Notes under the pieces: generated by a model
What the model was told of the DNA's origin: nothing
What the model saw: the letters and a program-made list of their open reading frames with translations, nothing else
The model's database searches: none
Shown: piece by piece, positions 1-64,000 of the stretch
How positions within the stretch are numbered: position 1 is the stretch's first letter
How the letters are laid out: each line of letters opens with the position of its first letter
Translations under genes and position numbers: made by a program
Source of the DNA: Candidatus Bathyarchaeia archaeon
GTDB taxonomy: Bacteria > Hydrogenedentota > Hydrogenedentia > Hydrogenedentales > SLHB01
Length of the DNA: 64,000 nt
NCBI GenBank assembly: GCA_035530195.1
Contig: DATKVG010000128.1
Location: 597-64,596, forward strand
Direction: 5' to 3'

Positions 1-465
1 AATGCTCGCGATATCCGCCGCACCGCCACGGTTCAGGTGCTTCGGCGCTTTCCGGATCAGGTCGTGGTCAACCAACAGTTCCTCCGGGAAGATATCGCCA
101 ACGTACCGCACCGTGTTGTCCACCCGAACCCCCACCATATTCGTCAGCGGCGCGTCCACCGACACAATGGTCGGAACCAGCACCATCCGTTTCCCCCGTT
201 TCCACGCCAGGTACTTCGCCGTGTCGCAGCACGACCCCCCGCCAACTCCAACCACCACGTCAAACGCCGGCGCCGTCGCCTCCAGCCGCTCGACCGTCTC
301 CAAGTCCATGTCCGTCACCATGTGCACGTGCTCCGGCGACCACCGGAGCTGCTCCTGCAACAGCCCCCATGGTATCTCCATCGTCGCCACAAAAACTTTC
401 CCCGGCAAGTCCTTCAGCTTGCGGACCACCCCCGAACCCGATTCAATCCTCGGCGCCCTATACAT
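1..465 (-). CDS. Fe-dependent alcohol dehydrogenase / glycerol-1-phosphate dehydrogenase-like protein, N-terminal part (gene runs off the left edge)
   Basis: Not in the ORF track because it is edge-truncated. Reverse translation from CAT at 463-465 gives MYRAPRIESGSGVVRKLKDLPGKVFVATME...FDVVVGVGGGSCCDTAKYLAWKRGKRMVLVPTIVSVDAPLTN... This shows the GGGS loop, D.AK and PT..S.D pattern of the Fe-ADH/G1PDH superfamily. Confidence 0.6.
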   Translation of the reverse strand, partial: MYRAPRIESGSGVVRKLKDLPGKVFVATMEIPWGLLQEQLRWSPEHVHMVTDMDLETVERLEATAPAFDVVVGVGGGSCCDTAKYLAWKRGKRMVLVPTIVSVDAPLTNMVGVRVDNTVRYVGDIFPEELLVDHDLIRKAPKHLNRGGAADIASI

Positions 466-504
466 CTCAGCCCTCCCGCCTTATTCTTACTTCTCTCCAT
501 CTTC

Positions 505-596
505 AATCGACAATCAGCAATCGACAATCACGAATTTCCCCGGTCTCATTTGTCCTTTGTAATTTGTCCTTTGTAATTTGTCCTTTGTCCTTTCTT
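505..596. repeat. Short tandem repeats: 7-bp units (aatcgac/aatcagc/aatcgac/aatcacg, 505-535) and 14-bp units (tttgtcctttgtaa x2 plus a partial, 549-596)
   Basis: Read directly in the intergenic DNA between the ADH-like start and the GNAT stop. A related word (caaattacagatgataaa) occurs near 17660-17690. Confidence 0.6.
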
Positions 597-611
597 CCCG
601 CCGGCCACCGT

Positions 612-1238
612 TCACCGGCCACCGGCCACCGGACGCCTCAGCGAATACGCCATCGGCCCGCCGCCGCTCACCGGACATTCGTCAACAAGCACAAACCCAA
701 ACCGCTCATAGAACCCCACGTTCGACTTCTTGTGCGTCACCACAAAGCTGGCAACCCCCTCCCTGTCCGCCAACTCCAATCCCGTCGCGATAAGCCTCCC
801 GCCCACGCCCGACCCCTGCCGCGACGGGTCCACACCAAGCACGTCCAGCACCCAATACGGCTCCCGCCGCATCAACGCCGCCTGATGGTTCACCCCCTCC
901 CTGAAAATGCCCCACGCCCGCAACATCCACCGGAAACCCAAGTCCAACGGCATACGCCAATAACCCGCCCGCAACATCCGACCCAACGGCACCTCAAACT
1001 TCCCCGGCGGAAACCACAGTGCCGCCCCCGTTATCCCGCCCCCGTCGTCCACCGCCACCCACGAGGCGCCCAGCGGCGCCAATACGCTCGCCCAATGCTC
1101 GATCGCCCACGCCGTTGTCCGCGGCCGCGCCGCCGGGTCCGGCGTCAAAAACGACCACATCGGGTCATCCTGAAACGCTCGCGCCAACATCCGCGACGTC
1201 TCCCCATACCGATCCGGCCGAAGCGGTACTATCTCCAT
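612..1238 (-). CDS. GNAT family N-acetyltransferase
   Basis: ORF 612..1271. The VLDVLGVDPSRQGSGVGGRLI...FYERFGF motif is a typical GNAT acetyl-CoA loop. The start at MEIVPL (1238) is preferred because GGAGG lies just upstream; 1271 is the alternative. Confidence 0.8.
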   Translation of the reverse strand: MEIVPLRPDRYGETSRMLARAFQDDPMWSFLTPDPAARPRTTAWAIEHWASVLAPLGASWVAVDDGGGITGAALWFPPGKFEVPLGRMLRAGYWRMPLDLGFRWMLRAWGIFREGVNHQAALMRREPYWVLDVLGVDPSRQGSGVGGRLIATGLELADREGVASFVVTHKKSNVGFYERFGFVLVDECPVSGGGPMAYSLRRPVAGGR

Positions 1239-1399
1239 AAACCCCTCCACACACACGCTAACCAAAAACAATCAACCCCTTCAACCTCCTCGCTTGCGTC
1301 TTTTTTTCATCCTTCCTCCTTCCTCCTTTCCATCTGTCCCATTATTTGACATGCCTTTTTACCTGATCCAATATGGCATTGGTGCCAGGGAGACTTACA

Positions 1400-2557
1400 A
1401 TGACCCGTAATTCCATCGTTCTTCTTGCGATTCCCGTAATCGCCATGGTTTTCTGCACGGCCCTTCACGCGGAGGATTCCACATTGGACGCAAAGCATGT
1501 GCGAGTCTATTACGAGCCGGGCCGGTTCGGCGGCTGGCCCGCCAACCACGGCATGTGGATCTGGGGCAACGAAATCCTGGTCGGGTTCAGCCGCGGCTGG
1601 TATAAAAACCTCGGGCCCGAACGCCACGCCATCGACCGCGAGCGGCCCGAGGAACATTTACTCGCCCGCAGTCTCGACGGCGGCGAAACATGGACCATCG
1701 AGAACCCCGCCGAGAAAGGCTATCTCATACCCGAAGGCAAGAGCCTGCACGGCATCGAGTTGCCAGGCGTCGCCATCAAACCGCTCGCCGACTGCCCCGG
1801 CGGCATCAACTTCACCCACCCGGATTTTGCCATGACGATCCGCATGAACAACGTCGACGGCGGCCAGTCGCGCTTCTACTACTCGTACGACCGGGGCAAA
1901 AACTGGGCAGGCCCGTTCCGATTCCCCGACCTTGGCACTCGAGGCGTCTCCGCGCGCACCGACTACATCGTCGACGGCCCCGCCGAATGCACCGTGTTCC
2001 TCACCGCCGCGAAAAGCAACGGCGAAGAAGGCCGGCCGTTCTGCGCACGCACAACCGACGGCGGCGCCACGTGGGCCTTCCTTTCGTGGATCGGCCCCGA
2101 ACACGACGGGTTCGCCATCATGCCGTCGACGGTCCGCCTGTCCGCCAACGAACTGTACACGGTCGTTCGCCGCCGCGAAGGGCCGAAACGGTGGCAACTC
2201 GCCTACCTCTCCGAAGACAACGGCCAATCCTGGCGCCCGATGCCCGACCCGGTCGACACGCTCGGCGAAGGCAACCCGCCAAGCCTCATCAAGCTCGAGG
2301 ACGGCCGCCTCTGCCTGACGTACGGCTACCGGGCCAAACCGTTCAGCATCTGCGCCAAGATCTCCTCCGACAACGGCAAGTCGTGGAGCAACGAGATCGT
2401 CTTGCGCAACGACGGCATCGACCGCGATATCGGCTACTGCCGGAGCGTCCAGCGGCCCGACGGCAAGGTCGTCACCACCTACTACATCTCCGACCCGCAA
2501 ACCAAGCCAGACCGGTACATCGGCGCTACCATATGGAGCCCGCCGCCACCGCCATGA
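1400..2557 (+). CDS. BNR/Asp-box repeat protein, sialidase-like (GH33-like) exported protein
   Basis: ORF 1373..2557. It has repeated SxDxGxTW-type Asp boxes (SLDGGETW, SYDRGKNW, TTDGGATW, SEDNGQSW, SSDNGKSW). An N-terminal signal peptide starts at MTRNSIVLLAIPVIAMVF, with GGGAGA 6 nt upstream of the ATG at 1400. Confidence 0.8.
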   Translation: MTRNSIVLLAIPVIAMVFCTALHAEDSTLDAKHVRVYYEPGRFGGWPANHGMWIWGNEILVGFSRGWYKNLGPERHAIDRERPEEHLLARSLDGGETWTIENPAEKGYLIPEGKSLHGIELPGVAIKPLADCPGGINFTHPDFAMTIRMNNVDGGQSRFYYSYDRGKNWAGPFRFPDLGTRGVSARTDYIVDGPAECTVFLTAAKSNGEEGRPFCARTTDGGATWAFLSWIGPEHDGFAIMPSTVRLSANELYTVVRRREGPKRWQLAYLSEDNGQSWRPMPDPVDTLGEGNPPSLIKLEDGRLCLTYGYRAKPFSICAKISSDNGKSWSNEIVLRNDGIDRDIGYCRSVQRPDGKVVTTYYISDPQTKPDRYIGATIWSPPPPP

Positions 2558-3525
2558 ACGTCCAGTGCGAACTGTGCCCGAAAGCCTGCATAATCGCCCC
2601 CGGGCAGAGCGGCGAATGCCGGATTCGCGTCAACATCGACGGCACGCTCGCCGCCGTCACGTACGGCCACCCGTGCTCGGTGCATGTCGACCCCGTCGAG
2701 AAGAAGCCCATGTACCATTTCCTTCCGGGCACGGGCATCCTGTCGCTGGCCACGGTCGGGTGCAATCTCCACTGCAAGAACTGCCAGAACTGGGAGATCT
2801 CGCAGGAAAACCCCGAGAACGTCCGCGCCGCCGAACTTCCGCCCGAGAAGATCCCGGCGCTGGCCGTCGAGTACGGCTGCTCGTCCGTTGCCTACACCTA
2901 CAGCGAGCCGCTGGCCTGGTACGAGTACACGCTCGACGGCTGCATCCGCGCCCGCGAAGCAAGGCTGCGCAACGTCATCGTCACCGCCGGCTACGCCAAC
3001 CGGCCGCCGCTCGAGAAACTGTTCAAATACGTCGACGGCGCGAACATCGACATCAAAGCCATGTCCGACCAGTTCTACCGGGACGTGTGCGGCGCCACGC
3101 TCAAACCCGTGCTCAACGCGTGCGTCCTCGCCAAATCCGCCGGCGTCTGGGTCGAACTCACCAACCTCGTCATCCCAACACTCAATGATTCGGACGACGA
3201 CCTTAAGAAACTCGCCCAATGGATCGTTGAAAACATGGGAAACGACACCCCGCTCCATTTCTCGAGGTTCTTCCCGCAGTACAAAATGCGGAACCTGCCC
3301 GAAACGCCCGCAGACACGCTCGATCGCGCCAAACAAATCGCCATCGCCGAAGGCATACAACACGTCTACGTCGGCAACCTCGCCCGGCCCGAAGGCAACA
3401 ACACCTACTGCCCGTCTTGTAACCGGCTCGTCGTCGAGCGCCGCGGGTTCGCCGTCATCCGCAACGAAATCACCGCGGGCAAATGCCCCGCCTGCGGAAC
3501 GGAGATCAAAGGCATATGGATCTGA
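2554..3525 (+). CDS. AmmeMemoRadiSam-system-type radical SAM enzyme (PflA-like activase family)
   Basis: This is the in-frame part of ORF 1690..3525. It reads MNVQCELCPKACIIAPGQSGECRIR...SLATVGCNLHCKNCQNWEISQ, giving a CxxxCxxC radical SAM motif plus the N-terminal Cys cluster typical of this family. The ATGA overlap with the upstream stop supports the start. Confidence 0.85.
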   Translation: MNVQCELCPKACIIAPGQSGECRIRVNIDGTLAAVTYGHPCSVHVDPVEKKPMYHFLPGTGILSLATVGCNLHCKNCQNWEISQENPENVRAAELPPEKIPALAVEYGCSSVAYTYSEPLAWYEYTLDGCIRAREARLRNVIVTAGYANRPPLEKLFKYVDGANIDIKAMSDQFYRDVCGATLKPVLNACVLAKSAGVWVELTNLVIPTLNDSDDDLKKLAQWIVENMGNDTPLHFSRFFPQYKMRNLPETPADTLDRAKQIAIAEGIQHVYVGNLARPEGNNTYCPSCNRLVVERRGFAVIRNEITAGKCPACGTEIKGIWI

Positions 3526-3683
3526 CCCGCAGACATTTCATCCGCAACGTGTTCCTCCTTCTCGCGCCCATCATCATCGCGCCACGCAAATGGACCCGCG
3601 CCATCCGCGCCCGCATCTACCCCGGCCCCGTCGGCCCCCTCGACCCCGCCCAAATCCGCCATCCCGCCAAATGGGCCGGCTGA
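3516..3683 (+). CDS. Small hypothetical protein (55 aa) with an N-terminal RRHF twin-arginine-like motif and one hydrophobic segment
   Basis: Internal ATG of ORF 3483..3683. The ATG overlaps the radical SAM stop (ATGGATCTGA). Sequence is MDLTRRHFIRNVFLLLAPIIIAP... No family is recognised. Confidence 0.3.
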   Translation: MDLTRRHFIRNVFLLLAPIIIAPRKWTRAIRARIYPGPVGPLDPAQIRHPAKWAG

Positions 3684-3700
3684 AGCACTGCCACTTATTC

Positions 3701-3745
3701 ATTCGTCCCATACGTCTCATACGTCCCATACGACCCATTCTCTCT
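3701..3745. repeat. 9-bp periodic mini-array (attcgtccc atacgtctc atacgtccc atacgaccc attctctct)
   Basis: Read directly. It lies upstream of the ECF sigma gene. The reverse complement is GGGACGTAT-like. Confidence 0.6.
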
Positions 3746-3813
3746 GCAATCTCCCCCGTTTGACTCCGTCCCGCGCTCCGGCAATACTGAAACAGGCTCC
3801 GGAGAAGTGAACC

Positions 3814-4413
3814 TTGGCGCAGCTTGTGGCGTATACACACGAGACACCCGACGCGGTGCTGGTCGATCGCGCTCGATCGGGCGACGCGGACGCATTCGCC
3901 GCGCTAGTGCGCCGGTACGAGCGGCCGCTGTACGCTTACGCCCGGCGCATGCTACGTTCCGCCGACGAGGCCGAGGACGTGTTCCAGGAGACGTTCCTGC
4001 GCGTCCATCTCCACTTGGACCGGTTCCGCGAGGGCGCGCCGTTCCGGCCGTGGCTCTACCAGATCGCCACGAACCTCTGCCGAGACCGGCAGAGGTGGTG
4101 GCGCAGGCGTCCCCAGGTGTCGCTGGACTCGGCGCGCGGCGGCCAACCCGATGCGCCGACGTACGCCGACACGCTGGCGGCGCCGGACCCGGGGCCGGAT
4201 CGGCTGGCGCGCGAGGCGGAAGCGGCGGAGCGGCTCGAGAACGCGGTGGCTCGCCTGCCGGTGAAACAGCGTGCGGTGTTTTTGATGGCCCGATACGACG
4301 GGCTGTCCTACGATGAGATTTCGAAAATCTTGAGTATCCCCGTGGGTACGGTAAAATCCCGGATGAACACGGCGGTCAACAGCCTGCTCGCGGCGATCCA
4401 GGAGACGGACTGA
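3814..4413 (+). CDS. ECF-type RNA polymerase sigma-70 family factor
   Basis: Region 2 (EDVFQETFLRVHLHLDRF...PWLYQIATNLCRDRQR) and region 4 (LPVKQRAVFLMARYDGLSYDEISKILSIPVGTVKSRM). It has a TTG start with GGAGAAG 6 nt upstream. Confidence 0.85.
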   Translation: MAQLVAYTHETPDAVLVDRARSGDADAFAALVRRYERPLYAYARRMLRSADEAEDVFQETFLRVHLHLDRFREGAPFRPWLYQIATNLCRDRQRWWRRRPQVSLDSARGGQPDAPTYADTLAAPDPGPDRLAREAEAAERLENAVARLPVKQRAVFLMARYDGLSYDEISKILSIPVGTVKSRMNTAVNSLLAAIQETD

Positions 4414-5390
4414 TGGACGGGCAAAACATACAATGCGCGGACGTGCGCGCCGGCCTGCGCGACTATGTCCTCGAGCGGCGCGCGGATCTCGAAGCCCATT
4501 TCGCGGCGTGCCCCGCGTGCCGCGAGGCGCTCGAAGCCGAACGCGCCACGATCGCCCGTCTCGACATGTTGCCGCAGGTCGAGCCGCCGGAAGGACTCGC
4601 CAAAGAAACGCTCCGGCGTATCGCAGAGACCCAACGCGAGGCCGAACGCGAAGCCGAGGAAAGAAGGCGCAAGCGGGTTCCGCGGCTAGTTTCCGCGGTG
4701 GCGTCGGTATGTCTTGTCGCGGTTTGCGTGGCCATCCTTCTGCCGGCCCTGGCGCGGTCCCGCGAATCTGCCAGGCGGAGTTCGAGCGCCAACAATCTCA
4801 AGCAGATGGGGCTGGTGTTCAAGATGTACGCCAACGAGTCGCCCGGCAGCCAATTTCCGCCAATGGCGCCGTATCCCGACCTGTGTGTATTCGACCTGCG
4901 CACGGTTTATCCGGAATTCTTGTCCGATCCTTCCGTGCTTGTCAGCCCAAAGCTGCCCAAGGCTGAACAATTGGTGGCGAAGTTGCGCGAGGCGTTCGCC
5001 AAAACCCCGCCCGATTGGGACCTCGCCCACCGTATCGTCGCGCAAAGCTACGTCTACACGGGCTACGCTATCAAAGAAGATTCGGAACTGGGCACATTCC
5101 GGGAAGCTCGCGTACGCCTGCACGACAAGGACCTTGAGGTCACCGGCCGGGCTCTGTTCCGCCTGCGCGAAGGCGTCGAACGGTTCTGGATCACCGACAT
5201 CAACAACCCCGCCGCGGACGCCGTAGGGCAATCCGGAATCCCCGTTCTCATGGAGAATCCTTCCACGCGCAAGGACGGAATTAACGTCCTCTACATGGAC
5301 GGCCACGTCGAGTTCGTGCCCAACGGCGAAAAGTTTCCCGCCACAAAAGCGTTCCGGGAAGCGTTTCCGTTGCCGCCGCTGAAAAAATGA
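4413..5390 (+). CDS. Anti-sigma factor (zf-HC2) fused through one TM helix to a DUF1559 / H-X9-DG pseudopilin-like domain
   Basis: The N-terminus has HFAACPAC (HxxxCxxC). The TM segment continues as ILLPALARSRESARRSSSANNLKQMGLVFKMYANES. The C-terminus is NVLYMDGHVEFV. There is a 1-nt overlap with the sigma gene stop. Confidence 0.75.
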   Translation: MDGQNIQCADVRAGLRDYVLERRADLEAHFAACPACREALEAERATIARLDMLPQVEPPEGLAKETLRRIAETQREAEREAEERRRKRVPRLVSAVASVCLVAVCVAILLPALARSRESARRSSSANNLKQMGLVFKMYANESPGSQFPPMAPYPDLCVFDLRTVYPEFLSDPSVLVSPKLPKAEQLVAKLREAFAKTPPDWDLAHRIVAQSYVYTGYAIKEDSELGTFREARVRLHDKDLEVTGRALFRLREGVERFWITDINNPAADAVGQSGIPVLMENPSTRKDGINVLYMDGHVEFVPNGEKFPATKAFREAFPLPPLKK

Positions 5391-5453
5391 ACCTTCCCCG
5401 ATTTCGGGCGTAATAGCCGGTGACGCCGTTGACGGCGCAACCGGAGATTTGCC

Positions 5454-7802
5454 ATGAGACTCGCCCGCCTGTCCTTGCTCTTTCTGCTCGTAAGTGCCTG
5501 CGCATTCGCAGAAGATAAGCCCGCCGCGGCCGCGCCGCCACGGCCCGCTCCCAACCTGCTTATCCCCGACCTGCCCAGCGCCAATATGTATTTGTCGTGG
5601 GACGATTTCTGCCGGATCCTCGATATGCTGGCGGCGGCGCGCATCGAGGAAAAGCCCGCGCCCGAACCCGAGCCGCCCGTGGCATGGAGCCTGGTTGCCG
5701 CCGACTATGTGGCCGAGGCCAACGCGGCCAGTGTCAAAATCCAGGCCGACATTCAACTCAAGGTGTGGAAGAAGGGCTGGATGCAAGCCCCTGTAGTCGG
5801 CGAGTCCGTTGCGCTCGAATCGGCCGAGGTGGACGGCAAACCGTTTGCCCTTCTGTCCAAGGAAGGTTGGCTGGCCGTGATGCTCGACACGCCCGGCGAC
5901 CACACGGTCCGCCTCGTGTTTCACGTGCCCGCACAACAGGCCGAAGGCGTCGGGTCGTTCGCGTTCAAGTGCGCGCGCACGCCGATCACGCGCATGAAGT
6001 TGCACGTCGACACGCGCGGCGTCGAGTTTAGCGCGAACGCCGACACACGGTTCCGGAACGACAGTGAGGGGACGTCGGCGGACCTGGTGTTCCATGGGAC
6101 CGAGGAGATTAACGTGTCATGGCGTTTACCCGCGGAAGCCCTGCCCGCGGCCCCGCCCAAAGAGCCGCCGCGAATCACCTGCCTGGCCTCGACGCTCGCC
6201 ACCGTCACTGAAACCCATATCGCATGCCACACCACGCTCCAATATGACATACTCCGCGGCGAGACTGCCGGATTCAACCTCGCCCTGCCGCTGGGCGTCA
6301 ACCTGCTGCGCGTTGAAGGCAACGGCATCGGGTGGAATGCCACCGAGGACGGCGCCCGGCAGAATGTGTCCGTTGGCGTCAACCACGCCATCACCGATCA
6401 TTTCACGCTCACGCTCGACTATGAAGTTCCGGTTGCCGAAGGCGCGGCCGCCGTCACCGTCCCGCGGCTCGACGCGCTCGAAGTCGCACGGTACAGCGGC
6501 TTCATCGCGCTGGCCACGCGCGGCAACGTCGAGATTGATTTGGGACCCGAATCCGAAGGCGTCCAGCGCATCGACACCTCCGACCTGCCCGCCGGGCTCG
6601 AGATGCAGTCGCCCGAGCCCATCCTCCACGCGTTCCGCCACAACGAACCCGAGTATCTGCTCGCACTCACCTACAGGAAACTCGCCGAAGTACCCGTGCG
6701 AATCGCCGGCATCGAAACCGCCAGCGTCACCTCGATGCTCACCGACGAAGGCGTGCTGGTCACCCGCGCCGCCTACCAGGTGCGCAACAACCTCAAGAAA
6801 TTCCTCCGGGTTAACCTCGGCCCCGGCGCAGAAGTCTGGGGTGCGCAAGTGGCCGGCATGCCGGTGCGGCCCGCCAGGGACAACGCCATCTCCGGCGATC
6901 CGGATCTCGCCGTAAAGCCGGCGGCGGCCGAAGTGGTTCTCATCCCGTTGCGCAAATCCAGCGAAGCCGGCGGCAGGCTGTTCGATGTCGAGATCGTTTA
7001 CGCGCGGCGGCTGGACTCCAAGAAACTCTGGGAAACCCCGCTCGAAGTCGTCGCGCCCGCCACAGACCTCCTTGCCGACCGCCTGCAATGGGACATCTAC
7101 CTCCCCGAAACCCGCCACATCTATCACGCCGCGGGCGATCTCAAGCCGGTCAAGGCTCGAAGCATTGTTGCGAGTGCCGCGGGCCGCGTCCTGCAACCGG
7201 CCGGATGGGAGCGGCGGCCGGAAACCATATACCGGATGCGGGAAGGTATCGAGCGGTACTTCATCAAAGACATCAACAACCCCGCTGCCGTTGCCGCCGG
7301 GACCGGCACGCCACGCTACGACGGCGCAAAGAACAAGGAAGCCGCCGAACGCCTTGCCCCGCTGGCCCCCATCGATACGCGCGTGGCCGGCGTGCTCCCG
7401 ATCCCCGTCAGCTTCCCGCTCGCGGGCACGCGGCAAGCGTTCGAACGCCTGCTCGTGCCGCAGGATACGCCGCTCAAGATGACGTTCCATACGGCCAACG
7501 CGAAGCTGGTTGCGACGGTATGCAAGGGCTTATGGCTGATTCCGATCCTGGCCGGGCTGCTTGGCGGGGTGGCCCTGCGCAGGGCCATGCGCGGCCTCAG
7601 GATCGGCGCGGTCCATCTGACCGTGTTTGTTGCGATGTCGGCGGCGGTTGCCGTGGCCGCCCTCGCAACCGGCGCCACCGGCCGGATGCTGGCGCTCTAC
7701 GTTATAGCCGCGGCCGCACTGCCCGCGGCTCGACTCGCCAAACCGCGCCTCGCAAGACTCCTACGCAGCCCGGCGCCACTGAACGAACCGGAGGAACGCT
7801 GA
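5454..7802 (+). CDS. Large exported protein (782 aa) with C-terminal TM helices, function unknown
   Basis: Signal peptide MRLARLSLLFLLVSACAFA and clean coding composition. Hydrophobic C-terminal segments (LWLIPILAGLLGGVAL..., VFVAMSAAVAVAALA...). It is co-directional and tightly spaced within the sigma/anti-sigma operon. Confidence 0.75.
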   Translation: MRLARLSLLFLLVSACAFAEDKPAAAAPPRPAPNLLIPDLPSANMYLSWDDFCRILDMLAAARIEEKPAPEPEPPVAWSLVAADYVAEANAASVKIQADIQLKVWKKGWMQAPVVGESVALESAEVDGKPFALLSKEGWLAVMLDTPGDHTVRLVFHVPAQQAEGVGSFAFKCARTPITRMKLHVDTRGVEFSANADTRFRNDSEGTSADLVFHGTEEINVSWRLPAEALPAAPPKEPPRITCLASTLATVTETHIACHTTLQYDILRGETAGFNLALPLGVNLLRVEGNGIGWNATEDGARQNVSVGVNHAITDHFTLTLDYEVPVAEGAAAVTVPRLDALEVARYSGFIALATRGNVEIDLGPESEGVQRIDTSDLPAGLEMQSPEPILHAFRHNEPEYLLALTYRKLAEVPVRIAGIETASVTSMLTDEGVLVTRAAYQVRNNLKKFLRVNLGPGAEVWGAQVAGMPVRPARDNAISGDPDLAVKPAAAEVVLIPLRKSSEAGGRLFDVEIVYARRLDSKKLWETPLEVVAPATDLLADRLQWDIYLPETRHIYHAAGDLKPVKARSIVASAAGRVLQPAGWERRPETIYRMREGIERYFIKDINNPAAVAAGTGTPRYDGAKNKEAAERLAPLAPIDTRVAGVLPIPVSFPLAGTRQAFERLLVPQDTPLKMTFHTANAKLVATVCKGLWLIPILAGLLGGVALRRAMRGLRIGAVHLTVFVAMSAAVAVAALATGATGRMLALYVIAAAALPAARLAKPRLARLLRSPAPLNEPEER

Positions 7803-7803
7803 C

Positions 7804-8553
7804 ATGCGCGTCCGCGTCTCATGGAAAGAATGGGTGGCAATCCTGGCGTTGCTGGGCGTGGCAGCCGTCATCATCCTGCCCGCCCTCAGCCGCGCCAGGG
7901 AAAGCGCCCGCCGGGCGTCCTGCGCCAACAACCTCAAACAACTCGGCCTGGTCTTCAAAATGTTCGCCAACGAACACAAGGGCCTGTTCCCGCCCCTCAG
8001 CCCGAACCCCGGCAACTGGATCATGGACGTCAACACCGTGTTTCCCGAGTACGTATCCGACCTCCACATCTTTATCTGCCCCGACAGCCCGTTCGCCTAC
8101 GACGATACCTTCACGCTCCGCAGGACGTTCGACCACCCCGGCGCGAATGCCGGCGACATGCACCCCGACTGCGTCTCGTCCCTCTTCTACACCTACACCG
8201 GTTACACCCTCCTCAGCGACGAGCAGGCGCTGGCCCTCTACGAGGCGTTCGAGCAAGGCTGCGGCGAGTTTGACCAGGCCGGCAACGTCGATGCCGCGGT
8301 CCCCGTATGGCCCGGCAGCGGCCGAACCAACGGCTACGGGCCCGAAGGCATTCCCGTCATGTGGGACCGGATTCCGCCAACCGACCCCGAGTTTTCCCAC
8401 ACGCCCTGCGGCGCAAACATCCTCCACCACAACGGCAGCGTCCAGTTCGTCCCCTACTCGCCGTACAACACCTCCAACAACTTTCCCGTAACCCGCCTCA
8501 CCGCACTCACGTTCGGCAGTTCCATCCCCACCCTCTCCGGCGACTGCTACTGA
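7804..8553 (+). CDS. DUF1559 / H-X9-DG pseudopilin-like protein
   Basis: IILPALSRARESARRASCANNLKQLGLVFKMFANEHKG ... ANILHHNGSVQFVP. It is clearly paralogous to the C-terminal domain of 4413..5390. The start is 2 nt after the upstream stop. Confidence 0.8.
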   Translation: MRVRVSWKEWVAILALLGVAAVIILPALSRARESARRASCANNLKQLGLVFKMFANEHKGLFPPLSPNPGNWIMDVNTVFPEYVSDLHIFICPDSPFAYDDTFTLRRTFDHPGANAGDMHPDCVSSLFYTYTGYTLLSDEQALALYEAFEQGCGEFDQAGNVDAAVPVWPGSGRTNGYGPEGIPVMWDRIPPTDPEFSHTPCGANILHHNGSVQFVPYSPYNTSNNFPVTRLTALTFGSSIPTLSGDCY

Positions 8554-8570
8554 TGAAGAAAGAACACAGT

Positions 8571-9222
8571 GCCCGTCTGGGACGCCCCCCGGCAGTTGTG
8601 GGGGGTGTCCCATTTTTGCCCAGTATAAGAAGCTGAGTCAGTCTCAACATTGGGACACCCCCCACAACTGAGGCTGTCTCAGATTTACCGTAAAAGCCCA
8701 GATGAAGCGCAAAGAACTCCGGAGGAGTTCGATAACTGTCAGCGCATCGCGGCAGAGCCGCAACCAAACCAGTTGCACGAGCCTTTGGATTCAACGCGGT
8801 GGGGTCGCGCTCCCGCGCGACCGGGCGGCGGCGGAGGTCGAGGCGCACATATGCCTTGGGTTTTCTTGCTCGAGACTGCGGTCGAGCGGGAGCTCGACCC
8901 CACCGCGTTGCTCAATAAGATTTACGAAAGAATTTCCACGATTTTGATCATTAAGAACCCAGGGTTGCTCCTGACCCGTTAGGGTCTGGAGCTACCCTGG
9001 GTAAGCAGTCCTCCGTTTATACCCCGGAAGGGGTTAGACAAGAAAGGTTTGTCGAACCCTCAGGGGGTTCTTTCTCGTATGGCACGGCACCCAGGATAGC
9101 GCCCACCCCTCCGGGGTAGACGCAATCCTGGGCTGACGGTTGTCCCACCCCTGCCGGGGTGAAAGAGTGGAGACTGGAATTCTGAGACAGCCACAACTGC
9201 CGGGGGACGTCCCAGACGGCCC
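8571..9222. repeat. Nest of palindromic repeats bounded by ~30-bp imperfect inverted repeats
   Basis: Left end is gcccgtctgggacgccccccggcagttgtgg (8571-). The right end, reverse-complemented, is gccgtctgggacgtcccccggcagttgtgg (-9220). Inside are GGGACGCCCCCCGGCAGTTGTGGGGGGTGTCCC (8579-8611), tgggacaccccccacaactg (8651-8670), one family-A element (8796-8907) and CCCC-N3/4-GGGG hairpins at 9020-9162. Confidence 0.6.
8796..8907. repeat. Family-A MITE/REP-like element, copy 1
   Basis: GCGGTGGGGTCGCGCTCCCGCGCGACC ... GGTCGAGCGGGAGCTCGACCCCACCGC. These are two perfect 8-bp-stem hairpins inside about 27-bp terminal inverted repeats. Confidence 0.7.
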
Positions 9223-9225
9223 GAG

Positions 9226-9711
9226 TCATTTGTTTATCTGCGCAAACAAAACAACGTAATTCTTCCCATAAGCCTTGGCGCAAGCCGGACACGTCGTGTA
9301 ACAAAAATAGATCTTCCTCAACCGCTTGCCCTTTTCCCCCACATACGCCTCCATCTCCTTCGCCCACTTCCCGGCATTCTTGTAAGGACCTTCAAACACC
9401 CGCGTCAAGAACGTCCCCGAAATCGTCGCCATCTCCGCACCCGCCACCTCTTTCGCCACGTCAATATAAATGTCGCAGCCCCAAAGAGACTTCTCGTCAC
9501 ACAACATCAACGGCTCAGCCGCCTCAGCCTGCGCGTTCTGGATCAGTTCCAGATTCTTAACCACCTTCTTGCCCATGTTTATCGGAATATGGAACAGACT
9601 TGTAACGTGATCCTTAACAAAAACCTTCTTATCCCACGTCACTTCCCTCTCCTCCCAGGACGCAGGATCAAACCGCTTGCAACAACCGGTTTCTTTAATT
9701 TGTGTTTCCAT
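9226..9711 (-). CDS. Cys-rich conserved hypothetical protein (161 aa)
   Basis: ORF with CC..FDP..W at the N-terminus and CPAC near the C-terminus. Coding composition is plausible, with visibly lower GC than the flanks. No family is confidently recognised. Confidence 0.65.
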   Translation of the reverse strand: METQIKETGCCKRFDPASWEEREVTWDKKVFVKDHVTSLFHIPINMGKKVVKNLELIQNAQAEAAEPLMLCDEKSLWGCDIYIDVAKEVAGAEMATISGTFLTRVFEGPYKNAGKWAKEMEAYVGEKGKRLRKIYFCYTTCPACAKAYGKNYVVLFAQINK

Positions 9712-9917
9712 GGTTTTTTATCCGTAAACCCAATTAAGTATATAAGTAAGAGGAACCTACAAACAAGCAAGAACGGCAATGTTGTCTTGAGACCTCCTCT
9801 GCGAAATAGATGGCTGTCCCTGCTTTCCCTCGGTTTCCCTCGTTCTCGTATGGAAATCTCTTACATACGTTATCTCAAGAAATTCTTGTTGTTTTGTAGT
9901 TTCCAATCCCTAAGGTA

Positions 9918-11120
9918 TTACTGCGATGACTTGGAAACGGGAAGAAGATAGTCATCGATAAGCAACTTCTGTATGCCCTTTCTGAGCGTCCAGTAGTATT
10001 TGTTATGACGTAGTTCGATGTGGATGTGCCAGTACATTCTATCCTCTCGCTGGGTTGTCCAAGTATCATTTAGGTGGGGCTCCAAGACGGAAAAGGGTAT
10101 CAGGAAAATAACGTTTTCCGAACCACATCCAAGGGCTAGTTTGGCTTCTGGGGATTGCTTCAAGAAATCCCTCTGATGAGGATGGAATGCAAACCAGAAG
10201 GCACGAGCTTTTGACGTGCCGTGGGCTTTGGAGACGGCTACCACAACCCGCAGGTTAGTGTCTGGGGCGGTATAAGAAGTTCGAGACTCTTTCACTAACG
10301 GGGAACCAAGGAATTGTTGGATTCGCTCAACACATTTTTTGTGAAAGTTGACAGGGATGAATTTCTTGGGGTGTGCGAGAGGCTCTGGATGGAGCAGAGC
10401 ATCTTCACTCTCTGGTGTGGCCTCATCTGCCGTGGCAACTTCTTCAGCGGTAATGAAAACAAGGTCGATGATTCCGTCAACTTTCGTGAACTCTTTTGGA
10501 ACGAGAATGTCGGATATCTGAGAGACTGTCTTCGGGTCTTCTAGCGTTTCCTTGACCTTCATAAGACGAATAAGAGCATCGATACTTATGAGGCGCATAT
10601 CCCATGCATACTGGGAGCCACGAATCTGAGCTTCTAGGCCGCCCGTGTCTTTTCGGCCTACGATGAGGAGGAGTGAAGTCTCTTCAAGTGTTATCAGCCC
10701 ATCTCTTGCCAGGATTCTGCGGTATTCAGCAATTGTGTCCAAATCAATGGCATATGCGTCGGTTGTCTTGACCTCGATTACGATTTTACGTCCGTTCTTG
10801 AGCGTCCAAAGTCCGTCATGTCCTGAGACGCCTCTCTTACCCCTGTAGAGTCCTTCCGTGACAACGAAACCGAGTCTGCGGCCTATTTCGTTGACAATAT
10901 CCTGGAGGGCCAGGCCGCTTTGGTCAAAGTGGTTACCCAGGCATTGTTGTGCGTATTCAGAGAGTTTTTCGGAAGGGACTATCCGAAGGAAGTCGCGGAA
11001 TTCCCTGCTTGCGGTACTGTCATTCGTGAGTCTTCCGTCTCCGGAGATAGCAATTATCTGCTGGAGTTTCTTTTCATCCAATTCCGCTTTGTTGGTTTTC
11101 CACAGGTCGATGAGAGCCAT
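9918..11120 (-). CDS. PD-(D/E)XK restriction-endonuclease-like protein with an uncharacterised C-terminal domain
   Basis: LQDIVNEIGRRLGFVVTEG...GHDGLWTLKNGRKIVIEVKT fits the Mrr-like D...E-x-K core pattern. It sits in low-GC context. The C-terminal 150 aa are not recognised. Confidence 0.6.
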   Translation of the reverse strand: MALIDLWKTNKAELDEKKLQQIIAISGDGRLTNDSTASREFRDFLRIVPSEKLSEYAQQCLGNHFDQSGLALQDIVNEIGRRLGFVVTEGLYRGKRGVSGHDGLWTLKNGRKIVIEVKTTDAYAIDLDTIAEYRRILARDGLITLEETSLLLIVGRKDTGGLEAQIRGSQYAWDMRLISIDALIRLMKVKETLEDPKTVSQISDILVPKEFTKVDGIIDLVFITAEEVATADEATPESEDALLHPEPLAHPKKFIPVNFHKKCVERIQQFLGSPLVKESRTSYTAPDTNLRVVVAVSKAHGTSKARAFWFAFHPHQRDFLKQSPEAKLALGCGSENVIFLIPFSVLEPHLNDTWTTQREDRMYWHIHIELRHNKYYWTLRKGIQKLLIDDYLLPVSKSSQ

Positions 11121-11468
11121 CTGTTCATTACCCCAGGTTCGCCCATCATGGTAGATGATATGGGAAACTCATTCAAGGGCACTCAGGCCTAATGAGTATC
11201 CTGTAGAATTCCGTTGGTTCTTTCTTTACAAAGAAAGAACGCTCTTTATCTTTGACCTCTCCTTGGGGGATGTTCCCCCTTTTTGGGGAGCGCCCATCAA
11301 TAGAACAACTGGCCGGTCAGGTACCAGGTCCACCAACTACTTTCCTTGCCCCCTGTTGCCCAGCCCCGTCTTTATTGGTCAAAACTCGATCTGGACCAGT
11401 TGTATTGCTTATTGGGGTAAAAATGTTACCTCTGCTCATGCGTCTCGGGAAAACGCGTAGCGGTATGA

Positions 11469-13004
11469 CTACCCAGACAATACGTTTGTCTGGCCGGGCA
11501 GGGCCATGTACGACTTGACCAATTCGGTCGCGGTTTCGCAGATAGGCCGCAACTGGTTCTGGTCTATCTTGTCGAGCGTGTCATGTTCGTCCAGCAGGTA
11601 GTAGGGGCAGCCGATCCATGAGACCACCGGCATGTTCCCGGCAAGCATATACTTGAGGGCGTCGGACGTGGGGCCTGGACCAAAGAAATCCGCGGGGATG
11701 GCGGCCACGTGCGGCACGGGCTTCGTCTCGAGTGCGCGGCGAACAACCGCGATGTTCCGGGGTTCGGGCGTCGTGAACATGACCGTGAACGCGAGACGGC
11801 CGGTCGGCGCATACCCGCTTTCCGTGCCTTCCACCTCTTTTGCGGCGAGGTGTTCGAGCGTGATCACCACGCACGTGCGTTGGAGGAGGTCCGTGTGCGC
11901 CGCGGCGAACCTTTCCGCGCCGATCGAGCCGTAGAAGTGACCCGCGTCCAGCACGAACACCAGCGTTTTCGGGCGGTGTTCCCGTGGGACGTGCGACCAT
12001 GCCCACGCTTGCCCCAGGACCTGCGCCGCGCCGGACCCGTCCTCGGTCGCGCCCTGAAAGGGGCTGTCGTGGTGCGAGGTCACGAGGATGACGTCGTCCG
12101 AGCAGCCCGGCAAAACGCCCCACACGTTATGCGTGACGCCCTTCTCCATCGTCCCCTCCAGGCGCAGCGTGGCATCTATGCCCGCGCGGGCCGCCCACCG
12201 CAGGTGATGCCCGTCCTGTTTGCCGATCCACAGGCCGGGCATAGGCTTCATGATGCCGTCGTACGGGCCGTAGTGGGAGTTGGTTCCGCCGGGCTGATCG
12301 CGCAGGATTAGGCATATGGCGCGCGCGCCGCGATGACGGCATTGCCAATACACGTCGCGGGCGGGCGCGCTGTTCTCGTCGTCGCCGCCAAGGAAATTCT
12401 GCCGCGCGAAGTTCAGGTACTGTCCGGAGCGCAAGCCGATGGAGCGGTCGGGATCGGAAAGGCAATACTGCGCCCGCAGCACGCGCATCAGGAAGCCGAC
12501 GGGGAGGTATGGAAACGGCACGTCGGCCACCGCGATCTTGTTCCGTACGTCCACGCCTGCAAAATCCCGGTCCGTGCCCGTGCCCACATAGACGAGCGGC
12601 GCCGTTTCACCGTCGGGGCCCGTGAACGCCGTGTTCACGACGTAAAAGCTGGGAATGGTCTCTCCACCAACGGTGAGCGACCACCTGTCGGCGCCCCAGA
12701 CGGTGATCGGAATCGGCTCGACCGCAACGTTGTCCAGGCCGAGGGCTCGCAGTTGATCGGCGACCCATGCTTCGGCGCGATGGCCTTCAGGTGTGCCGGG
12801 ACGACGATGCGGCGTGGCGCATAGGTCCGCAATCCATTGGAAGATGGTGGCGGCATCGGGGAGCGGCACATCTCCTTCGTAGCGCGGCAAAGTCGCTGCC
12901 AAGCGTTTCGCCTCCCGGCGCATGCGCGCGATTTCCCCGATCCGCCAGACCACCCGCAGGGTATCGCTCGTTTTCGTGGTGACCTGGCTTTCGAAGCTCT
13001 CCAC
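11469..13004 (-). CDS. M28-family metallopeptidase with a PA-like insert
   Basis: VILVTSHHDSPFQGATEDGSGAAQVLGQA and LDAGHFYGSIGAERF resemble the M28 zinc-ligand regions. Confidence 0.75.
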   Translation of the reverse strand: MESFESQVTTKTSDTLRVVWRIGEIARMRREAKRLAATLPRYEGDVPLPDAATIFQWIADLCATPHRRPGTPEGHRAEAWVADQLRALGLDNVAVEPIPITVWGADRWSLTVGGETIPSFYVVNTAFTGPDGETAPLVYVGTGTDRDFAGVDVRNKIAVADVPFPYLPVGFLMRVLRAQYCLSDPDRSIGLRSGQYLNFARQNFLGGDDENSAPARDVYWQCRHRGARAICLILRDQPGGTNSHYGPYDGIMKPMPGLWIGKQDGHHLRWAARAGIDATLRLEGTMEKGVTHNVWGVLPGCSDDVILVTSHHDSPFQGATEDGSGAAQVLGQAWAWSHVPREHRPKTLVFVLDAGHFYGSIGAERFAAAHTDLLQRTCVVITLEHLAAKEVEGTESGYAPTGRLAFTVMFTTPEPRNIAVVRRALETKPVPHVAAIPADFFGPGPTSDALKYMLAGNMPVVSWIGCPYYLLDEHDTLDKIDQNQLRPICETATELVKSYMALPGQTNVLSG

Positions 13005-13453
13005 GGTGCTACTTCTCCTTAGCCGCGCCTTCCGTTAACGAGGTGACGGCGGAATGCATCAGCGGCCCCAGTTGATCGCCAAAGAACTGGCTCCATTATA
13101 GCATCGTAATACCCCATGCGCAGACACATCCGTACGGCAACAGCCATTGTTGCGTTATGGAAGGCCCCGCGCAGATCTGCACCAGACCGCTTTGGTTTCG
13201 GTAGGGGTGGCGTGTCAACCACTTTTCGCGAAGACTTCTCACGAGCCTCCATGGCGTCAAGCCTGTCTGGAAGCAGACCTGCCAAGAAGTAGTCCCGCCA
13301 GCGCCGCCAGCAGGGTGAGCGCGTTTTTCGGCAATCTTCTTCTCGTCCGGCGGGACGTATTGGAACTGGGCGGCAGGTGCCGTAGCCGGGGGTGCGGGCG
13401 CACGAGCGCAGCGATGTGCAACCAAACCCCCGGAAAACGGCCCCCTCTTATGA

Positions 13454-13638
13454 AGCCCCGCAGGGGCGTAGGAATCCTTGGCTCAGAACCGTCCTGCGCC
13501 CCTGCGGGGTTCTTGCCACCGACCACCGGCCACAACCATCCTGCGCCCCTGCGGGGCTTTTACTTCTTGGCAGGTTACCGGGGGTTTGGTCGTTCCTCCC
13601 GCACCCCCGGCTACGGTACCCAACGCCCCTGTCGGGGC
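13454..13638. repeat. Cluster of small GC hairpins (GCCCC-GCA-GGGGC type), including tcctgcgcccctgcgggg twice (13491-13509, 13539-13557)
   Basis: Read directly. They resemble the hairpins at 9020-9162. No convincing CDS lies in 13005-13923. Confidence 0.45.
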
Positions 13639-13923
13639 TCAAGACGCACCGGCGCCCTGGCCGGAAAAACCATCCAAGATGCGCCACCAGTTCCATCCCG
13701 TAAAAAAATCTTCTTTGTGCTCTTTGTGCTCTCTGTGGCAAAAGATTCGCAGTTTAATTATTAAACGCATATAGTTTGTCAATCAAATCCCCCTTGTTTC
13801 ACCAAATTTCCCCCTCAAATCCCGGTCCGCTTGCCCCAAAAAGAGCACCAACTTACCCATATATATGGGAGAGGTTGGAGACAACGGTCAGAGCGCCGGT
13901 TGGGTCTTCCTACGGTCTACGGT

Positions 13924-14913
13924 CTACAGTCTTGCGACGGCACGTCGTTTTAGGGATTCGTCGGCGAATACGCCGAGCAGGATAGCGCCGCCGATGACGA
14001 CGTATTCGAGTTGGGACGGTATTTCGAGGATGTTGACGAGGTTTTTGAGTACGACGATGAGTGATGCGCCAACGACGACTCCGGCAATGTTTCCGGTGCC
14101 GCCGCGGAGGGAGCAACCGCCGAGTACGACGCCGGCGATTGCGTAGAGTTCGTAGAAGCTGCCGAAGTCGGTGGGCCCGATGGAGTTGACGTTGAACGCG
14201 ATGAGGAGTCCGCCGACGCCGGTGAGCAGGCTGCATAGTGTGTATGCGACGATTTTTGCGCGGCCTACGTTGATGCCGCTGAATTTTGCGGCGTCTTCGT
14301 TAGCGCCGATGGCGAAGAGGTGGCGTCCGTTAGGCGTGAAGTGGAGGTATGCGCCGACGAGTACGGCGAAGAACAGCATCGTGACGAACGGTACGGATAC
14401 CATGCTCATTCCGGTGTTGGGTATAAACCCGCCGCCAAGCCATTTGAGTGTGGGGAATTCGAGCGGGCCGCCGAACCCGCGGGTGGTGTCGACGGTGATG
14501 AGGCGTGCGACGCCGCGGTAGAAGAACAGGCCGCAGAGGGTGACGACGAAGGGTTGCATCCGGGCTTTTGAGACGAGCGTGCCGTGCCATGCGCCGATCG
14601 CGGCGCAGAGGGCGAGGCCGACGGGTATCGCTGCGGCGGGCGGCCAGCCGTGGTCGCGCATGAGGATGCTGGTGACGATGGCTACAAGCGCGACGACGCT
14701 GCCGACGGACAGGTCGATGCCGCCGGTGATGATGACGAACGATTGGGCGAGGCTGAGTATGCCGAACAGGCCTATCCACGGGAGCAAGTTGCGGATGTTC
14801 TGCGGGGTGAGGAAGCGGACGGTGTCGTGGGCGTATTTTTCCCAGACGCAGACGGCGCCTACCAGCACCACCAGCAGGGCCAGGAGGCCGAGGACTTTTT
14901 TGAACTTCGCCAC
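13924..14913 (-). CDS. Sugar ABC transporter permease (RbsC-like, CUT2 type)
   Basis: LSLAQSFVIITGGIDLSVGSVVAL and multiple TM segments, typical of ribose-type permeases. Confidence 0.85.
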   Translation of the reverse strand: MAKFKKVLGLLALLVVLVGAVCVWEKYAHDTVRFLTPQNIRNLLPWIGLFGILSLAQSFVIITGGIDLSVGSVVALVAIVTSILMRDHGWPPAAAIPVGLALCAAIGAWHGTLVSKARMQPFVVTLCGLFFYRGVARLITVDTTRGFGGPLEFPTLKWLGGGFIPNTGMSMVSVPFVTMLFFAVLVGAYLHFTPNGRHLFAIGANEDAAKFSGINVGRAKIVAYTLCSLLTGVGGLLIAFNVNSIGPTDFGSFYELYAIAGVVLGGCSLRGGTGNIAGVVVGASLIVVLKNLVNILEIPSQLEYVVIGGAILLGVFADESLKRRAVARL

Positions 14914-14935
14914 GAACTATCTCCGCTCAGAATTC

Positions 14936-15034
14936 GGGGCCGCGAAAAGCGGGGACAGTCAGTCACCCGTTTTCTTCCGCTCAACCGGGGCCGCGAAAAG
15001 CGGGGACAGTCCCCGTTTTTCGCCCGTTTTTCGC
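14936..15034. repeat. Family-D palindromic element, tandem pair (ggggccgcgaaaagcggggacagtc...)
   Basis: The core is GCGAAAAGCGGGGACAGTCCCCGTTTTTCGC. Two head-to-tail copies fill the intergenic space between the SBP and permease genes. Confidence 0.6.
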
Positions 15035-16008
15035 TATGCTTTTCCGGTCATTTGTTTGAGTTGGGTCCAGAATTCGTCGACGTTATCGCGGGTGATGGTT
15101 TTTACGGGGACGATGATCTGCTTGTTTTCGGGGACGCCGGATTTGTCGCCGGCCGCGAGTGCCACGAGGAGTTTGACGGATTCGTAGCCGAACATGAACG
15201 GTTGCTGGACGATGGTGCCGTCGATATGGCCGTCCTTGACGCCTTGGAGGGTCTCTTCTTCTTCGTCAAAGCAGACGATCTTGACTTGGCCGAGTTTGCC
15301 GGATGCACGGACGCCGTTGAGTATGGCGGGTCCGTTGTAGCTCCAGAGGCCGACGAGGCATGCTAGGTCGGGGTTGGACACGAGCGCGTCTTGTGCGTTG
15401 GCCTTTGCTTTGACGCGGTCGGTTTCGTCGGTTCGGGTGTCGGCGATTTCGATGCCGGAGCCGGCGAGTGTGTCTTCGATTCCTTTTTTGCGGTCGGTTG
15501 CGTTTTGGGCGTCGAGCGTACCGACAAACAGCATGATTTTGCCGCCGTTGGGCAGCGATTTTTTGATGAGATCGCCCGCGGCGACGCCGGCCTGGTAGTT
15601 GTCGGTGCCGATGTAGCAGGTCCGGTTGCTCGATGGCGCGTCAGAATCTTGTGTGACGAGGTTCACGGCTGCGGCGGTCCGGTTGAGCATTTCGGTCTGG
15701 TTTGCGGGGTCTTTCGGGCTGATGGCGATGCCGGACACGCCGACGGTGATCAGGTCCTGTACGATGTTTTGCTGTTCCTGCGCGGTGCCGGTGGCGGGGA
15801 TGCGGAACAGGACTTCGCAACCGAGTTCGCGGGCGGCTTTTTCCGTGCCGGCCTTGGCGATTTTCCAGAAGTCGGATGCGTTGTTCGTGACAAAGGCCAC
15901 CTTGACGGTTTTTACGGGGGCTGTACCATCAGGTTCGGGCGTCCCGCCGCCTCCGCAACCCGCAACGACTACGGCGATGGCGAGGACGATTAATGTAGCG
16001 TGTTTCAT
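15034..16008 (-). CDS. Sugar ABC transporter substrate-binding lipoprotein (RbsB-like)
   Basis: Lipobox VVAGCGGGG. The periplasmic-binding-protein type I pattern is present (VAFVTNNASDFW..., GTDNYQAG, VCFDE). Confidence 0.85.
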   Translation of the reverse strand: MKHATLIVLAIAVVVAGCGGGGTPEPDGTAPVKTVKVAFVTNNASDFWKIAKAGTEKAARELGCEVLFRIPATGTAQEQQNIVQDLITVGVSGIAISPKDPANQTEMLNRTAAAVNLVTQDSDAPSSNRTCYIGTDNYQAGVAAGDLIKKSLPNGGKIMLFVGTLDAQNATDRKKGIEDTLAGSGIEIADTRTDETDRVKAKANAQDALVSNPDLACLVGLWSYNGPAILNGVRASGKLGQVKIVCFDEEEETLQGVKDGHIDGTIVQQPFMFGYESVKLLVALAAGDKSGVPENKQIIVPVKTITRDNVDEFWTQLKQMTGKA

Positions 16009-16029
16009 TTTTTGAATAATCTCCGGTTG

Positions 16030-16117
16030 CGAAAAGCGTGCTGGCAGCGAAAAGCGGGGACAGCCACCCTTTTTTTAAACTGCCAAAAAAGGGGTGGCAG
16101 TCCCCGTTTTTCGCGTG
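16030..16117. repeat. Family-D palindromic element (88 bp) flanked by 24/25-bp direct repeats
   Basis: gcgaaaagcggggacaGCCACCCtttttt...aaaaaaGGGGTGGCagtccccgtttttcgc. The flanks are tcattttttgaataatctccggttg (16005-16029) and tcattttttgataatctccggttg (16118-16141). Confidence 0.65.
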
Positions 16118-17575
16118 TCATTTTTTGATAATCTCCGGTTGGGGTTTGGTGAGCCTGTCCTGTTCGGGTTCGGAAGGGATCAGCGCGCTCCGTTGTGGCC
16201 GCGGGTGTTTTTTGGCGTAGCACTCGCGCTCGCCGTCCCAGTAAATGACCTTGTCTTGGCGGTAGGCATCCACGCTCATTCGGATGCCGCACATGGCCCG
16301 GTATGAGGTCTCCGCGTCCAGATGTACGGGCACGCGTGTGCGCATGCACTCGAGAAACTTCTCCATGTGACCGAGCCGGGGTTCCCGCGGAATCACTATC
16401 TCTTCGGCCCCGTACTCTTTCTTGAACCACTCCTTGAACTCGTTCTCGGCGGTGACTTGCATGGCGCCCTTTTCTGCCGGCCGTATGGTGGCCTTGTGGC
16501 CGCGGATCATGGTGCTGTTTCCCTGGCGGTTGGCCATGCACCCGGTCATCACGATGGTGTAGTCGTCGGGGTAATCGAGCTGCGCCATGAACGTGTCGGG
16601 CACTTCGCGGTCGTCGTGCTGGACGAAGATGCCGCCGCTGCCGGTGGCGCGTTCGGGCGCCCGGGCGTCGAGCGCGATCGTCATCGGTGCAAGCTGGTGG
16701 TAGAACAGGTCGGTGGCGATTCCGCCCGAGTAGTCCCAGTACTTCCTGAATTGGAAGAACCTGCACTGCGAGAACGGCCGCTTGGGCGCCGGGCCGAGCC
16801 ATTGCGCCCAGTCGATGTAGCGCTCGCCGGCGTTGGGGTCGTCGGTCGAGTTGGGGTCGATATGCCAGTTCCATTCGCCGCCGCGATCGTCGGGCCCGCC
16901 CGCGGAGTTCCGGCTGGCGTCGACCTGGGCCCAGACCACCTTGCCGATCCCGCCGTTCTTGATGAACTTGCGCGCCTGCCACCACCAGTCCGCGGAACAC
17001 CCCTGTGCGCCGCATTGAAACACGCGGCCGGTGCGGTTCACGCAATCGCGGACGTCGAGGGCTTCTTCGATGCTATACGTCATGGGCTTCTGGCAATAGA
17101 CGTCTTTGCCGGCCTCCATGGCGTGGATCGAGTTGAGGGCGTGCCAGTGGTCGGGTGTGGCGATGACGACGCCGTGGATGTCGTCGCGTTCGAGCAGCTT
17201 TCGGTAATCGGTGTAGGCGTCGATGTCGCGGCCCACGTTGCTCTTAACCCAGCGTTTGCGGTACTCCTGGCGTTTGATGTAGCAGTCGGCCACGGCGCGG
17301 ACCTGGATTTTTGCGCCGTCTTTCTCGAACTTGCAGAGTTCCTCAAGGTGGCCGCCGCCCATGCCGCCGATGCCGATAATGCCCAGCCCGATGATTTCGC
17401 CGTCTTTCAACAGGCGGCCCGTTTTCGGGGAGTGCGGGTCGACCGCGGGCACCTTGGGCCGGGTCTTTGCCGCGGCCGCGTCCAACGCCGCCAAGCCCAC
17501 CCCCGCAGCCGCCGCTACACCCAAAAACCCGCGCCGATCCATGCCGCGGCGATCCATGCCGTTGCCCTTTTCCAT
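16118..17575 (-). CDS. Gfo/Idh/MocA family oxidoreductase with a twin-arginine signal
   Basis: MDRRGMDRRGFLGVAAAAG, the Rossmann motif GLGIIGIGGMGGGH and DAVVIATPDHWH. The start at MEKGNG (17575) has GGAGG 5 nt upstream. The ORF track extends to 17647. Confidence 0.85.
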   Translation of the reverse strand: MEKGNGMDRRGMDRRGFLGVAAAAGVGLAALDAAAAKTRPKVPAVDPHSPKTGRLLKDGEIIGLGIIGIGGMGGGHLEELCKFEKDGAKIQVRAVADCYIKRQEYRKRWVKSNVGRDIDAYTDYRKLLERDDIHGVVIATPDHWHALNSIHAMEAGKDVYCQKPMTYSIEEALDVRDCVNRTGRVFQCGAQGCSADWWWQARKFIKNGGIGKVVWAQVDASRNSAGGPDDRGGEWNWHIDPNSTDDPNAGERYIDWAQWLGPAPKRPFSQCRFFQFRKYWDYSGGIATDLFYHQLAPMTIALDARAPERATGSGGIFVQHDDREVPDTFMAQLDYPDDYTIVMTGCMANRQGNSTMIRGHKATIRPAEKGAMQVTAENEFKEWFKKEYGAEEIVIPREPRLGHMEKFLECMRTRVPVHLDAETSYRAMCGIRMSVDAYRQDKVIYWDGERECYAKKHPRPQRSALIPSEPEQDRLTKPQPEIIKK

Positions 17576-17929
17576 GTGCACCTCCTGCCGGCGTTGAGCC
17601 GCGTTTGCGACAGTATACCGGAGCAAGGGGACGGTTCCAAATGACAAAGGATAAATTGCAAATTACAGATGATAAAAGATGAAAAAACCCTCGGAAAAGA
17701 ACGGCAGGGGGGTGGGGTTGACGGGGGTGGGGCATATAGGATAAAGTCCTGCCATTGTGGGATAGGGGAGTTCTTTCTTTTGCGAAAGGAGAGGGATATG
17801 AAGCATGTGAAGTCGACGACGCGGCAGACCCCGGTGAAGGCGCAGGCTTTTAATCCATACCAGGAGAAGAAAGGCCGCCTTTTTGGGCCGTTCATGGCGG
17901 ACGGCACCTTCACGAAGTAAACAAGCTAA

Positions 17930-18021
17930 GGCGGCTGAGAAGCCGCATTCAGAATCGTTGTTCGCGACCTTAAGCCAACATCTACGCGTCGCGCGCAGAT
18001 GTCGCGAACAGAGATTCTAAA
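17930..18021. repeat. Family-G structured ~90-bp element, copy 1
   Basis: ggcggctgagaagccgc hairpin plus internal inverted repeat cagaatcgttgttcgcgac...gtcgcgaacagagattctaa. A near-identical inverted copy lies at 46646-46737. Confidence 0.6.
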
Positions 18022-18076
18022 CGGGGGGGTTTTCCATTCGCGGTCAGGTCGTTTAGGCCTGGCGAGTCGCGCGGGT

Positions 18077-20788
18077 TTACTGTTTTCCCAGCGCCATGAT
18101 GGCTCGGGCGATTTCGTCGCGTTTTTTGACCAGTTGTTCGGGCTCGCGCGGGAACGACACCAGGTCGGGAACCAATCTTTTGATGTTCAACGCCTCTGAC
18201 GCCCGGCTCAGCGCCGGGTGTTGGGAGTTTTTCTTCTGGACCTGCCGGAACCGGTCCATCAGGATCGTCAGGTAGTCGTAATCGTCGATGCCGTCGCGGA
18301 TGTTTTCCCACCGGATCGAGTCGATAGGCCCTTCAGGGCCCGGATAGACGAGCAGGCCGTCGCCATTGACGGGCGTGACGTCGACGAGCGAGGCGTAAGG
18401 GTCTTCGGCGGGGTCGGTGTAGTTGACGGCCCAATAGTGCACACCCTGCACGCCGAGCGCCCAGGCCTGCCAGAACAGCATGCGGTGCTCGACGGAGGAA
18501 AAATCGACGAGGAAATTGCAGTACGGCCGTGGCGTCTGGTGGTTGACATAGAGCCAAGCGGGCTTGCCCTGGGCAATGTGGTCGAGCACGGACTTGTTGT
18601 TGAGCGTATCCATGAGGGGCAAATGGACAGCCCATATCTTGGCGCTTTCCGTGAAAAACGGCTGAAAGCCTTCGTTGGCGATCATCATGGGGATGTTGGG
18701 CGCGATTTCGGCCCAGTTTTTCATTGTCTCGACGAGGTTAGGCCAAGTGGGCGGCGGCGGCTCGTCGGCGATGTGGCAGAACACCACGTCTTGGAGGTCA
18801 TTGGCTTTGACAAACTTGTTGGCCTGTTTGAGTGCCGCGGGATCGTTCAGGAGCGACGCGGGCGCGGAGACGGAGGTAGCGCCTTTGGCCAGCAGGCTGA
18901 TGAGTTTGGGTTTGTATTGGGCCAGTCTGGCTTCATAATTGGCGCCGGGCTCGGGCAGTTGCGCAGACTCGCGCAAGGTGACGCGGTGCTCGATCGCGTT
19001 GAGTGCGTAGGCGTCGGCGAGACTGTCGGGCGCGGCCGGGGGGTGTCCCAACAGGAAGTCCGTTTTAAGTGCGGGGGCCGGCGGCAGTTCAAAATCGTAT
19101 ACGGTCAATTCGACGTTCAACTCGACCGGGTCGGCGTCCTGCGCCGTCATGACGATCTGGCCCGTGTAGAGGCCGGGTGCGATGTCCGGCGGGGCGTACA
19201 CCGTAAACCACACCGGGTAACAGCGGGCGGGCGCCGCGTCGAACGGTTTGAATGGCGGCAGTGCATCGGGCCACTCGCCGGTCGGGCCTTCGAAGTATGA
19301 CGGCACGCGGATCTGCTGGAACAGGACGTTGAACATCGAGACGTTTTCCGGGGGGATGGCGGCATTGGCGGCGATGTTCTTCAGCGGGCCCTTTTTGAAC
19401 TTTATATCGCGCAACGGCTCGAGTTCCGGCCTCACGACGATCTGAAACGACTCGCGTTCATTACGCGCGAGGGCCACGTGGATTGTGTTGTCGAGCTGCG
19501 GGGCCGGCTCGACCTTGTCGTCGGGGTGGATTTTCTCGAGCGACGACTCGACCCAGACGGCGGCGGGTTTTCGCGCGGCGACAGACCGCTTGAGCGTTCG
19601 CTGGCCGCGGTCCAGGACGTGTGGCGCGTCGGTCCATGCGTACATGGCGATGGGCTGTGCGGGCTTGCCGACGACGAACTGGGCATCGATTCCACCGTGT
19701 GGTGTGGCCATGTCGCCACTGAGTGCAAACAGCCCGCCGCCCGGGTGGCGCAACTCGGCGAGGAAATCGAAGGGGCTGTCGCCGGGCGCGGTCCAGTCGA
19801 ACGTGCAGCGGACGAGGTGGTTGGGATCGATCGAGAACTTTTTGGGATTGAGTCTCCATCGCCGGCCGTTGGGTGCGACGACGCTGGCGTGGATTTCGAG
19901 GTCCTTGAGTTCTTTCACGGCCGACACGAGGACTTCGATCCTGCCGGGCTTGTATTCTACTTGGGCGGCCAACTCGGAGGCGGCGAAATCGACGTGGCGC
20001 AGGCCGCGCACGACGTTGAGCCGGTACGCGGTCTCCCACACGCCGCCGGGATTGAGCAGGCGCGGAACGAACGCCGTGTGGAATCCGGCGCTGGGCGCCT
20101 GTTCGTCCCACAGCGTGAGAAACGAATGCGTTTCTTCGGCATTGAACACGCCGTAGATGGTGACCTGCGCGATGGGATCGGTCGAGGCAATCCAGTTGCG
20201 CGACGCGGGATAGTAGCCGGCCCTGCGGATATTGCGCACGCCCGAGAGGGTGGGGACGTCGATGCGGTCTTCCGGGTTGAACTTCCCGCCGGGGAGGACG
20301 TCGTTGCGCACCCACGGGACCACCCATTGTTTTTCGTTGCCCTTGTTCTCGACGCGCCAGCGCACGCGGATGGAAGCCTCGTCGGGCATCGGCTCGATGG
20401 TGCGGACGACGTGGAATTTTTTGATGTTCGCGCCTTCGCAGTCGTAGGTGTAACGCAGGACGGGGCGGTCGGGGACGGACTCGTCGATTTCGAGCGTCTC
20501 GTTTGACCGCACCTGCGGGACGTACGGGTTGCCGACGCCGAACCCTTCGAGAAGGAGGCCGTACTCGCCGGCGTAGTCGCCGACGGTGGCGACGTGGCCG
20601 AGTTGGGTGATGACGGCGCCGTCGTTGGGTGCGACGACGAGCTTGAGGTATTGGCCCGTGATGGAAGCGTCTTCGGTGATGACGGCCGCGCCGGCGGTGA
20701 AAGAAAAAATCAAACAAAAAGCGAGTATCATGGCCCTTTGCCTGCTTTTGAGTAACATGGCGGGATCATGGCATTCTGGCGCGGGCAT
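18077..20788 (-). CDS. DUF4091-type glycoside-hydrolase-like exported protein (903 aa)
   Basis: The C-terminal GDGLLVYPGPEGPIDSIRWENIRDGIDDYDYLTIL matches the DUF4091 signature as I remember it. There is an N-terminal signal-like segment. The start is uncertain; 20758 is the alternative. Confidence 0.7.
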   Translation of the reverse strand: MPAPECHDPAMLLKSRQRAMILAFCLIFSFTAGAAVITEDASITGQYLKLVVAPNDGAVITQLGHVATVGDYAGEYGLLLEGFGVGNPYVPQVRSNETLEIDESVPDRPVLRYTYDCEGANIKKFHVVRTIEPMPDEASIRVRWRVENKGNEKQWVVPWVRNDVLPGGKFNPEDRIDVPTLSGVRNIRRAGYYPASRNWIASTDPIAQVTIYGVFNAEETHSFLTLWDEQAPSAGFHTAFVPRLLNPGGVWETAYRLNVVRGLRHVDFAASELAAQVEYKPGRIEVLVSAVKELKDLEIHASVVAPNGRRWRLNPKKFSIDPNHLVRCTFDWTAPGDSPFDFLAELRHPGGGLFALSGDMATPHGGIDAQFVVGKPAQPIAMYAWTDAPHVLDRGQRTLKRSVAARKPAAVWVESSLEKIHPDDKVEPAPQLDNTIHVALARNERESFQIVVRPELEPLRDIKFKKGPLKNIAANAAIPPENVSMFNVLFQQIRVPSYFEGPTGEWPDALPPFKPFDAAPARCYPVWFTVYAPPDIAPGLYTGQIVMTAQDADPVELNVELTVYDFELPPAPALKTDFLLGHPPAAPDSLADAYALNAIEHRVTLRESAQLPEPGANYEARLAQYKPKLISLLAKGATSVSAPASLLNDPAALKQANKFVKANDLQDVVFCHIADEPPPPTWPNLVETMKNWAEIAPNIPMMIANEGFQPFFTESAKIWAVHLPLMDTLNNKSVLDHIAQGKPAWLYVNHQTPRPYCNFLVDFSSVEHRMLFWQAWALGVQGVHYWAVNYTDPAEDPYASLVDVTPVNGDGLLVYPGPEGPIDSIRWENIRDGIDDYDYLTILMDRFRQVQKKNSQHPALSRASEALNIKRLVPDLVSFPREPEQLVKKRDEIARAIMALGKQ

Positions 20789-20810
20789 GTCAATGAGAAT
20801 GGGCCAATAA

Positions 20811-20840
20811 AATCGGACGGATCGGTCGAATCGGACGAAT
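20811..20840. repeat. 9-bp periodic mini-array (aatcggacg gatcggtcg aatcggacg)
   Basis: Read directly. It abuts the ATG at 20841 in the short divergent intergenic region. Confidence 0.55.
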
Positions 20841-21632
20841 ATGGCGTTTACAAAATTGAGTCAGAAGCTTGAGGAACTGTACGGGCGTTACAACCGGCCG
20901 GAGTATATCTCGCCGGACCCGTTGGAGTTTGTGGTGGGGTGGCGGGACGGGCGGGATTGCGAGGTTGTGGGGCTGGTTGCGGCTTGTTTGGCGTTTGGTT
21001 CGGTGGCGCAGATCAACCGGTCGGTAGCGTCGGTGCTCGAGGTGTTGGCGGAACCGCGGCGGTGTGTGATCGAGATGCCGCGGCGTGAGTTGGCGCGGGC
21101 TTTTGAAGGGTTCCGGCATAGGTACGTGGACGGGCGGAATTTGATCGATCTCCTGCTGGGGGTTCGCCATGTGTTGGAACGCTACGGCACGCTGGAGGCA
21201 TGTTTCGTCGACGGATTTCGCAGGGAAGATGAGACGGTGCTGCCGGCGCTGAACCGGTTTGTGGCGCGGCTGCGCGAAGGTTTCGACGGGAGGAGGAATT
21301 ACCTGCTGGCGTCGCCGTGCGACGGGAGCGCGTGCAAGCGGATGCATTTGTATTTGCGGTGGATGGTGCGGCGGGACGCGGTTGATCCGGGGCCGTGGCG
21401 GGGCGTGCCTGCGGCGAAGCTTGTTGTGCCGCTGGACACGCACATGCATCGCGTGGCGTTGCGGCTTGGGCTGACGCGGCGCAAACAGGCCAACGGCGCG
21501 ACGGCGGCCGAGATCACGCGGGCGTTTAGGAGGATCGTGCCGGAGGATCCGGTGAAGTACGATTTTGCACTGACGCGGCCGGGAATCAGGAAAGAGCTGG
21601 TGGACGATCCGTTCTGGGGATCAATCTGGTGA
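20841..21632 (+). CDS. TIGR02757/DUF2400 family protein (HhH-GPD-like)
   Basis: ISPDPLEF..., ACKRMHLYLRWMVRRD and VPLDTHMHRVALRLGL are characteristic of this family, from memory. Confidence 0.75.
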   Translation: MAFTKLSQKLEELYGRYNRPEYISPDPLEFVVGWRDGRDCEVVGLVAACLAFGSVAQINRSVASVLEVLAEPRRCVIEMPRRELARAFEGFRHRYVDGRNLIDLLLGVRHVLERYGTLEACFVDGFRREDETVLPALNRFVARLREGFDGRRNYLLASPCDGSACKRMHLYLRWMVRRDAVDPGPWRGVPAAKLVVPLDTHMHRVALRLGLTRRKQANGATAAEITRAFRRIVPEDPVKYDFALTRPGIRKELVDDPFWGSIW

Positions 21633-21689
21633 GTTCGGAGGAGCACGGCGCGACCAAGGCCGCAACCAAATAAGGCGGGGAGACTGGAC

Positions 21690-21796
21690 GCGGTGGGGTC
21701 GCGCTCCCGCGCGACCGGGCGGCGGCGGAGGCGGTGCTTTCGAAGCTCAGGTTGGGCTGTTGGAGCCACGGTCGAGCAGGAGCTCGACCCCACCGC
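21690..21796. repeat. Family-A MITE/REP-like element, copy 2
   Basis: It has the same termini as copy 1 with a different central spacer. It lies between convergent genes. Confidence 0.7.
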
Positions 21797-21829
21797 GTTG
21801 CATCCCCAGGCTCGCGTGCGCTTATGCGT

Positions 21830-22879
21830 TCAAGTCAAGATATCCCGGAGCGCCGCAAGGAGGGCGTCGATCTCGCTGTCTGTGCCAACCGTGATGCGCA
21901 GTGCGTTTTCGAGCCGCCACGCGTTGAAATACCGGACCACGATCGCCCGATCGCGCAACAACTCGAAGATCTTTCGCGCGCTGGGCGTCCCGTTCCGCTG
22001 GGCGAACACGAAATTGGACTGGGACGGCGGCACGGCGAATCCAAATCGGATCAGCTCGTCGGACAGGCGTGCGCGGGTTGCCCGCACCCTGGTGACGTTG
22101 GCCTCCATCCATGCTTTATCACCGAGTGCGGCCACCCCGGCCGCCTGGCTTGCGGCGCTCATGTTGTACGAGTCTTTCACCTTCATCAGTTCGGCGACGA
22201 GGTCGGGCTGCGCAAACCCAAAACCAACCCGCATGCCCGCCAGGCTGAACGATTTGGACATCGTTCTTGTCACGATAGCGTTGTCGAACTTTTTGGCGAA
22301 CTCGATGCAGTTGTCATCGGCGAAATCGACATAGGCTTCGTCGATAACGACCAGCCCGTCGAACACGCGGCAAAACCGGTCCACGTCCTGCACGGGCACC
22401 GCAACGCCGCTGGGCGAGTTTGGCCGCGGCAGAAAACACAGGCGCGCGGCCGTCTCGAAGAACTGTTCGGTGAGCAGGAAATCGTCGTCCAGGTCGATCA
22501 GGAGCGGCCGGGCCCCGTGCAGCAGCGCGAGCGTCTCGTAGAGGGTGTACGTCGGGTAGCACGAGAGAATCCGGTCGTTGGGGTCGGTGAACGCCCGAAC
22601 GGCCATCGCGAGCAGTTCGTCCATCCCGTTGGTGACGACCACCCACTCCGGGCCCGGATAGCCGTATTGGGCCGCCAAGGCCGAGCGCAACTCGAGGCTG
22701 ACGGGATCGGGATACCTGCGGACGGCGTTTTCATCCAGCCCCCGCAGGGTCTCGACGACTTTCGGCGACGGCGGGTACGGGTTTTCGTTTGTATTCAGCT
22801 TGACGATGTTGGGGAACGTTGGCTGTTCACCCGGCACATAGCCTTCGACGTTCTGGAGGATTTTCCGCTGCCGCATCAT
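21830..22879 (-). CDS. hisC: Histidinol-phosphate aminotransferase
   Basis: LNTNENPYPPSP and MSKSFSLAGMRVGF (PLP lysine motif). ATGA overlap with hisD. Confidence 0.9.
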   Translation of the reverse strand: MMRQRKILQNVEGYVPGEQPTFPNIVKLNTNENPYPPSPKVVETLRGLDENAVRRYPDPVSLELRSALAAQYGYPGPEWVVVTNGMDELLAMAVRAFTDPNDRILSCYPTYTLYETLALLHGARPLLIDLDDDFLLTEQFFETAARLCFLPRPNSPSGVAVPVQDVDRFCRVFDGLVVIDEAYVDFADDNCIEFAKKFDNAIVTRTMSKSFSLAGMRVGFGFAQPDLVAELMKVKDSYNMSAASQAAGVAALGDKAWMEANVTRVRATRARLSDELIRFGFAVPPSQSNFVFAQRNGTPSARKIFELLRDRAIVVRYFNAWRLENALRITVGTDSEIDALLAALRDILT

Positions 22880-24201
22880 AACCGCACCTCGACGGCGGCG
22901 GCGTGGGCCTCGAGTCCTTCGGCCCGCGCCAGCATGCAGATGTCTTCGGCATCCTTGCGCAGGCGTTCCTGCGAATAGCCGATAACGCTGGTCACTTTCC
23001 GAAAATCTTCGGCCGTCAGGGGCGACAAAAACCGCGCCCGCCGGCCCGTCGGCAAAATGTGATTCGGCCCGGCGTAATAATCGCCCACGGCGACAGGCGT
23101 CGACGCGCCGAGCATTACGGCCCCGGCGTTTCGGACCTTGTCGAACACTTTTCGGGGGAACTCGGTCTGGATCGACAAATGCTCGGGCGCAATCAGGTCG
23201 CTCAACCGGACCGCTTCCTCGATGTCGCGCACTACGATCACGAGGCCGCGCGACGACAGCGCCTGCTCGATAATGGCCTTCCGCGGCTGGGCCGCCGTTT
23301 GTGCGGCAAGCTGTTGGACGACCTCGTCCGCCAGGTTTTTGGACGGCGTCAGGAGGATCGACGTGACTTCTTCGTCGTGCTCGGCCTGAGCGATCATTTC
23401 CGCCGCCACACAGGCCGGGTTGGCCCGTTCGTCGGCGATTACGACGACCTCGGATGGCCCGGCCTCGCTGTCGATGTCGACCACGCTTTTCACGAGCCGT
23501 TTGGCGAGCGCCACATAGATGTTTCCCGGGCCCGTAATTTTCAGCACCTGGGGGACGTGCGGGGTGCCGTACGCGAGCGCCGCGACCGCTTGGGCGCCGC
23601 CGATTCGGAACACGCGCGTTGCCCCGGCCACCCGCGCCGCCGCCAGCACCACGGGCTGTATTCCGCCCTCGAACGACGGGGGGGACACCATGACGATTTC
23701 TTTGACACCCGCGACCGACGCCGGTGTTATGTTCATGAGAACGCTCGATGCGTAGAACGCCTTCCCGCCGGGAACATAGACGCCGGCCCGCTCGAGCGGT
23801 GTCAGCCGCTGGCCTAACACGGTGCCGTCGTCGTCGGATTCTTCCCAGGATTGGCGCAGGTGCTTGGCGTGGAACGCTTTGATATTGGCGTGGGCGCGGG
23901 TGAGCACGGCGATCAGTGCGGGGTCGACCTTAGCGACCTCGAGGTCGATTTCTTCGGGGGAGAGTTCAAACTGTTCCGGGCGCAGCGTGACGCCGTCGAA
24001 CCGCTGGGTGTACTCGGCTACGGCCTCGTCGCCACGCGTCTTTACGGCCTCGACAATCTCGGCCACGGCCCGCAGTTTCTGCTCTTCGTCGGCCTGAGCT
24101 TCGGCGCCGGATCGAGTCAGCCGATCGGCAATTCGGGCCGCGGAGTCCTCATCGGTTATTTCCAGTAATGTAACCATCGCTCCTTCCCCTTCGACGTACA
24201 T
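22876..24201 (-). CDS. hisD: Histidinol dehydrogenase
   Basis: Full-length match to the HisD pattern (GGAQAVAALAYGT, QAEHD, GDYYAGPNHILPT). An alternative start is at 24177 (MVTLLE). Confidence 0.9.
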   Translation of the reverse strand: MYVEGEGAMVTLLEITDEDSAARIADRLTRSGAEAQADEEQKLRAVAEIVEAVKTRGDEAVAEYTQRFDGVTLRPEQFELSPEEIDLEVAKVDPALIAVLTRAHANIKAFHAKHLRQSWEESDDDGTVLGQRLTPLERAGVYVPGGKAFYASSVLMNITPASVAGVKEIVMVSPPSFEGGIQPVVLAAARVAGATRVFRIGGAQAVAALAYGTPHVPQVLKITGPGNIYVALAKRLVKSVVDIDSEAGPSEVVVIADERANPACVAAEMIAQAEHDEEVTSILLTPSKNLADEVVQQLAAQTAAQPRKAIIEQALSSRGLVIVVRDIEEAVRLSDLIAPEHLSIQTEFPRKVFDKVRNAGAVMLGASTPVAVGDYYAGPNHILPTGRRARFLSPLTAEDFRKVTSVIGYSQERLRKDAEDICMLARAEGLEAHAAAVEVRL

Positions 24202-24213
24202 TCAAACAGCCAT

Positions 24214-24316
24214 CGGTGGGGTCGCGCTCCCGCGCGACCGTAGGGCGGTGGTGGTGGCGCATTGTTACCTGGGTCAGCAACGCACCCGCGGTCGAGCAAA
24301 AGCTCGACCCCACCGC
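24214..24316. repeat. Family-A MITE/REP-like element, copy 3
   Basis: cggtggggtcgcgctcccgcgcgacc ... ggtcgagcaaaagctcgaccccaccgc, between the hisD start and the murA stop. Confidence 0.7.
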
Positions 24317-24375
24317 ACGTTTTAACTCGCCTCTACCGAACATCCTCGCTTAATCAAAGGTCAAAACTCAACGTG

Positions 24376-25629
24376 TCACTCCCGTATGCGCTCGATATCC
24401 GCCCCGAGTCCTGCCAATCGCTCTTCGATCCGCTCATAGCCGCGGTCGATGTGATATACGCGCGAGATGGCGGTCTCGCCTTTTGCGGCAATGAGGCCGG
24501 CGATGATGAGGGCGGCACTTGCCCGGAGATCGCTGGCCATGACGGGCGCGCCGCTCAACGCCGGCACGCCACGGACCACGGCGCTGTTCCCATCCAGATC
24601 TATATCCGCGCCCATGCGCATTAATTCGGCCACCTGCATGAACCGGTTCTCGAACACGTTCTCTTTTATCACGCTGGTGCCTTCGGCGGCGCAGAGGACG
24701 GCCATGATCTGGGCCTGGAGATCCGTGGCAAACCCCGGGAACGGCTGGGTCGCCACGTCGACGGCCTTGATTCGGTCGCGGCACCTGGCCCGGATGCGTG
24801 CGCCGTGGACTTCGATCTCGGCGCCGGCGTCGCGCAGCTTGTTGAGAAAACTGGGCAGGTGGTCGGGGTTTGCGTTTGCGACGGTGACGTCGCCGCGGGT
24901 GCCGATGCCCGCCAAAAGGAATGTGCCGGCTTCAATGCGGTCGGGAATGACCTCGTGCTCGGCGCCCCCCAGCGAGTCGACGCCGACGATCGTGATGAGG
25001 TCGGTGCCGGCGCCGGAAATCTGCGCCCCCATCGACACCAGCAGCCGTGCCAGGTCGGTGATTTCGGGTTCGCGGGCCACGTTGCTCAGCCTTGTGACGC
25101 CTTTTGCCCGAACAGCGGCCATCATGAGGTTTTCGGTGGCGCCGACGCTGGGGAAATCGAGGGCGAAATCGGCGCCGCGCAATTGGCCGGATGCGTTGAC
25201 GTAGCCGTCTTCAATGGCGATCTGAGCGCCAAGCGCCTCGATGCCTTTGAGGTGGATGTCCACGGGCCGTGTGCCGATGGCGCAGCCGCCCGGCAACGAC
25301 ACCCGGGCTTTTGCGTAGCGGCCGATCAGGGGGCCGAGTACAAAGAAGGATGCCCGCATTTTTCGGACAAGGTCATATGATGCTGTTTGGGAGTCGATGG
25401 TTGCGGCGTCGAGCGTCATAGACCGGCCGGTGAACTCGGTGGTCATTCCCATTTCGTCGAGGAGCTTTTCCATGCTGAACACGTCGTGGAGGCATGGCAC
25501 GTTATGCAGGATGATGGGTTTCTCGCCGAGGATGGCCGCGGCCATCAGGGGCAGCGTCGCATTCTTCGCCCCCCGCACATGGACCGTCCCGTTAAGCGGC
25601 TTGCCGCCCCGGATGAGTATTCTGTCCAC
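24376..25629 (-). CDS. murA: UDP-N-acetylglucosamine 1-carboxyvinyltransferase
   Basis: MDRILIRGGKPLNGTVHVRGAKNATLP...LPGGCAIGTRPVD, the canonical MurA sequence. Confidence 0.95.
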   Translation of the reverse strand: MDRILIRGGKPLNGTVHVRGAKNATLPLMAAAILGEKPIILHNVPCLHDVFSMEKLLDEMGMTTEFTGRSMTLDAATIDSQTASYDLVRKMRASFFVLGPLIGRYAKARVSLPGGCAIGTRPVDIHLKGIEALGAQIAIEDGYVNASGQLRGADFALDFPSVGATENLMMAAVRAKGVTRLSNVAREPEITDLARLLVSMGAQISGAGTDLITIVGVDSLGGAEHEVIPDRIEAGTFLLAGIGTRGDVTVANANPDHLPSFLNKLRDAGAEIEVHGARIRARCRDRIKAVDVATQPFPGFATDLQAQIMAVLCAAEGTSVIKENVFENRFMQVAELMRMGADIDLDGNSAVVRGVPALSGAPVMASDLRASAALIIAGLIAAKGETAISRVYHIDRGYERIEERLAGLGADIERIRE

Positions 25630-25735
25630 GCTTCCTCACTCCCTGTGCGCTCGAGCGCGCCGTCGCCGCCAACGAAAATGGCCCAAACCGATGCGCGCCC
25701 GGGCGCGCCACGTTGGGCCATTGCAGATTTCGGGC

Positions 25736-26329
25736 CTATTGTGCGCCCGGCGTAGCGGGCGGCGCCGGCGTAGCGGGCGGCGCCGGCGGCACCGGCACGG
25801 CCGGAGGCGTACCTTGCTCGGGTGAAGCCTCGACGGGCTTTGGCGCTTCGACGGACGGCGGGATAGCGGCGCCGGCCTCTCCAGTGGGCGCCTCGACAAC
25901 GGCCTCGGGTGCGGCGACCGGTGCTTCGGCGACCGGTGCTTCGGCGGCCGGTGCTTCGGCGGCCGGTGCTGGTTCGCCCTCGCCGCCTTCGACCGCGGCG
26001 CCGAGGTCCTCGAGCGCAGAATAATCTTCAACGGTCTCGCTGACGGTCTCCGGTGCGACTCCGGCTCCGATGCGGCCGGCAATAAGCGACATCACCAGGG
26101 CCAGCGTCATGAACAGGCCCGCCATGACGTACGTCAGCCGTTGCGGGAGGCTCTTGCTGGCGCGCGGCCCGAACACGGTGTCGCTGCCGCCGCCCATGCC
26201 GAACGCGCCGGCGAATCCCACGCCTTTGCCCTTCTGCAACAGCACCACCACGATCAGGCCCAGGCAGGCGGGGACGTACAGCACCAGGATGAGGTACCAG
26301 ATTGTTTGCCAACTGATAATCGATTGCAT
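25736..26329 (-). CDS. secG: Preprotein translocase subunit SecG with a long Ala/Pro/Glu-rich C-terminal extension
   Basis: LLQKGKGVGFAGAFGMGGGSDTVFGPR followed by a second TM is canonical SecG, and it sits directly downstream of tpiA. The last ~100 aa are low-complexity, encoded by in-frame tandem repeats (15 bp x4 at 25916-25975 and 18 bp x2 at 25747-25782). Confidence 0.8.
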   Translation of the reverse strand: MQSIISWQTIWYLILVLYVPACLGLIVVVLLQKGKGVGFAGAFGMGGGSDTVFGPRASKSLPQRLTYVMAGLFMTLALVMSLIAGRIGAGVAPETVSETVEDYSALEDLGAAVEGGEGEPAPAAEAPAAEAPVAEAPVAAPEAVVEAPTGEAGAAIPPSVEAPKPVEASPEQGTPPAVPVPPAPPATPAPPATPGAQ

Positions 26330-26350
26330 ACCTGACTTATTCCTTTAAGC

Positions 26351-27115
26351 TTAATCCCTTAAGGCCGAATTCTTGACGATATCGGCGAAACTCGGGGCTT
26401 TGAGCGAAGCCCCGCCCACGAGCGCGCCGTCCACGTCGGGTTTTGCCATCAACTCGGCGGCGTTGTCGGCTTTGACGCTGCCGCCATATTGTATCCTCAC
26501 TCGGGCGGCGATGGTTTCGCCGAACTGCTTGCTGACCAGGCCGCGGATGAACGCGTGTGCGTCCTGTGCCTGCTGCGGCGTGGCGGTCACGCCCGTGCCA
26601 ATCGCCCACACCGGCTCATACGCTATCGCGGTGCGGGTAAAGTCGGATTCCGAAAGCCCGGCCAAGCCGTCGAGCACCTGGCGCGTGAGAACTTGATCCA
26701 TTTTACCATTTTCCCGCTCATCGAGCGTCTCGCCGACGCAAAACATGACTTTCAGGCCGGAAGCCAATGCGAACCTGAGCTTCTGGTTGAGGAACTGGTC
26801 GGATTCGTTGAAATACTGGCGCCGTTCGCTGTGGCCGATGATGGTCCATGCGCAGCCGGCATCGAGCAGCATCTGCGGGGAGATTTCGCCGGTGAACGCG
26901 CCGCTTTCTTTGACGTAGCAGTTCTGCCCGCCCATGGCGATGTTCGAGCCTGCCAGCGCCTGGCCAACGGCGTGCAGGGCCGTAAAGACCGGGCACACCA
27001 CGATTTCGACCCCTTTGACGCCTGCCACCAGCGGTTTTAACTCATTCACGAGCTTCACGGCGTCGGCGATCAGCAGATTCATTTTCCAATTACCGGCAAT
27101 CAACGGTATTCTCAC
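26351..27115 (-). CDS. tpiA: Triosephosphate isomerase
   Basis: RIPLIAGNWKMN, IIGHSERR and YEPVWAIGTG. The GTG start at 27115 gives a normal length. ORF track 26351..27316 extends upstream through repeat DNA. Confidence 0.9.
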   Translation of the reverse strand: MRIPLIAGNWKMNLLIADAVKLVNELKPLVAGVKGVEIVVCPVFTALHAVGQALAGSNIAMGGQNCYVKESGAFTGEISPQMLLDAGCAWTIIGHSERRQYFNESDQFLNQKLRFALASGLKVMFCVGETLDERENGKMDQVLTRQVLDGLAGLSESDFTRTAIAYEPVWAIGTGVTATPQQAQDAHAFIRGLVSKQFGETIAARVRIQYGGSVKADNAAELMAKPDVDGALVGGASLKAPSFADIVKNSALRD

Positions 27116-27245
27116 GACAAATTCCTTCCACGGATGCGCAACAGAGGCGGAAAAAAAAGACCTGGATTTCGGGCAGCATGGTAGCACACCCGTGAAACGC
27201 AACGCAAACGCGGACGGGGGACGGGGTATGAAGTTTGGGGTGGGT

Positions 27246-27272
27246 TGGATCGGACGGATCGGACGGATAGGG
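27246..27272. repeat. 9-bp periodic mini-array (ggatcggac ggatcggac ggataggga)
   Basis: Read directly, upstream of tpiA. Confidence 0.55.
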
Positions 27273-27284
27273 ATTAGTGCCGGG

Positions 27285-27452
27285 GTGGAAGCGGTCGCGC
27301 GGGAGCGCGACCCCACCGCCCGAGGATGATGCGCTAAACGGCATATGGTTAGTGGAAGCGGTCGCGCGGGAGCGCGACCCCACCGCCCGAGGACGATGCG
27401 CTAAACGGCATATGGTTAGTGGAAGCGGTCGTGCGGGAGCGCGACCCCACCG
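27285..27452. repeat. Tandem repeat, 67-bp unit x ~2.5, each unit carrying one family-A hairpin in inverted orientation
   Basis: The tggaagcggtcgcgcgggagcgcgaccccaccgcccgagga(t/c)gatgcgctaaacggcatatggttag units start at 27285, 27352 and 27419. Confidence 0.8.
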
Positions 27453-27461
27453 CTGTAGGCA

Positions 27462-29171
27462 CTAGAGGATGAGGTTGAGGCAGATGCCGACGGCGAGACT
27501 CGAGACGAGCATGATGGCGAAGGCTTTTAACAGGCCCGCGACGCCGATTTCGCGCGCGAGGACGACAAACGTGGCGATGCACGGAAACGACATGGCCAGG
27601 ACCGTCACGCTGATTACGAGTTGGTGCGGGGACATCTCGAGGGCGCCGAGCATGCCGACGGCCACGTCTTTCCGGAAGAAGCCCATCAGGATCGCCAGGC
27701 CGGCTTCTTTGGGCAGGCCCAGCAGTTGGGTAAAGACCGGCGCCATCGCCTGGGCCAGGAAGTCGAACACGCGCAGAAAATGGAGCAGGTTCACTACCAG
27801 CACGCCCGCCAGGACGAAGGGGACCGCCTCCTTCACATACCCGCGCATGCGCCGCCAAAGCTTGTAGCCAACCGTCCGGAGAGGCGGAAACCGGTATGGC
27901 GGGATCTCCATGATAAGTTCCGGGCTTTCGCCCGCGAGCACCCGGTTCAGGATGCGCCCAATCACGATCCACACTACGAACAGCGCCGCGTAAACCATCG
28001 CCACGTACTGCGAGCCGTACGGGCCAAGGATGCCCCACATCATCGCCTGCAGGCTGGCACAGGGTACCGCGATCGAGACGAGGGTCGAGGCGATCAGGCG
28101 TTCGCGGCTGTTTTCGAGGACGCGGGTGGCCATGATGCCCGGCACGTTGCAGCCGAACCCGAGCAGCATCGGGATTACGGCCCAGCCGTGCAGACCCAGC
28201 CGGTGCATCAGCGTATCGAGCAGCACCGCCAGCCGCGGCAAGTAGCCAAAGTCTTCGAGGTAGCTCAGCACCAGGTAAAACGAAAACACGTAAGGGAAAA
28301 CCATGCCGAATGCGACGAAAAGACCGGTGCTGAGCAGGCCAAACGACTGGACAAAATCGATCCGGCCGTCCACCAACTCGCCGAGCAGCAGGGTGTATAG
28401 CAGGCCGCCGGGCCGCATCCGCCCGCCGAGTGCTTCGAGCACGGGCCGCCACCCGTTCTCGAACAGCGGCTCGAACACGTAGCCGATCAGGCTCTCGCCG
28501 ATCAGGCGGATCAGCGTGAAAGACACCGTCAGCACCAGCACGGCCAACGGAATGCCGGTTGCGGGTTTTACGGAGAGGTCGCCGAGGAATTCGAGGAAGG
28601 TGTGATGGCGGTGTTCGAGCGATTGTGCGATGCTGAGGATGCGGCCGACCTCGGTCCATCGGTCCTGTTCGGTCATTTCGATGGCGGGGGTACGCGGCTT
28701 GTCGGGGATCCGCTCGATCAGTTTCTTTATGCCTTCGCCGGTGATGCCGACCGTCGGGACCACGGGTACGCCCAACTCCTGTTCGAGCCGGTTGGCGTCG
28801 ATGTGGATGCCCTTGTGCCTGGCGTCGTCCCAGATGTTGAGGGCCACGATCAGCGGGATAGGCTGCTGCAGCAGGTGCATCGTGAGGTGGAGGCTGCGCT
28901 CGAGGTTGGTCGCATCGGCGACGTTGATGACGGCGTCGGCGTTCTTGAGCATCTCGACGGCGATTTCTTCGGCTTTCGATGTGGCGTGGAGGCCGTAGGT
29001 GCCGGGAACGTCAATGAGGATGCATTTTTCGCCCCGGACCATCATGGAACCCTGGGTATACTCGACGGTGGTGCCGGGGTAATTGGCGCTGGTGACGTGG
29101 ACGCCCGTCAGCCGGGAAAAGACGACGCTTTTGCCGACGTTGGGATTGCCCATCAGTAAGATACGTTTCAC
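27462..29171 (-). CDS. feoB: Ferrous iron transporter FeoB
   Basis: LLMGNPNVGKSVVFSRLTG is the G-domain, followed by a polytopic membrane domain. The GTG start at 29171 overlaps the feoA stop by 1 nt. The ORF track extends to 29201. Confidence 0.9.
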   Translation of the reverse strand: MKRILLMGNPNVGKSVVFSRLTGVHVTSANYPGTTVEYTQGSMMVRGEKCILIDVPGTYGLHATSKAEEIAVEMLKNADAVINVADATNLERSLHLTMHLLQQPIPLIVALNIWDDARHKGIHIDANRLEQELGVPVVPTVGITGEGIKKLIERIPDKPRTPAIEMTEQDRWTEVGRILSIAQSLEHRHHTFLEFLGDLSVKPATGIPLAVLVLTVSFTLIRLIGESLIGYVFEPLFENGWRPVLEALGGRMRPGGLLYTLLLGELVDGRIDFVQSFGLLSTGLFVAFGMVFPYVFSFYLVLSYLEDFGYLPRLAVLLDTLMHRLGLHGWAVIPMLLGFGCNVPGIMATRVLENSRERLIASTLVSIAVPCASLQAMMWGILGPYGSQYVAMVYAALFVVWIVIGRILNRVLAGESPELIMEIPPYRFPPLRTVGYKLWRRMRGYVKEAVPFVLAGVLVVNLLHFLRVFDFLAQAMAPVFTQLLGLPKEAGLAILMGFFRKDVAVGMLGALEMSPHQLVISVTVLAMSFPCIATFVVLAREIGVAGLLKAFAIMLVSSLAVGICLNLIL

Positions 29172-29410
29172 TACACGGCCTCGACCAGGATCTTCTGGCA
29201 AATGCCGCGACCGAGCGCGGTCTGAGTCTGCCCGTGCCGAATTACGATCGGCCCATGTGCAAACGAGTCGCTTACCTTCGTGACGCTCACCCCCGCGCGG
29301 ATGCCCAGCGCTTGCAGCCGGTCATGGATGCCGTGGCCACCTTCGATCGCGCACACGCGTACGGTTTCGCCCGCGGCAACCTCCGTCAACGCCAGCCGCT
29401 TCTCACTCAT
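29171..29410 (-). CDS. feoA: FeoA family protein
   Basis: MSEKRLALTEVAAGETVRVCAIEGGHGIHDRLQALGIRAGVSVTKV is an SH3-like FeoA. This is the internal ATG of ORF 29171..29500, with GAGGTG 4 nt upstream. Confidence 0.8.
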   Translation of the reverse strand: MSEKRLALTEVAAGETVRVCAIEGGHGIHDRLQALGIRAGVSVTKVSDSFAHGPIVIRHGQTQTALGRGICQKILVEAV

Positions 29411-29963
29411 GGCGCACCTCGGCAGGATCGCACTCGGTGGGGTCGCGCTCGGTGGGGTCGCGCTCGGTGGGGTCGCGCTCCTGCGCGACCGGGTTTTCAA
29501 ACGCGGCCATGGCCTGGCTTATTGCGGCGGCATGTTCTGCGTTATCCAGCATCAATGCCATCAGCCAAAGGAGCCGCCGGCCCGTTTCGAGGCTGATCAG
29601 GTGCTCCATTTTGCAGGCGTCCGCCTGCGCCACTTCCGGAGAGACCCCCAGAACTTCCTCAAAAAACCGGGAGAGAGTCCTGAAATTCTGCTCGACTTGT
29701 TCCACCACCCGCGCCCCCTCCTCCGTTAGCAGCAAAAACCGGTTGGGATCTTCCGCAACCAGTTCTCGTTTCTTAAGTTGCGACAACGCCGCAGAGGCCG
29801 CCGCACGGGTCACCTCGAGCCGGACCGCCACGTCCGTCACACGCGCATAACCCAACTTGCCGCGCAACGCGTCTATGGCCATCAGGTAATGGGCCGCCGA
29901 GTGAGAAACGCGGTTCTTCTCGAACTCGCGCCAATAACAAGTTTTGTTGGCGTTGGTAATCAC
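29403..29963 (-). CDS. DtxR/MntR-family metal-dependent transcriptional regulator with a repeat-derived C-terminal tail
   Basis: HSAAHYLMAIDALRGKLGYARVTDVAVRLEVTRAAASAALSQLKKRELV is the wHTH, followed by a dimerisation helix region. The tail ...QERDPTERDPTERDPTECDPAEVRHE is encoded by family-A repeat DNA. Confidence 0.8.
   Translation of the reverse strand: MITNANKTCYWREFEKNRVSHSAAHYLMAIDALRGKLGYARVTDVAVRLEVTRAAASAALSQLKKRELVAEDPNRFLLLTEEGARVVEQVEQNFRTLSRFFEEVLGVSPEVAQADACKMEHLISLETGRRLLWLMALMLDNAEHAAAISQAMAAFENPVAQERDPTERDPTERDPTECDPAEVRHE
29436..29490. repeat. 15-bp tandem repeat (ggtggggtcgcgctc x3) completed by ctgcgcgacc, a family-A hairpin derivative inside coding DNA
   Basis: Read directly at 29436-29450, 29451-29465, 29466-29480 and 29481-29490. 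Confidence 0.8.
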
Positions 29964-30040
29964 CCGGGGTTCCTCCTGTCAACCAACCAAAACAAGTGTA
30001 AACGTATGCTATGCCATGTCAATGTTGTTTGTCAAATGGA

Positions 30041-30085
30041 GTGGACATCGTGGACAAGGTGGGCACTGTGGACATCGTGGACGCG
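30041..30085. repeat. 9-bp periodic array GTGGACNNN x5 (gtggacatc gtggacaag gtgggcact gtggacatc gtggacgcg)
   Basis: Read directly, between the folC stop (30088) and the DtxR-like start (29963). Confidence 0.7.
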
Positions 30086-30087
30086 CT

Positions 30088-31356
30088 TTAGAAGCGGAGA
30101 GGGGAGGCGCCGTAGCGGTCGATTAGGATTTGGCGGGCTTGGCCGGCGGTGAAGATCGAGCCGGTGATGAGGAGGGGGGAGTCTTTTGTCGCCAGGTTCA
30201 TACCTGTCGCGAGGGCCGTTTCGAGGGAAGGTTCGATTTGATATGGCAGGCTGCCGGCGGCATTGGCGAGGTCTTCCGGCGGCGTGGACCGCGTCCCGTT
30301 GAACTGGGTGAAGATGAAAAGTCTTGTGGCCGGTGCGAGCGCGTCGATCACTCCGCGCGCGTCCTTGTCGGCGGCCATGGCGAGGATGGTGATGCAGTTC
30401 GCGAGTCCCGGTGCGATTTTTTGGGCGCCGGCGGGGTTGTGTGCGGCGTCGATGATGACGGGCGGGTCGTCGAGCACGCGTTCCATTCGGCAGGGCCAGT
30501 GTGCTTCGGCGAGGCCGCGCTGGATGGCGCTGCGGTCGATTCGGGGGAGCGACCTGTGCAGCCGTTCGGCGACGGCGACGGCGACGGCGGCGTTTTCGCC
30601 TTGGTACGAGCCGGTGAGGCCGAGCAGCGTCGGGCCGATAGACAGTCCGGGGCTGTGGTATTCGAACTCGAGCCGGAACGGAGTGCCGCTTGTGGCGAAC
30701 GTGAAGTCTTTGCCAATCAGGCTGATTGGGCTTCGCATCTGGCGGGCCCTGGCGATCAGGACGTCGCGCGGAGCGGTTTTAGTCTCGCCGATGATGACGG
30801 GTGTGCGGGGTTTGATGATGCCGGCTTTCTCGAATGCGATTTGTTCGATGGTGTCTCCCAGGTAACGCATGTGATCGTAGTCAATGGTCGTGATGGCCGC
30901 CACGATGGGTTTGAGCACGTTGGTGCTGTCCAGGCGCCCGCCCATCCCGACCTCGACAATCGCCAAATCGACGACTGATTGGGCAAACCAGCGGAACGCC
31001 ACAGCGGTGGTTACTTCAAAAAAGGTGGGGGGGATTGGCATGGCGTCGGCGACGCGGCGGAAAAAGCCGATTTGGGCGTCGAGTTGGTCATGCGGAATGG
31101 TTTCCGAGGCGATGGTGAACCGTTCGGCGATATCGATGAGGTGGGGGCTTGTAAACCGGGCGACCCTGTAGCCGGCGGCGCTGGCGACCGCGGCGACCAT
31201 GGCCACCACGCTGCCTTTGCCATTTGTGCCGGCGACATCGACACTGGGGAAGGTCCTGTGCGGGTTTCCGGCGGCACGGAGCAGGGTTCGGATGTTGTCC
31301 AGGCCCAGCTTGATGCCGTGGTGTTCGAGGTGAAACAGGTATTCGAGATTGGTCAA
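30088..31356 (-). CDS. folC: Bifunctional folylpolyglutamate synthase / dihydrofolate synthase
   Basis: VAGTNGKGSV P-loop, TSPHL, and Mur-ligase family layout. Confidence 0.9.
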   Translation of the reverse strand: MTNLEYLFHLEHHGIKLGLDNIRTLLRAAGNPHRTFPSVDVAGTNGKGSVVAMVAAVASAAGYRVARFTSPHLIDIAERFTIASETIPHDQLDAQIGFFRRVADAMPIPPTFFEVTTAVAFRWFAQSVVDLAIVEVGMGGRLDSTNVLKPIVAAITTIDYDHMRYLGDTIEQIAFEKAGIIKPRTPVIIGETKTAPRDVLIARARQMRSPISLIGKDFTFATSGTPFRLEFEYHSPGLSIGPTLLGLTGSYQGENAAVAVAVAERLHRSLPRIDRSAIQRGLAEAHWPCRMERVLDDPPVIIDAAHNPAGAQKIAPGLANCITILAMAADKDARGVIDALAPATRLFIFTQFNGTRSTPPEDLANAAGSLPYQIEPSLETALATGMNLATKDSPLLITGSIFTAGQARQILIDRYGASPLRF

Positions 31357-31383
31357 TCTAAGAAACTCTCTGGCGGCTGCAAT

Positions 31384-31408
31384 TTATGGTGCGGGCGTCT
31401 CGCCTGCA
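31384..31408. repeat. Family-C element (ttatggtgcgggcgtctcgcctgca), single inverted copy
   Basis: It matches the copies at 49501-49633. Confidence 0.6.
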
Positions 31409-31439
31409 CGTTTGGGCTTAACCTGGCAAAGCCGGCTTG

Positions 31440-32153
31440 CTATCGGTCGTTGTCCGGGAAGTTTTCCCGGTCGTACAACAGCCGCCCGCAGTGCGCGCAC
31501 CCATGCAGTTTCCCCGCAAGAACTTCGTTGACGATCTGCGGCGGGACGTGCATGTGACAGCCGCTGCAGACTTCCCCATTAAGCGGAACGACGGCCGGGC
31601 CGGTCTTTTTTGAGGCTCGAATTCGCTGGTAGCGTGAGAGGAGGCCGGGCTCGACTTGTCCGAGCAGCGGCTGGCGCTGGGTTTCGAGCTGCTGGCGTTC
31701 CTGTGCGGCCTCATGGAGTTCCTGGTCAATGAGGGTGGACTGGGCCTCGATTTCCTTTTGTTCAGCGTTGATCCGCTGTTTGTCTTCGACCAGGCGCTCC
31801 TTGGCGTTGTCCAGTTCGACCATGATGAAAATGACTCGCTCTTCCTTGAGGGCGACCTGTTTTTTGAGCATCTCGATCTCGTGGAGGAGCGCCTGGTACT
31901 CTTCGTTCTTTTTGATGGCGAACAGTTGGGCGTCGTACTTCTTGATTTGGCTCTGCTTGGCCTCGATGTCGATTTCGGCCTCGTGCTGTTCGAGTTGGAG
32001 GTGCTTGCGCACCTCCTCGCGTTCGGCCAACTCGGCGGCCAGCCGTTTTTTGTGGATTTCAAACTTGCTTTTTTGTTTTGGGAATTCGGCTTCGCGCGCC
32101 CGCAACGATTCGATTCTGAGGTCCAGATCCTGCAACAGCAATAACGTATTCAA
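31440..32153 (-). CDS. Coiled-coil protein with a C-terminal C4 zinc ribbon (COG1579/DUF164-like)
   Basis: A long heptad-rich region is followed by CSGCHMHVPPQ...CAHCGRLLY. Confidence 0.8.
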   Translation of the reverse strand: MNTLLLLQDLDLRIESLRAREAEFPKQKSKFEIHKKRLAAELAEREEVRKHLQLEQHEAEIDIEAKQSQIKKYDAQLFAIKKNEEYQALLHEIEMLKKQVALKEERVIFIMVELDNAKERLVEDKQRINAEQKEIEAQSTLIDQELHEAAQERQQLETQRQPLLGQVEPGLLSRYQRIRASKKTGPAVVPLNGEVCSGCHMHVPPQIVNEVLAGKLHGCAHCGRLLYDRENFPDNDR

Positions 32154-32217
32154 TTATGCCGATACCTCCCGGCCCGCCGGGCTCGGCCCGGGGTTGATTC
32201 CTGCCCTTGTTGGGTTA

Positions 32218-32253
32218 TAAAAGAAAAACGCCGCAGCATATGCTGCGGCGTTT
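32218..32253 (-). terminator. Rho-independent terminator downstream of ilvN
   Basis: Palindrome cgccgcagca-ta-tgctgcggcg. On the minus strand it is followed by tttttctttt. Confidence 0.6.
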
Positions 32254-32390
32254 GGAGAGCCTGGCCCGCCCCGCCGGAGGTTGGCGCCGGGTAAAATCGA
32301 GTTGCCTCGGGGCCGCCGTACGCAACGGCCTTGGTAGGGCGCCCTTGGGGCGTGGTAGACATTAAAATATCCAATTCTTGCGAGACGGCG

Positions 32391-32870
32391 TTACTTTGCC
32401 GAACGCGCTATCGCAATCTCGCCGGTTCGAACCAGTTCCTGTATGCCTAAAGGCCGAAGCATGTTGATGCACGCTTCCACCTTTCCTTCGGATCCCGTTA
32501 CCTCGACCACCATCGACGACGGGCTGACATCGACGACCTTGGCGCGGAAGATCGAGGCGATTTCAATGACTTCGCGCCGCCGATCTCGGTTAACACCGAC
32601 TTTGATCAACACCAGTTCGCGCTCGATGAAATCCACTTCGGTCAGATCTTCGACCTTGATGGTGTCGACGAGCTTGTTCAACTGTTTCATGATCTGCTGC
32701 ATAACGTTGTCGTCGCCGCGGACGACCACGGTCATCCGGGAGATGCTCGGGTCTTCGGTTTCGCCGACGCACAGGCTGTCAATGTTGTAGCCGCGCGCGC
32801 TGAACAGGCCCGAGACCCGGGCCAGGACGCCAAAATGATTCTCGACCAAGACGCTAATTGTACGTTTCAT
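32391..32870 (-). CDS. ilvN: Acetolactate synthase small (regulatory) subunit
   Basis: MKRTISVLVENHFGVLARVSGLFSARGYNIDSL is an ACT domain typical of IlvH/IlvN. Confidence 0.9.
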   Translation of the reverse strand: MKRTISVLVENHFGVLARVSGLFSARGYNIDSLCVGETEDPSISRMTVVVRGDDNVMQQIMKQLNKLVDTIKVEDLTEVDFIERELVLIKVGVNRDRRREVIEIASIFRAKVVDVSPSSMVVEVTGSEGKVEACINMLRPLGIQELVRTGEIAIARSAK

Positions 32871-32892
32871 GCCAGCTCCAGCCCATCGTGCA

Positions 32893-33477
32893 CTACTCGG
32901 CTCCGCCGTTTCGGTCGGGGCCGGTGTTGAACTCGTTCATGGCCTTGCCGATACCAAACTCCACGAAGCACAAGGCGGCGTCCGCGGCGCGGGCCACGGC
33001 TTTTTCCGCCACAGGCTTCTCGTCGGGTGCGAACGTGCTCAGGACATGGTCGCGCAGCACGGCGCCCCTGCTTTGACCCACTCCTATGCGCAGTCTGGGA
33101 AACTCTTCGGTTCCCAGGCGGTCAATAATCGACTTGAGCCCGTTGTGCCCGCCGGCACTGCCCTCTGGGCGCAGCCGGATCCGGCCCAGTTCGAGGTTCG
33201 CGTCGTCCACCACCACCAAGAGGTCGCACAACTCCACGTTATTGTATCTTACCGCGCGGGCGATGCTCTCGCCACTGAGGTTCATATACGTCATCGGCTT
33301 CATGAACACGAGCCGCTCGCCGTTCCACTCGGTTTCGGCGAGGATGGCGCGGTACTTCTCGCGCACGAACTCGGCCTTCAGTTTTTCCGCCGCCCGGTCC
33401 ACGGCCGCGAATCCGGCGTTATGCCGCGTGTTCCTGTAGCGGGGCCCGGGATTGCCCAGGCCTGCTATCAGTTTCAC
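32893..33477 (-). CDS. pth: Peptidyl-tRNA hydrolase
   Basis: MKLIAGLGNPGPRYRNTRHNAGF...GGHNGLKS. Confidence 0.92.
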   Translation of the reverse strand: MKLIAGLGNPGPRYRNTRHNAGFAAVDRAAEKLKAEFVREKYRAILAETEWNGERLVFMKPMTYMNLSGESIARAVRYNNVELCDLLVVVDDANLELGRIRLRPEGSAGGHNGLKSIIDRLGTEEFPRLRIGVGQSRGAVLRDHVLSTFAPDEKPVAEKAVARAADAALCFVEFGIGKAMNEFNTGPDRNGGAE

Positions 33478-33530
33478 GGCAATGACCTCCGAAACCAGGC
33501 CTTAAACGCCAGCAGACCGGGCACAGCCTC

Positions 33531-34202
33531 CTACTCCTTCTCTTTTTCTTTCTCTTTTTCCTTGCGTTCGCCGATAACTTCAGGCTCAGCGGCCGCCTCT
33601 TCCTCGACGGCTTCTTCAGGTACAACTTCCTTGACCACCCGCGGCGCATGTACGGTGACCACAGGCCGGTCGGATTCGGTCAGTACGGTGACGTTTTCCG
33701 GGAACTTGACCGCGGCCAGGTGAACGCTGTCGCCGATGTGGAGGCTGGACACGTTCACGACCACTTCTTCGGGGACATCCAGCGCAAGGCATTCGACTTC
33801 GACCTCGCGCAACTGGTGGTCAAGGATGCCGCCCTCGGCGACACCCGGGGCCTGCCCCTCGAGCCGCACCGGCACCACGGTCACGATTCGCTCGTCCATC
33901 CGAATCCGAAGGAAGTCGGCGTGGAGGAAGTTGCCCCGCAACGGGTGGTGCTGGACCGCCTTGAGCAACACGGGGCTGCTCAGCTCGGGCTTGTCTTCGA
34001 TTTCGAGCCGGAGGATGGCGTGCTCGCCGCCCCGGCTGTGGTGTACGGCCGCCTCGAACTCGCGGTGGTTGATTACCAGACTGACCGGTTCCTGGCCGCC
34101 ACCATAGAGAACGCCCGGCAGCGCGCCCGCGGCGCGGACGTTGCGCGCGGATTTTTTGCCCCCGGTTTCGCGGGTGGCTGCCTTGAGTGAGTGGATTTCC
34201 AT
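33531..34202 (-). CDS. rplY: 50S ribosomal protein L25 / general stress protein Ctc
   Basis: RETGGKKSARNVRAAGALPGVLYGGG. The long Ctc form has an acidic/Lys-rich tail. Confidence 0.88.
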   Translation of the reverse strand: MEIHSLKAATRETGGKKSARNVRAAGALPGVLYGGGQEPVSLVINHREFEAAVHHSRGGEHAILRLEIEDKPELSSPVLLKAVQHHPLRGNFLHADFLRIRMDERIVTVVPVRLEGQAPGVAEGGILDHQLREVEVECLALDVPEEVVVNVSSLHIGDSVHLAAVKFPENVTVLTESDRPVVTVHAPRVVKEVVPEEAVEEEAAAEPEVIGERKEKEKEKEKE

Positions 34203-34290
34203 TTCTGAATTGCCTCCGGATTAGGCCCGCATCGTGTAGGCCCACATCGTGTGGGGCCGTGACTTAAAGGCCTTCTAACAAAATCAAATA

Positions 34291-35220
34291 CTATACAAAA
34301 AGACTGCTGACTGATTCCTGTTCGTGAATTCGTCTTATCGCCTCGCCAATAAATGGCGCAAAACTGAGCACGCGCAACTTCGGGCTTGCGGCGGCCGCGG
34401 CGTTCAGCGGTATCGTGTCGCCCACCAGCACCTCGGTGAGGACGGAATCCTGGATGCGCTTGACGGCGTCGCCGCTCAAGACCGGATGTGTGGCGCAGGC
34501 CATAACGTCCAGCGCCCCCTGCTCTTTGACGGCCTGCGCCGCCTTGACCAGCGTGCCGGCCGTGTCGATCATATCGTCGAAGATCAGGGCGTGCCGGCCT
34601 TCGACGTTGCCGATGATGTTCATGACTTCGCTGACGTTTTCTTTGGGCCGCCGCTTGTCGACGATGGCAAGCGAGGCGTCGAGCCGGCTCGCGAACTCCC
34701 TGGCGCGCAACACGCTGCCCGTGTCGGGACTGACAACGACGAGGTTGGCCACTTTACGATCGAGCATGTGGCGCCCGAACACGGCGTCGCCGCGGAGGTG
34801 GTCGACGGGGATGTCGAAGAACCCCTGGATCTGGCCACAGTGCAGGTCGGTCGAGAGAATTCGGTCGGCGCCGGCGGCGACGATGACGTTGGCGACGAGC
34901 TTGGCCGAAATGGGGACGCGCGGTTTGTCTTTTCGGTCCTGGCGGGCGTAGCCGAAATAGGGCATGACGGCGGTGACGCGTTCGGCGGAGGCGCGCTTGG
35001 CGGCGTCGATCAGCATCAGCATCTCGACGAGGTGGTCGTTTACCGGGGGAGAGGTGCTGTTGATGATAAAGACATCGCTGCCGCGGACGTTCTCGCCCAG
35101 TTGGACGTGGACCTCGCCGTCGCTGAATTGGGACACCAGCGCCTGGCCCTGTGGCGCACCGAGATGGGCGCAGACGCCCCGGGTGAGGTCGCGGGAACCG
35201 TTGCCGCAAAAGATCTTCAT
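34291..35220 (-). CDS. prs: Ribose-phosphate pyrophosphokinase
   Basis: MKIFCGNGSRDL..., YFGYARQDRK and DLHCGQIQGFF. The start at MKIF (35220) gives the canonical length. The ORF track extends to 35319, almost touching the tRNA. Confidence 0.9.
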   Translation of the reverse strand: MKIFCGNGSRDLTRGVCAHLGAPQGQALVSQFSDGEVHVQLGENVRGSDVFIINSTSPPVNDHLVEMLMLIDAAKRASAERVTAVMPYFGYARQDRKDKPRVPISAKLVANVIVAAGADRILSTDLHCGQIQGFFDIPVDHLRGDAVFGRHMLDRKVANLVVVSPDTGSVLRAREFASRLDASLAIVDKRRPKENVSEVMNIIGNVEGRHALIFDDMIDTAGTLVKAAQAVKEQGALDVMACATHPVLSGDAVKRIQDSVLTEVLVGDTIPLNAAAAASPKLRVLSFAPFIGEAIRRIHEQESVSSLFV

Positions 35221-35333
35221 GTCCTTGCTATAAGCCACAGTCACAACCCCTGGTTTTCGCAGTTGCGCCGTCCGAATGCTCATACTGTGCCTCGGCTGGT
35301 TTAGCGCGTGCGCGCGCACGCGCCATTTAACAT

Positions 35334-35407
35334 GGTTGGGGCGGAAGGATTCGAACCTCCGAATGCCGGGACCAAAACCCGGTGCCTTACCACTTGGCGA
35401 CGCCCCA
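35334..35407 (-). tRNA. tRNA-Gln (anticodon UUG), CCA encoded
   Basis: The reverse complement TGGGGCGTCGCCAAGTGGTAAGGCACCGGGTTTTGGTCCCGGCATTCGGAGGTTCGAATCCTTCCGCCCCAACCA folds as a cloverleaf. It has a 7-bp acceptor stem, anticodon stem CCGGG/CCCGG with loop TTTTGGT, and a GGAGG-TTCGAAT-CCTTC T-arm. It closely resembles E. coli tRNA-Gln. Confidence 0.9.
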
Positions 35408-35510
35408 GCGTGTGTCTCACCCGTGTTTCTAAAGCCACAACTCCCCCACGAACAGGACCCGATTACGCAAGCCTCGGGGGAAGATCACCAGCTACACAGG
35501 CAATTGACAG

Positions 35511-35540
35511 ATTATATCCAACTCCCAAAGGGCAAGTCAA
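35511..35540 (-). promoter_or_regulatory. Sigma70-like promoter for the tRNA-Gln/prs operon
   Basis: The minus strand reads TTGACT-N18-TATAAT, about 100 nt upstream of the tRNA 5' end. Confidence 0.45.
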
Positions 35541-35648
35541 TTAAGCTGCCGCTCCGAAGGTACGGAGCGGGCGCTCCGGGGTGCGGAGCGGACGCCGCAA
35601 GTAAAGGCGAGGCCGCGTCTACAAAGTCGTGCCGAAGGAGTATGGATC

Positions 35649-36548
35649 TCAGATCAGCCGGCCTTCGGCGGTTCCCAGCATTTTGACATCGATCCGGTTT
35701 TTGTCGGCGATTCCGAGGTGGAATTTTTCCGCGGCGAACCGGATGTGGTGGGGCGTGATGGGGAGGGGGGCGTCTTCCTTAAAGAACTGTTTGCGTTTGG
35801 CCTGGATGATGGAAAGCCCGATGGTGTCGACGGCCACGGGATCGGTTCCCAGCAGGAATCCGGCGTAGTCCCAGGCGTACTTGGCGTCGAAATTATGCGG
35901 GCCTTTGCTGTGGAACAGCGGGGTGAGCATGACCAGGATGTTGAGGCGCGTCTTGCCGTTCACGATCGGCAGTTCCCAGAGTTCGCCGAGGTTCTCGCAA
36001 AAGTTGGGGTGCAGGCTCGGGCAGTCTTCGCTGAACGGCATGAAATTCTTGATGCAACTGCCGACCCCGGCCCAGTGGTGGCTTCTCATGGGCCGGACGT
36101 TGATGATGGCGGTCGAGTTCTGGAACACGGGATTGGCTCTGGCGCCACGGTCTTCGACGGCCACTTTGTCGGCGGGAACGCCGGCCCCGGTCACCTTGCT
36201 GACGATGGCGGTTTCGACCTCGGGCGGGGTTCGGAGCGCGGGCCATGTGTTGCTCTTGACGCCGACGGTATCTTCCGGCGTTATGAATTGGGCCCAGGCC
36301 GAGGCCGGGTCGGGCTTTCCGGTCAGCTGGCACACGCCCATGTCCAGCAGCCGGGTGACGACTTCGGGGTTCACCGCCCCATCCGGTCCCAACACGGCCG
36401 GATCGCGTACCAGGACTACGGTAGCCCGTGCCGGTTCCTCGCCGTAGGCAATGGTGGGAAAGGTTGCGGCCGCACCGGCCAGAGTCACCCCTGCGGCTCC
36501 GCGTTTGAGGAAGTCGCGCCGCGTGATTGGCTTATGCCCGTAGATCAT
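35649..36548 (-). CDS. DUF362-like protein with a twin-arginine signal
   Basis: MIYGHKPITRRDFLKRGAAGVTLAGAAA. The start at 36548 abuts the upstream stop. The body resembles DUF362 proteins, from memory. Confidence 0.7.
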   Translation of the reverse strand: MIYGHKPITRRDFLKRGAAGVTLAGAAATFPTIAYGEEPARATVVLVRDPAVLGPDGAVNPEVVTRLLDMGVCQLTGKPDPASAWAQFITPEDTVGVKSNTWPALRTPPEVETAIVSKVTGAGVPADKVAVEDRGARANPVFQNSTAIINVRPMRSHHWAGVGSCIKNFMPFSEDCPSLHPNFCENLGELWELPIVNGKTRLNILVMLTPLFHSKGPHNFDAKYAWDYAGFLLGTDPVAVDTIGLSIIQAKRKQFFKEDAPLPITPHHIRFAAEKFHLGIADKNRIDVKMLGTAEGRLI

Positions 36549-37444
36549 TTGCTTGTCCCTCCCGGACCTGCGATCTTGTCCATCATTTGGATAGCGTCGG
36601 CCTTTGCCGGCGCATCGAAAACCACGCACAGCAGCTTATCTCTTATACGGACGCCAGTCCACCGGCCGTTTTCGGTTTTTGCAAGGGCATCGGGGCCGGC
36701 GTCGGGCAAGTAGGCGTGCAGGAATTCGGAACGCGCGGCGCGGGCAGCCGCCGCAGCCGGATACCGGACGATCAGACTCGTCATGGGCGGCCCTTCCGGG
36801 GTTTTGTATCGCGCCAGTATGCCTTCGGAGTCTGAATCAAGGTTCAGCAGATTCTTATCGGAGACGTAGTAATAGAGGTTGAGCAGGAAGTGGTTGTGGA
36901 AATAGCGGGTATCGCCTGGCAGCAGGCCTTCGGCGGGCAGCAGGTTGAGCAGGCTGGGCGGACCGGCATCGCCGGCGATGGCGGTGGCGGTGGCTTCGCC
37001 AATGGCCATGATGGCCGCTCGTACAGGTTCAGAGGCCGTGGCGGCGGTGACGTAAACTACGTACCGGTCTTTCCAGAAGGCGAGCGTGGCGCTGTCAAAT
37101 TCGGACTCGCGGCCGACATGCACATCGGCGTCGTCGCGCGTATCATGGTGGTATGCGCCGAACGCGTCGGCGGACGTTTTCATTTTGAAGATGTCGGCGG
37201 TGATTTGGGGAAATCCCTGTTTAATGTAACGGCGTGCCACGACGCGCTGCACGTTCAACGCTTTGTAAATCTCCGATGCGCCGTCGATGTATTCATGGAG
37301 ATTTGCCGCGGAATAGACATTGTCCTTTGAGGGTGTCGTCCAGCCCAATACTTCTTTGGGCACAAGTTTTTCGATCTCGGGATCGACTTTCCGGCCCGGA
37401 TGAGCGTAAAATTGACCAACGGCAAATAAGAAGGCGAGTATCAT
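36545..37444 (-). CDS. Hypothetical exported protein, co-transcribed with the DUF362-like gene
   Basis: It has a hydrophobic N-terminus and clean coding composition. No family is assigned with confidence. Confidence 0.6.
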   Translation of the reverse strand: MILAFLFAVGQFYAHPGRKVDPEIEKLVPKEVLGWTTPSKDNVYSAANLHEYIDGASEIYKALNVQRVVARRYIKQGFPQITADIFKMKTSADAFGAYHHDTRDDADVHVGRESEFDSATLAFWKDRYVVYVTAATASEPVRAAIMAIGEATATAIAGDAGPPSLLNLLPAEGLLPGDTRYFHNHFLLNLYYYVSDKNLLNLDSDSEGILARYKTPEGPPMTSLIVRYPAAAAARAARSEFLHAYLPDAGPDALAKTENGRWTGVRIRDKLLCVVFDAPAKADAIQMMDKIAGPGGTSK

Positions 37445-37639
37445 GTGTTAAGCCTTTCGAGAAACCGGTTTCCATTATACTCCGGGGCCAAGAGGTGGTC
37501 ACGCGATTTTGCGGGTCATGCTAAGGATAAACGTAAGTGTTTACGCAGCAACGAATAGTCGCTGCTGTCGGTTGATAGATTGTCCGGGGTTCGAAATGGT
37601 TTGCGTTCAAACCATGCACAAAGAGGAAAGGGAAACCGT

Positions 37640-37768
37640 ATGAAACACGCAAAACCTTTGTCCAAGGCAATTCTTGGACCTACCAGTGGTATCCTGAGTC
37701 TCCTGCAGTTGCTGATAAACTTGGGGGTCCTCAACATTGAAGACATCTTCAAGAAGGACGGCGCCTAG
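37640..37768 (+). CDS. Small peptide P1 (42 aa), candidate precursor/bacteriocin-like peptide
   Basis: MKHAKPLSKAILGPTSGILSLLQLLINLGVLNIEDIFKKDGA. This is an internal start of ORF 37580..37768 with a purine-rich SD (aagaggaaaggga) upstream. It shares the MKH start and the D[IL]F..D.A end with P3. Confidence 0.55.
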   Translation: MKHAKPLSKAILGPTSGILSLLQLLINLGVLNIEDIFKKDGA

Positions 37769-38005
37769 GCGTCTCCCGCGGCCCCACATAACGTGCTGAC
37801 AGTAAAACACTTGTCTGACCGGGGCATATAATTGGCGTCTTTCACCTCGATGCCGGCTTGGAGGGAAAGAGGGTGGTTTGGCGCCGTAACAACTTTTGCC
37901 GAGCCGTGTATAGTTTTGAGAGCAGTGACGGCGGGGCTACCGTTGGCGGTGGTTCTGTCAGGGTAGGGTTTCCACATACTGTGCAGGTGGGTTTTGCGAG
38001 CCGCG

Positions 38006-38035
38006 TTGACAAGGGTTTAGGCAGGGTGATATACT
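38006..38035 (+). promoter_or_regulatory. Sigma70-like promoter upstream of peptide genes P2-P4
   Basis: TTGACA (38006-38011), then N17 to ATATAC or N18 to TATACT. It lies about 60 nt upstream of the P2 ATG. Confidence 0.5.
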
Positions 38036-38094
38036 CGCGGCCAAAAGGGGTTACAGCCTGTCAAGAGACAGGTTAAAGCCCATCAGGAGACGTT

Positions 38095-38244
38095 ATGAAA
38101 CATCTGCAAAAGGTATCGAAACCGCCCGTTCATGCTGCTGACATCCCTGTGGATGCCAAGATGGCGTTCATCATCTCGATTCTGACGGCATTCACCCCGA
38201 TTCTTGAGGCGAAAAACCCGGAGCAAACCACGCCAACCCCGTAG
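38095..38244 (+). CDS. Small peptide P2 (49 aa), candidate precursor peptide
   Basis: MKHLQKVSKPPVHAADIPVDAKMAFIISILTAFTPILEAKNPEQTTPTP. AGGAGA lies 4 nt upstream of the ATG. It is not in the ORF track (below the length cutoff). Confidence 0.6.
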   Translation: MKHLQKVSKPPVHAADIPVDAKMAFIISILTAFTPILEAKNPEQTTPTP

Positions 38245-38349
38245 TGATTCGGGTTAATCCGGAGATCGGCAGTGGGATGTGCTTAATCGCCAAGAAGCGG
38301 CGCCTAATACGCCGACCTTGTATAGGCAAACGAGCAAGGAGAAAAGAAG

Positions 38350-38475
38350 ATGAAGCACATCAGGAAAATGACAGTAGCGAAGGCGGATGTATTTACGGAC
38401 ATTGGCGATTTCTTCACCAACCTGTGGGATGAAATCAGCGGCTTCTTCAAGGACCTGTTTGGCGGGGACGCCTAG
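38350..38475 (+). CDS. Small peptide P3 (41 aa), candidate precursor peptide
   Basis: MKHIRKMTVAKADVFTDIGDFFTNLWDEISGFFKDLFGGDA. AAGGAG lies 8 nt upstream. It is not in the ORF track. Confidence 0.65.
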   Translation: MKHIRKMTVAKADVFTDIGDFFTNLWDEISGFFKDLFGGDA

Positions 38476-38505
38476 TCCAGCGGAGAAAAACGCCGGAGGT
38501 TTACC

Positions 38506-38673
38506 ATGAGACACGTATTGAAGGTATCTGCCACGTTGATGCGGCCCGAGGAGGGCCATCGCGCTCCTGTGGCAGTGCCGGATCGGGCCGACGCGAAGAC
38601 GGACTTCATGAATGCCGTCTATAACGCGTGGACCGATTTTGTGTACCAGAAGAAAAACGAGTTGAGCGTGTAA
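38506..38673 (+). CDS. Small peptide P4 (55 aa), candidate precursor peptide
   Basis: MRHVLKVSATLMRPEEGHRAPVAVPDRADAKTDFMNAVYNAWTDFVYQKKNELSV. GGAGG lies 6 nt upstream. It is not in the ORF track. Confidence 0.65.
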   Translation: MRHVLKVSATLMRPEEGHRAPVAVPDRADAKTDFMNAVYNAWTDFVYQKKNELSV

Positions 38674-38700
38674 ACCTGCCGTCGAAAACTTGCAGTACTG

Positions 38701-38740
38701 ACCGGGACTCCAGTGTCTTGAAGTCCCGGTTCTGTTTTCT
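38701..38740 (+). terminator. Rho-independent terminator/attenuator between the peptide genes and the enzyme genes
   Basis: ACCGGGACT-ccagtgtcttga-AGTCCCGGT followed by TCTGTTTTCT. Confidence 0.6.
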
Positions 38741-38774
38741 ATACGATCCGGTAAGTGAGGAATGATAAGGACTT

Positions 38775-39311
38775 GTGATTAAGGGCGCGCATAGCGTAAT
38801 CCGTTCGACCGACCCCGATGACGCGGGGGCGCTGAAGTCGGTTTACGACTCTCAGGCGCCGCGGTCGTCGCTGCTCGACCAGCGCCGGGAATTGAACCCG
38901 CCGACGCGGGACGAGCTGCGCGAGGTTATGGGCCAGAAGGAGATGGGGAAGGCGGTGTTTTATACGGTGGAGGATCCGGGCGGCGAAATCTGTGGATTCT
39001 GCTGTCTACGGGGGCTGAATCCCGAGGCGCAGTTCAGCGAATTTGTGGTGATTTTTCTGAATGAAGCGGCGTTTTCGACGCCGATGGCGGACGAAGTATT
39101 CGGGTTTTTGTCGCGGCTGGCGTTCCAGCGGATGCACAACCGCAAGGTGGTGACGCACTGCCTGGACAGCGAGACCGAATATCGGAAGTTTCTGATAGGC
39201 CATGGGTTCAAGAGCGCGGGCGTACAGCGGGACGTGGTGTTTTCGCAGGGGAGGTGGTTCAACCTGGAGGCGTTGACGCTTCGGGCCGCTGATTGTACGT
39301 TTGCCGCTTAA
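38775..39311 (+). CDS. GNAT acetyltransferase, RimJ/RimL-like (divergent)
   Basis: GTG start. The C-terminal half (...VFGFLSRLAFQRMHNRKVVTHCLDSETEYRKFLIGHGFKSAGVQRDVVFSQGRWFNLEALTL) follows the Acetyltransf_3 layout. Confidence 0.7.
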   Translation: MIKGAHSVIRSTDPDDAGALKSVYDSQAPRSSLLDQRRELNPPTRDELREVMGQKEMGKAVFYTVEDPGGEICGFCCLRGLNPEAQFSEFVVIFLNEAAFSTPMADEVFGFLSRLAFQRMHNRKVVTHCLDSETEYRKFLIGHGFKSAGVQRDVVFSQGRWFNLEALTLRAADCTFAA

Positions 39312-39341
39312 CAAACGGCCGGTTGAGGATCGATTTCTTAG

Positions 39342-39986
39342 ATGGCAATTAGGACCAGGACGTTCATCCGCCGGGCGGAGCGTGAAGATTTGGATACGGT
39401 GGTGGCGTGGATGGAGGATCCGGATTTTCAGCTTTTCCTTTACGGCGACCCGGCGCGATCGCCCAAGCAGATCCGTGAGCAGATTGTGTCGATGCTTGGG
39501 CGGTCGTCGGCCCAGACGGTGCCGGGCGGCCTGTACCTGATAATCGACTCGGCGGAACATGGTCCGCTGGGTTTGTTGTCGCTTCAGAACATCAGTTGGC
39601 GCAACCGCAGTTGCAGCATTGACTTGTACATGGGCAACAAGGAGATGCGGCACAAGCTGACGGCGGGGATCGCCTTTTACCGGGCGATGCAGTACGCGTT
39701 TGAAGAGCTGAACCTGCACCGGGTCAATGCTTACATTTACGCGTTCAACGAGGCGTCGTGGATGATCCTGGAGCGGATGGGTGCGGTGCGCGAACTGACG
39801 TTGCCCGAACACGTGGCCAGGGACGGCAGACTTTACGATCTTTACGGGTATGGGTTGCTGCGGCACGAGTTCGAGGCGTTCAAGGGAAAGAACCCGCACC
39901 TGGTCGAGGACGTGGTCGAATCCATGAGGGGGTTGAATTCGGGGCCGGCAGGGGGTGGCGAAAAGGCTGCGGAGAAAGATACGTGA
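39342..39986 (+). CDS. GNAT acetyltransferase, RimJ/RimL-like
   Basis: IRRAEREDLDTVVAWMEDPDF...AFYRAMQYAFEELNLHRVNAYIYAFNEASWMILERMGAVRELTLPEHVARDGRLYDLYGYGLL. Confidence 0.85.
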   Translation: MAIRTRTFIRRAEREDLDTVVAWMEDPDFQLFLYGDPARSPKQIREQIVSMLGRSSAQTVPGGLYLIIDSAEHGPLGLLSLQNISWRNRSCSIDLYMGNKEMRHKLTAGIAFYRAMQYAFEELNLHRVNAYIYAFNEASWMILERMGAVRELTLPEHVARDGRLYDLYGYGLLRHEFEAFKGKNPHLVEDVVESMRGLNSGPAGGGEKAAEKDT

Positions 39987-40876
39987 GCCTGCCAGCGGCC
40001 ATTTTTCTGTGCCTGATGCTGGGACACGCAGGCTTTGCGTTTTTTGTCAACCGCAGGCGGGGAGGTGTTGCGGGGGGCACAAACTTGCTGGTGTCGGCGT
40101 GGCCGTTTTACGTGGTTTTTGTTTCAGGCATCCGGCATCGGACGCCGGCGCTGCGGGCAGGCGCGGTTCTTCAGACGCTGCTGTTTGCTGTGGCATGCTG
40201 GATTGCGGCGGGCAGGGGTGTGTGGAGCCGCGAGTTGATATCTCCGATAGCAATCGGGGCCGGGCTGGCAGCCGGTCATCTGATATTCGGAATGAGCGTG
40301 CTGGCGACGCACAGGTCTTTACGGCAGGCGGGGAGGCACCTGATTGACTTGGGGCCGCTTTGGAATTATCTGACGGACAACCCGCGCATCCTGATGCAGT
40401 TTGCCAGCGTGAGCATCGCGGAAGAGACCATTTATCGGGCGGCGTTGCAGCCGCTGGCGGTGAGTTGGGTCGGGCCGGTTTTGGGCGTGGGGGCGGTGGC
40501 GGTGGTGTTTGCGTGCGTCCACGAACACTTTTTCCGGAACAGCTTGAGGCAGTCGGGCGAGTTTTTGGCGTTCGCGCTGTTGCTTGGCGGCCTTTATTAC
40601 TGGACGGGCAGCCTGATTCTTGTTATGGTCGTTCACGCGGCGCGGAACGTGGAAATCGCCTTCATGGAACGGCTCGCCCAGATAGAGGAATCGGGCGACC
40701 CGGACGCGGGCGAACGCGAGGCCCTGTTCGCCGAGGGCAGGCTGATCGAGGCGCTGGTGGTGGCGCCGGGGTGCGGGATGGCGGTGGGGTGCGTGGACCT
40801 GGCGGTCGAGCCGGTCTGTGAACCGGGGGCGTATCCGGTTCAGGCGCGGTGTTTTGGTCCGTTGGAGAACGTATGA
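39983..40876 (+). CDS. CPBP-family (CAAX/Abi-type) intramembrane glutamic metalloprotease
   Basis: It is polytopic, with all three CPBP motifs: EETIYR (EExxxR), FACVH (FxxxH) and HAARN (HxxxN). The GTG start overlaps the GNAT stop (GTGA). This is the in-frame part of ORF 39758..40876. Confidence 0.8.
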   Translation: MSLPAAIFLCLMLGHAGFAFFVNRRRGGVAGGTNLLVSAWPFYVVFVSGIRHRTPALRAGAVLQTLLFAVACWIAAGRGVWSRELISPIAIGAGLAAGHLIFGMSVLATHRSLRQAGRHLIDLGPLWNYLTDNPRILMQFASVSIAEETIYRAALQPLAVSWVGPVLGVGAVAVVFACVHEHFFRNSLRQSGEFLAFALLLGGLYYWTGSLILVMVVHAARNVEIAFMERLAQIEESGDPDAGEREALFAEGRLIEALVVAPGCGMAVGCVDLAVEPVCEPGAYPVQARCFGPLENV

Positions 40877-41886
40877 AAACCGAATATTTGGTGCGCATCG
40901 ACCGGGTCGATAAAACCTTCAAGACACGTCATCTGTTTTATAAGGACGACACGACGCCGCGCCGGCTATTGCACAAAAAGCTGGTGCAGGCGGCGAGGAA
41001 CATCGATTTTGGGATACGGGCCGGGGAGATTTTCGGCCTTCTCGGCCCAAACGGCGCGGGCAAGACCACGACGGTGAAGATGGTCTCGGGGCTGGTGCGG
41101 CCGGACAGTGGCGCGGTGTACGTGGACGGGCTGAACGTCGACAAAAAACGCCTGCAGGTGCTGAGGAAAGTCGGCGTGGTGCTCGAAGGTACGCGCACGA
41201 GCATTTGGCCGCTGACGCCGTACGAAAACCTGATGTATTACGGCAACCTGAAAGACGTGAAGGGGCGGGTGCTGAAAGAGCGTGCGAAGTCGCTGCTGAC
41301 ATTTATCGGGCTTGATCATAAGCAGCACATCGAGGTGAGGAAACTGTCGCGCGGCGAGAAACAGAAGCTGGCTATCTGCATCGCGCTGATTGCGGACCCG
41401 CCGGTGGTCCTGCTGGACGAGCCGACGACGGGCCTCGATGTCCAGAGCAGCCGCAACATCAAGGACAGAATCCTGGAGATGACGAGGGAGCAGGGAAAGT
41501 GCGTGCTGGTGACGACACACGACATGAACGTGGCGCAGGAGATCTGCGATCGGATCGGCATCATCGACCATGGCGTGCTGGTGGCGTGCCAGCCCAAGGA
41601 ATCGCTGCTGGATGTGTTCAGCGACCCGGTGTTCGAGTTCAAGCTGGACCGGCTGGTGCCCAACTCGATTTTGGACGGGATAGCGCATATCAACGAGATG
41701 ACGATGCGGATCGAAGAAGAGGGCCCGGTAGTGTCCGTGGCGCTGGAAACGGACCTCGAGGCGCGGTCGCGGGCACTGTACGACGTGGTGCAGCGGTTTC
41801 GGGATCAGGGCATTCTGTTGCGGTCGGTTTCGCAGCGGCAGCAGACGCTCGAGAACGTGTTTCTGCGGCTGACGGGCAAGAAGTAG
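40873..41886 (+). CDS. ABC transporter ATP-binding protein
   Basis: Walker A GLLGPNGAGKTT, signature LSRGEKQKLAI and Walker B VVLLDEPTTGLD. ATGA overlap with the CPBP stop. Confidence 0.9.
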   Translation: MKTEYLVRIDRVDKTFKTRHLFYKDDTTPRRLLHKKLVQAARNIDFGIRAGEIFGLLGPNGAGKTTTVKMVSGLVRPDSGAVYVDGLNVDKKRLQVLRKVGVVLEGTRTSIWPLTPYENLMYYGNLKDVKGRVLKERAKSLLTFIGLDHKQHIEVRKLSRGEKQKLAICIALIADPPVVLLDEPTTGLDVQSSRNIKDRILEMTREQGKCVLVTTHDMNVAQEICDRIGIIDHGVLVACQPKESLLDVFSDPVFEFKLDRLVPNSILDGIAHINEMTMRIEEEGPVVSVALETDLEARSRALYDVVQRFRDQGILLRSVSQRQQTLENVFLRLTGKK

Positions 41887-41905
41887 GTACTGAGGACGTA
41901 GCCGA

Positions 41906-42799
41906 ATGGGTTTTTTGCTGGTACTGAAGGCTGAATTTATCCGCAACATGATCGTGATGCGGCGGTACTGGTTCAGGACCGTGACGGGAATGATCATCGG
42001 GTATGGGATGCTGATGTCGATGATCTGGATGTTTCATTCGAAGGGGGGCGTAGATCCGGAGGGGTTTGCGAGCCGGTTCAGCGATCCGGAAGATGCGACG
42101 AAATTTGCCCTGACTTTTATCATCGGGATGCTGGCGTTTGGCATAGTGGGCCTTTTCAGCCAGGGTTTGCAGGGGATGGCGCAAAGCGGCCAGTTGGAGC
42201 AGTTGTGCATGAGCCCGCACGGGCTGGTGTCGAATTTCATGGCGCGGTCGTTGATGGCGTCGGTGACGTCGGTGCCGACGTCGGCGCTGATGGTTTGGTT
42301 GATCGCGTACCGGGTGAGATTCGACTTGCCGATGACGACGTTGGCCGACTTTTTGACGCTGGTTCTTCTGTTGGCGCTGGCGTTCTTGAACCTGATTGGG
42401 TTTGGTTTCATGGTGGGCGGATTGGTGCTGGTGTTCAAGCAGACCGGCCAGGTGGCGGTGATCGTGCGGATGGTCTTGTTGGGTATCGCCGTCATGGCCG
42501 ACGACGTGCGGACGTTCCCAAAGATACTTCAAGTGTTTTCGCACGCGTTGCCCATCACAGATGCCACGCTGTGCCTGATCCACCTTGTGATCCGGGGGCA
42601 AATGCAGCCGGTGTATGACGCGAAAGGCAAGCCGCTGATGGAAGGGGCGAAGGTGGTGGCGAACTACGTGCCGATCCTGTTTCACCCGTCGTTTTTGTTG
42701 CTGCTGGTGAACTGCGCCGTCTGGACGTTCCTGGGCATCGCCTGTTTTCGCTTCATGGAGAACTGGAGCCGCAACAAGGGCACCCTGGGGGCCTACTGA
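41906..42799 (+). CDS. ABC-2 type transporter permease
   Basis: Six hydrophobic segments, following the ATPase by 19 nt. Confidence 0.8.
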   Translation: MGFLLVLKAEFIRNMIVMRRYWFRTVTGMIIGYGMLMSMIWMFHSKGGVDPEGFASRFSDPEDATKFALTFIIGMLAFGIVGLFSQGLQGMAQSGQLEQLCMSPHGLVSNFMARSLMASVTSVPTSALMVWLIAYRVRFDLPMTTLADFLTLVLLLALAFLNLIGFGFMVGGLVLVFKQTGQVAVIVRMVLLGIAVMADDVRTFPKILQVFSHALPITDATLCLIHLVIRGQMQPVYDAKGKPLMEGAKVVANYVPILFHPSFLLLLVNCAVWTFLGIACFRFMENWSRNKGTLGAY

Positions 42800-44718
42800 T
42801 GCCGCGGGAGGCCTTGCACCGGTTCGAGCACGACGGCAAACGGTTTGCCATCGACCCCGAGACGTGTTTTTGTTTCGAGTGCGACGCGATCTGCTGGGAC
42901 GTGCTCGAGCACTACGCGCAGGAGACCAGCAACCGGATCTTCCACCTTCTCAAAAACAAGTACAGCCTGAAAGAGTTGGAGGAAGTGGCGGGCGAACTCG
43001 AATGGCTGCGCGCATCCAAATCAATACTCAGGGCGCCCAAAAAGGAAGACCTGCTCAAACAGTTCGAGGTCGAACGCGGGCTGAAACGGGTGTCGGTGTC
43101 CTTGCCGCGGGAGACGGCGGAGCCCATACAGGCGCAGGCGCGGTGGTTTGGCCGGCCGGCGCGGGTGGTATCGTCGGGCGGGCGTGAAATCGGCCGTGGT
43201 GCGGTTTTGCTGCTGCTGGGCCGGTCGGGCGCGCAGAAAGAATTGCAGCTCGAATTTGTCGAAGAGGGGCACATACACCACCCTGAGTTGATTGCGGAAC
43301 TGTGCGGGTGGGCGTTGAACTCGGCGCGGCTTGCCGAGAAAACGCTGACGGTCTCGGTGCATGTCACGAACATTACCGTGGCGAAACTGCCCGAGGCGCT
43401 TGCGGGGCATACGCTGGGTGCGAAGCTCGAACTGACGAGGGCAGAGGGCGTCCTGGCGCACGTGAACGCGCTGGCGGCCGCTATCGGCGAGACGTTGCCG
43501 CGGTTGGCCAAAGCGCTCGAGCCGGACGCCAAAGACGCCGGCGGGCGTGTCGTTGTTCGGCCGAACCACCCCGGGTTTGGAGAAGTGGCGGAAACGCTGG
43601 ACGATTCCGGTTTCACGGGCATCGAGATTGATCTTGACGGTGCGTACGTGGCCAACCCGGGGCTGGAGCCGGGCGCAGTCACGGCCGCAATGGAAGAGAA
43701 CGCGCGCTATTACGCGGGGCGGCTGATGAAACACCATTACTTCCGGCTGGACCCGATTGCGCCGCTGTTCTGGCGGATCTATTCGGGCGCGCCGGTGGCG
43801 AGATCGGACTCCGCGGGTACCAACGAACTGGCGGTCGAGGGCGACGGCAGGATTTATCCGTCGATGCGGCTGTCGGGCAAAGAACCGTTTTGCCTGGGCA
43901 GTTTGACGGACGGGCTGGACGAGGAGAAAGTCCGGCCGTTTGAGGATGTGGGGGCGCTCACCACTCATCCATGCACGGGCTGTTGGGCGCGCAACCTCTG
44001 CGGCGGGGGCACGGCGGCGGTGCATTATGCGCTGGCGGGCTCGATTCGGACGCCACACCCGGCGTGGTGCGGCGGGCAGCGGGCGTGGATGCAGAGCGCG
44101 GTTTCGGCGTTTCAGGTGCTGTCCTCGGCGGGCATCCACTTTGAACGGGTTTACAGGATCCTTGGCCGGCGGGAGAAACCGTCGCTGTTCGCGCTGGCCA
44201 AGGCGGCGATTACGATGAGCATCGGCGTCCGGCCCATCGAAGAAGCCGACGCGGAACTGGTGACCAAATGGGAGAGCTGGAACGAGTCGGCCTACTTCCT
44301 GTTCAACGAATCGGGCGTGTACCTGGCAACGAAATACGACCGCGAGATGGACTCGCTCCATCCGCGGGGCATCGATCAGGAACTGATACTGCTGCGGAAA
44401 TCCGGCGAGCCGTTCGGGCTGCTCAAGCTGCGGCCCAAATGGGTCGGCGGGGCCGTGCTGGTTTGGGTGTACATGCGCGACGAGGCCGACTACGCCGCCG
44501 AGCCCATCCGCAAAAGTTTCCGCGCCATCCTCAAAGAGGCGGCCGGCCAGAGCAGCGTGCGCCAGATCGTCGTGCCGGTCTCGCCAAAGGAGAAGCCGCT
44601 GAGCGAGTTTTTATCTGCGGTGGGTTTTGGGGAAGTGGGCGCGATGCGCGATGCCCTGTACCTGCACGGAAAATACGAGGATGTCACGCTGTATGCGACC
44701 GCGCCAGACAGGCTTTAA
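42799..44718 (+). CDS. Radical-SAM-maturase-like protein lacking the CxxxCxxC motif, with a partial SPASM domain and a C-terminal RimJ/RimL-like GNAT domain
   Basis: The N-terminus LHRFEHDGKRFAIDPETCFCFECDAICWDVLEHY resembles the start of SCIFF/anSME-type peptide maturases. There is no CxxxCxxC anywhere. The SPASM-like region is FCLGS...HPCTGCWARNLCGGGT...AWCGG. The last ~190 aa (IGVRPIEEADAELVTKWESW...DALYLHGKYEDVTLYA) look like a GNAT. TGATG overlap with the permease stop. Confidence 0.75.
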   Translation: MPREALHRFEHDGKRFAIDPETCFCFECDAICWDVLEHYAQETSNRIFHLLKNKYSLKELEEVAGELEWLRASKSILRAPKKEDLLKQFEVERGLKRVSVSLPRETAEPIQAQARWFGRPARVVSSGGREIGRGAVLLLLGRSGAQKELQLEFVEEGHIHHPELIAELCGWALNSARLAEKTLTVSVHVTNITVAKLPEALAGHTLGAKLELTRAEGVLAHVNALAAAIGETLPRLAKALEPDAKDAGGRVVVRPNHPGFGEVAETLDDSGFTGIEIDLDGAYVANPGLEPGAVTAAMEENARYYAGRLMKHHYFRLDPIAPLFWRIYSGAPVARSDSAGTNELAVEGDGRIYPSMRLSGKEPFCLGSLTDGLDEEKVRPFEDVGALTTHPCTGCWARNLCGGGTAAVHYALAGSIRTPHPAWCGGQRAWMQSAVSAFQVLSSAGIHFERVYRILGRREKPSLFALAKAAITMSIGVRPIEEADAELVTKWESWNESAYFLFNESGVYLATKYDREMDSLHPRGIDQELILLRKSGEPFGLLKLRPKWVGGAVLVWVYMRDEADYAAEPIRKSFRAILKEAAGQSSVRQIVVPVSPKEKPLSEFLSAVGFGEVGAMRDALYLHGKYEDVTLYATAPDRL

Positions 44719-44757
44719 TCCAAGAGAAGCAAGAGACGCAAAGGCGTCAGGCGGTTT

Positions 44758-45297
44758 ATGGAGATTGTGGTGAACGAAACGGCTGGTAGCAGAGATCCGT
44801 GGCGGGCGGCGGCGTTTGGTTTGTGGGAGTTGTTTTTTTTGGTGGGCCTGCTTCCGGAACCGGTGTTTCGGTTGCTGCGTGATGCGGGCGCGGTACTGCC
44901 TCAGCGGGCCGTCGTCAATTCGCCGTACGCGATCACGATTGGGCTGGCGGGTTTTCTCGCCGTGTTTGCCTACAACCAGTGCCGCAGGCACGGGCTGTCG
45001 CACGGCGAAGCGGGGGACAAGTCGCTGCAGTATGCGGTCGTGGCGCTGGTCGCGTTTCTCCCGGTGGATTTTATCGGGGTGCTGAACGTCATCGGAAACG
45101 AGCTTGTTCGGAACCGGTCGACCATCTATCTTTCGACGGCGGCCAAATCGGTGGCCTGGCTTTATCTGATGATGCTTATATGCAAGTACTACCTTGGGAA
45201 CGATTCGGCGTTTATGAGCATGCCATCGTTTTTCCCAAGCACGCGCCGAGGCGCGAAGGGCGGTGGCGGTAGTGGCGGGTCGGTTGAAGGGGTGTAA
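44758..45297 (+). CDS. Hypothetical integral membrane protein (about 4 TM) with a Gly-rich tail
   Basis: Hydrophobic segments FGLWELFFLVGLL, ITIGLAGFLAVFAY, AVVALVAFLPVDFIGVL and VAWLYLMMLICKYY. It starts 40 nt downstream of the fusion gene. Confidence 0.55.
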   Translation: MEIVVNETAGSRDPWRAAAFGLWELFFLVGLLPEPVFRLLRDAGAVLPQRAVVNSPYAITIGLAGFLAVFAYNQCRRHGLSHGEAGDKSLQYAVVALVAFLPVDFIGVLNVIGNELVRNRSTIYLSTAAKSVAWLYLMMLICKYYLGNDSAFMSMPSFFPSTRRGAKGGGGSGGSVEGV

Positions 45298-45545
45298 GCG
45301 GCGGGCCAGTTATTTGTAATCTTCCTTACATATTTTCTGAGCGTTTAGGCATGGGTTTGAGTGTTTAAAACGAGAAACGGCGGGTTGACACCCGTATTTT
45401 ATTTCGGTAAGATGTTGTTTTATAAGAGTTTGTGGCGGTGAGGCGTGTTGGCGTCATCAGTAGGCGGGCGTCTTGCGTTGAAGCTTGTAATAGCATTAAA
45501 CTAACCGTGAAGTTCCTGAGCGGGGGCTTCAGGCGGGGAGTGTGA

Positions 45546-46532
45546 ATGAACCGCTTGATGTTGTTAGGCTTCCTGCTTGCCACAGCGACGGCACAAGGCA
45601 GTGGGACGTTGCAACTTGGCGAGCCTACAGTTGAACAAGATCGTATCACGGTACCTGTCGTGCTTGGCGGCGACTTGAGCGGCGGTGTTTCGGCGATGGA
45701 TTTTCGGTTTCGCTACAACCCGGAGGCGTTGCAGCCGGTATCGGTGGTTGCGGGCACGGCGGCTGAGCGCGCCGACAAACGGGTGATGAGCAACCAGCGG
45801 ACGCCGGGCGAGTACGCGGTGGTGATGATGGGCTTCAATCAGTCGTCGTGCGGGCCGGGCGAGGCCATTCGGATTGTGCTGCAGCGTCTGCAAGGGCCGG
45901 ACCAGAAGTGGGACCTGAGCCTGAGCGACCCGACGATGTCGAGTGTGGATGGGCGGCTGATTGAAAGCCAGGTGCTGCCATCGGACATCGAGCCGGCGCG
46001 AGAGGTTGACCAGGGTCAGGAAGAAGAGGAGACGGGGCGTCAACCACGACTTCCGGAGGTGGATACGGGCGCGGAGGAGGCGGGACCGGTGAAAGAACTG
46101 GCGGCGCCGCAGGGTGCAGGCTATGATGCGCCTATGGACGGACCGGTCGCGGAAGGGGCGTCAAGAACCGCGGCGGCTGAAAGTCTGAAAGCCGCCTTGC
46201 AGTCGGCCGAAGAGGTGCGGCAAGGAATTGAGTCGCCGGAACAGAATCCGGCCGATCAGCTTGAGGGGCTGGGGCAAGAAGCCGGTGTCGTGGGCGAAAC
46301 GGGATTGAACGTGGCCACCGAGAGCGGCGGCCGAATAGATACAGCAGGTGTTACAGCTTCGGGTAGGATGTCGCCCGATCAGGCTTTGCGGAACAATACA
46401 GTTGAACCTCAGTCGGGAACCAACGCGGTGGAACGGCGTGGCGGAACCTATATGCCGTTTGCGGTAGCGGGTTTTTGCGTGTTAGCGTTGGCGGCCGTCC
46501 TTGTGTGGCGGCGGTCCAGACTGATTGGCTAA
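45546..46532 (+). CDS. Exported cohesin-like domain protein with an acidic linker and a C-terminal TM anchor
   Basis: It has a signal peptide. ITVPVVLGGDLSGGVSAMDFRFRYNPEALQPVSVVAG...YAVVMMGF resembles the cohesin fold signature. The C-terminus is MPFAVAGFCVLALAAVLVWRRSR. Confidence 0.55.
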   Translation: MNRLMLLGFLLATATAQGSGTLQLGEPTVEQDRITVPVVLGGDLSGGVSAMDFRFRYNPEALQPVSVVAGTAAERADKRVMSNQRTPGEYAVVMMGFNQSSCGPGEAIRIVLQRLQGPDQKWDLSLSDPTMSSVDGRLIESQVLPSDIEPAREVDQGQEEEETGRQPRLPEVDTGAEEAGPVKELAAPQGAGYDAPMDGPVAEGASRTAAAESLKAALQSAEEVRQGIESPEQNPADQLEGLGQEAGVVGETGLNVATESGGRIDTAGVTASGRMSPDQALRNNTVEPQSGTNAVERRGGTYMPFAVAGFCVLALAAVLVWRRSRLIG

Positions 46533-46645
46533 GAGCTTCCCCCGAAGAGAGGATGCCTAATCCTCTGCGGATCTCTAACGCACGTTAGAGTGACGCACCT
46601 CACCGGAGATGCCGGGCGCCCCCTCCCGGCATCTCCACCCCCATT

Positions 46646-46737
46646 TTTAGACTCTTTGTTCGCGACATCTGCGCACGACGCGTAGAGGTTGGCTTAAGGT
46701 GGCGAACAAAGATTCTAATTGCGGCTTCTTAGCCGCC
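46646..46737. repeat. Family-G structured element, copy 2 (inverted relative to 17930-18021)
   Basis: tttagactctttgttcgcgac...ggcgaacaaagattctaattgcggcttcttagccgcc is near-identical to the reverse complement of copy 1. Confidence 0.6.
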
Positions 46738-46826
46738 GTATGGATTTTTTTCTTTCCTTTGAACGAAACGCTGGTAAACAGATCGTTGTTTGATCTATTC
46801 TGTTTGCAAGGGAGGCACGGGAAACA

Positions 46827-47276
46827 ATGCATGACTGGAAAGAGGTCAGGCTGGTGGAAATACTCCTGGTAGAAGACAGCCCCGGCGACGTCCGCCTCAC
46901 GATTGAAGCACTCAAAGAGGCCAAGGTGAACAACCGGCTGAACGTGGTGGGCGACGGGGTGGAAGCGCTCGAGTATCTGCGCCGCCAAGGCAAATATGCA
47001 GACGCCGCGAGGCCGGACGTGGTGCTCCTGGACCTGAATCTGCCCCGGAAAGACGGGCGGAAGGTGCTGGTGGAGATGAAGGAAGATCCGGACTTGAAAG
47101 TGATCCCGATAGTGGTGTTGACGACGTCGCACGCCGAGGAAGACGTCCTGAAGTCTTACGAGAACCATGCGAACTGTTACATCACGAAGCCGGTGGATTT
47201 CCAGCAGTTCCTTCGCGTGGTCCAGAGCATAGAAGATTTCTGGCTCAGCGTGGTCCGGCTTCCCCCCAAATCCTGA
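46827..47276 (+). CDS. Single-domain response regulator (receiver only, Rcp1/CheY-like)
   Basis: [29 protein letters not shown] and ITKP are the canonical receiver residues. Confidence 0.85.
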
Positions 47277-47488
47277 TCGCCGTTGTTCACGACGGTTTCA
47301 ATGCAGGCTCATTGGGCATTTCTCCCCGGTCCGGAGCAGGCGCGGGCAGCCTCGATTCAACTTGTTCATTCTGCCTTCACATCCCTTTGTGTCACCTGTT
47401 CTATAAGGGCAACAAGCAGGGCCAGATGCTTATTGCCTGGTGCTCAAGCCGGCGATATGATACCTCCGGCGAAAAGAGGATTGTTGCC

Positions 47489-49495
47489 ATGTTGCCGTTT
47501 GCACTGCTTCTTGCGGCCGGTGTGCTGAGCCAAGCCGCAACACCGTTACCGGCCGAGTTGGCCGAAGCCGCCGCCTGGGCGGGAGCGAAGTTCGAGGGCA
47601 TTGAACAGCCCGCCCCGTATGCCTTTGACACCGGTCCTTTTTTCGGGACGCCGGATTTTGTGCGGGGCGTCGCGGGATGGGCGGTTGAGCGAGGCAAGCG
47701 GCAAATTGATCCGGCCCGAACCGGCCATACGATCGTTTACCGCGACCCCGCGACCGGGCTTGCGATCCGGTGCGAGGGCGTGGTCTACAGCGATTTTCCG
47801 ACGGTCGAGTGGACGCTCTTTTTGAAGAATGAGGGGACAGCGCCGGTTCCGCTGAAGGATGTGCTGGCGATTAGGACGGGTTTCCGCAAGGAGCCCGGCA
47901 AGAGGTTTGTCCTTTATCACCACTCGGGGGACAATTGCACCGCCGACAGCTACGAACCGCATGTCACCGAGCTGGTGGCCACGGAGAAATTGCGGCTCGC
48001 CAACACCGGCGGCCGGCCCACCCAGACCACCTTCCCGTATTTCAACGTCTCGGCGGGCAACAAAGGCGTGATTTTTGTTGTTGCATGGCCGGGGCAGTGG
48101 TTTGCGGAGTTCGCACGGAACTCCGGCAACTCCCTGACGCTTGCCGCGGGGCAGGATCGGGTGCAACTCGACCTGCAGCCGGGCGAGGAAATCCGCACGC
48201 CGCTGATCGTGCTCCAGTTCTGGCACGGGGAAGGCGAGGCGGGGCGCGTTCGGTCGCAGAACGTGTGGCGGGCCTGGATGATCGCGCACAACATCCCGCG
48301 GCCCGGCGGGAACCTGCCGCCGCTGCCGCAGTTGGCCGCGTGCAGCAGCCACCAGTTCGGCGAGATGATCCACGCCGATTCGGAAAGCCAGAAGTTTTTC
48401 GTGAGCAAATACCTCGAGCGCGGGTTCAAACTGGCGTACTGGTGGATGGACGCGGGCTGGTACTGGTGCGACGGGCAATGGCCAAAAACGGGGACGTGGG
48501 AAGTCGATACGAGCCGGTTCCCGGGCGGGCTTCGTCCGATCAGCGATTTTGCGCTCGAGCGCGGCGTGCACACGCTGGTGTGGTTCGAGCCGGAGCGCGT
48601 CCATAGCGGGACGTGGCTGGCGGATCAGCGGCCGCAATGGGTGCATGGCGGGAAGGACGGCGGGCTGCTGGACCTGGGCAACCCCGAGGTGCGCGCCTGG
48701 CTCACGGACCACGTCGACGGTCTGCTCAACAGCGAAGGGATTCACCTGTACCGCCAGGATTTCAACATCGACCCGCTCGAGTTCTGGAGGAAAAACGATG
48801 CGCCCGGCCGCCGGGGCATCACGGAGATCCGCCACGTCGAGGGTTACCTGGCGTACTGGGACGAATTGCGGCGGCGTCATCCGGATATGCTCATTGATTC
48901 ATGCGCCAGCGGCGGGCGGCGAAACGATCTCGAGACGCTGCGGCGTGCGGTGCCGCTGCTGCGGAGCGATTACATCATGGAACCGGTCGGCAACCAGTGC
49001 CATACCTGGGCGCTGGCGCAATGGTTTCCGTTTTACGGCACCGGCACCTCAAAAACCGATCCATACCTGATCCAGAGCACGTTATGCCCGCATTTCACCG
49101 CGTGCTGGGATATGCGCGACGCGACGATCGATTACGAGGGGATCCGGCGAATCATCGACCAGTGGACCGAGGTGGCGCCGTGCTATTTCGGCGACTACTA
49201 CGCGCTGACGCCGTATTCGCTCGCAGAGGATCAGTGGATCGCGTGGCAGTTCGACCTGCCGGGCGAAGGCAGGGGATTTGTCCAGGCGTTCCGGCGCGGA
49301 GGCTGCGAGGGCGAGTCTGTCAAGCTGAAACTGCAGGGGCTGGACGCGGAAGCGGCCTATACCCTTTGCGATGCAAGCCAGCCTGAACAGGTGAAGACAT
49401 ATACGGGCGCGGAGTTGCTTGCCGCCGGCTTTGATTTGCCTATTACGCAAAAACCCGGCGCAGTACTCTGGAAATACAGCAAAGTTGCTCAATAA
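47489..49495 (+). CDS. GH36-like alpha-galactosidase, exported
   Basis: KLAYWWMDAGWY, WFEPERV, LYRQDFNIDP and DSCASGGRRNDLETL. Signal peptide MLPFALLLAAGVLSQA, with AAGAGGA upstream of the ATG at 47489. The ORF track starts at 47312. Confidence 0.75.
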   Translation: MLPFALLLAAGVLSQAATPLPAELAEAAAWAGAKFEGIEQPAPYAFDTGPFFGTPDFVRGVAGWAVERGKRQIDPARTGHTIVYRDPATGLAIRCEGVVYSDFPTVEWTLFLKNEGTAPVPLKDVLAIRTGFRKEPGKRFVLYHHSGDNCTADSYEPHVTELVATEKLRLANTGGRPTQTTFPYFNVSAGNKGVIFVVAWPGQWFAEFARNSGNSLTLAAGQDRVQLDLQPGEEIRTPLIVLQFWHGEGEAGRVRSQNVWRAWMIAHNIPRPGGNLPPLPQLAACSSHQFGEMIHADSESQKFFVSKYLERGFKLAYWWMDAGWYWCDGQWPKTGTWEVDTSRFPGGLRPISDFALERGVHTLVWFEPERVHSGTWLADQRPQWVHGGKDGGLLDLGNPEVRAWLTDHVDGLLNSEGIHLYRQDFNIDPLEFWRKNDAPGRRGITEIRHVEGYLAYWDELRRRHPDMLIDSCASGGRRNDLETLRRAVPLLRSDYIMEPVGNQCHTWALAQWFPFYGTGTSKTDPYLIQSTLCPHFTACWDMRDATIDYEGIRRIIDQWTEVAPCYFGDYYALTPYSLAEDQWIAWQFDLPGEGRGFVQAFRRGGCEGESVKLKLQGLDAEAAYTLCDASQPEQVKTYTGAELLAAGFDLPITQKPGAVLWKYSKVAQ

Positions 49496-49500
49496 GGATG

Positions 49501-49633
49501 TGCAGGCGGGACGCCCGCACCACAATAAGTTCGAAGTCCGAAGTGCGAAGTTTGTCTGGACGGGAATGCAGGCGGGACGCCCGCACCACAACAGCGGCGT
49601 TTTTCTAATTGTGGTGCGGGCGTCTCGCCTGCA
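49501..49633. repeat. Family-C elements: TGCAGGCGGGACGCCCGCACCACAA at 49501-49525 and 49567-49591, inverted copy at 49609-49633
   Basis: Read directly. The last two copies form a ~25-bp-stem hairpin with one mismatch. Confidence 0.7.
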
Positions 49634-49689
49634 CGCGGTTTTGTGCTAGAATGGGCCGCATTGGTGAAGACATTGTAGGAGAAGAATCA

Positions 49690-51123
49690 ATGAACAAGCG
49701 GACAATTTCACGACGCCATTTCCTGGCCGGTGCGGCGGCTGCCGGTGCGGCCGTAAGCCTGTTCCCCGGGCGGGTGCTGGGGGCGAACGAGCGGGTCAAC
49801 ATCGGCATCATCGGGCAGGGCGGAAAAGGCAGCGCCCATTTCGCCGATTTCAGCAAAGTGCCTAACTGTCAGATCATTGCCGTGTGCGACGCCGACAAAA
49901 AGGCGCTGGCAAAACCGCAGGTGCCGGAAAGCGTGAAGCGGTTCCAGGACCTGCGCCAGTTGCTCGAAATGAAAGACATCGACGCGGTCGTGATCGCCGC
50001 GCCTGACCATTGGCATTGTTTAGCGGCGATCCTCGCGTTCCAGGCGGGCAAACACGCGTACGTCGAGAAACCGGTGAGCCACTACGTGTGGGAAGGCCGG
50101 AAGATGGTCGAGGCGGCCCGCAAATACAACAAGATCGTTCAGGCGGGTGTGCAGCAGCGGTCGTGCCCGGCCGTGCAGGAATGCGCAAAAGATGTCCAGG
50201 CCGGGGCATTCGGCAAAGTGCTTTGGGCACATTGTTACAAGACGGACTCGCGCAAGCCTATCGGGAAGGTGGACGGGCCGCAACCCGTGCCCGAGACGGT
50301 CGATTACAACCTGTGGGCGGGCCCGGCGCCGATGTCGCCGGTGATGCGCAAGAGTTTTCACTACGACTGGCACTGGCAGTGGAACTGGGGCACCGGCGAG
50401 ATGGGCAACTGGGGCGTGCATTACCTCGACGACCTGCGCCACATCCTCGGGTGGGACGACGTCCCCACCAACGCGATGGCAGCGGGCAACCGGTGGTGGG
50501 ACGACGACGGCGAGACGCCCAACATGCACATGTGCCTGATGGAACACAAGGGCGTGAAGGTCGTGATCGACATCCGCAATATGGCCGACCCGGGCCGCGG
50601 CGGCGACGAGGGCGCCGTGTATCTCAAAAGCCGCGGTGGAAACTACATCATGTGCGAAGGCGGGCACATCGCCATCTCGCGCGGCGGCGGCAAGGTCTTC
50701 GATAAAGACGGCAAGATGATCAAGCAGTACAAAGGCACCGGCGGCGCGGGCCACGACGTAAACTGGATCGAAGCCATCCGCGCAGGCTCAAACAAGACCC
50801 TCGCGGCCGAGATCGAAGTCGGCCACCAGAGCACGGTGCTATGCCACCTGGCCAACCTGTCATGGCGCGTTGGCAATGCGACTACCATCGACGAGATCCG
50901 CGAAAACGCCAAGAACCACGAGGATGCGCTGAACACGATCGAACACATGATGGTGCAGCTCGATAACAACAAGGTCGACCTCAAGGCTAAACCGTGGATC
51001 GCCGGGCCGAAACTCACTTACGACACGAAGGCCGAGAAATTCACCGGCGACCACGCCGACCACGCCAACAAATTCATCCGGCTCCCGTGCAGAGCCCCGT
51101 TCGTCGTGCCGGAACAAGCCTAG
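49690..51123 (+). CDS. Gfo/Idh/MocA family oxidoreductase with a twin-arginine signal
   Basis: MNKRTISRRHFLAGAAAAGAAVS, IGIIGQGGKGSAH and DAVVIAAPDHWH. It is a paralogue of 16118..17575. AGGAGAAG lies upstream of the ATG at 49690. Confidence 0.85.
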   Translation: MNKRTISRRHFLAGAAAAGAAVSLFPGRVLGANERVNIGIIGQGGKGSAHFADFSKVPNCQIIAVCDADKKALAKPQVPESVKRFQDLRQLLEMKDIDAVVIAAPDHWHCLAAILAFQAGKHAYVEKPVSHYVWEGRKMVEAARKYNKIVQAGVQQRSCPAVQECAKDVQAGAFGKVLWAHCYKTDSRKPIGKVDGPQPVPETVDYNLWAGPAPMSPVMRKSFHYDWHWQWNWGTGEMGNWGVHYLDDLRHILGWDDVPTNAMAAGNRWWDDDGETPNMHMCLMEHKGVKVVIDIRNMADPGRGGDEGAVYLKSRGGNYIMCEGGHIAISRGGGKVFDKDGKMIKQYKGTGGAGHDVNWIEAIRAGSNKTLAAEIEVGHQSTVLCHLANLSWRVGNATTIDEIRENAKNHEDALNTIEHMMVQLDNNKVDLKAKPWIAGPKLTYDTKAEKFTGDHADHANKFIRLPCRAPFVVPEQA

Positions 51124-51140
51124 GGTTATATTTAACGCTG

Positions 51141-51180
51141 AGGCGCAGAGAGACGCATGTCCCTCTGCGCCTTCTGCTTA
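51141..51180 (+). terminator. Possible terminator hairpin after the oxidoreductase gene
   Basis: aggcgcagag-N12-ctctgcgcct is a perfect 10-bp stem. The downstream tail tctgctta is only weakly U-rich. Confidence 0.4.
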
Positions 51181-51197
51181 ATGAAAGGTGTGGCAGA

Positions 51198-51242
51198 GTG
51201 GACACAGTGGACTTTGTGGACACGGTGGACATTGTGGACAAG
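51198..51242. repeat. 9-bp periodic array GTGGACNNN x5 (gtggacaca gtggacttt gtggacacg gtggacatt gtggacaag)
   Basis: Read directly. It has the same word and period as 30041-30085. Confidence 0.7.
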
Positions 51243-51266
51243 CAAAATCGGCGGGGAGCGAGCGTG

Positions 51267-52259
51267 ATGTGGCGCTTGGACGCTGTTTTAGTTTCAGCGG
51301 TTTTTGTACTGGCCGCTACGATTTCCGCAGCTGAGGAATTATTAGTTGATGCGGGGTATGCGCGAGGTTTCAATGTTACGGCAGCGCGGCATCCGGCTGC
51401 GAAGATCGAGTTGGGGCCGCTGCGGTTTCCGGAGGGGCCGGCGGGGGGCCGGTGTGGCGGCTGGCGCAGTGGGAATCGCGGCATTTGATCGAGCCGCGGG
51501 TGTTCGCGGCGGCGGATGACGGCAAGTGGGTTGCGGAGACGCTGGGGAAACGGGTGGTGGTCGAGCAGCTGCCGAAAGGGACACCCCCCACAACTGCCGG
51601 GGGGCGTCCCGACGGGATCTTGCTCGAGGTGAACGGCGGGGCCGAGTACGGCGGCCATTACCGGCGGATGGGCGAGTTCTGGCCGCACCTGTTGATCGAG
51701 CAGAAGTTCGATCCGCCGATCCAGGTGGCGACTGCGGGCGAGTTGCGGCTTGGGCTGGAGTTTCGGGTGGTGCGTTGCGGGGTCGTGCCGGGGATGGAGT
51801 CGGGGCTCGACCCGGGGTTACATACGGCGTAGATTTCCGCGTATTTCACCGTACACAGCGTGAGGGACGGCCAGCCCAACCCGGACGAGATGTTTTGGTT
51901 TGGCATCCCGCTGTTCGACACGCGGCACGAGGTCCCGCCGGGCCGCTATGCGCTGGATACAGCGCCGCTGTATCCAGCGCCGCTGGATATCGCCCCGGGC
52001 GGCGGCGGCAAGTTCATCTGCAACCTGGACGGCAACCGGTTCTGGCAAGGCAACACGGTCTACTATTCAACGCCGCGCCAACTCAGAACCGCCCGACTCA
52101 TGCTCTACCTCCACCTCATCAGCCGCTACGACCAGACCGGGCAAAAGTTCACGGCATTTCCCAAAAATCGATTCGATCTTCAAGCTGCGCCCGCGCCTGC
52201 TCGAGGTCGACAAAAAATGGATCTACACGCCGCCCGCCGGAGACGAGTGGTACATGTGA
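51267..52259 (+). pseudogene. Disrupted gene for an exported hypothetical protein (two frameshifts at homopolymers plus an in-frame TAG)
   Basis: Three ORF-track pieces (50994..51488, 51452..51832 and 51860.. / 51900..52259) read through as one protein. This requires a frame change at the G6 run (51443-51448), reading through the TAG at 51830-51832, and a frame change at the A5 run (52163-52167). Confidence 0.5.
51578..51610. repeat. Family-B palindrome GGGACACCCCCCACAACTGCCGGGGGGCGTCCC inside the disrupted ORF (33 bp, in frame)
   Basis: It matches the elements at 8579-8611, 8651-8670 and 9190-9215. It translates as KGTPPTTAGGRP. Confidence 0.65.
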
Positions 52260-52295
52260 TGGAAGTGCTCGGTGCTCAGTGTGAAGTTGACCGGT

Positions 52296-52331
52296 GGATC
52301 AGACGGATCCGACCGATCCGACGGATCAGAA
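52296..52331. repeat. 9-bp periodic mini-array (ggatcagac ggatccgac cgatccgac ggatcagaa)
   Basis: Read directly, between the pseudogene and the stop of 52355..55729. Confidence 0.55.
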
Positions 52332-52354
52332 ACAGGGCAGCGTTCCGCAACTTG

Positions 52355-55300
52355 TCAGCGAAGCGCGGGATGCACCGCCGGCTCCAGGCTGATCTGCACT
52401 TCGTGTTCCTGCCCCGCTTCCACCAATACGCGCGCCGTCCCTTCATAATATTGCTCATCCAAGAACCGGTGCGCCTTCACGTCATACTCGCCCGGAGGCA
52501 ATCCGCCCATCCGGAACTCGCCGGTCTCGTCACAGCCGGTTTGCGCATAATTTATCTGTCCGCTGTCCGCCGGCGTCACCTGCAGCCACGCACCCTCCAT
52601 CTCCACCGTCCCATAGATCGTGCCGAACATATTCGGCAACTCGGCGAGGTCAACCGTGACCTCCGTCATTTCGCCTGCGGTCACCACCGCGCTTACAATA
52701 CCCAACTGCCCCCGGTCCCGTGTCCTCATCATGATTTCGTACGGCCCCGCCGGCAGCCCCCGCCAGTCTGGTCCGTCCCAGGCATTGTACGCCTGCGCCC
52801 CAGCATCGGCGTTCGCTTGGCGGCACACCGTTGACACCGGCTCGCCCAGGGCTTCGGGATTCAGAAGTTGGACGACCAGCCGGCCCTCGGGCGCCAGGCG
52901 GATTGTCACCGGCCCGGTGTTTCCTGCTACAAGCGCGGGCAGAATCTGCGTCCCGTACCCCTCATGCCATGCCACCAGCCCCACGGTTTCGCCCGGCGTG
53001 AGGGGATCCAGCTTGAATTGCCCCTCATTATCCGTCTTGGCATCTACACACGTCGCGTAGCCGAGCGTGTCGCGGCTGTCTTCTCGCAGCACACGCGGAT
53101 TGAAATACGGCGGCGCGTAGGCGCAGAGGCGTGCACTCGGCACGGCCGCACCGGTCCGCTCCTCCACCACGCGCCCCGTGAGCTTCGCCCCGCGGCTCAG
53201 CTTGACCACCACATCTTGGATGCTCCCCCCCTCCGGCATCTCCAACCGCGCCGTTTGCTCCGGCGCGTAACCTTTTGCGCTTACGTCGAGGCGTACCGCC
53301 GGCGGCGCGACCTTATCCAGCACGAAAGCCCCGTCTTCAGAGTTCACCGGCGTCCACTCACTCTTGTACTCCGCCACACCTTCCGGCGTTGGGTACAAAC
53401 GCACATGACGGACCCGGTACTCCGTGACGGGCTCGCCCGTGGCCGCGTCAATCACACGGCCCGCCACGGTCCCAAACCCGTATACCACCAACTCCACGTC
53501 CGTCGCGCCCACCGCCACTGCATCCTGGCGGGCCCACTGGTAACCGTTCGGATACGCAGTGACCGTGCACTTGGTCACGTCCCCTAGCGACGTGAACGCA
53601 AACCGGCCGTCGTCGCCGGTCTGGGTTTCCTCGTTAACGGGTCGCTCCTCCGGGTAACTTGATGCAGTCACGCGAACGCCGCCTACTGGTTTCCCGGAAC
53701 TGTCGACCACCCGCCCGCTGACGACGCCGGGGGAATTTCGGTTGAGCGTGACCACGAGATCCGTGAGGTTATGCGCGGGCATCGTAAAGTCAAACTCGGG
53801 GGTCGCGTAGTTCACGTCCTTTTTGTAGATCCACAACGTGTACTCGCCGGGCTCCACGTGTGCGAATGAAAATCGGCCGTTTGTGGCGCTTTTCGCGCGC
53901 TCGCCCCGGCCCCCGTAGAAACACACTTCCGCGCCCGTAATCGGCGATCCGGCCTCGTCGCGCAACAAACCTTCCAGCCGGTTGCCCGCGCCCAGATGGA
54001 CGTCTACTCCATCCACACCGTTTAAATCCGCCAGAGTTACCGGCGCCGACGTTTTAAATGCAAAGTCCTCGTGCTTCGCAAGCACGGTATATGTGGGTTC
54101 GGTCGGCAGGCCGCGGAACTGGTAGCGGCCATCTTCTTGCGTTTTGAGTTCTTCATAATTGAAATAATTGGGCCACGGCATCAGACACACGCGCGCATCC
54201 GCCAGCGGAACGTCTCGCCCCTCATATACCGTCCCGGAAATCGATCCGCCCCGTTCCAGCCGAAAGTCCACGCCCGTCATCATCTGTCCGCTTCGTAGCG
54301 TCACCTCTTTGGGCGGCTCCCGGTAACCCGGAAAGACATAATCGGTCGCGTTTTGGACGCATTGGAAAAAGCACTTGACTGGAAACAGATCCACAAACTG
54401 GTACTGCCCCGCCGCATCGGTCTTTGCGGCCCGGTTGTCATGAAACACCTCCAGCATGTGCCACGCGGTTTGCTGGAGATTAATCTCCGTCCTAAACTGA
54501 CCAAACGCGAACTCACCCAGCGTCATCGGAAAATCAGGAATCGGGTCGCCGGTGGAATTGTCATACACCCGCCCGCTGATGCTCGCCATCGGCTCCAGCG
54601 CCAACTCGCCCACATCTCCTTCCGCACCAACATCCGCCCGGCTGGCAAGGCCCACGCCCGATTTGAATGCGTGCAACACGAACGTCCCCTCGGGCAACGC
54701 TTCGAAACGGAACTGGCCCGTGGCGTCTGTCTTGACGTTTGCGGTCGCGTCATGCCCCACGCCCACCACCACGTCGGCGTCGGCCACGGGTTGCCCGCCC
54801 TGGTCAACGACGCTGCCGACTAAGCCGGTAGCGGATGCATTGGCCGCCTGGCCAGTCTTCCGCGCGGCGGACGTGTCATGCGCCGGCGCAGAGGTCGTGA
54901 CGGGTTTGACGCCTTGTTGCGCAGAATCAGGCGCTGACGCCGCCACCCGTGGTGCGCCAGGCGCGGCCGGAAGCCCTCCTCGTTTGACTGCGGCGACCGA
55001 CACAACCGCCGCTATCAGTATGAGCACCCCACCGGCCACAGCAAGTTTCAACAAGCCCCCGCTTGCCGCCAATGCCGCCGCGCCACCCGTGGCGCCGCGA
55101 GACCCCGCCAACGCCAGTCTTCCCAGCGCCGCCGTAAGAGCCGCCGGGGCCGCCATGGCCGACTTACCCGCCAGCATGCCGGCCAACACGGCCGCGCCGA
55201 CGGAAATCCCGCGGCGCCTGAGGTGTTTCCGCGTCGATTCGATGCCGCGGGCGATCCGTACATTCACCGTCGTCCGCGACAGGCCCAGCGCTTCCGCCAC

Positions 55301-55729
55301 CGCCACCAATGACCGGCCTTCCAGAAAGTGCAGTACAATGGGTTGCCGCAGTTTCTCCGGCAGCGCCGCAATGGCCTCGTCCACGTACTGTTGCACGTCT
55401 TCCCACCCCGGCTCCGCCGGCGCCGCCAACTCCTTTGCGTACCGTTGCTCGCGCGCCACCCGGCGCAGTTGAGACTTGCGACGGTTGATGGCGTGGTTTG
55501 TTGCCACCACATACAGCCACGGGCCCAGCGGCTGGCGCCTCCTCGGCGCTTTTTGCGCCAGCGACAGAAAACACTCCTGTGCCGCGTCTTCCGCGTCGGT
55601 GTCGTTTCCCAATACGCGTCTGCACGTGGCGTACACCAATCCTGCATAACGTCCCGCAACTTCCGCAAACGCCTGCGCGTCACCCGAATCGCGCCAGCGT
55701 TCCAGCAAAGTCGCATCCCCTGAGTGCAT
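52355..55729 (-). CDS. ECF sigma factor fused to a TM helix and a ~850-aa extracytoplasmic array of carboxypeptidase-regulatory-like (CarboxypepD_reg-type) repeats
   Basis: Sigma region 2 (AEDAAQECFLSLA...PWLYVVATNHAINRRK) and region 4 (LPEKLRQPIVLHFLEGRSLVAVAEALGLSRTTVNVRIARG). The TM is LAVAGGVLILIAAVVSVAAV. Then there are about 8-9 repeats of the G-x-V-x-D-x-x-G-x-P-[IV] type (e.g. VSGRVVDSSGKPVGGVRVTA). The start at MHSGD (55729) has GAGGAG 7 nt upstream. The ORF track extends to 55780. Confidence 0.8.
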   Translation of the reverse strand: MHSGDATLLERWRDSGDAQAFAEVAGRYAGLVYATCRRVLGNDTDAEDAAQECFLSLAQKAPRRRQPLGPWLYVVATNHAINRRKSQLRRVAREQRYAKELAAPAEPGWEDVQQYVDEAIAALPEKLRQPIVLHFLEGRSLVAVAEALGLSRTTVNVRIARGIESTRKHLRRRGISVGAAVLAGMLAGKSAMAAPAALTAALGRLALAGSRGATGGAAALAASGGLLKLAVAGGVLILIAAVVSVAAVKRGGLPAAPGAPRVAASAPDSAQQGVKPVTTSAPAHDTSAARKTGQAANASATGLVGSVVDQGGQPVADADVVVGVGHDATANVKTDATGQFRFEALPEGTFVLHAFKSGVGLASRADVGAEGDVGELALEPMASISGRVYDNSTGDPIPDFPMTLGEFAFGQFRTEINLQQTAWHMLEVFHDNRAAKTDAAGQYQFVDLFPVKCFFQCVQNATDYVFPGYREPPKEVTLRSGQMMTGVDFRLERGGSISGTVYEGRDVPLADARVCLMPWPNYFNYEELKTQEDGRYQFRGLPTEPTYTVLAKHEDFAFKTSAPVTLADLNGVDGVDVHLGAGNRLEGLLRDEAGSPITGAEVCFYGGRGERAKSATNGRFSFAHVEPGEYTLWIYKKDVNYATPEFDFTMPAHNLTDLVVTLNRNSPGVVSGRVVDSSGKPVGGVRVTASSYPEERPVNEETQTGDDGRFAFTSLGDVTKCTVTAYPNGYQWARQDAVAVGATDVELVVYGFGTVAGRVIDAATGEPVTEYRVRHVRLYPTPEGVAEYKSEWTPVNSEDGAFVLDKVAPPAVRLDVSAKGYAPEQTARLEMPEGGSIQDVVVKLSRGAKLTGRVVEERTGAAVPSARLCAYAPPYFNPRVLREDSRDTLGYATCVDAKTDNEGQFKLDPLTPGETVGLVAWHEGYGTQILPALVAGNTGPVTIRLAPEGRLVVQLLNPEALGEPVSTVCRQANADAGAQAYNAWDGPDWRGLPAGPYEIMMRTRDRGQLGIVSAVVTAGEMTEVTVDLAELPNMFGTIYGTVEMEGAWLQVTPADSGQINYAQTGCDETGEFRMGGLPPGEYDVKAHRFLDEQYYEGTARVLVEAGQEHEVQISLEPAVHPALR

Positions 55730-55936
55730 AACCGACCTCCTCGACGATTCTAACCCATTCTGCCTATATAACAGCGCCAATGCCGGTTCTGATCAGAATA
55801 ATCTGCAGCGCAACAATCACAAGAATTTGTGGAACAAATGGAAAGCTGGTTGGCTCAATTCCAGCTTAGGCACAAGGCCGACTTCGCCGAAGTGGCCCTC
55901 GCTTTAGCGCCTCTTGCGTCTCTTGTGGTAAGCTTC

Positions 55937-58900
55937 TTACCGCAGCGCGGGATGGACAGCCGGCTGCATTTCGATTTGCACTTCGCGTTCCTGACCTGCC
56001 TCTACCAATACGCGGGCCTGGCCCTCGTAATCCTGCTCGTCCGAAAACCGGTACGCCTTCACATCATACTCGCCCGGCGGCAACCCGCCGATCCTGAACA
56101 TCCCACTCTCATCCGTGTACCCATAGGCATACATAGTGCGTTCACTTCCGGCGGGAGAGACATGTACGCTTGCCCACCCCAGCTCAATCACGCCATAAAC
56201 ACTGCCGAACGCCGCGCCCGCTGTCGCCAGGTCGGCGACTACCTCCGTGGTTTCCCCCGCCGCCACTTCCGCGCTAAGCACGCCTAACTGACGGCTGTCC
56301 GGCGTCTGAATTACGACTTCGTACTGTCCCGCCGGAAGCCCGCGCCACTCCGTTCCCGAATCGCCCTGATACGCACCGTCTACCTGGCGGCACCACGTCA
56401 GAACCGGCGCGTCAATAACGTGCGCGTTCTCAACGCGGACTACAAGCCTTCCTTCGGGTGCCAGCCGGATATCTAAAGGCACGGCGCCTTTGCCGACAAC
56501 GACCAGCGGCAGAATCTGTGTGGCGTAACCGTCATGCCATGCAACCACCCCCACCTTTTCGCCTGGCGTAAACGGGTCCAGCACAAATCTCCCATCGCCG
56601 CCAGCCATGGTGGATATGCACGTCTTCAGGTTCAAAACACCGAGGTTGTCCGATTCTCTTAGCAGCATCGAATTGAAATATGTCGGCGAATAAGCACGCA
56701 CGCGCGCACCCGGCACCGCCGCGCCTGTCCGCTCGTCAATAATCCGTCCCGCAAGACTGGCGCCGCGGTTCAGTTTCAGCACCACATCTTCAATGCTGCC
56801 GCCCTCAGCCAATTCCAGGCGCTCCGTTTGTCCGGGGGCATAACCTTTTGCGCTCACCTCGATGCGCGTGGCCGGCGGCGCGACATCGCCCAGCTGAAAA
56901 GCCCCGTCTTCCGACTGCACCGGGAACCAATCCCTGTCGTACTCCGATTCACCACCCCATGTGCCAGGCCCGAACTGGACATGCAGGATGCGATACTCCG
57001 TCACCGGCTCGCCGCTTCCCGCGTCAACCACCCGGCCCGACACCGTTCCAAATCGCTGCACCACAAGTTCGAGATCCGTCGTCCCCACCGGCACGTGGTG
57101 CTGTCGCACAAACGTATAGTTGCCGGGATAGGCGTCCACGGCGCACGTGTTCGCATCGCCAAGTTCTGTGAACTCAAACCGGCCATCTTCGTCCGTCACG
57201 GTTTCCGCGCTTGCAGATTTCCCGCTGGGCGTGCGCGTATCGCTGAATGCATTTACTCTAACGTCATGCAGCGGTTCCCCTGCGCTGGTTACCACCCGGC
57301 CCCGGATGACGCCCGGTGTGCTCCGGCTTAGCGTGATCACCAGGTCGAGCAGGTCGCCCGCCGGCATCGTGAAGGACAAATAAGGGCTTTCAAAACTCAC
57401 CTCGTCCTTGCGCACCCACAACTTATAATTGCCCGGCGCCACGTGCGCAAACGAAAACCGCCCGTTCGAATCGCTCGTCCTGCTGCCGCCGTGGTCGCTG
57501 AAATGGACGTCCGCTGCGGCAACGGGCGACCCCGTGTCGTCCAGGAGTGTTCCCTCCAGCTTGTAGCCCGACGTCAGGCGAAAATCAATGCCGGACACGG
57601 CGCGCGCATCGGTTAAAGCAACCGGCTCGCTCGTTTGGAGAGCATAATCCTTGTGTGACGCGGCGACCTTGTAGGTTCCTCCGGTCGGCAGGCCCCGGAA
57701 CTCATAAGCGCCATCCGCACCCGTTGTCACGCCTTCAAAGCCGAAGAACGAATGCTTCGCCGGGACCAGTTCCACCCACGCTTTTTCCAGCGCAACGCCC
57801 CGGTCATTCAATACGGTCCCCGAAATCGATCCGCCCCGCTCCAGTGCCAAATCGACGCCCATGAGGGTTTCGCCCCGCCGCACGACAATCTCCTTCGGCA
57901 TGTCGCGCATGCCGGGGAAAACATACTCGCCGTCTTTTTTCTCCTCCGGCCAATAGCCGTATTTTGCCGCAAGCAGATCCACGATTTCATACATGCCCGC
58001 GCCGTCGCTCTGGCCGTACCGGTGCCCTTCCTGGAATGACTCCAGCATGACGCGCGCGCTGTTAAGCAAATCATTGTCTATCTGGAATTGCACCAGTTGA
58101 AACGTCAGATGTGGAATGCCTTCCCCGCTGGCTTTATCGTAGACTCGCCCGCTGACTCTGCCCAGCGGCTCAAGCGTCAAATCACCAAGGTCTCCTTGCG
58201 ACGGAACGTCCTCGAGACTCGCAAGGCCAACCGCTGACTTGAATGCATGCAGCACGAACGGGCCCGCCGGCAAAGATTCGAAACAGAACCCGCCCGATGC
58301 ATCGGTCTGGACGCCCGCCGTCTTTTCGTCGCCCACCCCCACTACCACTTCCGCGCCAGCCACCGGCCCGCCGTTATCATCAACAACGCTGCCGACAAGC
58401 GCACCCCCGGCCGCCAAGACGTCCCCGTCGTCTAACGGCGCACTGGACGAATCCTCAGCAGGCGCTGAACCCGCTACGGCTGCTGTCGCCTCGTCCGCAG
58501 CCACGGCGGGTACAGCAACGGGAGTGACCGCCCCAACCCCAGTCTCCGCGCGCAAATTAACCACAAACACGGCAGCCGCCAATATGAAAAGCACCCCACC
58601 CACCCCGGCAAGCTTCAGTGCAATACCGCCCGCGGCCACGACCGCCGCGCCGCCCGCAGCGCCTCGCGTCCCCGCCAACGCAAGTTTCCCCAGCGCCGCA
58701 GTCAGACCCGCCGGAGCGGCTGTGCCTGTTTCAGCACTCAGCATGGCGGCAAGCGCAACCGCGCCCACTGAAATCCCGCGCCGCTTCAGTTGCTCCCGCG
58801 TCTCTTCAATTCCCCGGGCGATTCGCCCGCTCACCGTCGTCCGCGGCAATCCCATCGCTTCCGCGACCGCCGCCTGCGAACGACCCTCAAAGAAATGCAG

Positions 58901-59296
58901 CACGATCGGCTGGCGCAGTTTATCCGGCAGCGCCGCAACCGCCTCGTCCACGTACTGCTGCACATCATCCCAATCCGCTTCCGCCCCCCTCACCGTCTCC
59001 TCCGCATACCGATGCTCGCGCGCAACCCGGCGTACCTGCGACTTTCGCCGGTTTAGCGCCGAGTTTGTCGCCACAACGTAAAGCCACGGACCCAACGGCT
59101 GGCGCTTCTTCGGCGCCTTTTGCGCCAGCGACAGAAAACAATCCTGCACCACATCCTCGGCGTCGCTGTCGTTACCCAAAATACGCCGGCACGCGGAGTA
59201 CACCAGCCCCGCATACCGCGCCGCCAGTTCCGCAAACGCTTGCGCATCCCGTTCCTCGCGCCAGCGTTCCAGCAACACCGCGTCCCCTGAGTGCAT
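55937..59296 (-). CDS. ECF sigma factor fused to a TM helix and a carboxypeptidase-regulatory-like repeat array (tandem paralogue)
   Basis: It has the same architecture. The N-terminal ~100 aa and the C-terminal ~50 aa are near-identical to 52355..55729 by eye. The start at MHSGD (59296) has GAGGAG 7 nt upstream. Confidence 0.8.
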   Translation of the reverse strand: MHSGDAVLLERWREERDAQAFAELAARYAGLVYSACRRILGNDSDAEDVVQDCFLSLAQKAPKKRQPLGPWLYVVATNSALNRRKSQVRRVAREHRYAEETVRGAEADWDDVQQYVDEAVAALPDKLRQPIVLHFFEGRSQAAVAEAMGLPRTTVSGRIARGIEETREQLKRRGISVGAVALAAMLSAETGTAAPAGLTAALGKLALAGTRGAAGGAAVVAAGGIALKLAGVGGVLFILAAAVFVVNLRAETGVGAVTPVAVPAVAADEATAAVAGSAPAEDSSSAPLDDGDVLAAGGALVGSVVDDNGGPVAGAEVVVGVGDEKTAGVQTDASGGFCFESLPAGPFVLHAFKSAVGLASLEDVPSQGDLGDLTLEPLGRVSGRVYDKASGEGIPHLTFQLVQFQIDNDLLNSARVMLESFQEGHRYGQSDGAGMYEIVDLLAAKYGYWPEEKKDGEYVFPGMRDMPKEIVVRRGETLMGVDLALERGGSISGTVLNDRGVALEKAWVELVPAKHSFFGFEGVTTGADGAYEFRGLPTGGTYKVAASHKDYALQTSEPVALTDARAVSGIDFRLTSGYKLEGTLLDDTGSPVAAADVHFSDHGGSRTSDSNGRFSFAHVAPGNYKLWVRKDEVSFESPYLSFTMPAGDLLDLVITLSRSTPGVIRGRVVTSAGEPLHDVRVNAFSDTRTPSGKSASAETVTDEDGRFEFTELGDANTCAVDAYPGNYTFVRQHHVPVGTTDLELVVQRFGTVSGRVVDAGSGEPVTEYRILHVQFGPGTWGGESEYDRDWFPVQSEDGAFQLGDVAPPATRIEVSAKGYAPGQTERLELAEGGSIEDVVLKLNRGASLAGRIIDERTGAAVPGARVRAYSPTYFNSMLLRESDNLGVLNLKTCISTMAGGDGRFVLDPFTPGEKVGVVAWHDGYATQILPLVVVGKGAVPLDIRLAPEGRLVVRVENAHVIDAPVLTWCRQVDGAYQGDSGTEWRGLPAGQYEVVIQTPDSRQLGVLSAEVAAGETTEVVADLATAGAAFGSVYGVIELGWASVHVSPAGSERTMYAYGYTDESGMFRIGGLPPGEYDVKAYRFSDEQDYEGQARVLVEAGQEREVQIEMQPAVHPALR

Positions 59297-59414
59297 CACA
59301 AGTCTCCTCGCAGATTGTAGCTCATTCTGCCTATATAACAGCGCCGACGGCCGTCTTCGACGAAAACACAGTAGGGCCGACCTCCAGCTCGGCCCGGGCG
59401 TTTCTTTGCTCTTT

Positions 59415-59445
59415 CTCCAGACTCCGGACTCCAGACTCCGGACTA
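59415..59445. repeat. 15-bp tandem repeat (ctccagactccggac x2)
   Basis: Read directly, upstream of 55937..59296. Confidence 0.55.
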
Positions 59446-59498
59446 AAAAGACGCCCCGCGCCGCCTGGGGAAGGCTAAACGGCGGCGCGGGGCGTTTT
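59445..59498 (-). terminator. Strong (bidirectional-looking) terminator after the DUF3857 pair
   Basis: acgccccgcgccgcc-N15-ggcggcgcggggcgt is a 15-bp stem, flanked by aaaaag on one side and tttt on the other. Confidence 0.6.
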
Positions 59499-59555
59499 GG
59501 GTGAACCTATTTGCCGGCGCTGACGCGCCGTATGCGCCGGCCTACTGGGCCGCGC

Positions 59556-61682
59556 CTATTGGGCCGAGCCGGGTTCGGTGGTGAGGATGATGCGTTGCCG
59601 GGTGAGGTTTGCGCGTGCTTCGTGGCACTTTTTGTAGTCGGCGTATGCGTCGCGCGGGGCGGACTGGACTTTTAGCTGGTAGGCGTCGGTGAACTCGATG
59701 GTTTGGCCGTTGGGTGTGAGCGTCGCCTCGTAGGATGCGGGGCCGGAATCGAATTTGACGCTGTCGGGGATTGCGTAGGGTTTGAGGCCGTCGGGCAGGC
59801 GGATGACGCCCGAGGTGGTTTCGCTGACGATCTGGCTCCAGAACAGGTCGAACTCGCGCGTGGGCCTGCCGACGTCGCCCGCGTCGTACGTGACCCCGGG
59901 GATGTTCAGCAGCAGCAGGTCGCCCGCTTTTACGGCAAACCCCGGAATCGTTATCTCTAAAGTGATGGCCGGCGTGACCTTGAGGTCGGTGAAATCGGTG
60001 CAGGTGAAGTTATCGAGTACGGCGGCGTGGTGGAGGCTCGAAGCGATCTGCTGCAACTGGTTGCGGAGTTGCTGCTGGTCGAGGCTTTTCATCCCGCGCA
60101 TCCAGGCGCCGGTGTTTCCCTCGCCGGTGTAGGCCACTTTCAGTTCGAGCGTGCCGTCCGGCTCGAGCGTCGAGTCGAACGTGGTGGCGATTTTCTCCTG
60201 GTCGAGCGATGAAATCTGCGTGTTGGCTACTGTTGCCGGTTGAGCCGAATCGGCGCGCGCGGGCGCGATCACGAGCGCGGGGCTGTTCTGGATGCCCGCG
60301 GGCAGCGTCCCGTACGGGATCAGATCGCTGGCCGCGTTGGTGAATGTCTTTTCGCCGCCCAGATAGACGGCCGACCGGTCAAAAGCACGGATGGACGCCG
60401 CTTCCTGGCAAAGCGGGCCGGCGTTGCGGCTTCGCACGAGGGCAAACACTGCGGGCACGCCGGCCGCCTCGAGCATTTTACAGTAGAGGAAATTCTTGTC
60501 GAGCTCGTTGGCCATGCCCCTGCGCACGGTTTCATCGGGCGAGTGCGGCACGACGCGGTAGTTCTTGTGCGGCACCGGCAGCGTGCGGATCGAGCGGGCG
60601 ATGAAATCGTGGATGGCCTGCGGCCCGCCTTGCGCCGCCAGCTCGACCGCCTTGGCTTTGACGGCTTCCGACAGCGGCGCTACGCCGTCGAGCGCCCGCC
60701 CGTAATCGCGCACGATGTCGTCCCACGTCTTGGCTTCGGCGAGCGTGACAGTCGAGGCGAAACTGGTCACCGGCGGCATCAGCGGCTCGCGCAATATGCC
60801 TGGCTGCGGCGCCGAAAGCGTGTACGTGAAACGGACGATGCCGTCTTTTACTTCGCGGGCCTCCTCGATGGGCGCCGACTCGACCGCGTGCACGTTTCGC
60901 GCGAGTTCGGCCTCGCGCGCGGCCGGGATCAGGACAACGACTTCTTTGCGCAAGAGGGGCGCTTCGTAGCGGAACACTTCGTATGTGTAGAACGGTTCGA
61001 GCGAGGTCTCGCGCGTCCGGACAATCGTGTATTGGACATCCAGGATGCACCAGGGCGCGGGCTCTTTTGCGGCAAACCGGTACCGGGCGAGCCGGCGGTA
61101 ATCGGGCAGCGAGGCGTACACGGACTCGTTCTTGACAGCCGCGTCGGACAGGTGCAGCACACGGCCTTCCGGCGTGACGGTGAGTGCGAAATCGATTTGG
61201 GGCTGATCGGTGTCTTCAAAATACGGCACCAAATGGGAGCCGGCATCCTCGCCGCGCTGCCGCAAAATCTTTGTAATCACCCGGTTGGTGTCTTTGACGA
61301 CGCCGGGCGTGCAGAGGTCGATCGTGCGCCGCTCGAGTAGCGTGGCGGTCCCGTCGGCGGGAAAATCGGCCTCGGCCGGCTGGGACTCGAGGCACACCGT
61401 GAGGTCGGGGTCGGTGATTTGATCGGCCGCCTCGATTTCGTCGAACAGGCGCGCCCGCTGAAGCTGGATCTGGTTGACTTTCTCCTTTGGAAAGGTTTTC
61501 AGTTCGCCGCCGCGCAGCTCAAACACGACGCTGTCCTCGGTGATCTCGCGCAAGCGCCCCAGTTGCTGCTCGCCGTCGCGCAGGTAGAGGGTGTCGGCCG
61601 TGGCGGAGAGAGCGACAGCGTAGGCGCTAAGAGCGTAGGCGGCAAAAACGGCCGCGAAAAGTCTTGCGGAAAACGTTTTCAT
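59556..61682 (-). CDS. DUF3857/transglutaminase-like family protein, apparently lacking the catalytic Cys
   Basis: It has a signal peptide and an overall layout parallel to the upstream paralogue. By-eye alignment places ANELDKNFLYCKMLEAAGVPAVFALV opposite GDCTDKAILFSTMLKVIGVDSFPLIV, so Cys is replaced by Glu. Confidence 0.7.
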   Translation of the reverse strand: MKTFSARLFAAVFAAYALSAYAVALSATADTLYLRDGEQQLGRLREITEDSVVFELRGGELKTFPKEKVNQIQLQRARLFDEIEAADQITDPDLTVCLESQPAEADFPADGTATLLERRTIDLCTPGVVKDTNRVITKILRQRGEDAGSHLVPYFEDTDQPQIDFALTVTPEGRVLHLSDAAVKNESVYASLPDYRRLARYRFAAKEPAPWCILDVQYTIVRTRETSLEPFYTYEVFRYEAPLLRKEVVVLIPAAREAELARNVHAVESAPIEEAREVKDGIVRFTYTLSAPQPGILREPLMPPVTSFASTVTLAEAKTWDDIVRDYGRALDGVAPLSEAVKAKAVELAAQGGPQAIHDFIARSIRTLPVPHKNYRVVPHSPDETVRRGMANELDKNFLYCKMLEAAGVPAVFALVRSRNAGPLCQEAASIRAFDRSAVYLGGEKTFTNAASDLIPYGTLPAGIQNSPALVIAPARADSAQPATVANTQISSLDQEKIATTFDSTLEPDGTLELKVAYTGEGNTGAWMRGMKSLDQQQLRNQLQQIASSLHHAAVLDNFTCTDFTDLKVTPAITLEITIPGFAVKAGDLLLLNIPGVTYDAGDVGRPTREFDLFWSQIVSETTSGVIRLPDGLKPYAIPDSVKFDSGPASYEATLTPNGQTIEFTDAYQLKVQSAPRDAYADYKKCHEARANLTRQRIILTTEPGSAQ

Positions 61683-61686
61683 ACGG

Positions 61687-63957
61687 TCAGCCCTTTTCGG
61701 TTAGGAAGATTTCTTTTTTGGAGAAAGCGGAGATGGACCGGAGCGCGTCGCGGTAGCCTGCGTAGTCCTTGACGGGTACGATCCGTTCAAGCCGCTGGAA
61801 CGATTCGCGGAACACCACGTGCCCGTCGCGCTCGTCGTATTTCGCCGAATAGTCGAGATACGGGTTCTTGATTTCGAGTGCCGGCGGCAGCCATTTCGCC
61901 TTGAAACCTTTGGGCATAGTGAGGTCGATTTCGAGAATCCGCTCCTCGGTCGTCATGTACTGGATGGGATACTTGCGCGATTCAAGCGAGACTTCGCCGT
62001 AATCTCTCTCGAGCGTCGGCATCGTGAGGTACATCACGCTGCCGGTGCGTATGGCGTGGCCCGGGAGCCGGTAATCGAGCGTCATCACGAGCGGCTCGCC
62101 GAGATCCTCGAGCTTCGAGAGCGTGAAATCGTCGAGGAGGGCGCCCGGGCTGATCGAGTTGACGTATTGCGCCATCAGCATGGGCCTCGAGTCTTCACGC
62201 GCGCTTTTCCAGAACCCGCGCACGCCGGCCTCGACGCTGCCGTTGTATTCGGTCCTCGTTTTTACTTCAACATCGCCCTCGGGGCTGAGCTTGATGTTCA
62301 GGCGCGAGAGCCTGCGGTTGTCCGATGGCGCGGGGACTGGGATCTTCTTGATGTCGCCGCGGATCGCGTTGAGTGCGAAAATGCCGTGGTCGTCCATGCG
62401 GAAGTACGGGTACCGGTAATTCTGTGCGGTGGTGTCGAGGTAGAACGACCGGTCGCCGACGCAGACCTCGCTGATGCAATGGTTGCCGCTGAGCACTGGG
62501 ATTTCGGTGATGGCGGTTCCGGCGTCGTTTGTTTGGACGATGAGGGGGAAGCTATCCACGCCGATGACTTTCAGCATCGTCGAGAACAGGATCGCCTTGT
62601 CGGTGCAGTCGCCATACCGGTTCTCGAAGGTTTCGTCGGCGGTGTGGCCGGAAAACCCGGCGCCCAGGCTGCCCTTGATTGAGATGTACCGCGTTTTCTC
62701 CTGCACCCAATGATAGATGCGCGCTATTTTCTCATCGAGTGTGTCGGCCCCCTCGGTGATCTCCTTGACGGCCCCTTCGATCTGGGCCGTCGGAACCATC
62801 CTGGGCGTTTGAAGCTTGCTAAGCAGGTCGTAGACTTCCTCGTGCGACTTGAAGATCGAACTGTCCATCATGGGCACGATGTCTTCGGTGGGCGGCATCG
62901 CCGGCTCGGGCGTGATAGGCGGCATGTTTTCGAGCGTCCAGCAATAAGTCTTGATGCCGTCCTTTTCCTCGACCACCGGCTCGGCCAGCGCCGGGTCGGG
63001 GAAGTTGCGCGTCATGTAGTTGTACGTGGTCCCAGCGGGCACATATACCTTGACGCGGGAGAACAGCACGGGTTCGGCGCCCTGGAATTGAAACCCCGGG
63101 CTGAACAGGCGCGGATCTTCCGGGTTGTAATAGTCATACTCGTACTCGTACTCGACGACCGAGCCCACTTCGACGCCCTGGACCACCCCCGAGAGCATTT
63201 TCAGGTGGGGGTTGAAAAACACCATCTCCTGCGTCGGGCTGGCCACCTTGATCTCGTCCGGCGACAGGGTCGAAACGGCCCCGTCGGGCGATACCGAGCG
63301 GGCGTAAAGGATTCTGGCCCTGCTGCGGCCTTCCGTAAACCCGATCGACACCTGCGCCCAGCCTTTTTGCTCCTCTTTCAAGACCAGCCCGGCGAAATGG
63401 TAGCGATACGCGTTTGAGCCGTCGGGGCGCAGCGTGAATTCGCCGTCGTCCACCAGCACAATGCCCGGCACGCCCGGGAACTGCTTCGCCGTCTCGCCGG
63501 CCGCCTCGAGCTTGGTCTGGGCCAGTGGCGAAAGGGCTTCGGGACCCGCCTCGGCGGCGCCTTCCTGGCGGTTGTCGGGCAGGCGGAACTCGACAAGCTG
63601 GACCTCGTTGCGCGAAACGGGGTCGCGCCCGGGAACGGCAAAATTCTGCCCATCGAATTTGATTTTTCCCGCGGCCTCGATCGGGTCGCCCTGAAACAAC
63701 ACCAAGTCATCGAGGACGGCGACCGCCTTCTCAGACGGCGGCTGCGCGGGCGCCTCCTGGGCGACCGCCATCGGGCCGGCTGAGTAGAGGACAACGGCAA
63801 TCAGCGCCGCCGCTACGGCGCCCGCTGCGGCGCCCATTGCGGCCCCCGCTATGGCAATTGCACGGGGCAGTTTTTTCAAAACGGGTTCCTCCGGTGTTTG
63901 GCCAACAACGGTTTGGCTCCATGCGGCCCGGACGGCCGCAGACGCCACAAAATACAC
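61687..63957 (-). CDS. DUF3857 + transglutaminase-like cysteine protease core + DUF3858-like protein
   Basis: The RYGDCTDKAILFSTMLKVIGVDSFPLIV...GNHCISEV...FYLDTT pattern gives a Cys-His-Asp triad. The stop is 4 nt before the next gene's start. The N-terminal start position is uncertain and may lie about 60-80 nt downstream of 63957. Confidence 0.75.
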   Translation of the reverse strand: MYFVASAAVRAAWSQTVVGQTPEEPVLKKLPRAIAIAGAAMGAAAGAVAAALIAVVLYSAGPMAVAQEAPAQPPSEKAVAVLDDLVLFQGDPIEAAGKIKFDGQNFAVPGRDPVSRNEVQLVEFRLPDNRQEGAAEAGPEALSPLAQTKLEAAGETAKQFPGVPGIVLVDDGEFTLRPDGSNAYRYHFAGLVLKEEQKGWAQVSIGFTEGRSRARILYARSVSPDGAVSTLSPDEIKVASPTQEMVFFNPHLKMLSGVVQGVEVGSVVEYEYEYDYYNPEDPRLFSPGFQFQGAEPVLFSRVKVYVPAGTTYNYMTRNFPDPALAEPVVEEKDGIKTYCWTLENMPPITPEPAMPPTEDIVPMMDSSIFKSHEEVYDLLSKLQTPRMVPTAQIEGAVKEITEGADTLDEKIARIYHWVQEKTRYISIKGSLGAGFSGHTADETFENRYGDCTDKAILFSTMLKVIGVDSFPLIVQTNDAGTAITEIPVLSGNHCISEVCVGDRSFYLDTTAQNYRYPYFRMDDHGIFALNAIRGDIKKIPVPAPSDNRRLSRLNIKLSPEGDVEVKTRTEYNGSVEAGVRGFWKSAREDSRPMLMAQYVNSISPGALLDDFTLSKLEDLGEPLVMTLDYRLPGHAIRTGSVMYLTMPTLERDYGEVSLESRKYPIQYMTTEERILEIDLTMPKGFKAKWLPPALEIKNPYLDYSAKYDERDGHVVFRESFQRLERIVPVKDYAGYRDALRSISAFSKKEIFLTEKG

Positions 63958-64000
63958 CTAGAGAATACCACAAAGAGGGGCGGCGGAGAGTGGGGCAAGT

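Follow-up and report, generated by a model that had tools for sequence, protein, structure and literature searches.

What kind of system is encoded by the small ORFs and enzyme genes at positions 37640-44718 of the window (the whole 64,000-nucleotide stretch of DNA analyzed here), and does it belong to any known class of peptide-producing loci? The locus comprises, all on the + strand, four short ORFs with an M[KR]H start, then a terminator hairpin and a run of six genes in the order GNAT1-GNAT2-CPBP-ABC ATPase-permease-fusion. The first-pass annotation had described it in these terms, as four small paralogous peptide genes upstream of a terminator followed by six co-directional genes, and an ORF check recovered every gene at its annotated coordinates. 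Its proposal of a single translationally coupled unit is borne out by the start/stop overlaps, read directly from the sequence as GTGA at 39983, ATGA at 40873, and TGATG at 42799, and by the gene order, which 44 of the 45 related loci share, even where the fusion protein is down to 28% identical. Neighborhood analysis, which it had recommended, showed the fusion homologs to be syntenic with the GNAT, CPBP, and ABC genes and with small ORFs. Because the order recurs in 44/45 loci and the small ORFs encode conserved peptides, the locus lies far beyond chance expectation. Named relatives come nearly all from the uncultured phylum Hydrogenedentota (an assignment taken from MAG labels only), across which the cassette is found with varying flanking genes. 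Leader-bearing peptide genes, one to five per locus, lie directly upstream in 34 of the 42 distinct loci; in the remaining ~8, from clades of 32-40% identity, the enzyme cassette is present and a search of up to 17 kb recovered no leader-bearing ORF.

The four peptide genes of the window, each preceded by a GGAG-type ribosome-binding site 6-10 nt upstream, differ in their cores. Precursor 1 (37640..37768; 42 aa, MKHAKPLSKAILGP..., with an MKH start and called from its ORF and ribosome-binding site) has the least canonical leader and a hydrophobic, helical core (Kyte-Doolittle hydropathy 1.74 over 18 aa) with a C-terminal KKDGA; its ortholog in the related locus L013 shows four synonymous and four non-synonymous codon changes. 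A promoter-like site (38006..38035; TTGACA, 18 nt, TATACT; 11/12 matches), recognized by consensus match only, lies upstream of precursor 2, in a 303-nt stretch with 89% identity to L013. Precursor 2 (38095..38244; 49 aa) is of type A, a family with 19 unique members in other loci, and has the leader MKHLQKVS and a junction ..PPVHAA, past which come DIPV...FIISILTAFTPILEAKNPE and a T/P tail. Precursor 3 (38350..38475; 41 aa, type B) joins the leader MKHIRKMTVAKA to an acidic amphipathic helix, DVFTDIGDFFTNLWDEISGFFKDLFGG (hydrophobic moment 0.59, z = 3.4 against shuffles). Precursor 4 (38506..38673; 55 aa, MRH start, type C) is laid out as a leader, a variable linker, an A-D-A junction, and the core KTDFMNAVYNAWTDFVYQKKNELSV. 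Type C is the best-conserved peptide type (132 database clusters) and, wherever present, the final precursor ahead of GNAT1; M1, H3, A30, and K49 are invariant, the linker varies in length, and in an AF2 model residues 1-29 are disordered and a helix at residues 30-53 (pLDDT ~90) begins at the ADA junction. Against an 89%-identical relative the four ORFs show 22 synonymous and 19 non-synonymous codon differences, and their codons indicate that they are under purifying selection; their peptides are also conserved across the family. Elsewhere in the window, an unlinked ORF of 40 aa (17798..17920, + strand; MKHVKSTTRQTPVKAQAFNPYQEKKGRLFGPFMADGTFTK) with a strong ribosome-binding site and an atypical leader position 7 might represent a fifth precursor.

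Between the precursors and the enzyme genes lies a terminator- or attenuator-like hairpin (38692..38744; stem CCGGGACT...AGTCCCGG), whose folded part at ~38692-38735 has a predicted folding energy of -20.8 kcal/mol and leads into a T-rich tail, as expected of the terminator that had been placed 3' of the peptide genes. An equivalent hairpin and T tract recur in 29/33 loci, against 7/132 shuffles, and the stem motif is common to 23 of these 33.

The ancestry of the system is indicated by the leader. Across 97 unique peptides its consensus is M-K-H-[ILV]-x-x-[VIL]-[ST] (M1 in 97, K2 in 88, H3 in 93, and S/T at position 8 in 97), which matches the SCIFF ranthipeptide leader logo, M-K-H-[IV]-K-T-[LIV], derived from 113 peptides, one of which adjoins a bona fide ScfB (572.9 bits against TIGR03974). 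The counterpart of this leader is found in the fusion protein (42799-44718; 639 aa), whose residues 1-445 show homology to the SCIFF maturase CteB/ScfB that takes in the leader-binding RRE; against CteB, residues 4-435 give E 1e-40 in a sequence-profile comparison and 4e-16 in a fold comparison (Foldseek, 5wgg). The winged-helix RRE (42799..43068; residues 1-90, aligned to CteB residues 5-90) by itself matches true ScfB at 29% identity (E 4e-10), and is modeled by AF2 as three strands plus helices with pLDDT 84-93. In the SCIFF system the CteA leader contacts the CteB RRE via a beta-strand interaction (PMC6231123). To judge from these sequences, the peptide leader and the RRE/maturase scaffold of the cassette are derived from the SCIFF/ScfB system (CteA/CteB, Tte1186a/Tte1186; TIGR03973 and TIGR03974) of Clostridia. 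The two systems share the M-K-H-[ILV] leader from Met1, the succession of RRE, TIM barrel, and SPASM, for which CteB is the best match in both sequence and fold, the adjacency of precursor and maturase-type genes, and conservation within a clade. The cassette differs in that its fusion lacks the CxxxCxxC, the GGE motif, and the full Aux I ligand set, its cores lack the Cys-rich motif and any match to TIGR03973, each locus has several diversified precursors, and three GNAT domains, a CPBP protease, and an ABC-2 exporter have been added; further, SCIFF/ScfB belongs to Bacillota, whereas Hydrogenedentota are diderm. Thus, the first-pass claim that the locus matches no known RiPP class stands insofar as we found no curated family, defence model, or paper covering the gene set in the libraries searched, but not for the leader and scaffold, with their ranthipeptide origin. 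Of the outcomes that it had listed as counting against its reading (no synteny, small ORFs unconserved or unexpressed, or an already named class), none fully applies.

The radical SAM cluster of the fusion has been lost, as had been proposed when it was described as a maturase homolog lacking the radical SAM cluster and fused to a GNAT. The family-profile searches that had been suggested for each protein matched GNAT, CPBP, ABC, and SPASM families, and gave no Radical_SAM match in the fusion. Its partial, radical-SAM-type TIM barrel (43081..43803; residues ~95-335, from the CteB alignment and an AF2 model with pLDDT >90) has no GGE motif when aligned to CteB, and none of the family representatives has the CxxxCxxC that is present at ~residue 100 in nearly all ordinary full-length radical SAM matches; the barrel is therefore predicted to be catalytically dead for SAM chemistry. 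It is followed by a half-SPASM domain (43810..44133; residues 338-445; TIGR04085 at 31.3 bits over residues 339-420), in which CteB 'CDSCWAKFYCSGGC' aligns with 'CTGCWARNLCGGGT', the fourth Cys of CX2CX5CX3C being substituted with the loss of one auxiliary-cluster cysteine. The upstream Aux-I cysteines are not conserved in the family, and all 21 sequences compared keep four Aux-II-type cysteines (C392, C395, C401, and C424). The fusion probably retains one putative [4Fe-4S] cluster at the Aux II site. These cysteines, together with the invariant H7 and CFCFEC (C23, C25, C28) of the N-terminus in the same number of sequences, and the invariant polar residues R142, K181, H204, K238, and D278 of the barrel, modeled at high confidence, could point to a fusion that keeps redox or other catalysis via its remaining Fe-S site(s), i.e., Aux II and possibly the N-terminal CxCxxC/His, with the GNATs being secondary. 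We regard this as very unlikely, given that both SAM cluster and GGE motif are gone, that the CxCxxC is missing from the most divergent clades, which retain MKH peptides, and that thioether chemistry is impossible because the peptide cores lack Cys (86/97).

The C-terminus of the fusion is GNAT3 (44221..44718; residues 475-639, with the GNAT match at 478-630), a RimJ/RimL/SpeG-like fold by Foldseek (probability 1.0 to 3igr, 1s7l, and SpeG) that scores 23.0 bits against Acetyltransf_4, where the cut-off is 24.3, and has a non-canonical CoA loop, DYA..vRKGF, in profile comparison with PDB structures. Elp3 similarly combines a radical-SAM fold and a GNAT/KAT domain in one polypeptide; this is an architectural analogy only, as Elp3 has an active cluster, lacks RRE and SPASM, works on tRNA, and has an arrangement that is not homologous. 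GNAT1 (38775..39311; 178 aa, GTG start; Acetyltransf_4, 2.4e-8, 34.6 bits against the same cut-off of 24.3) is a divergent paralog of GNAT3 with no Gly-rich CoA loop in its conservation profile. GNAT2 (39342..39986; 214 aa, RimJ/RimL/SpeG-type; Acetyltransf_3, 4.2e-17, 63.6 bits) is the best conserved of the three, with invariant SWRNRsC, FN..SW, and Hv.Rdg motifs and profile matches to the structures of SpeG and AAC(6') at 4e-17, and is most likely the catalytic acyltransferase of the locus. Since conservation and structure profiles reveal no canonical R/Q-x-x-G-x-G/A CoA loop in any of the three domains, some or all of them may be non-catalytic or use another donor. GNATs tailor several RiPPs, viz., microviridin (MdnD), goadsporin (GodH), and albusnodin (Lys acetylation), and acylated GNAT RiPPs include selidamides, goadvionins, and lipolanthines. 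As in those, the GNATs here are encoded with ribosomal precursors, with the N-terminal amine or a Lys side chain as plausible targets; however, the cassette has no ACP or fatty-acid genes, and its chemistry is putative. None among them is known to carry a SCIFF leader, to fuse a dead radical SAM scaffold to a GNAT, or to combine a CPBP protease and an ABC-2 pump with as many as three GNAT domains.

The remaining genes point to processing and transport at the membrane. The CPBP (Rce1-like) intramembrane glutamic protease (39983..40876; 297 aa, its GTG start over the GNAT2 stop; PF02517, 2e-11) is predicted to be catalytically intact, with the EExxxR, FxxxH, and HxxxN motifs (EETIYR, FACVH, HAARN) invariant in 41 orthologs. 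The ATG of the DrrA/ABC-2-type ATPase (40873..41886; 337 aa; ABC_tran 1.2e-28, TIGR01188 drrA-type 1.6e-70) overlaps the CPBP stop, and the two genes are always adjacent. The ABC-2 permease (41906..42799; 297 aa) scores slightly below the ABC2_membrane_3 cut-off (30.7 versus 31.6 bits), and its motifs LEQ.CMSPHGL..NF.AR, GFGFM.GGLVLVFKQ.GQ, and EN.SR.KGTLG.Y are unusually well conserved in 65 orthologs. PCAT/LanT proteins are peptidase-containing ABC transporters, and in Staphylococcus the AgrD leader is trimmed by MroQ, a CPBP protease; both couple leader removal at the membrane to export, to which the ATGA overlap of the CPBP and ABC genes is the parallel here. The cassette differs from PCAT/LanT in lacking a C39 peptidase domain and a Gly-Gly leader, its protease being a separate glutamic intramembrane enzyme and its transporter an ABC-2 type with a separate ATPase.

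In bacteriocin loci, CPBP proteins and ABC-2 pumps are also immunity factors, and Abi/CPBP proteins have this role in class IIb loci, so that by analogy those of the cassette may serve immunity instead of processing and export. The peptides would then be an unmodified multi-peptide bacteriocin or PSM-like membrane-active set, exported as made, with CPBP and ABC-2 providing producer immunity and export, the GNATs detoxifying or having no part in tailoring, and the fusion acting as a chaperone only. Aureocin A70, enterocin L50, and phenol-soluble modulins with their Pmt exporters, which handle unmodified PSMs, likewise place several small helical peptides in tandem beside an ABC exporter; moreover, 43% of the cassette peptides have a TM-like stretch and 36% a significant hydrophobic moment, the lantibiotic-protection ABC family matches the ABC ATPase at 133.9 bits, and the non-canonical CoA loops fit this too. 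We nonetheless consider it unlikely: without modification, it would make no sense that the leader is conserved and that an RRE scaffold and three GNAT domains are kept by selection in 44/45 loci, and leaderless bacteriocins and PSMs are usually cationic and not known to have a conserved leader, an RRE partner, or a GNAT link, whereas the cassette cores have a median net charge of -1 and range from neutral to anionic. Further, lineages with only ~31% identity in the fusion protein still share ~68% in the type C core, the reverse of arms-race diversification.

The phylum-wide spread among varying flanking genes, the strongly conserved permease, and the clades that keep the cassette without adjacent peptides also accord with peptides that are not secreted, but belong to a housekeeping envelope machine built from CPBP and ABC-2, as its substrates or as small subunits with a membrane or regulatory role, their stability or insertion being governed by the scaffold and the GNATs. 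The arrangement of helix, Lys, and polar tail is reminiscent of a membrane anchor, and curated ABC-permease/CPBP fusions exist (NF041647; a weak match here). To this, too, we give only a small chance, as the RiPP-inherited leader/RRE pair, the terminator-controlled precursor excess, and the one to five diversified paralogous peptides are typical of RiPP/bacteriocin operons, and cores of types B and C are acidic and amphipathic and do not resemble transmembrane segments.

We consider it reasonably probable that the locus is a conserved RiPP-like make-and-export peptide system of Hydrogenedentota that evolved from SCIFF/ScfB, and the succession of precursors, tailoring enzymes, protease, and exporter seen at the outset is supported. 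The one to five tandem precursors of 30-65 aa each consist of a SCIFF-type leader, a short or variable linker ending in an Ala-x-Ala-like junction, and a Cys-free hydrophobic or amphipathic helix followed by a conserved Lys and polar tail; a Lys occurs within the last 16 aa of 93/97 peptides, with a K density of 9.3% in the tail versus 2.8% in the core. A leaky terminator would keep transcript of the precursor genes more abundant than that of the six enzyme genes. The dead ScfB homolog would then serve as a scaffold, its RRE binding the leader as an added beta-strand, like CteB with CteA, and would offer the core both to the GNAT at its own C-terminus and to GNAT1 and GNAT2, which are separate proteins; the divergent paralogs GNAT1 and GNAT3 might be partner subunits. 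The GNATs would N-acylate the peptide, most likely by acetylation, at the invariant Lys past the helix or at the new N-terminus left by leader removal. The CPBP protease would cut the leader off at the A-x-A junction, and the ABC-2 pump, translationally coupled to it, would export or insert the product. The cassette is real and looks like a new kind of modified-peptide pathway; the hallmarks of SCIFF, its six Cys and an active radical SAM enzyme, have been lost. Because the peptides are conserved phylum-wide and the type C core more so than the enzymes, we expect their role to be a physiological one, in the envelope or in signaling, rather than that of an arms-race toxin.

Four small ORFs on the forward strand of the window, namely precursor 1 (37640-37768), precursor 2 (38095-38244), precursor 3 (38350-38475), and precursor 4 (38506-38673), each beginning with M-[KR]-H and equipped with a GGAG-type ribosome-binding site, precede a GC-rich hairpin with a T-rich tail (~38692-38744) that folds at -20.8 kcal/mol. 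Beyond it lies a co-directional string of six genes coding for GNAT1 (38775-39311; Acetyltransf_4, 2.4e-8, Pfam), GNAT2 (39342-39986; Acetyltransf_3, 4.2e-17, Pfam), an Rce1-like CPBP protease (39983-40876; 2e-11, Pfam), an ABC ATPase of the DrrA type (40873-41886; NCBIfam), an ABC-2 permease (41906-42799; marginally under the Pfam cut-off for ABC2_membrane_3), and a 639-aa fusion protein (42799-44718) with a SPASM domain at aa 339-420, a weak C-terminal GNAT domain (GNAT3), and no match to Radical_SAM. Three junctions, read from the sequence, are start/stop overlaps (GTGA at 39983, ATGA at 40873, and TGATG at 42799). This layout of precursors, terminator, and overlapping enzyme genes had been proposed in the first-pass annotation and holds throughout: the ORFs were recovered in a six-frame ORF list as well as in the sequence, and HMM searches with each protein matched the GNAT, CPBP, and ABC families and SPASM, with PF04055 giving no match. 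Precursors 1 and 2 are separated by a 326-nt spacer (37769-38094) that is 89% identical over 303 nt to that of L013, a relative of the window that is itself 89% identical; this is on par with the coding regions. The best sigma-70-like site of the region (TTGACA-18-TATACT, 38006-38035) falls within the spacer, which may hold a promoter or a regulatory RNA; an Rfam search of 37000-39000 gave no match. A gene for a predicted membrane protein (44758-45297, forward strand; 179 aa, C-terminus rich in Gly and Ser) begins 40 nt after the fusion gene; its product has no Pfam or NCBIfam match, and none of the other loci examined has it following the cassette.

The terminator is a general feature of these systems, with a hairpin of -15 kcal/mol or lower plus a T tract occupying the gap between the precursors and GNAT1 in 29 of 33 distinct loci, as against 7 of 132 shuffled gaps (equivalent hairpin gaps are seen in L003, L005, L006, L013, L014, L017, L018, L021, L022, L036, L038, L048, and others). 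Such a terminator is the usual arrangement of RiPP and bacteriocin loci, where an excess of precursor transcript is accompanied by partial read-through into the enzyme genes. The stem sequence CCGGRRM...KYYCCGG is common to 23 of the 33 loci, so that loci whose proteins are only ~50% identical have in common the stem sequence and not its structure alone; there are hints here of a constraint on the stem beyond simple termination.

The fusion protein has over 120 full-length relatives at 50% identity or more, of which the named ones come nearly all from MAGs of Candidatus Hydrogenedentes/Hydrogenedentota. An exhaustive search of 1.84 billion representatives recovered ~50 clusters at E < 1e-30, with full-length members down to 28% identity, below which there is a clean drop to ordinary radical SAM/SPASM maturases of 450-490 aa; the sole named member of the clades at 28-31% is Candidatus Hydrogenedens. 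Genomic contexts were compared for eight divergent members and 78 metagenomic loci by mapping the window proteins with tblastn. When the count is restricted to the 45 loci that retain 4.6 kb or more of DNA ahead of the fusion gene, GNAT1, GNAT2, the CPBP protease, the ATPase, and the permease occur in the same order in 44 of them (42 distinct), and in other loci too the fusion starts at, or at most one base from, the permease stop. The flanking genes differ from locus to locus, indicating that the cassette is the conserved unit. Between one and five small ORFs lie directly upstream of GNAT1 in 34 of the 42 distinct loci with enough upstream DNA, and the co-occurrence for which the first-pass annotation had suggested looking in other genomes is thus found. 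In eight of the 42, belonging to clades at 32-40% identity, the cassette has no leader-bearing ORF in up to ~17 kb, and regular-expression and tblastn searches detected no MKH or type C peptides (the core types are described below) in L008, L061, L063-65, L071, L079, and others; the precursors of these clades may be unlinked. A rival explanation bearing on such loci is that the cassette is a housekeeping envelope machine, with the peptides as its subunits or substrates. Among the flanking genes, mnmE lies directly upstream in several of L008, L061, L063, L064, L065, L071, and L079, all of which keep the six-gene cassette, and L008 has a gene for a TolC-like OEP just downstream. In the otherwise divergent L001, L006, and L007, gltB and gltD (glutamate synthase) lie directly upstream of the precursor genes; they do not occupy this position in the window, L003, or L005.

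Taxonomy here rests on MAG labels, and those at NCBI are discordant: a protein identical to the fusion of the window (HUW61424.1) is labeled 'Candidatus Bathyarchaeia archaeon', as is the type C peptide from this contig. All named relatives at 50-89% identity are labeled Hydrogenedentota, and the locus displays bacterial ribosome-binding sites and terminators; the Bathyarchaeia label is probably a binning error, the contig having been mis-binned.

The loci together furnish 97 unique peptides of 30-65 aa with a common N-terminus, which accords with the conservation of the small ORFs that the reading of the first-pass annotation called for. This leader has M at position 1 and S or T at position 8 in all 97; position 2 is K in 88 and R in nine, position 3 is H in 93 and R in four, position 4 is I, L, or V in 91, and position 7 is V, I, L, or M in 95. 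An Ala at about position 14 (49/97 at exactly this position) closes a P/V-x-x-A-type junction, beyond which the cores diverge into several types, viz., type A (DIP...F[IV][IV].[IV]L.AF.P[LI]L.AKE), type B (VAKA, then an acidic amphipathic helix, ...FFKDLFGG), type C (ADA.TDF.NA.WRAW.DF.Y.KKNE), which are those of precursors 2, 3, and 4 of the window, as well as a two-Cys type and others. Cysteine is lacking in 86 of the 97 peptides; the two-Cys sub-type (C.N..SD.Q..LCF...FF.P.L.EIK; L011 5337-5522, L012 5300-5494, L044 3398, L088 2840) has the only Cys-bearing cores of the family. Between the window and its 89%-identical relative, the four ORFs differ by 22 synonymous and 19 non-synonymous codons, mostly in third positions, a pattern pointing to purifying selection that, together with the conservation, excludes chance ORFs. 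Neither NCBIfam nor Pfam returned anything meaningful for the peptides at E ≤ 10, and a leader peptide found no match among PDB sequences.

Type C is the best-conserved type and is encoded by the last gene before GNAT1 wherever it is present. It comprises 132 database clusters, all annotated as 'hypothetical', whose named members are almost all from Hydrogenedentota. Across 49 sequences, M1, H3, A30, and K49 are invariant, and the leader is followed, after a linker of 0-18 residues, by the invariant A-D-A. In the AlphaFold model of the window peptide, residues 1-29 are disordered and residues 30-53 form a confident helix whose first residue is the second Ala of ADA. The window and the Ca. Hydrogenedens-type locus L012 have ~68% identity in the type C core, as against only ~31% in their fusion proteins, making the peptide the most conserved component of the system.

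The physical properties of the peptides are where a further rival has to be weighed, namely that they are an unmodified set of bacteriocins or PSM-like peptides, with the CPBP and ABC-2 proteins conferring immunity. A TM-like stretch occurs in 43% of the peptides, across all types, and the hydrophobic moment lies beyond 95% of shuffles in 36%; the median net charge of the cores is -1. A Lys is found within the last 16 residues of 93 of the 97, and Lys density is 9.3% in the tail versus 2.8% in the core. In PADLOC, the ATPase matched nothing beyond generic ABC/AAA ATPase models, and the other five proteins had no match. The reading of the N-terminus as a Sec/Tat signal peptide was rejected, since the stretch from the basic N-terminus to the A-x-A site contains no hydrophobic h-region. 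One stand-alone 40-aa ORF, MKHVKSTTRQTPVKAQAFNPYQEKKGRLFGPFMADGTFTK, at 17798-17920 (forward strand), is preceded by a promoter-like TTGACG and a strong ribosome-binding site (AAAGGAGAGGGATATG) and followed by a hairpin; the leader pattern is recognizable at its N-terminus (M-K-H-V...P-V-K-A-Q), the one exception being a Thr at position 7, and it may be an unlinked fifth precursor, i.e., a candidate orphan.

We found that the peptide N-terminus corresponds to the leader of SCIFF, the ranthipeptide precursor (MKH[IV]KT[LIV]; 97 peptides compared with the logo of 113 SCIFF peptides). The six-cysteine SCIFF core (C..C...C...C...C......C) is absent, in that none of the peptides matches TIGR03973 or PF13165 even at E ≤ 10, while a real SCIFF peptide with a TTG start (L092 741-893), encoded beside the radical SAM maturase ScfB, scores 75.3 bits against TIGR03973. 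The ScfB of this L092 context scores 572.9 bits against TIGR03974; another ScfB context, L091, has no adjacent SCIFF gene, and no SCIFF sequences in print were found in the literature. Two other explanations of the M-K-H motif were set aside, viz., ATCUN (NH2-X-X-His) metal binding, because position 3 is Arg in four of the 97 peptides, the motif also occurs in GNAT-less SCIFF, and recognition by the leader-binding domain (RRE) explains it better, and N-terminal acetylation of Met1, because SCIFF peptides without GNATs have the same motif.

The fusion protein shows a parallel affinity. CteB of Clostridium thermocellum is the structurally characterized SCIFF maturase, and a profile of 21 fusion proteins matches it (PDB 5wgg/5why) with E 1e-40 over residues 4-435; within this match, the fusion N-terminus aligns to CteB residues 5-90. 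The first 90 residues alone recover the RRE of an ScfB protein (P0199) with 29% identity and E 4e-10, and the AF2 model predicts a winged-helix topology for this N-terminal domain. The AlphaFold model of the whole fusion (pLDDT 79.5, with the barrel above 90) has CteB as its best fold match (4e-16). ScfB families are also its best NCBIfam matches, far under their cut-offs: it scores 66.8 bits against TIGR03974, for which at least 425 are required and true ScfB proteins reach 573-608. In the crystal structure of CteB with its precursor CteA, the leader joins the β-sheet of the RRE as an additional strand (PMC6231123). The simplest reading of these sequence relationships is that the leader and the RRE constitute a recognition pair inherited from a SCIFF-type ancestor. 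The systems thus have the leader and scaffold in common with SCIFF/ranthipeptides but differ from them in the six-Cys core, in the active radical SAM enzyme, and in falling under the family cut-offs.

The catalytic center of the scaffold has been lost. The CxxxCxxC motif of CteB aligns to 'LPRET...' in the fusion and its SAM motif FFGGEP to 'FVEEGH'; CxxxCxxC occurs in none of ~45 full-length family representatives, whereas nearly all ordinary full-length radical SAM matches have it near residue 100. The first-pass description of a GNAT-fused maturase homolog devoid of the radical SAM cluster is accordingly sustained, with the GNAT fold recovered by Foldseek. Cooperation of a radical SAM domain with a GNAT, as in Elp3, is excluded by the absence of the SAM cluster. 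The SPASM domain itself is retained (TIGR04085, 31.3 bits, cut-off 27), with C392, C395, C401, and C424 as its only invariant cysteines. The full seven-Cys pattern is not kept: T/A/S/N stands in place of the fourth Cys of CX2CX5CX3C, and conservation does not extend to the upstream Cys. By comparison with anSME and CteB, the four kept cysteines correspond to the ligands of Aux II, and those that were lost to the ligands of Aux I. It is around these residues that residual Fe-S chemistry in the fusion presents itself as a rival explanation. An invariant H7 and C23-x-C25-x-x-C28 (CFCFEC; window 42817-42884, fusion aa 7-28) could form a metal site; the motif is located on the strand of the RRE to which the leader pairs in CteB, and it is missing in the most divergent clades (P0155, P0157, P0159, P0161, P0163), although MKH peptides persist there. 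Another RRE/SPASM protein without a cluster (P0223; L095 308-3916; 656 aa), likewise devoid of CxxxCxxC, is fused to a Peptidase_S24-like domain, with a 32-aa ORF, MGSIHKLDVKVKHGGFVYDSWVADESGEPILE, before its gene and a real radical SAM gene after it. This architecture suggests that the fusion of dead ScfB-like scaffolds to other enzymes is a recurring theme.

The three GNAT domains have Pfam scores of 34.6, 63.6, and 23.0 bits (GNAT1, GNAT2, and GNAT3, with cut-offs of 24.3 to 25.4). GNAT2 is the most conserved, remaining 55-67% identical in most of the divergent loci from the protein look-up, with invariant SWRNRsC, FN..SW, and Hv.Rdg motifs and a profile match to SpeG (4e-17). GNAT3 matches RimJ, RimL, and SpeG in Foldseek with probability 1.0 and is a paralog of GNAT1; both lack a Gly-rich loop and have a Glu where most GNATs carry Asn. 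The canonical CoA pyrophosphate loop R/Q-x-x-G-x-G/A is found in none of the three, the corresponding loop of GNAT2 being R-x-x-x-x-A with the Arg alone conserved; an AAC(6') structure matched by the GNAT2 profile has R-G-R-S-I-G at this position, and a non-canonical loop is therefore no proof of inactivity. The CPBP protein (PF02517, 44.4 bits, cut-off 22.4) has the motifs EETIYR, FACVH, and HAARN in the window, and across 41 orthologs the underlying EExxxR, FxxxH, and HxxxN/D motifs show little or no variation, so that the protein is presumably active as a protease. The ATPase is a clear one and scores 100.9 bits against ABC_tran and 237.8 against TIGR01188, under the cut-off of 312 of the latter, and the permease, which is unusually well conserved, scores 30.7 bits against ABC2_membrane_3 (cut-off 31.6). 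In contrast to PCAT-type export, the leaders end in an A-x-A-like junction rather than GG, and no C39 peptidase domain is found by Pfam or NCBIfam in any cassette protein, leaving a likeness in logic only.

In light of the observed anatomy, synteny, leader/RRE homology, loss of radical SAM motifs, and intact protease motifs, we consider it likely that these loci encode a SCIFF-derived system for the leader-dependent maturation and export of peptides. We propose that, by homology to CteB-CteA, the dead ScfB scaffold would bind the leader, and one or more of the GNATs would acylate the peptide, GNAT2 being the likeliest catalyst, with GNAT1 and GNAT3 possibly acting as partner or adaptor domains. 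The pseudo-dimeric GNAT MshD offers a model for such partner domains. The candidate acylation sites are the post-helix Lys, which is invariant in type C, or an N-terminus freed by leader removal. The CPBP protease would cleave at the A-x-A junction, for which the trimming of AgrD by MroQ is a precedent, and the ABC-2 pump would export the product. We regard this model as a whole as somewhat favored; that the modification is specifically acetylation or acylation is advanced tentatively, as possible rather than probable.

The first-pass claim that the gene set matches no known class stands in part: none of the components has a model in NCBIfam release 20, and a text search of 8 million papers and preprints brought up no account of the system, but the leader and scaffold are common to SCIFF/ranthipeptides. 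Of the GNAT-tailored RiPPs (microviridin, goadsporin, albusnodin, selidamides, and goadvionins), the only likeness is in the use of GNATs. We therefore regard the system as a candidate new RiPP class derived from SCIFF. The fullest version of this proposal, a phylum-wide class in which a dead ScfB-type scaffold-GNAT fusion directs the N-acylation of Cys-free cores with SCIFF leaders, followed by CPBP/ABC-2 leader removal and export for a conserved physiological role in the envelope or in signaling, stands slightly short of an even chance. The evolutionary finding and the phylum-wide conservation are solid, and both this conservation and the derivation from SCIFF would be unexpected to a specialist in RiPPs. 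If the full proposal is true, it would be the first case in which a RiPP retained its leader/RRE pair but exchanged its chemistry as well as its core, illustrating a mode of RiPP evolution in which recognition is retained while the catalytic domain and core are swapped, and offering natural evidence for the plug-and-play leader logic of RiPP engineering. It would add a RiPP-like pathway with an unseen set of enzymes, i.e., a dead radical SAM scaffold, three GNAT domains, a CPBP protease, and an ABC-2 exporter, and it provides a resource of ~100 natural leader/core combinations with a defined six-gene cassette amenable to heterologous expression. It would also tie the long-enigmatic clostridial SCIFF to a second phylum and a second chemistry, giving a comparative handle on SCIFF function. 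The cassette is a conserved, lineage-specific trait of the Hydrogenedentota, which are represented here solely by MAG records of uncultured members.

Follow-up and report, generated by a model that had tools for sequence, protein, structure and literature searches.

Four small genes and their putative transcription signals

The window, the whole 64-kb stretch of DNA analysed here, carries on its + strand four short open reading frames (P1–P4) followed by a six-gene cassette. P1 (37640–37768, + strand) encodes a putative class D precursor peptide of 42 amino acids, with the leader MKHAKPLS and the hydrophobic core GILSLLQLLINLGVLNIEDIFKKDG. P2 (38095–38244, + strand; 49 amino acids; class A) combines the leader MKHLQKVS with a ..P..A.DIP.. 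segment, a hydrophobic core and an AK[NE] motif plus Thr/Pro tail. P3 (38350–38475, + strand; 41 amino acids; class B) has the leader MKHIRKMT, a VAKAD junction, an anionic amphipathic core and the sequence FFKDLF, and P4 (38506–38673, + strand; 55 amino acids; class C) has the leader MRHVLKVS, a hypervariable spacer, an ADA junction and the core KTDFMNAVYNAWTDFVYQKKNE. A sequence-only reading had proposed these frames as paralogous genes for Cys-free peptides, each with its own Shine–Dalgarno sequence. We find all four on the + strand with the sequences that it quoted, each with a Cys count of zero and each preceded, at a spacing of 5–8 nt, by a purine-rich Shine–Dalgarno-like site (AGGGA at 6 nt for P1, AGGAG at 5 nt for P2 and at 8 nt for P3, and GGAGG at 6 nt for P4). 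As that reading had noted, three of the four fall under the 60-amino-acid cut-off of the ORF track, and only the P1 frame reaches 62 amino acids, through an upstream TTG. Its description of the peptides as unannotated needs amending: metagenome gene callers do call P1–P4-type ORFs, P4 itself already has an NCBI entry as a hypothetical protein, and a related MAG carries annotated homologues of both P1 and P4.

The N-terminal motif M[KR]H..K.[ST], said to be common to all four, fits P2–P4 but not P1, in which the Lys is at position 5 (MKHAKPLS); we therefore adopted the relaxed form M[KR]H[ILVAM]..[ILVM][ST]. Followed by an open frame of at least 30 codons, this form has four matches in the six frames of the 64-kb window, exactly P1–P4, against 0.035 matches per window in shuffled sequence. 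The proposed paralogy holds: the leader is common to all four, and P3 and P4 both carry the N-[LA]-W-[DT]-[ED]-[IF] core. A C-terminal D[IL]F..D.A motif, assigned to P1 and P3, is present in P1 (DIFKKDGA) but falls one residue short in P3 (DLFGGDA). The amphipathic stretch described for P2–P4 is found in the P3 core, which is strongly amphipathic (muH 0.59, shuffle p<0.001) and anionic, but not in the P2 core, which like that of P1 is hydrophobic and transmembrane-like (mean hydrophobicity 0.56–0.60 over 18 residues). In P4, AF2 predicts a single helix over residues 27–54 (block-mean pLDDT 94 over residues 31–50) and disorder over residues 1–21. Charge sets the cores apart from typical cationic antimicrobial peptides, as it ranges from neutral to strongly anionic.

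The GC content of the P1–P4 region is ~50%, compared with ~60% in its flanks. P1 and P2 are separated by a conserved spacer of 326 nt, for which an Rfam scan of 37300–38900 offered no RNA family, its sole match being a tmRNA fragment at one edge that scored under threshold. Within this spacer, upstream of P2, a consensus scan located a σ70-like site, TTGACA-18-TATACT (38006–38035, + strand; 11/12 matches, with an extended −10 TG), which may act as a promoter. Between the last precursor gene and the first gene of the cassette lies a predicted intrinsic terminator or attenuator (38700–38741, + strand), a hairpin of the form GACCGGGACU...AGUCCCGGUU ahead of a U-rich tail (fold dG −24 kcal/mol, z −2.8). 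Of 32 non-redundant loci, most carry an equivalent GC-rich hairpin with a T-run at this point; its stems co-vary, and z averages −3.9.

Selection and conservation in the peptide family

A long regulatory or intergenic stretch could contain open frames this short by chance, without their being translated; the lower GC content of the region and the lack of the window's exact P1 sequence among the homology matches (best match, 88% identity) would fit such an origin. The conservation data refute it, and we give it practically no weight. The leader motif is exclusive to P1–P4 within the window, and substitutions are biased towards synonymous changes, as the sequence-only reading had predicted for real genes. 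Because naive codon-position substitution counts were weak for the closest pair, they were replaced with Nei–Gojobori estimates, which gave a pooled dN/dS of 0.13–0.19 against four loci (P1, 0.14 against locus L002; P2, 0.06–0.20; P3, 0.08–0.25). Frame and amino-acid sequence are conserved in 37 loci, down to ~39% maturase identity, where a peptide HMM gave 114 matches (E<1e-3), every one of them on the operon strand, with one to six per locus. In a search of 1.84 billion proteins, class C accounted for 27 independent representative clusters. P1–P4 are real genes under purifying selection.

Conservation is unevenly distributed along the peptides. Homologues of P1 at 74–88% identity retain the core and vary in spacer and tail, and 11 close homologues of P4 combine a near-invariant leader and core with a hypervariable spacer. 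The leader M-x-H-[ILV]-x-x-[IVL]-[ST] is conserved across 101 unique family peptides; in class C, His3 is invariant in 26/26 independent representatives and residue 2 varies. An M-x-H N-terminus is formally of the ATCUN type. The common plan comprises the 8-residue N-terminal motif, a fast-evolving spacer often ending in A-x-A or ADA, a core of ~20–28 residues that is helical and either hydrophobic or amphipathic, a conserved Lys-polar motif (QKKNE, AKE/AKN, KKDG or FKDLF) and a short tail; it has the short length, conserved leader region and separate core of a RiPP precursor. A distal Lys is present in 101/101 unique peptides, the last Lys lying most often 5 residues from the C terminus, and Cys occurs in 10/101, never at a conserved position. 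Searches of P1–P4 against Pfam and NCBIfam at E≤10 returned nothing meaningful and matched no known leader family, and no GG motif was found at the leader–core junctions.

Class A has 25 homologues by motif and further ones by HMM, and class D-like peptides occur in seven loci (L013, L016, L019, L020, L031, L088 and L089). Classes A and C are found together in almost every case, and their gene order is fixed. The sequence-only reading had covered neither the C-terminal Lys motif nor the terminator, the remaining cassette genes or the phylum-wide range of the system.

The cassette and its 639-aa fusion protein

The first two cassette genes encode GNATs. GNAT1 (38775–39311, + strand; 178 amino acids) matches PF13420 (Pfam E 2.4e-8) and is syntenic in all loci long enough. 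GNAT2 (39342–39986, + strand; 214 amino acids) is of the RimJ/RimL type (PF13302, Pfam E 4e-17) and matches SpeG and AAC(6′) in the PDB. At 52–93% identity across loci it ranks with the ABC ATPase as the best conserved of the cassette proteins. GNAT1 has not kept the canonical Q/R-x-x-G-x-G/A acetyl-CoA loop; GNAT2 has R-H-K-L-T-A where SpeG has S-G-K-G-Y-A, and the usual catalytic Tyr position is also not conserved. The activity and acyl donor of both enzymes are therefore uncertain. The third gene overlaps GNAT2 by 4 nt and encodes a CPBP (Rce1-like) glutamic intramembrane protease (39983–40876, + strand; PF02517, E 2e-11). Its motifs EExxYR, HEHF and HAxRN are conserved, and with these catalytic residues intact it is probably an active protease. 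A DrrA-like ABC transporter ATPase follows (40873–41886, + strand; PF00005, E 1e-28; TIGR01188, E 2e-70; supported by synteny); we placed its start at the ATG overlapping the CPBP stop, on the model of L002–L008, where 4-nt overlaps are called. The next gene, a candidate ABC-2 type permease (41906–42799, + strand), is assigned from synteny and from matches to PF12698 and PF01061 that are both under the cut-offs. Pfam and NCBIfam searches of the transporter for a C39 peptidase domain found none.

The last gene (42799–44718, + strand) encodes a 639-aa protein that joins an RRE-like domain (residues ~1–75), a radical-SAM-like barrel lacking CxxxCxxC (residues ~95–330), a SPASM remnant (residues ~339–445) and a RimJ/L-like GNAT (residues ~475–639) that matches RimJ, RimL and SpeG in Foldseek. 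Its closest relative in both sequence and fold is the SCIFF maturase CteB (PDB 5WGG; TIGR03974). By sequence the two align with an E value of 7e-17, residues 5–155 of the fusion protein pairing with CteB 6–156 and thus including the RRE; by fold, Foldseek gives E 6e-18 and a TM of 0.69 over 490 columns. The AF2 model (pLDDT 85.6) has the N-terminal topology β1-β2-β3-α1-α2-α3, with an invariant C-F-C-F-E-C on β3. Alignment and fold together place an RRE-bearing protein next to the precursor genes, as in RiPP clusters, with leader binding as a prediction. Among NCBIfam models, SCIFF, QhpD and SPASM matched the fusion protein, but only the SPASM domain model exceeded its cut-off (TIGR04085, 31.3 bits against 27).

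The radical-SAM cluster motif has been lost. The CteB segment CNLRCKYC aligns to a Cys-free, low-confidence loop of the fusion protein, and CxxxCxxC is absent from 117/117 aligned members and from the divergent loci checked, which bears out the earlier suggestion that the maturase homologue has lost its SAM cluster. Full SPASM domains in sactipeptide and ranthipeptide systems hold two auxiliary [4Fe-4S] clusters on seven or eight Cys, whereas four invariant Cys remain here (C392, C395, C401 and C424), with the fourth Cys of CX2CX5CX3C replaced; from this pattern it seems plausible that the remnant carries at most one [4Fe-4S] cluster. We also considered the N-terminal CxCxxC as a non-canonical radical-SAM cluster and set it aside, as the model places this motif on RRE β3 and not in the barrel. 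The loss of radical chemistry accompanies substrates that have no conserved Cys, and thioether (sacti- or ranthi-) chemistry is therefore effectively excluded, in line with the sequence-only reading. The operon otherwise resembles SCIFF systems, with small precursor genes alongside a protein covering the RRE, barrel and SPASM regions of CteB; it differs from them in its Cys-free substrates, its missing CxxxCxxC, its reduced set of SPASM Cys and its added C-terminal GNAT.

Candidate maturation and export of the peptides

We consider it probable that P1–P4 are precursors in a RiPP-like system, specific to Candidatus Hydrogenedentota, for maturing and exporting peptides. In it a dead maturase would bind the leader and serve as the scaffold for N-acylation, after which the peptide would be proteolysed and exported. 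The peptide genes would be transcribed from their own promoter or promoters and separated from the enzyme genes by the conserved terminator, which, if leaky, would leave precursor mRNA in excess of enzyme mRNA, as we propose. RRE domains bind RiPP leaders alongside β3, and the RRE-like domain of the fusion protein may bind the N-terminal motif in this way while the catalytically dead radical-SAM/SPASM body holds the substrate. The fused GNAT, the two free RimJ/L-like GNATs or both could then N-acylate the peptide, the conserved Lys being the likeliest acceptor and a new N terminus the alternative. The CPBP protease would trim leader or tail, the ABC-2 transporter would export the products, and these might act jointly as non-cationic membrane- or surface-active helices.

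A more specific form of this scheme, which we put forward as a tentative possibility, is a new RiPP class in which a former sactisynthase presents Cys-free helices to one fused and two accessory GNATs for N-acylation. Recognition of His3 by the C-F-C-F-E-C strand of the RRE (with His7) could be mediated by a metal, and the acylated set would constitute a phylum-wide physiological trait, not a sporadic antibiotic.

A precedent for acylation is provided by the selidamides, in which GNATs (KspN, PhaN and NpuN) acylate Lys or Orn in precursors with NHLP or Nif11 leaders, the GNATs being given as PF00583, or in one passage as PF00538 (PMC8784127). Both systems cluster ribosomal precursors with GNAT-superfamily enzymes, and the Lys near the core terminus here is a potential acceptor. 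The leader in our locus, however, is an 8-residue MxH motif with no NHLP or Nif11 match; the GNATs are PF13302/PF13420 (RimJ/L-type) by Pfam, not PF00583, one of them fused to a dead radical-SAM scaffold; and the locus has no lanthionine synthetase or arginase.

The export side has other parallels. CPBP and ABC-2 modules serve streptolysin S-type clusters (SagE, SagGHI), and in the Bacillus subtilis epipeptide operon yydFGHIJ, yydG encodes a radical-SAM/SPASM enzyme. With both of these our locus has in common a membrane-embedded protease and an ABC-2-type ATPase plus permease, encoded beside a small peptide. Unlike streptolysin S, a TOMM, it has no SagBCD cyclodehydratase/dehydrogenase, and its cores are not rich in heterocyclisable residues; unlike yydFGHIJ, it has no active radical-SAM epimerase, and its modification enzymes are GNATs.

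The same export genes could instead belong to peptides that are secreted without modification, as class II bacteriocin-like products or as PSM-like surfactants. The N-terminal motif would then do no more than signal export or processing, the ABC-2 transporter would be the exporter, and the CPBP protein and GNATs would protect the producer itself. Bacteriocin immunity is a known role of CPBP/Abi proteins, as detoxification of microcin C is of MccE-type acetyltransferases, and PSMs leave the cell through Pmt, an ABC-2-type system. Like the phenol-soluble modulins (psm-alpha, Pmt) and aureocin A70, P1–P4 are tandem, paralogous, Cys-free helical peptides in the 20–55-aa range, of a kind often left unannotated, beside an ABC-2-type exporter, and the departure of the GNATs from canonical acetyl-CoA loop residues also suits this account. 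PSMs and leaderless bacteriocins, however, are leaderless and unmodified save for N-formyl-Met, whereas the peptides here have a conserved N-terminal motif and a variable, predicted-disordered spacer and are accompanied by an RRE-bearing protein and three GNAT domains. Nor does the locus resemble class II double-glycine systems, as it has no GG leader, and its transporter, in which DrrA-like ATPase and ABC-2 permease are separate proteins, brings no C39 peptidase domain. The neutral to anionic cores and the intact catalytic residues of a probably active CPBP protease add to the difficulty, and the full-length, strictly syntenic RRE–maturase–GNAT fusion is left unexplained. We regard secretion of unmodified peptides as unlikely, with a minor share of the probability.

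The distribution of the system bears on its role. The order GNAT1–GNAT2–CPBP–ABC–permease–fusion is invariant in every locus long enough, the six-gene cassette occurs in at least seven different flanking contexts, and in 33/39 non-redundant loci peptides lie within 3 kb upstream of GNAT1. The combined system spans the uncultured phylum Hydrogenedentota and is apparently undescribed: curated families and full-text literature gave no description of the cassette, in a survey with most subscription journals outside its coverage. A core more conserved than the spacer, in a cassette found phylum-wide, is atypical of arms-race bacteriocins and suggests a housekeeping role for the system.

That role could be filled by the peptides themselves if they were small membrane or envelope proteins that stay with the cell, as subunits, regulators or substrates of the CPBP protease or ABC transporter, with the cassette devoted to their biogenesis and quality control. 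The phylum-wide distribution, the very strong conservation of core sequences, the transmembrane-like cores of P1 and P2, and the consistent co-occurrence of classes A and C in a fixed order would all suit resident proteins, as would the unlinking of peptides and cassette in some lineages. We nevertheless judge this improbable: a leader–spacer–core anatomy, an RRE and terminator-separated precursors are hallmarks of RiPP or bacteriocin operons, and one to six copies per locus would be unusual for stoichiometric subunits.

If P1–P4 are indeed precursors of a RiPP-like system, they found a new precursor-peptide family of ~100 unique members (class C by itself has 27 representative clusters) and a new maturase architecture in which a pseudo-radical-SAM/SPASM scaffold is fused to a GNAT. 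This would be a concrete, testable case of an enzyme fold kept for substrate recognition after catalysis was lost, and with four peptides and six genes it is small enough for heterologous reconstitution. As the fusion enzyme has no radical-SAM domain match, genome mining by rules would probably not recognise a radical-SAM RiPP system in this cluster. To our knowledge, essentially no specialised metabolism has been described for the uncultured Hydrogenedentota; phylum-wide conservation of the cassette points to a function important to these bacteria, whether in the envelope, as a surfactant, in signalling or in competition.

Linkage between peptides and cassette varies at the margins of the family. 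In a divergent clade (L058–L063, L067), ORF listing and HMM search found no peptides within ~8 kb, six loci there having the cassette without recognisable peptides over that distance. Genome contigs searched with a single protein query yielded only one short contig, which lacks the peptide region. Locus L089 has four peptides and no cassette within 9 kb, and in L088 a search from the peptide side recovers the cassette again.

Leader-bearing peptide genes

The four small peptides P1–P4 are encoded on the forward strand at 37640–37768 (P1, 42 aa), 38095–38244 (P2, 49 aa), 38350–38475 (P3, 41 aa) and 38506–38673 (P4, 55 aa). Their sequences agree exactly with those quoted in the sequence-only reading, none contains Cys, and each ORF has its own purine-rich ribosome-binding site 5–8 nt upstream (4–8 nt in that reading). 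The strict leader motif it gave to all four, M[KR]H..K.[ST], fits P2–P4 but not P1, which reads MKHAKPLS; a relaxed form, M[KR]H[ILVAM]..[ILVM][ST] with at least 30 codons, has four matches across the six frames of the 64-kb window, these being P1–P4, against 0.035 per window in shuffled sequence. The N-[LA]-W-[DT]-[ED]-[IF] element common to P3 and P4 is real, and the D[IL]F..D.A tail ascribed to P1 and P3 is complete in P1, while P3 lacks one residue of it. The peptides are only partly unannotated: NCBI lists the exact P4 sequence as a hypothetical protein, and a related MAG carries annotated homologues of P1 and P4. P1–P4 fall outside every Pfam and NCBIfam model.

The nearest relatives of the locus are Candidatus Hydrogenedentota contigs. 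Nei–Gojobori comparison of the peptide ORFs with four loci, whose large cassette protein is 89%, 74%, 61% and 61% identical, gave pooled dN/dS values of 0.15, 0.13, 0.19 and 0.13, respectively, a bias towards synonymous change. A profile built from leader-bearing peptides, run against all stop-to-stop ORFs on both strands of 88 sequences (the window and 87 related loci), yielded 114 matches at E<1e-3 in 37 loci, all on the operon strand, with one to six per locus and 101 unique sequences. A second profile, built from 11 close P4 homologues and run against 1.84 billion representative proteins, retrieved 27 small proteins (39–87 aa) of the same plan; one match in a 3319-aa protein was spurious. 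These data refute chance ORFs as an explanation and confirm that P1–P4 are genes. Support is weakest for P1, but its homologues are 74–88% identical with a conserved core, and class D-like relatives are present in more distant loci.

All family members share the leader M-x-H-[ILV]-x-x-[IVL]-[ST], in which His3 is invariant (26/26 representatives in a library-wide search) and residue 2 varies (K, R, S, D or I). Four classes recur across loci, mostly arranged D-A-B-C, class C coming last. In class A (P2-like), ..P..A.DIP.. leads into a hydrophobic core, [AV]K[EN] and a Thr/Pro/acidic tail; in class B (P3-like), the junction is VAKAD and FFKDLF closes the core; in class C (P4-like), an ADA junction precedes DF.NA.WRAW.DF...KKNE; and class D (P1-like) runs from ..P[IL]SKA through a hydrophobic core to KKDG. 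The 11 close P4 homologues have a near-invariant leader and core (ADAKTDFMNAVYNAWTDFVYQKKNELSV) and hypervariable residues 10–24; in the AF2 model of P4, residues 1–21 are disordered and 27–54 form a single helix (block-mean pLDDT 94 over 31–50). A Lys located past residue 20 is present in all 101 unique peptides, and the commonest position of the last Lys is five residues from the C-terminus. The largest arrays are found in L056, L074 and L090, the last a 1.8-kb contig with six tandem leader-bearing genes (428–1609; classes A, A, A, other, C, C).

The amphipathic stretch proposed for P2–P4 is strong in the P3 core (muH 0.59, p<0.001), whereas the P2 core is transmembrane-like, as is that of P1. 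Beyond the eight-residue leader, net charge is −5 in P3 and near neutral in P1 (0), P2 (−1) and P4 (−1); in contrast to typical cationic antimicrobial peptides, none is cationic. Tandem Cys-free helical peptides also characterize PSM and aureocin-type operons, whose peptides, unlike P1–P4, are leaderless. The products here could be class-II or PSM-like peptides that stay unmodified, the GNATs and CPBP protein serving as immunity factors, a reading that we consider unlikely.

Organization and linkage of the cassette

P4 and the next gene are separated by a GC-rich hairpin that ends in a U-rich tail (38700–38741). Most of 32 non-redundant loci have an equivalent hairpin and T-run at this position, with co-varying stems (CCGGGACT/AGTCCCGG, CCGGAACT/AGTTCCGG and CCGGGGC/GCCCCGG). 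A hairpin placed in this way between precursor and enzyme genes is the classic attenuator layout. Upstream of P2, TTGACA-18-TATACT is a strong consensus match to a sigma-70-like promoter; it lies inside the 326-nt P1–P2 spacer (37769–38094), which is 81% identical to that of the related locus L002, about equal to peptide-gene conservation, and matches no Rfam family.

Downstream of the hairpin, six overlapping or closely spaced genes encode GNAT1 (PF13420), GNAT2 (PF13302, RimJ/L-type), a CPBP/Rce1-like intramembrane protease (PF02517) with intact catalytic motifs, a DrrA-like ABC ATPase, an ABC-2 permease (PF12698 and PF01061, both below cut-off) and a 639-aa fusion protein. GNAT2 and the ATPase are the most conserved; the canonical Q/R-x-x-G-x-G/A loop is missing from GNAT1 and GNAT2 alike. 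Gene order is invariant wherever a locus is long enough to show it, and the flanking genes vary from locus to locus.

In 33/39 non-redundant loci, peptides are encoded no more than 3 kb upstream of GNAT1; the other six form a divergent clade (32–40% identity). L088, L089 and L090 were reached from divergent peptides, and L088 again has peptides followed by GNAT1, GNAT2 and CPBP. L089 (JGI Ga0534105_02325) carries four leader-bearing genes (8560–9433) 3′ of gltB/gltD with no cassette gene within 9 kb downstream, and L058–L063 and L067 have the cassette with no nearby peptides; linkage is therefore strong, not absolute, and in some lineages the peptide genes stand apart from the enzymes. Three separate GNAT genes precede CPBP in L008 (5683–7430), so GNAT number is not fixed. 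A DUF362/DUF6599 pair flanks the cassette in L002, and some 2 kb upstream of the pair is a reverse-transcriptase gene (RVT_1, 958–2460), probably belonging to a group II intron, that the window lacks.

A maturase homologue without the SAM-cluster motif

Only the C-terminal part of the 639-aa protein (42799–44718, +) is matched by SCIFF, QhpD and Nif11 maturase models, far below family cut-offs; the protein passes a SPASM domain model. Among PDB structures it is closest to the SCIFF sactisynthase CteB, to which residues 5–155 align over the RRE and barrel start (CteB 6–156) and residues 339–429 over the SPASM domain; CteB CNLRCKYC pairs with a Cys-free stretch. In the AF2 model (pLDDT 85.6), an N-terminal β-β-β-α-α-α unit is followed by a barrel, then a SPASM-like region and, at the C-terminus, a GNAT; confidence is lowest in the loop that stands in place of the cluster-binding loop. 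Foldseek matched CteB (E 6e-18, TM 0.69 over 490 columns) and, for the C-terminal domain, RimJ, RimL and SpeG.

The loss of the SAM cluster named in the sequence-only reading is matched by motif loss across the family: CxxxCxxC occurs in 0/117 homologues and in none of the divergent loci. Conserved instead are C23, C25 and C28, which belong to the invariant C-F-C-F-E-C strand forming β3 of the RRE-like unit (residues 23–29; window 42865–42885), and C392, C395, C401 and C424, which we take to be the ligand set of one SPASM auxiliary cluster. A conserved His7 accompanies the strand, and M-x-H is formally an ATCUN-type N-terminus. The invariant Cys strand and peptide His3 suggest a possible metal-mediated leader contact.

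A probable RiPP-like gene cluster

A RiPP-like system is the best-supported reading, which upholds and considerably extends the earlier interpretation: the cluster combines a new precursor family with an unusual pseudo-enzyme–GNAT maturase. It is a well-defined system, found phylum-wide and open to direct testing. Peptide anatomy, linkage, folds and motif losses are established here; binding, chemistry, cleavage, export and role are proposed. In this scheme, the dead maturase would first bind the MxH leader through its RRE-like domain. At least one GNAT domain would then N-acylate the peptide, most likely at the universally present distal Lys or alternatively at a new N-terminus; CPBP may trim leader or tail, and the ABC-2 system would export the product. 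The peptides could instead be small envelope proteins retained by the cell, with the cassette as their dedicated biogenesis machinery; phylum-wide distribution and very conserved cores favour this over a classical arms-race bacteriocin, yet we regard it as distinctly improbable.

SCIFF/sactipeptide maturases are closest to the 639-aa protein in sequence and fold, but here the radical-SAM cluster motif is missing and the substrates are Cys-free. Selidamides (PMC8784127) likewise pair a GNAT with a Lys acceptor, as we propose, but their leader and GNAT families are different. The CPBP plus ABC-2 processing and export logic recurs in streptolysin S (SagE/SagGHI) and yydFGHIJ; the cassette has neither a cyclodehydratase nor an active radical-SAM enzyme. 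Full-text literature searches found no description of the peptide–cassette system.

NCBI labels proteins identical to the maturase (42799–44718) and P4 (38506–38673) 'Candidatus Bathyarchaeia archaeon'; every relative is Candidatus Hydrogenedentota, and the window ORFs look like ordinary bacterial housekeeping genes. Mis-binning of the source contig is probable. Elsewhere in the window, a palindromic repeat, TGGTGCGGGCGTC[TC]CGCCTGCA, has four intergenic copies (~31390, +; 49519, −; 49585, −; 49615, +) and looks like a REP-type element. Two reverse-strand ORFs have low-complexity ends: a C-terminal ERDPT tandem repeat (29403–29963, 186 aa) and a KEKEKEKE tail on a protein that reads like ribosomal protein L25 (33531–34202, 223 aa).

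Follow-up and report, generated by a model that had tools for sequence, protein, structure and literature searches.

The closest described relatives of the protein reported here are the CteB/ScfB-type maturases of SCIFF peptides (PDB 5WGG; TIGR03974, NF040492). It shares with them the homology of RRE, barrel and SPASM, its top structural match, and the leader of the accompanying peptides. In CteB, the leader of the precursor CteA is bound as an additional strand of the RRE beta-sheet, next to beta3/alpha3 (PMC8326336, PMC6231123). Compared with SCIFF maturases, the present protein lacks the CX3CX2C motif, the GGE motif and the Aux I ligands, and it adds a C-terminal GNAT domain as well as two to three extra GNAT genes.

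GNATs are also known from RiPP biosynthesis. Those of the selidamides perform a leader-dependent N-acylation of Lys or Orn side chains (PMC8784127, PMC13647313). Like the GNATs considered here, the selidamide enzymes KspN, PhaN and NpuN belong to a RiPP-type cluster; the likeness is one of role, and no specific sequence relationship was found. GodH, MdnD, GdvG and the lasso-peptide acetyltransferases are further RiPP-tailoring GNATs. The known enzymes are stand-alone and work on NHLP, Nif11 or other leaders, whereas here a GNAT is fused, and to our knowledge no described RiPP GNAT is joined to a radical-SAM/SPASM-derived RRE scaffold or depends on one. Literature searches on SPASM–GNAT proteins and RiPPs, RiPPs of Hydrogenedentes, SPASM pseudoenzymes and acetyltransferases or CPBP proteins of ranthipeptide pathways turned up no account of the fusion family.

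Non-catalytic proteins that deliver a leader-bound peptide to a catalytic partner are represented by the E1-like or ocin-ThiF-like partners of YcaO cyclodehydratases and by stand-alone PqqD-type RRE proteins. The logic predicted here is the same, but fold and ancestry differ: the delivering part is a complete radical-SAM/SPASM maturase that has lost its clusters and forms one polypeptide with its catalytic partner. Elp3 combines a radical-SAM barrel and a KAT/GNAT domain in the same order; its cluster is active, its substrate is tRNA, and it has neither RRE nor SPASM. No Elp3 chain occurs among the 31 PDB profile matches of the fusion at E ≤ 1, which argues that radical-SAM and GNAT domains were joined independently of Elp3. 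The GNAT domain (aa 475–639) finds its best structure and profile matches in RimJ, RimL and SpeG (PDB 3IGR, 1S7L, 4JLY and others), but differs from them in lacking Q/RxxGxG/A in the beta4–alpha3 loop and in being tethered to a predicted peptide-docking module.

The fusion protein and its relatives

The window is a stretch of 64,000 nucleotides from contig DATKVG010000128.1. The fusion gene lies exactly where the initial annotation had placed it (Table 1), and the strings quoted there (LHRFEHDGKRFAIDPETCFCFECDAICWDVLEHY, GLKRVSVSLPRETAEP, FCLGS, CTGC, LCGGGT and AWCGG) are all found in the protein, which contains ten cysteines (positions 23, 25, 28, 32, 169, 365, 392, 395, 401 and 424). Fusion proteins of this kind are at present named "SPASM domain-containing protein" by automated annotation.

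Table 1. Coordinates of the features of the locus within the window.
Feature	Position	Strand	Details
Precursor-like ORF 1	37640..37768	+	42 aa, MKHAKPLSKA...; SCIFF-type leader, hydrophobic core, ...FKKDGA tail
Sigma70-like promoter by precursor-like ORF 2	38006-38035
Precursor-like ORF 2, type B	38095..38244	+	49 aa, MKHLQKVSKPPVHAADIPVD...LEAKNPEQ...
Precursor-like ORF 3	38350..38475	+	41 aa, MKHIRKMTVAKADVFTDIGDFF...
Precursor-like ORF 4, type A	38506..38673	+	55 aa, MRHVLKVS...ADAKTDFMNAVYNAWTDFVYQKKNELSV
GC-rich 10-bp hairpin, then UUCUGUUUUCU	38700..38741	+	between last precursor gene and GNAT1; z = -2.8
GNAT1, stand-alone paralogue of the fused GNAT	38775..39311	+	178 aa; hhalign 98.9%, E 4e-17
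GNAT2, RimJ/PseH-like Acetyltransf_3	39342..39986	+	214 aa; highly conserved
CPBP (Rce1-like) intramembrane protease	39983..40876	+	EExxYR, FxxxH and HxxRN motifs intact; likely start GTG 39983, GTGA overlap with GNAT2 stop
DrrA-type ABC ATPase	40873..41886	+	likely start ATG 40873, ATGA overlap with CPBP stop
ABC-2 permease	41906..42799	+	TGA stop shares one base with fusion ATG (TGATG)
Fusion: RRE, cluster-less radical-SAM barrel, single-cluster SPASM, GNAT	42799..44718	+	639 aa
RRE / winged-helix domain, predicted leader-binding role	42799..43068	+	aa 1-90; profile, predicted structure
CFCFEC on RRE strand beta3	42865..42882	+	C23, C25, C28
Partial TIM barrel homologous to radical-SAM core	43069..43803	+	aa 91-335; profile, predicted structure
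Former cluster loop	43099-43179		aa 101-127
SPASM remnant	43804..44166	+	aa 336-456; HMM, profile, Cys conservation
Aux II ligand set	43972-44001 (C392/C395/C401); 44068-44070 (C424)	+
GNAT domain	44221..44715	+	aa 475-639; RimJ/RimL/SpeG-like fold, non-canonical beta4-alpha3 loop

The whole of CteB is homologous to aa 4–435 of the fusion, that is, to RRE, barrel and SPASM. By profile comparison, the best PDB match of this region is the CteB chain (residues 5–445, E 7.7e-40). Foldseek likewise ranks CteB first (E 5.7e-16, TM 0.69), with anSME among the top matches. Both comparisons had been proposed as checks in the initial annotation, and they reveal a full CteB-like fold of RRE, radical-SAM barrel and SPASM without the radical-SAM cluster. 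The N-terminal likeness to SCIFF and anSME maturases that had been suggested there holds for the SCIFF type (CteB) and fails for anSME, which has no RRE. The SCIFF equivalogs are not reached by the fusion (TIGR03974, 66.8 versus 425 bits; NF040492, 70.4 versus 855).

Full-length fusions are present in 114 species genomes, almost only of Hydrogenedentota, and all members derive from uncultured MAGs. Pairwise identity is highest in the RRE (0.61), followed by SPASM (0.57), GNAT (0.54), barrel (0.44) and the former cluster loop (0.31). The possibility of an artefact, be it a pseudogene (frameshifted or decayed) or an assembly error that joined a radical-SAM gene to a GNAT gene, is negligible. Nothing was found in its favour, and it is already refuted by more than 147 intact full-length orthologues (596–682 aa, 38–100% identity) from independent assemblies and by a conserved linker and domain order. 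Separate genes for the two halves were also considered for the relatives and rejected. The fusion is never split, and the shorter matches are contig-end fragments; P0158, for example, is partial, and its cluster mate has 682 aa.

Loss of the radical-SAM motifs

CX3CX2C is missing from the 639-aa protein, as had been noticed initially. Since the motif is found in 0/147 full-length relatives, a sequencing error hiding it is excluded. The CNLRCKYC sequence of CteB aligns opposite a Cys-free and poorly conserved loop of the fusion (31% pairwise identity, pLDDT < 50). The SAM-binding GGE motif is lost in all fusions, where LEFVEEG or equivalents (LEFxEE) align to the FFGGEP of CteB and of P0168, the closest canonical radical-SAM relative. 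The Pfam Radical_SAM HMM gives no match to the fusion protein. What is retained is a radical-SAM-homologous, partial (beta/alpha)6 TIM-barrel core with a pLDDT above 90 (AF2), and the profile match to CteB spans this barrel.

The SPASM HMM TIGR04085 matches aa 339–420 (31.3 bits, cutoff 27). From the seven-Cys motif CX9-15GX4C-gap-CX2CX5CX3C-gap-C, only CX2CX5C and the final Cys are conserved: C392, C395 and C401 are kept in 147/147 relatives, and C424 in 146/147. They align to the anSME Aux II ligands C317, C320, C326 and C348, an assignment that rests on the anSME ligand numbering in PMC5715301. The Aux I ligands are all lost, and the remaining motif positions are Cys in just 13–24 of the 147 relatives (13 for position 405). 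The earlier estimate of one auxiliary cluster at most agrees with the four Aux II cysteines; the Cys of FCLGS (C365), which had been listed among the SPASM cysteines, occurs in 16/147 and drops out.

Two more Cys-less radical-SAM/SPASM scaffolds came to light: the first is joined to an S24 peptidase, and the second is a separate protein next to an active radical-SAM protein. In view of these further examples, such scaffolds may represent a general strategy that has been overlooked.

The RRE and its cysteine motif

The RRE aligns to CteB residues 5–90 and is the most conserved domain of the fusion. Its beta3 and alpha3, which form the leader groove in CteB, are almost invariant. The N-terminal Cys4 motif (CFCFECDAIC) described in the initial annotation is really a Cys3 motif, CxCxxC: C23, C25 and C28 are conserved in 143–144 of 147 relatives, and C32 is Ser in 123/147. 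Divergent fusions in the same operon type have an absent or partial motif, with none to two of the three Cys. The CxCxxC on the leader-binding strand and the invariant His3 of the leader may constitute a joint metal site.

The near-invariance of these three Cys, the strictly kept Aux II site and the existence of radical-SAM enzymes with motifs other than CX3CX2C could be taken to mean that the fusion continues to perform redox or radical chemistry, with the CFCFEC cysteines ligating a site-differentiated Fe–S cluster or another metal that works with Aux II. However, this motif sits on RRE strand beta3, off the barrel, and is incomplete in the divergent fusions; GGE is gone in all members; of the folded parts, the barrel shows the lowest conservation; and most of the predicted substrates lack the Cys that would be cross-linked. 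Continued radical or redox catalysis is thus very improbable.

Precursor-like peptides and operon

The operon has the order GNAT1, GNAT2, CPBP protease, ABC ATPase, ABC-2 permease and fusion, with the fusion always the last gene, and it is kept at every locus with sufficient upstream DNA. The stop/start overlaps (Table 1) would allow translational coupling. The hairpin upstream of GNAT1 is a probable attenuating terminator; a simple terminator scan did not flag it. Acyl-donor or lipid-supply genes were not found in the operon. A downstream 179-aa membrane ORF (44758-45297) was left out of the system because it is unconserved at other loci.

Upstream of GNAT1 there are one to four small ORFs. 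Their leader pattern, MKH[ILV][KR]x[ILV][ST] (MKHIK-x-hydrophobic-S/T/N), is that of SCIFF peptides and gives 94 matches, all on the operon strand and at most 2.6 kb upstream of GNAT1, and 0 elsewhere in about 2 Mb. At least one ORF with this pattern is present at 43/46 eligible loci. An NCBIfam scan of six precursor peptides returned no family, and a phmmer search of one precursor against the PDB returned no match; the identity of the leader was therefore set by the CteA 1–21 chain (PDB 5wgg_B), which was retrieved from the PDB with a SCIFF sequence as query. The leaders of the upstream ORFs match residues 1–8 of CteA, whose leader is MKHIKILN. The type A peptide is the one conserved phylum-wide and always lies nearest to GNAT1.

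In contrast to the Cys-rich cores of SCIFF peptides, the precursors here are mostly Cys-free: the core has no Cys or a single one in 78/91 distinct peptides, and two or more only in type C. A Lys 5–9 residues from the C-terminus is present in 71/90 peptides, being the sole core Lys in 68/90, and this conserved C-proximal Lys is a candidate acylation site. The locus has the genes of a RiPP cluster, namely a common leader with variable cores, an RRE maturase, a protease and a transporter, and it pairs a SCIFF-type RRE with its cognate MKHIK... leader.

One could also suppose that the fusion is unrelated to the small ORFs and represents a resistance, immunity or housekeeping acetyltransferase with a vestigial radical-SAM remnant. 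RimL-like GNATs such as MccE can indeed serve self-immunity, and bacteriocin immunity commonly relies on modules with CPBP proteins or ABC-2 pumps. Against this speak the RRE, which is the most conserved domain, the SCIFF-type leader on the adjoining peptides, which fits the ancestry of the RRE, and the strict co-occurrence and overlaps of the operon genes, making this explanation highly unlikely.

The operon of P0168 shares its precursor, CPBP, ABC ATPase and ABC-2 permease genes with that of the fusion. Three Cys-rich MKHIKLLN precursors precede P0168, the homologous protease and transporter genes follow it, and GNATs are missing. From this homologous operon, a ranthipeptide-type pathway appears to have given up radical cross-linking in favour of acyl transfer, while its leader recognition, its protease and its exporter were retained.

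The GNAT domain

The C-terminal RimJ/L-like GNAT had been recognised from the start, and Foldseek bears it out (TM 0.65–0.77, probability 1.0 to RimJ/RimL/SpeG), as do profile matches to RimL and YdaF-like chains. Pfam Acetyltransf_4 (PF13420) scores slightly under threshold for the protein of the window (23.0 versus 24.3 bits); many orthologues have a precomputed match, and P0159 reaches 39.7 bits. The Q/RxxGxG/A loop for the acetyl-CoA pyrophosphate is missing: FQGQGIMS of RimL aligns to DYAxxxV, after which the almost invariant R571 and K572 begin helix alpha3. A C-terminal motif, ...GF..EG..R......G.YhDv, is conserved.

The Gly-less CoA-binding loop and the sub-threshold Pfam score raise the possibility that the whole fusion is a non-catalytic adaptor, with both the radical-SAM part and the fused GNAT dead. 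It would hold the leader and perhaps dimerise with GNAT1, and GNAT1 and/or GNAT2 would acylate the peptide. GNAT1 is paralogous to the fused GNAT, pseudoenzymes often pair with paralogues, and among the GNATs of the operon GNAT2 stands out as the most strongly conserved and the most canonical. However, the conservation of the fused GNAT is on par with that of SPASM, its acceptor-site region is rich in invariant residues (W491, W494, Y499, F500, YDREMDxLHP), and R571/K572 at the alpha3 N-terminus offer a possible phosphate-binding place. As GNAT1 carries the same atypical loop, the loop alone cannot tell an active from a dead GNAT. A purely adaptor role is therefore considered unlikely, though it is the most serious of the competing explanations.

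Proposed pathway

The best explanation, which we regard as probable, is that the fusion derives from a SCIFF/ranthipeptide radical-SAM/SPASM maturase, that it serves a RiPP-type pathway with several precursors as the maturase that recognises their leader, and that the GNAT supplies the chemistry. The docking scaffold envisaged in the initial annotation is supported by the fold, the leader and the RRE conservation; the accompanying acyl transfer to the peptides is a prediction. The docking idea is strengthened by the SCIFF leader upstream, by the RRE being the most conserved domain, and by the active relative in a homologous MKHIKLLN operon.

According to this proposal, the RRE would bind the leader by beta-strand addition beside beta3 and alpha3, as in CteB–CteA. 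The barrel would persist as a scaffold held by a single putative [4Fe-4S] cluster at the Aux II site. The C-terminal GNAT would be the catalyst, and GNAT1 and the RimJ-like GNAT2 would probably contribute. The docked peptide is predicted to be N-acylated or acetylated from a putative acyl donor, and the likeliest target would be the single conserved C-proximal Lys, modified with the leader still attached. N-alpha acetylation of the RimJ/RimL type fits RRE-guided delivery poorly, because the leader must go first. The CPBP protease and the ABC-2 transporter may then trim and export the product. The non-canonical CoA loop, the sub-threshold Pfam score and an operon without acyl-donor genes weigh against the proposal, which also does not account for the invariant CxCxxC cysteines of the leader-binding strand.

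Implications

Genome mining for sacti- and ranthipeptides leans mainly on radical-SAM/SPASM genes and assumes radical chemistry for all of them. In the fusion family, a maturase has lost its radical chemistry and would live on as a scaffold that recognises the leader and is linked to a catalyst of another kind, which would mislead automated annotation. The combination of RRE and acyltransferase is a portable module of natural origin with a very short leader, about 8–14 residues, and could serve leader-guided peptide acylation. Since operons of both the ancestral type and the derived type are at hand, the family also offers a clear case of a RiPP pathway that changes its chemistry and keeps recognition, processing and export.

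For the poorly known, uncultured phylum Hydrogenedentota, a new conserved peptide product is predicted. Tentatively, and with somewhat less than even confidence, the phylum may possess a widespread new RiPP class, in which a pseudoenzyme scaffold docks the leader for a fused GNAT, and N-acylation of Lys (or another residue) in Cys-free amphipathic peptides, possibly with a CAAX-like removal of the tail by the CPBP protease, replaces thioether cross-linking.

The fusion protein and its fold

The reading frame of the fusion protein shares one base of its ATG with the TGA of the preceding ABC-2 permease gene, and all sequence strings quoted in the initial annotation were located in it. Its ten cysteines (positions 23, 25, 28, 32, 169, 365, 392, 395, 401 and 424) are nowhere spaced as CX3CX2C. 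Pfam returned Acetyltransf_4 alone, below threshold (23.0 vs 24.3 bits, aa 478-630). In NCBIfam, aa 293-459 match C-terminal parts of the SCIFF, not_ScfB, QhpD, nif11 and PapB maturases; the SPASM model TIGR04085 scores above its cutoff (31.3 vs 27), and every equivalog model is far under cutoff.

A profile built from 25 family members gave one strong match in the PDB, namely CteB (5WGG/5WHY), a SCIFF/ranthipeptide maturase (E 7.7e-40, query 4-435, chain 5-445). The alignment spans the entire enzyme, comprising the RRE, the radical-SAM barrel and SPASM. The CNLRCKYC motif of CteB is aligned with a Cys-free loop (…LPRE…WFG…) of the family, and its SAM-binding FFGGEP with LEFxEE. The AF2 model of the fusion protein has a mean pLDDT of 79, with values above 90 in the barrel and below 50 at the former cluster loop (107-125) and the linker (457-472). 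CteB is also its top PDB fold match (E 5.7e-16, TM 0.69); RimJ, RimL and SpeG, which match the C-terminal domain (TM 0.65-0.77), and anSME come next. The kinship to radical-SAM/SPASM proteins without the cluster and the C-terminal RimJ/L-like GNAT, both proposed from the sequence at the outset, are thereby borne out. Mean pairwise identity is highest in the RRE (0.61), followed by SPASM (0.57) and GNAT (0.54); it falls to 0.44 in the barrel, the lowest value of any folded region, and to 0.31 in the ex-cluster loop.

Cysteines and cluster sites

CX3CX2C is absent from all 147 full-length family members, which rules out a sequencing error as the cause. Cysteine occupies positions 392, 395 and 401 in every member and position 424 in 146, and is found at position 405 (the CX3C cysteine) in 13, at 365 in 16 and at 355 in 24. 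The Aux II ligands of anSME are C317, C320, C326 and C348; its Aux I ligands are C255, C261, C276 and C330 (PMC5715301). Alignments with anSME and CteB place C392, C395, C401 and C424 on the Aux II set. Since this set alone is conserved, exactly one fully ligated auxiliary site is predicted to be left, and the radical-SAM and Aux I sites are gone, in line with the initial estimate of one auxiliary cluster at most. The divergent proteins P0156, P0159 and P0163 still carry Aux I-type cysteines and have neither CX3CX2C nor GGE, which suggests a stepwise decay once the radical site was lost.

The N-terminal motif had been described as Cys4. Its first three cysteines (C23, C25 and C28 of CFCFEC) are indeed kept in 143-144 of the 147 members; position 32 is Ser in 123, so the motif is Cys3. 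It is located on strand beta3 of the RRE (AF2 strand 24-28). Canonical relatives have its middle cysteine only (…SICFEAD, …SNCFEVD), and in divergent fusions 0-2 of the three cysteines are present. CFCFEC is thus a conserved x-x-x-F-E-x-D strand elaborated in one clade. That the motif has taken on a non-canonical radical or redox role is highly unlikely because it lies on the RRE, GGE is gone, the barrel is so poorly conserved and divergent members do without the motif.

The operon and its precursor peptides

In every locus with enough 5' DNA, the gene order is GNAT1, GNAT2, CPBP protease, DrrA-type ABC ATPase, ABC-2 permease and fusion. Stop and start codons overlap in the window operon (GTGA, ATGA, TGATG), and the protease keeps its EExxYR, FxxxH and HxxRN motifs. 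GNAT1 and the fused GNAT are paralogues (hhalign 98.9%, E 4e-17); GNAT2 is RimJ/PseH-like and more distant from the fused domain. Some loci have a third stand-alone GNAT. This GNAT2 duplicate in L006, L011, L012, L014, L016, L017 and L032 accompanies a single precursor gene, of type A, so the number of GNATs does not scale with that of precursor types.

The flanking genes are unrelated: DUF362 and DUF6599 genes lie on the opposite strand, and cohesin-domain, response-regulator and GH36-like genes lie downstream. The 25-nt element listed below occurs as two direct copies and one inverted copy, contains a palindrome, and its three copies together could form large hairpins.

Features of the window and of related loci
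Feature	Position	Strand	Remarks
tRNA-Gln(TTG)	35333-35407	-	upstream of the locus
Precursor-like ORF 1	37640-37768		upstream of GNAT1
Sigma70-like promoter match	38006-38035		TTGACA, 18 nt spacer, TATACT, TG extension; 11/12
Precursor-like ORF 2	38095-38244		upstream of GNAT1
Precursor-like ORF 3	38350-38475		upstream of GNAT1
Precursor-like ORF 4	38506-38673		upstream of GNAT1; type A
Hairpin	38700-38741		10-bp, GC-rich, then U-rich run; between last precursor gene and GNAT1; fold z = -2.8
Fusion protein	42799-44718	+	639 aa; TGATG overlap
Cohesin-domain protein	45546-46532	+	acidic low-complexity region, C-terminal TM segment
25-nt element TGCAGGCGGGACGCCCGCACCACAA, x3	49479-49634		between GH36-like and Gfo/Idh/MocA genes
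Outer-membrane efflux (OEP/TolC-like) gene	L082 10258-11871		3' of fusion in divergent P0159 operon
P0213	L084 453-2423		Cys-less rSAM/SPASM, fused to Peptidase_S24 domain
P0168 operon (ancestral type)	L086 3435-8945		precursors, maturase, protease and exporter genes
P0248	L088 7001-8455		stand-alone rSAM/SPASM homologue, 7 Cys

The four window ORFs share a SCIFF-type leader, MKH[ILV][KR]x[ILV][ST]. A search for M[KR]H[ILVMFAT]xx[ILVM][STN] at the start of ATG ORFs of 19-99 aa in the loci and the window gave 94 matches, all on the operon strand and at most 2.6 kb upstream of GNAT1. There were none outside this 115-kb GNAT1-upstream region within about 2.03 Mb of strand sequence. One to four leader-bearing copies are present in 43 of 46 eligible loci, with the consensus M-K-H-I/L/V-K/R-x-I/V/L-S/T-x-x-P/R/K-A-x-A. 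Type A, whose gene lies nearest GNAT1 in about 40 of 44 loci, has an aromatic, amphipathic core (ADAFTDFxNAxWRAWxDFxYxKKNE), type B is a hydrophobic helix with an …AKE end, and type C has two Cys. Across all core types, 71 of 90 peptides have a Lys 5-9 residues from their C-terminus, like the single conserved Lys of all four window ORFs; in 68 of 90, the core contains no other Lys. After this Lys come N, E or D and a polar tail. The phylum-wide conservation of the type A peptide is unusual for a bacteriocin-like gene.

The promoter match is strong and lies 60 bp 5' of ORF 2. The hairpin is strong, although a simple terminator scan of the window did not flag it, and may act as an attenuator that sets the ratio of precursor to enzyme. 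In L082, the region 5' of the P0159 operon contained no MKH-leader ORF; the OEP/TolC-like gene of that operon would be consistent with export through a diderm envelope.

Relationship to SCIFF systems

The crystallised CteA fragment, MKHIKILNGSTLKDSLKKGGC (PDB 5wgg_B), matches the leader of the fusion-family peptides at positions 1-5 and shows the same hydrophobic/polar pattern at positions 7-8. On CteB, the CteA leader extends the RRE beta-sheet between beta3 and alpha3 (PMC8326336, PMC6231123). In the 147 family members, these two elements carry most of the nearly invariant RRE residues (C23, F24, C25, E27, C28, D29; E62, V63, E66, E68, W69, L70, R71).

The closest canonical radical-SAM relative, P0168, has CNLRCKYC, FFGGEP and a full SPASM. 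Three Cys-rich precursors starting with MKHIKLLN precede its gene, and homologues of the window's CPBP protease, ABC ATPase and ABC-2 permease genes come after it (E 2e-15, 1e-48 and 1e-8). This operon is of the ancestral type; downstream of it are two further rSAM genes along with a 63-aa ORF and an S8 peptidase. Judged by these homologies, the Hydrogenedentota operon would therefore be a derived ranthipeptide-type operon, in which the maturase would have lost its radical chemistry, the cores their cysteines, and GNATs would have been recruited, one by fusion.

Proposed mechanism

What the comparisons demonstrate is homology, the loss of motifs, conservation, synteny and the identity of the leader. 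Acylation of a scaffold-bound peptide is the best explanation, and a reasonably probable one. The RRE would dock the MKH leader, and the cluster-less barrel with its presumably single-cluster SPASM would serve as a scaffold. N-acylation of the tethered peptide would fall to the fused GNAT, probably together with GNAT1 and GNAT2; leader-dependent Lys/Orn acylation by selidamide GNATs is a precedent (PMC8784127, PMC13647313). The conserved C-proximal Lys is the best candidate site because RRE-guided delivery implies a peptide that still has its leader. Processing and export of the product may then be the task of CPBP and the ABC-2 pump.

The main weakness of this explanation is that neither the fused GNAT nor GNAT1 has the Q/RxxGxG/A signature in its beta4-alpha3 loop; FQGQGIMS of RimL is aligned with DYAxxxV of the fused GNAT. 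The fused GNAT could therefore bind its donor differently or, as the same missing signature would allow, be an adaptor, a reading we consider doubtful beside acylation by the fused domain.

Distribution and wider occurrence

More than 120 relatives of about 640 aa (50-100% identity) were found, nearly all in Candidatus Hydrogenedentes/Hydrogenedentota MAGs; their annotations go no further than 'SPASM domain-containing protein', 'GNAT family N-acetyltransferase' or hypothetical. In GTDB, 114 species genomes encode a relative (38-85% identity), the full fusion every time, so the two halves are not separate genes; short matches are fragments at contig ends. The fusion is retained in divergent branches, including Ca. 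Hydrogenedens (P0154), and the operon around the divergent P0159. P0001, the NCBI protein identical to that of the window, is labelled 'Candidatus Bathyarchaeia archaeon', and many relatives (loci L003-L005, L009 and others) 'uncultured Nitrospiraceae/Nitrospirales' in an otherwise Hydrogenedentota family; these are probably mis-binned or mislabelled MAGs.

No description of the family, or of any SPASM-GNAT architecture, was found in the literature searched. Conceptually, it unites known themes, namely non-catalytic partners with an RRE and GNATs that tailor RiPPs. An exhaustive HMM search recovered about 45 family representatives, none with CX3CX2C, separated by a clear gap from canonical maturases of 450-490 aa, nearly all of which have CNLRCxYC and CGGGC. 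The two exceptions are P0213 and P0248. P0213 has a PqqD-like RRE, and its gene stands between a 32-aa ORF and an active radical-SAM gene. P0248 has no CX3CX2C. Its gene has an active radical-SAM gene on one side, a glycosyltransferase on the other and a 56-aa ORF upstream, and the protein may form a paired active/inactive maturase system with the adjoining radical-SAM enzyme. Because these are two further Cys-less rSAM/SPASM proteins, they hint that radical-SAM-derived scaffolds are a wider, unrecognised device.
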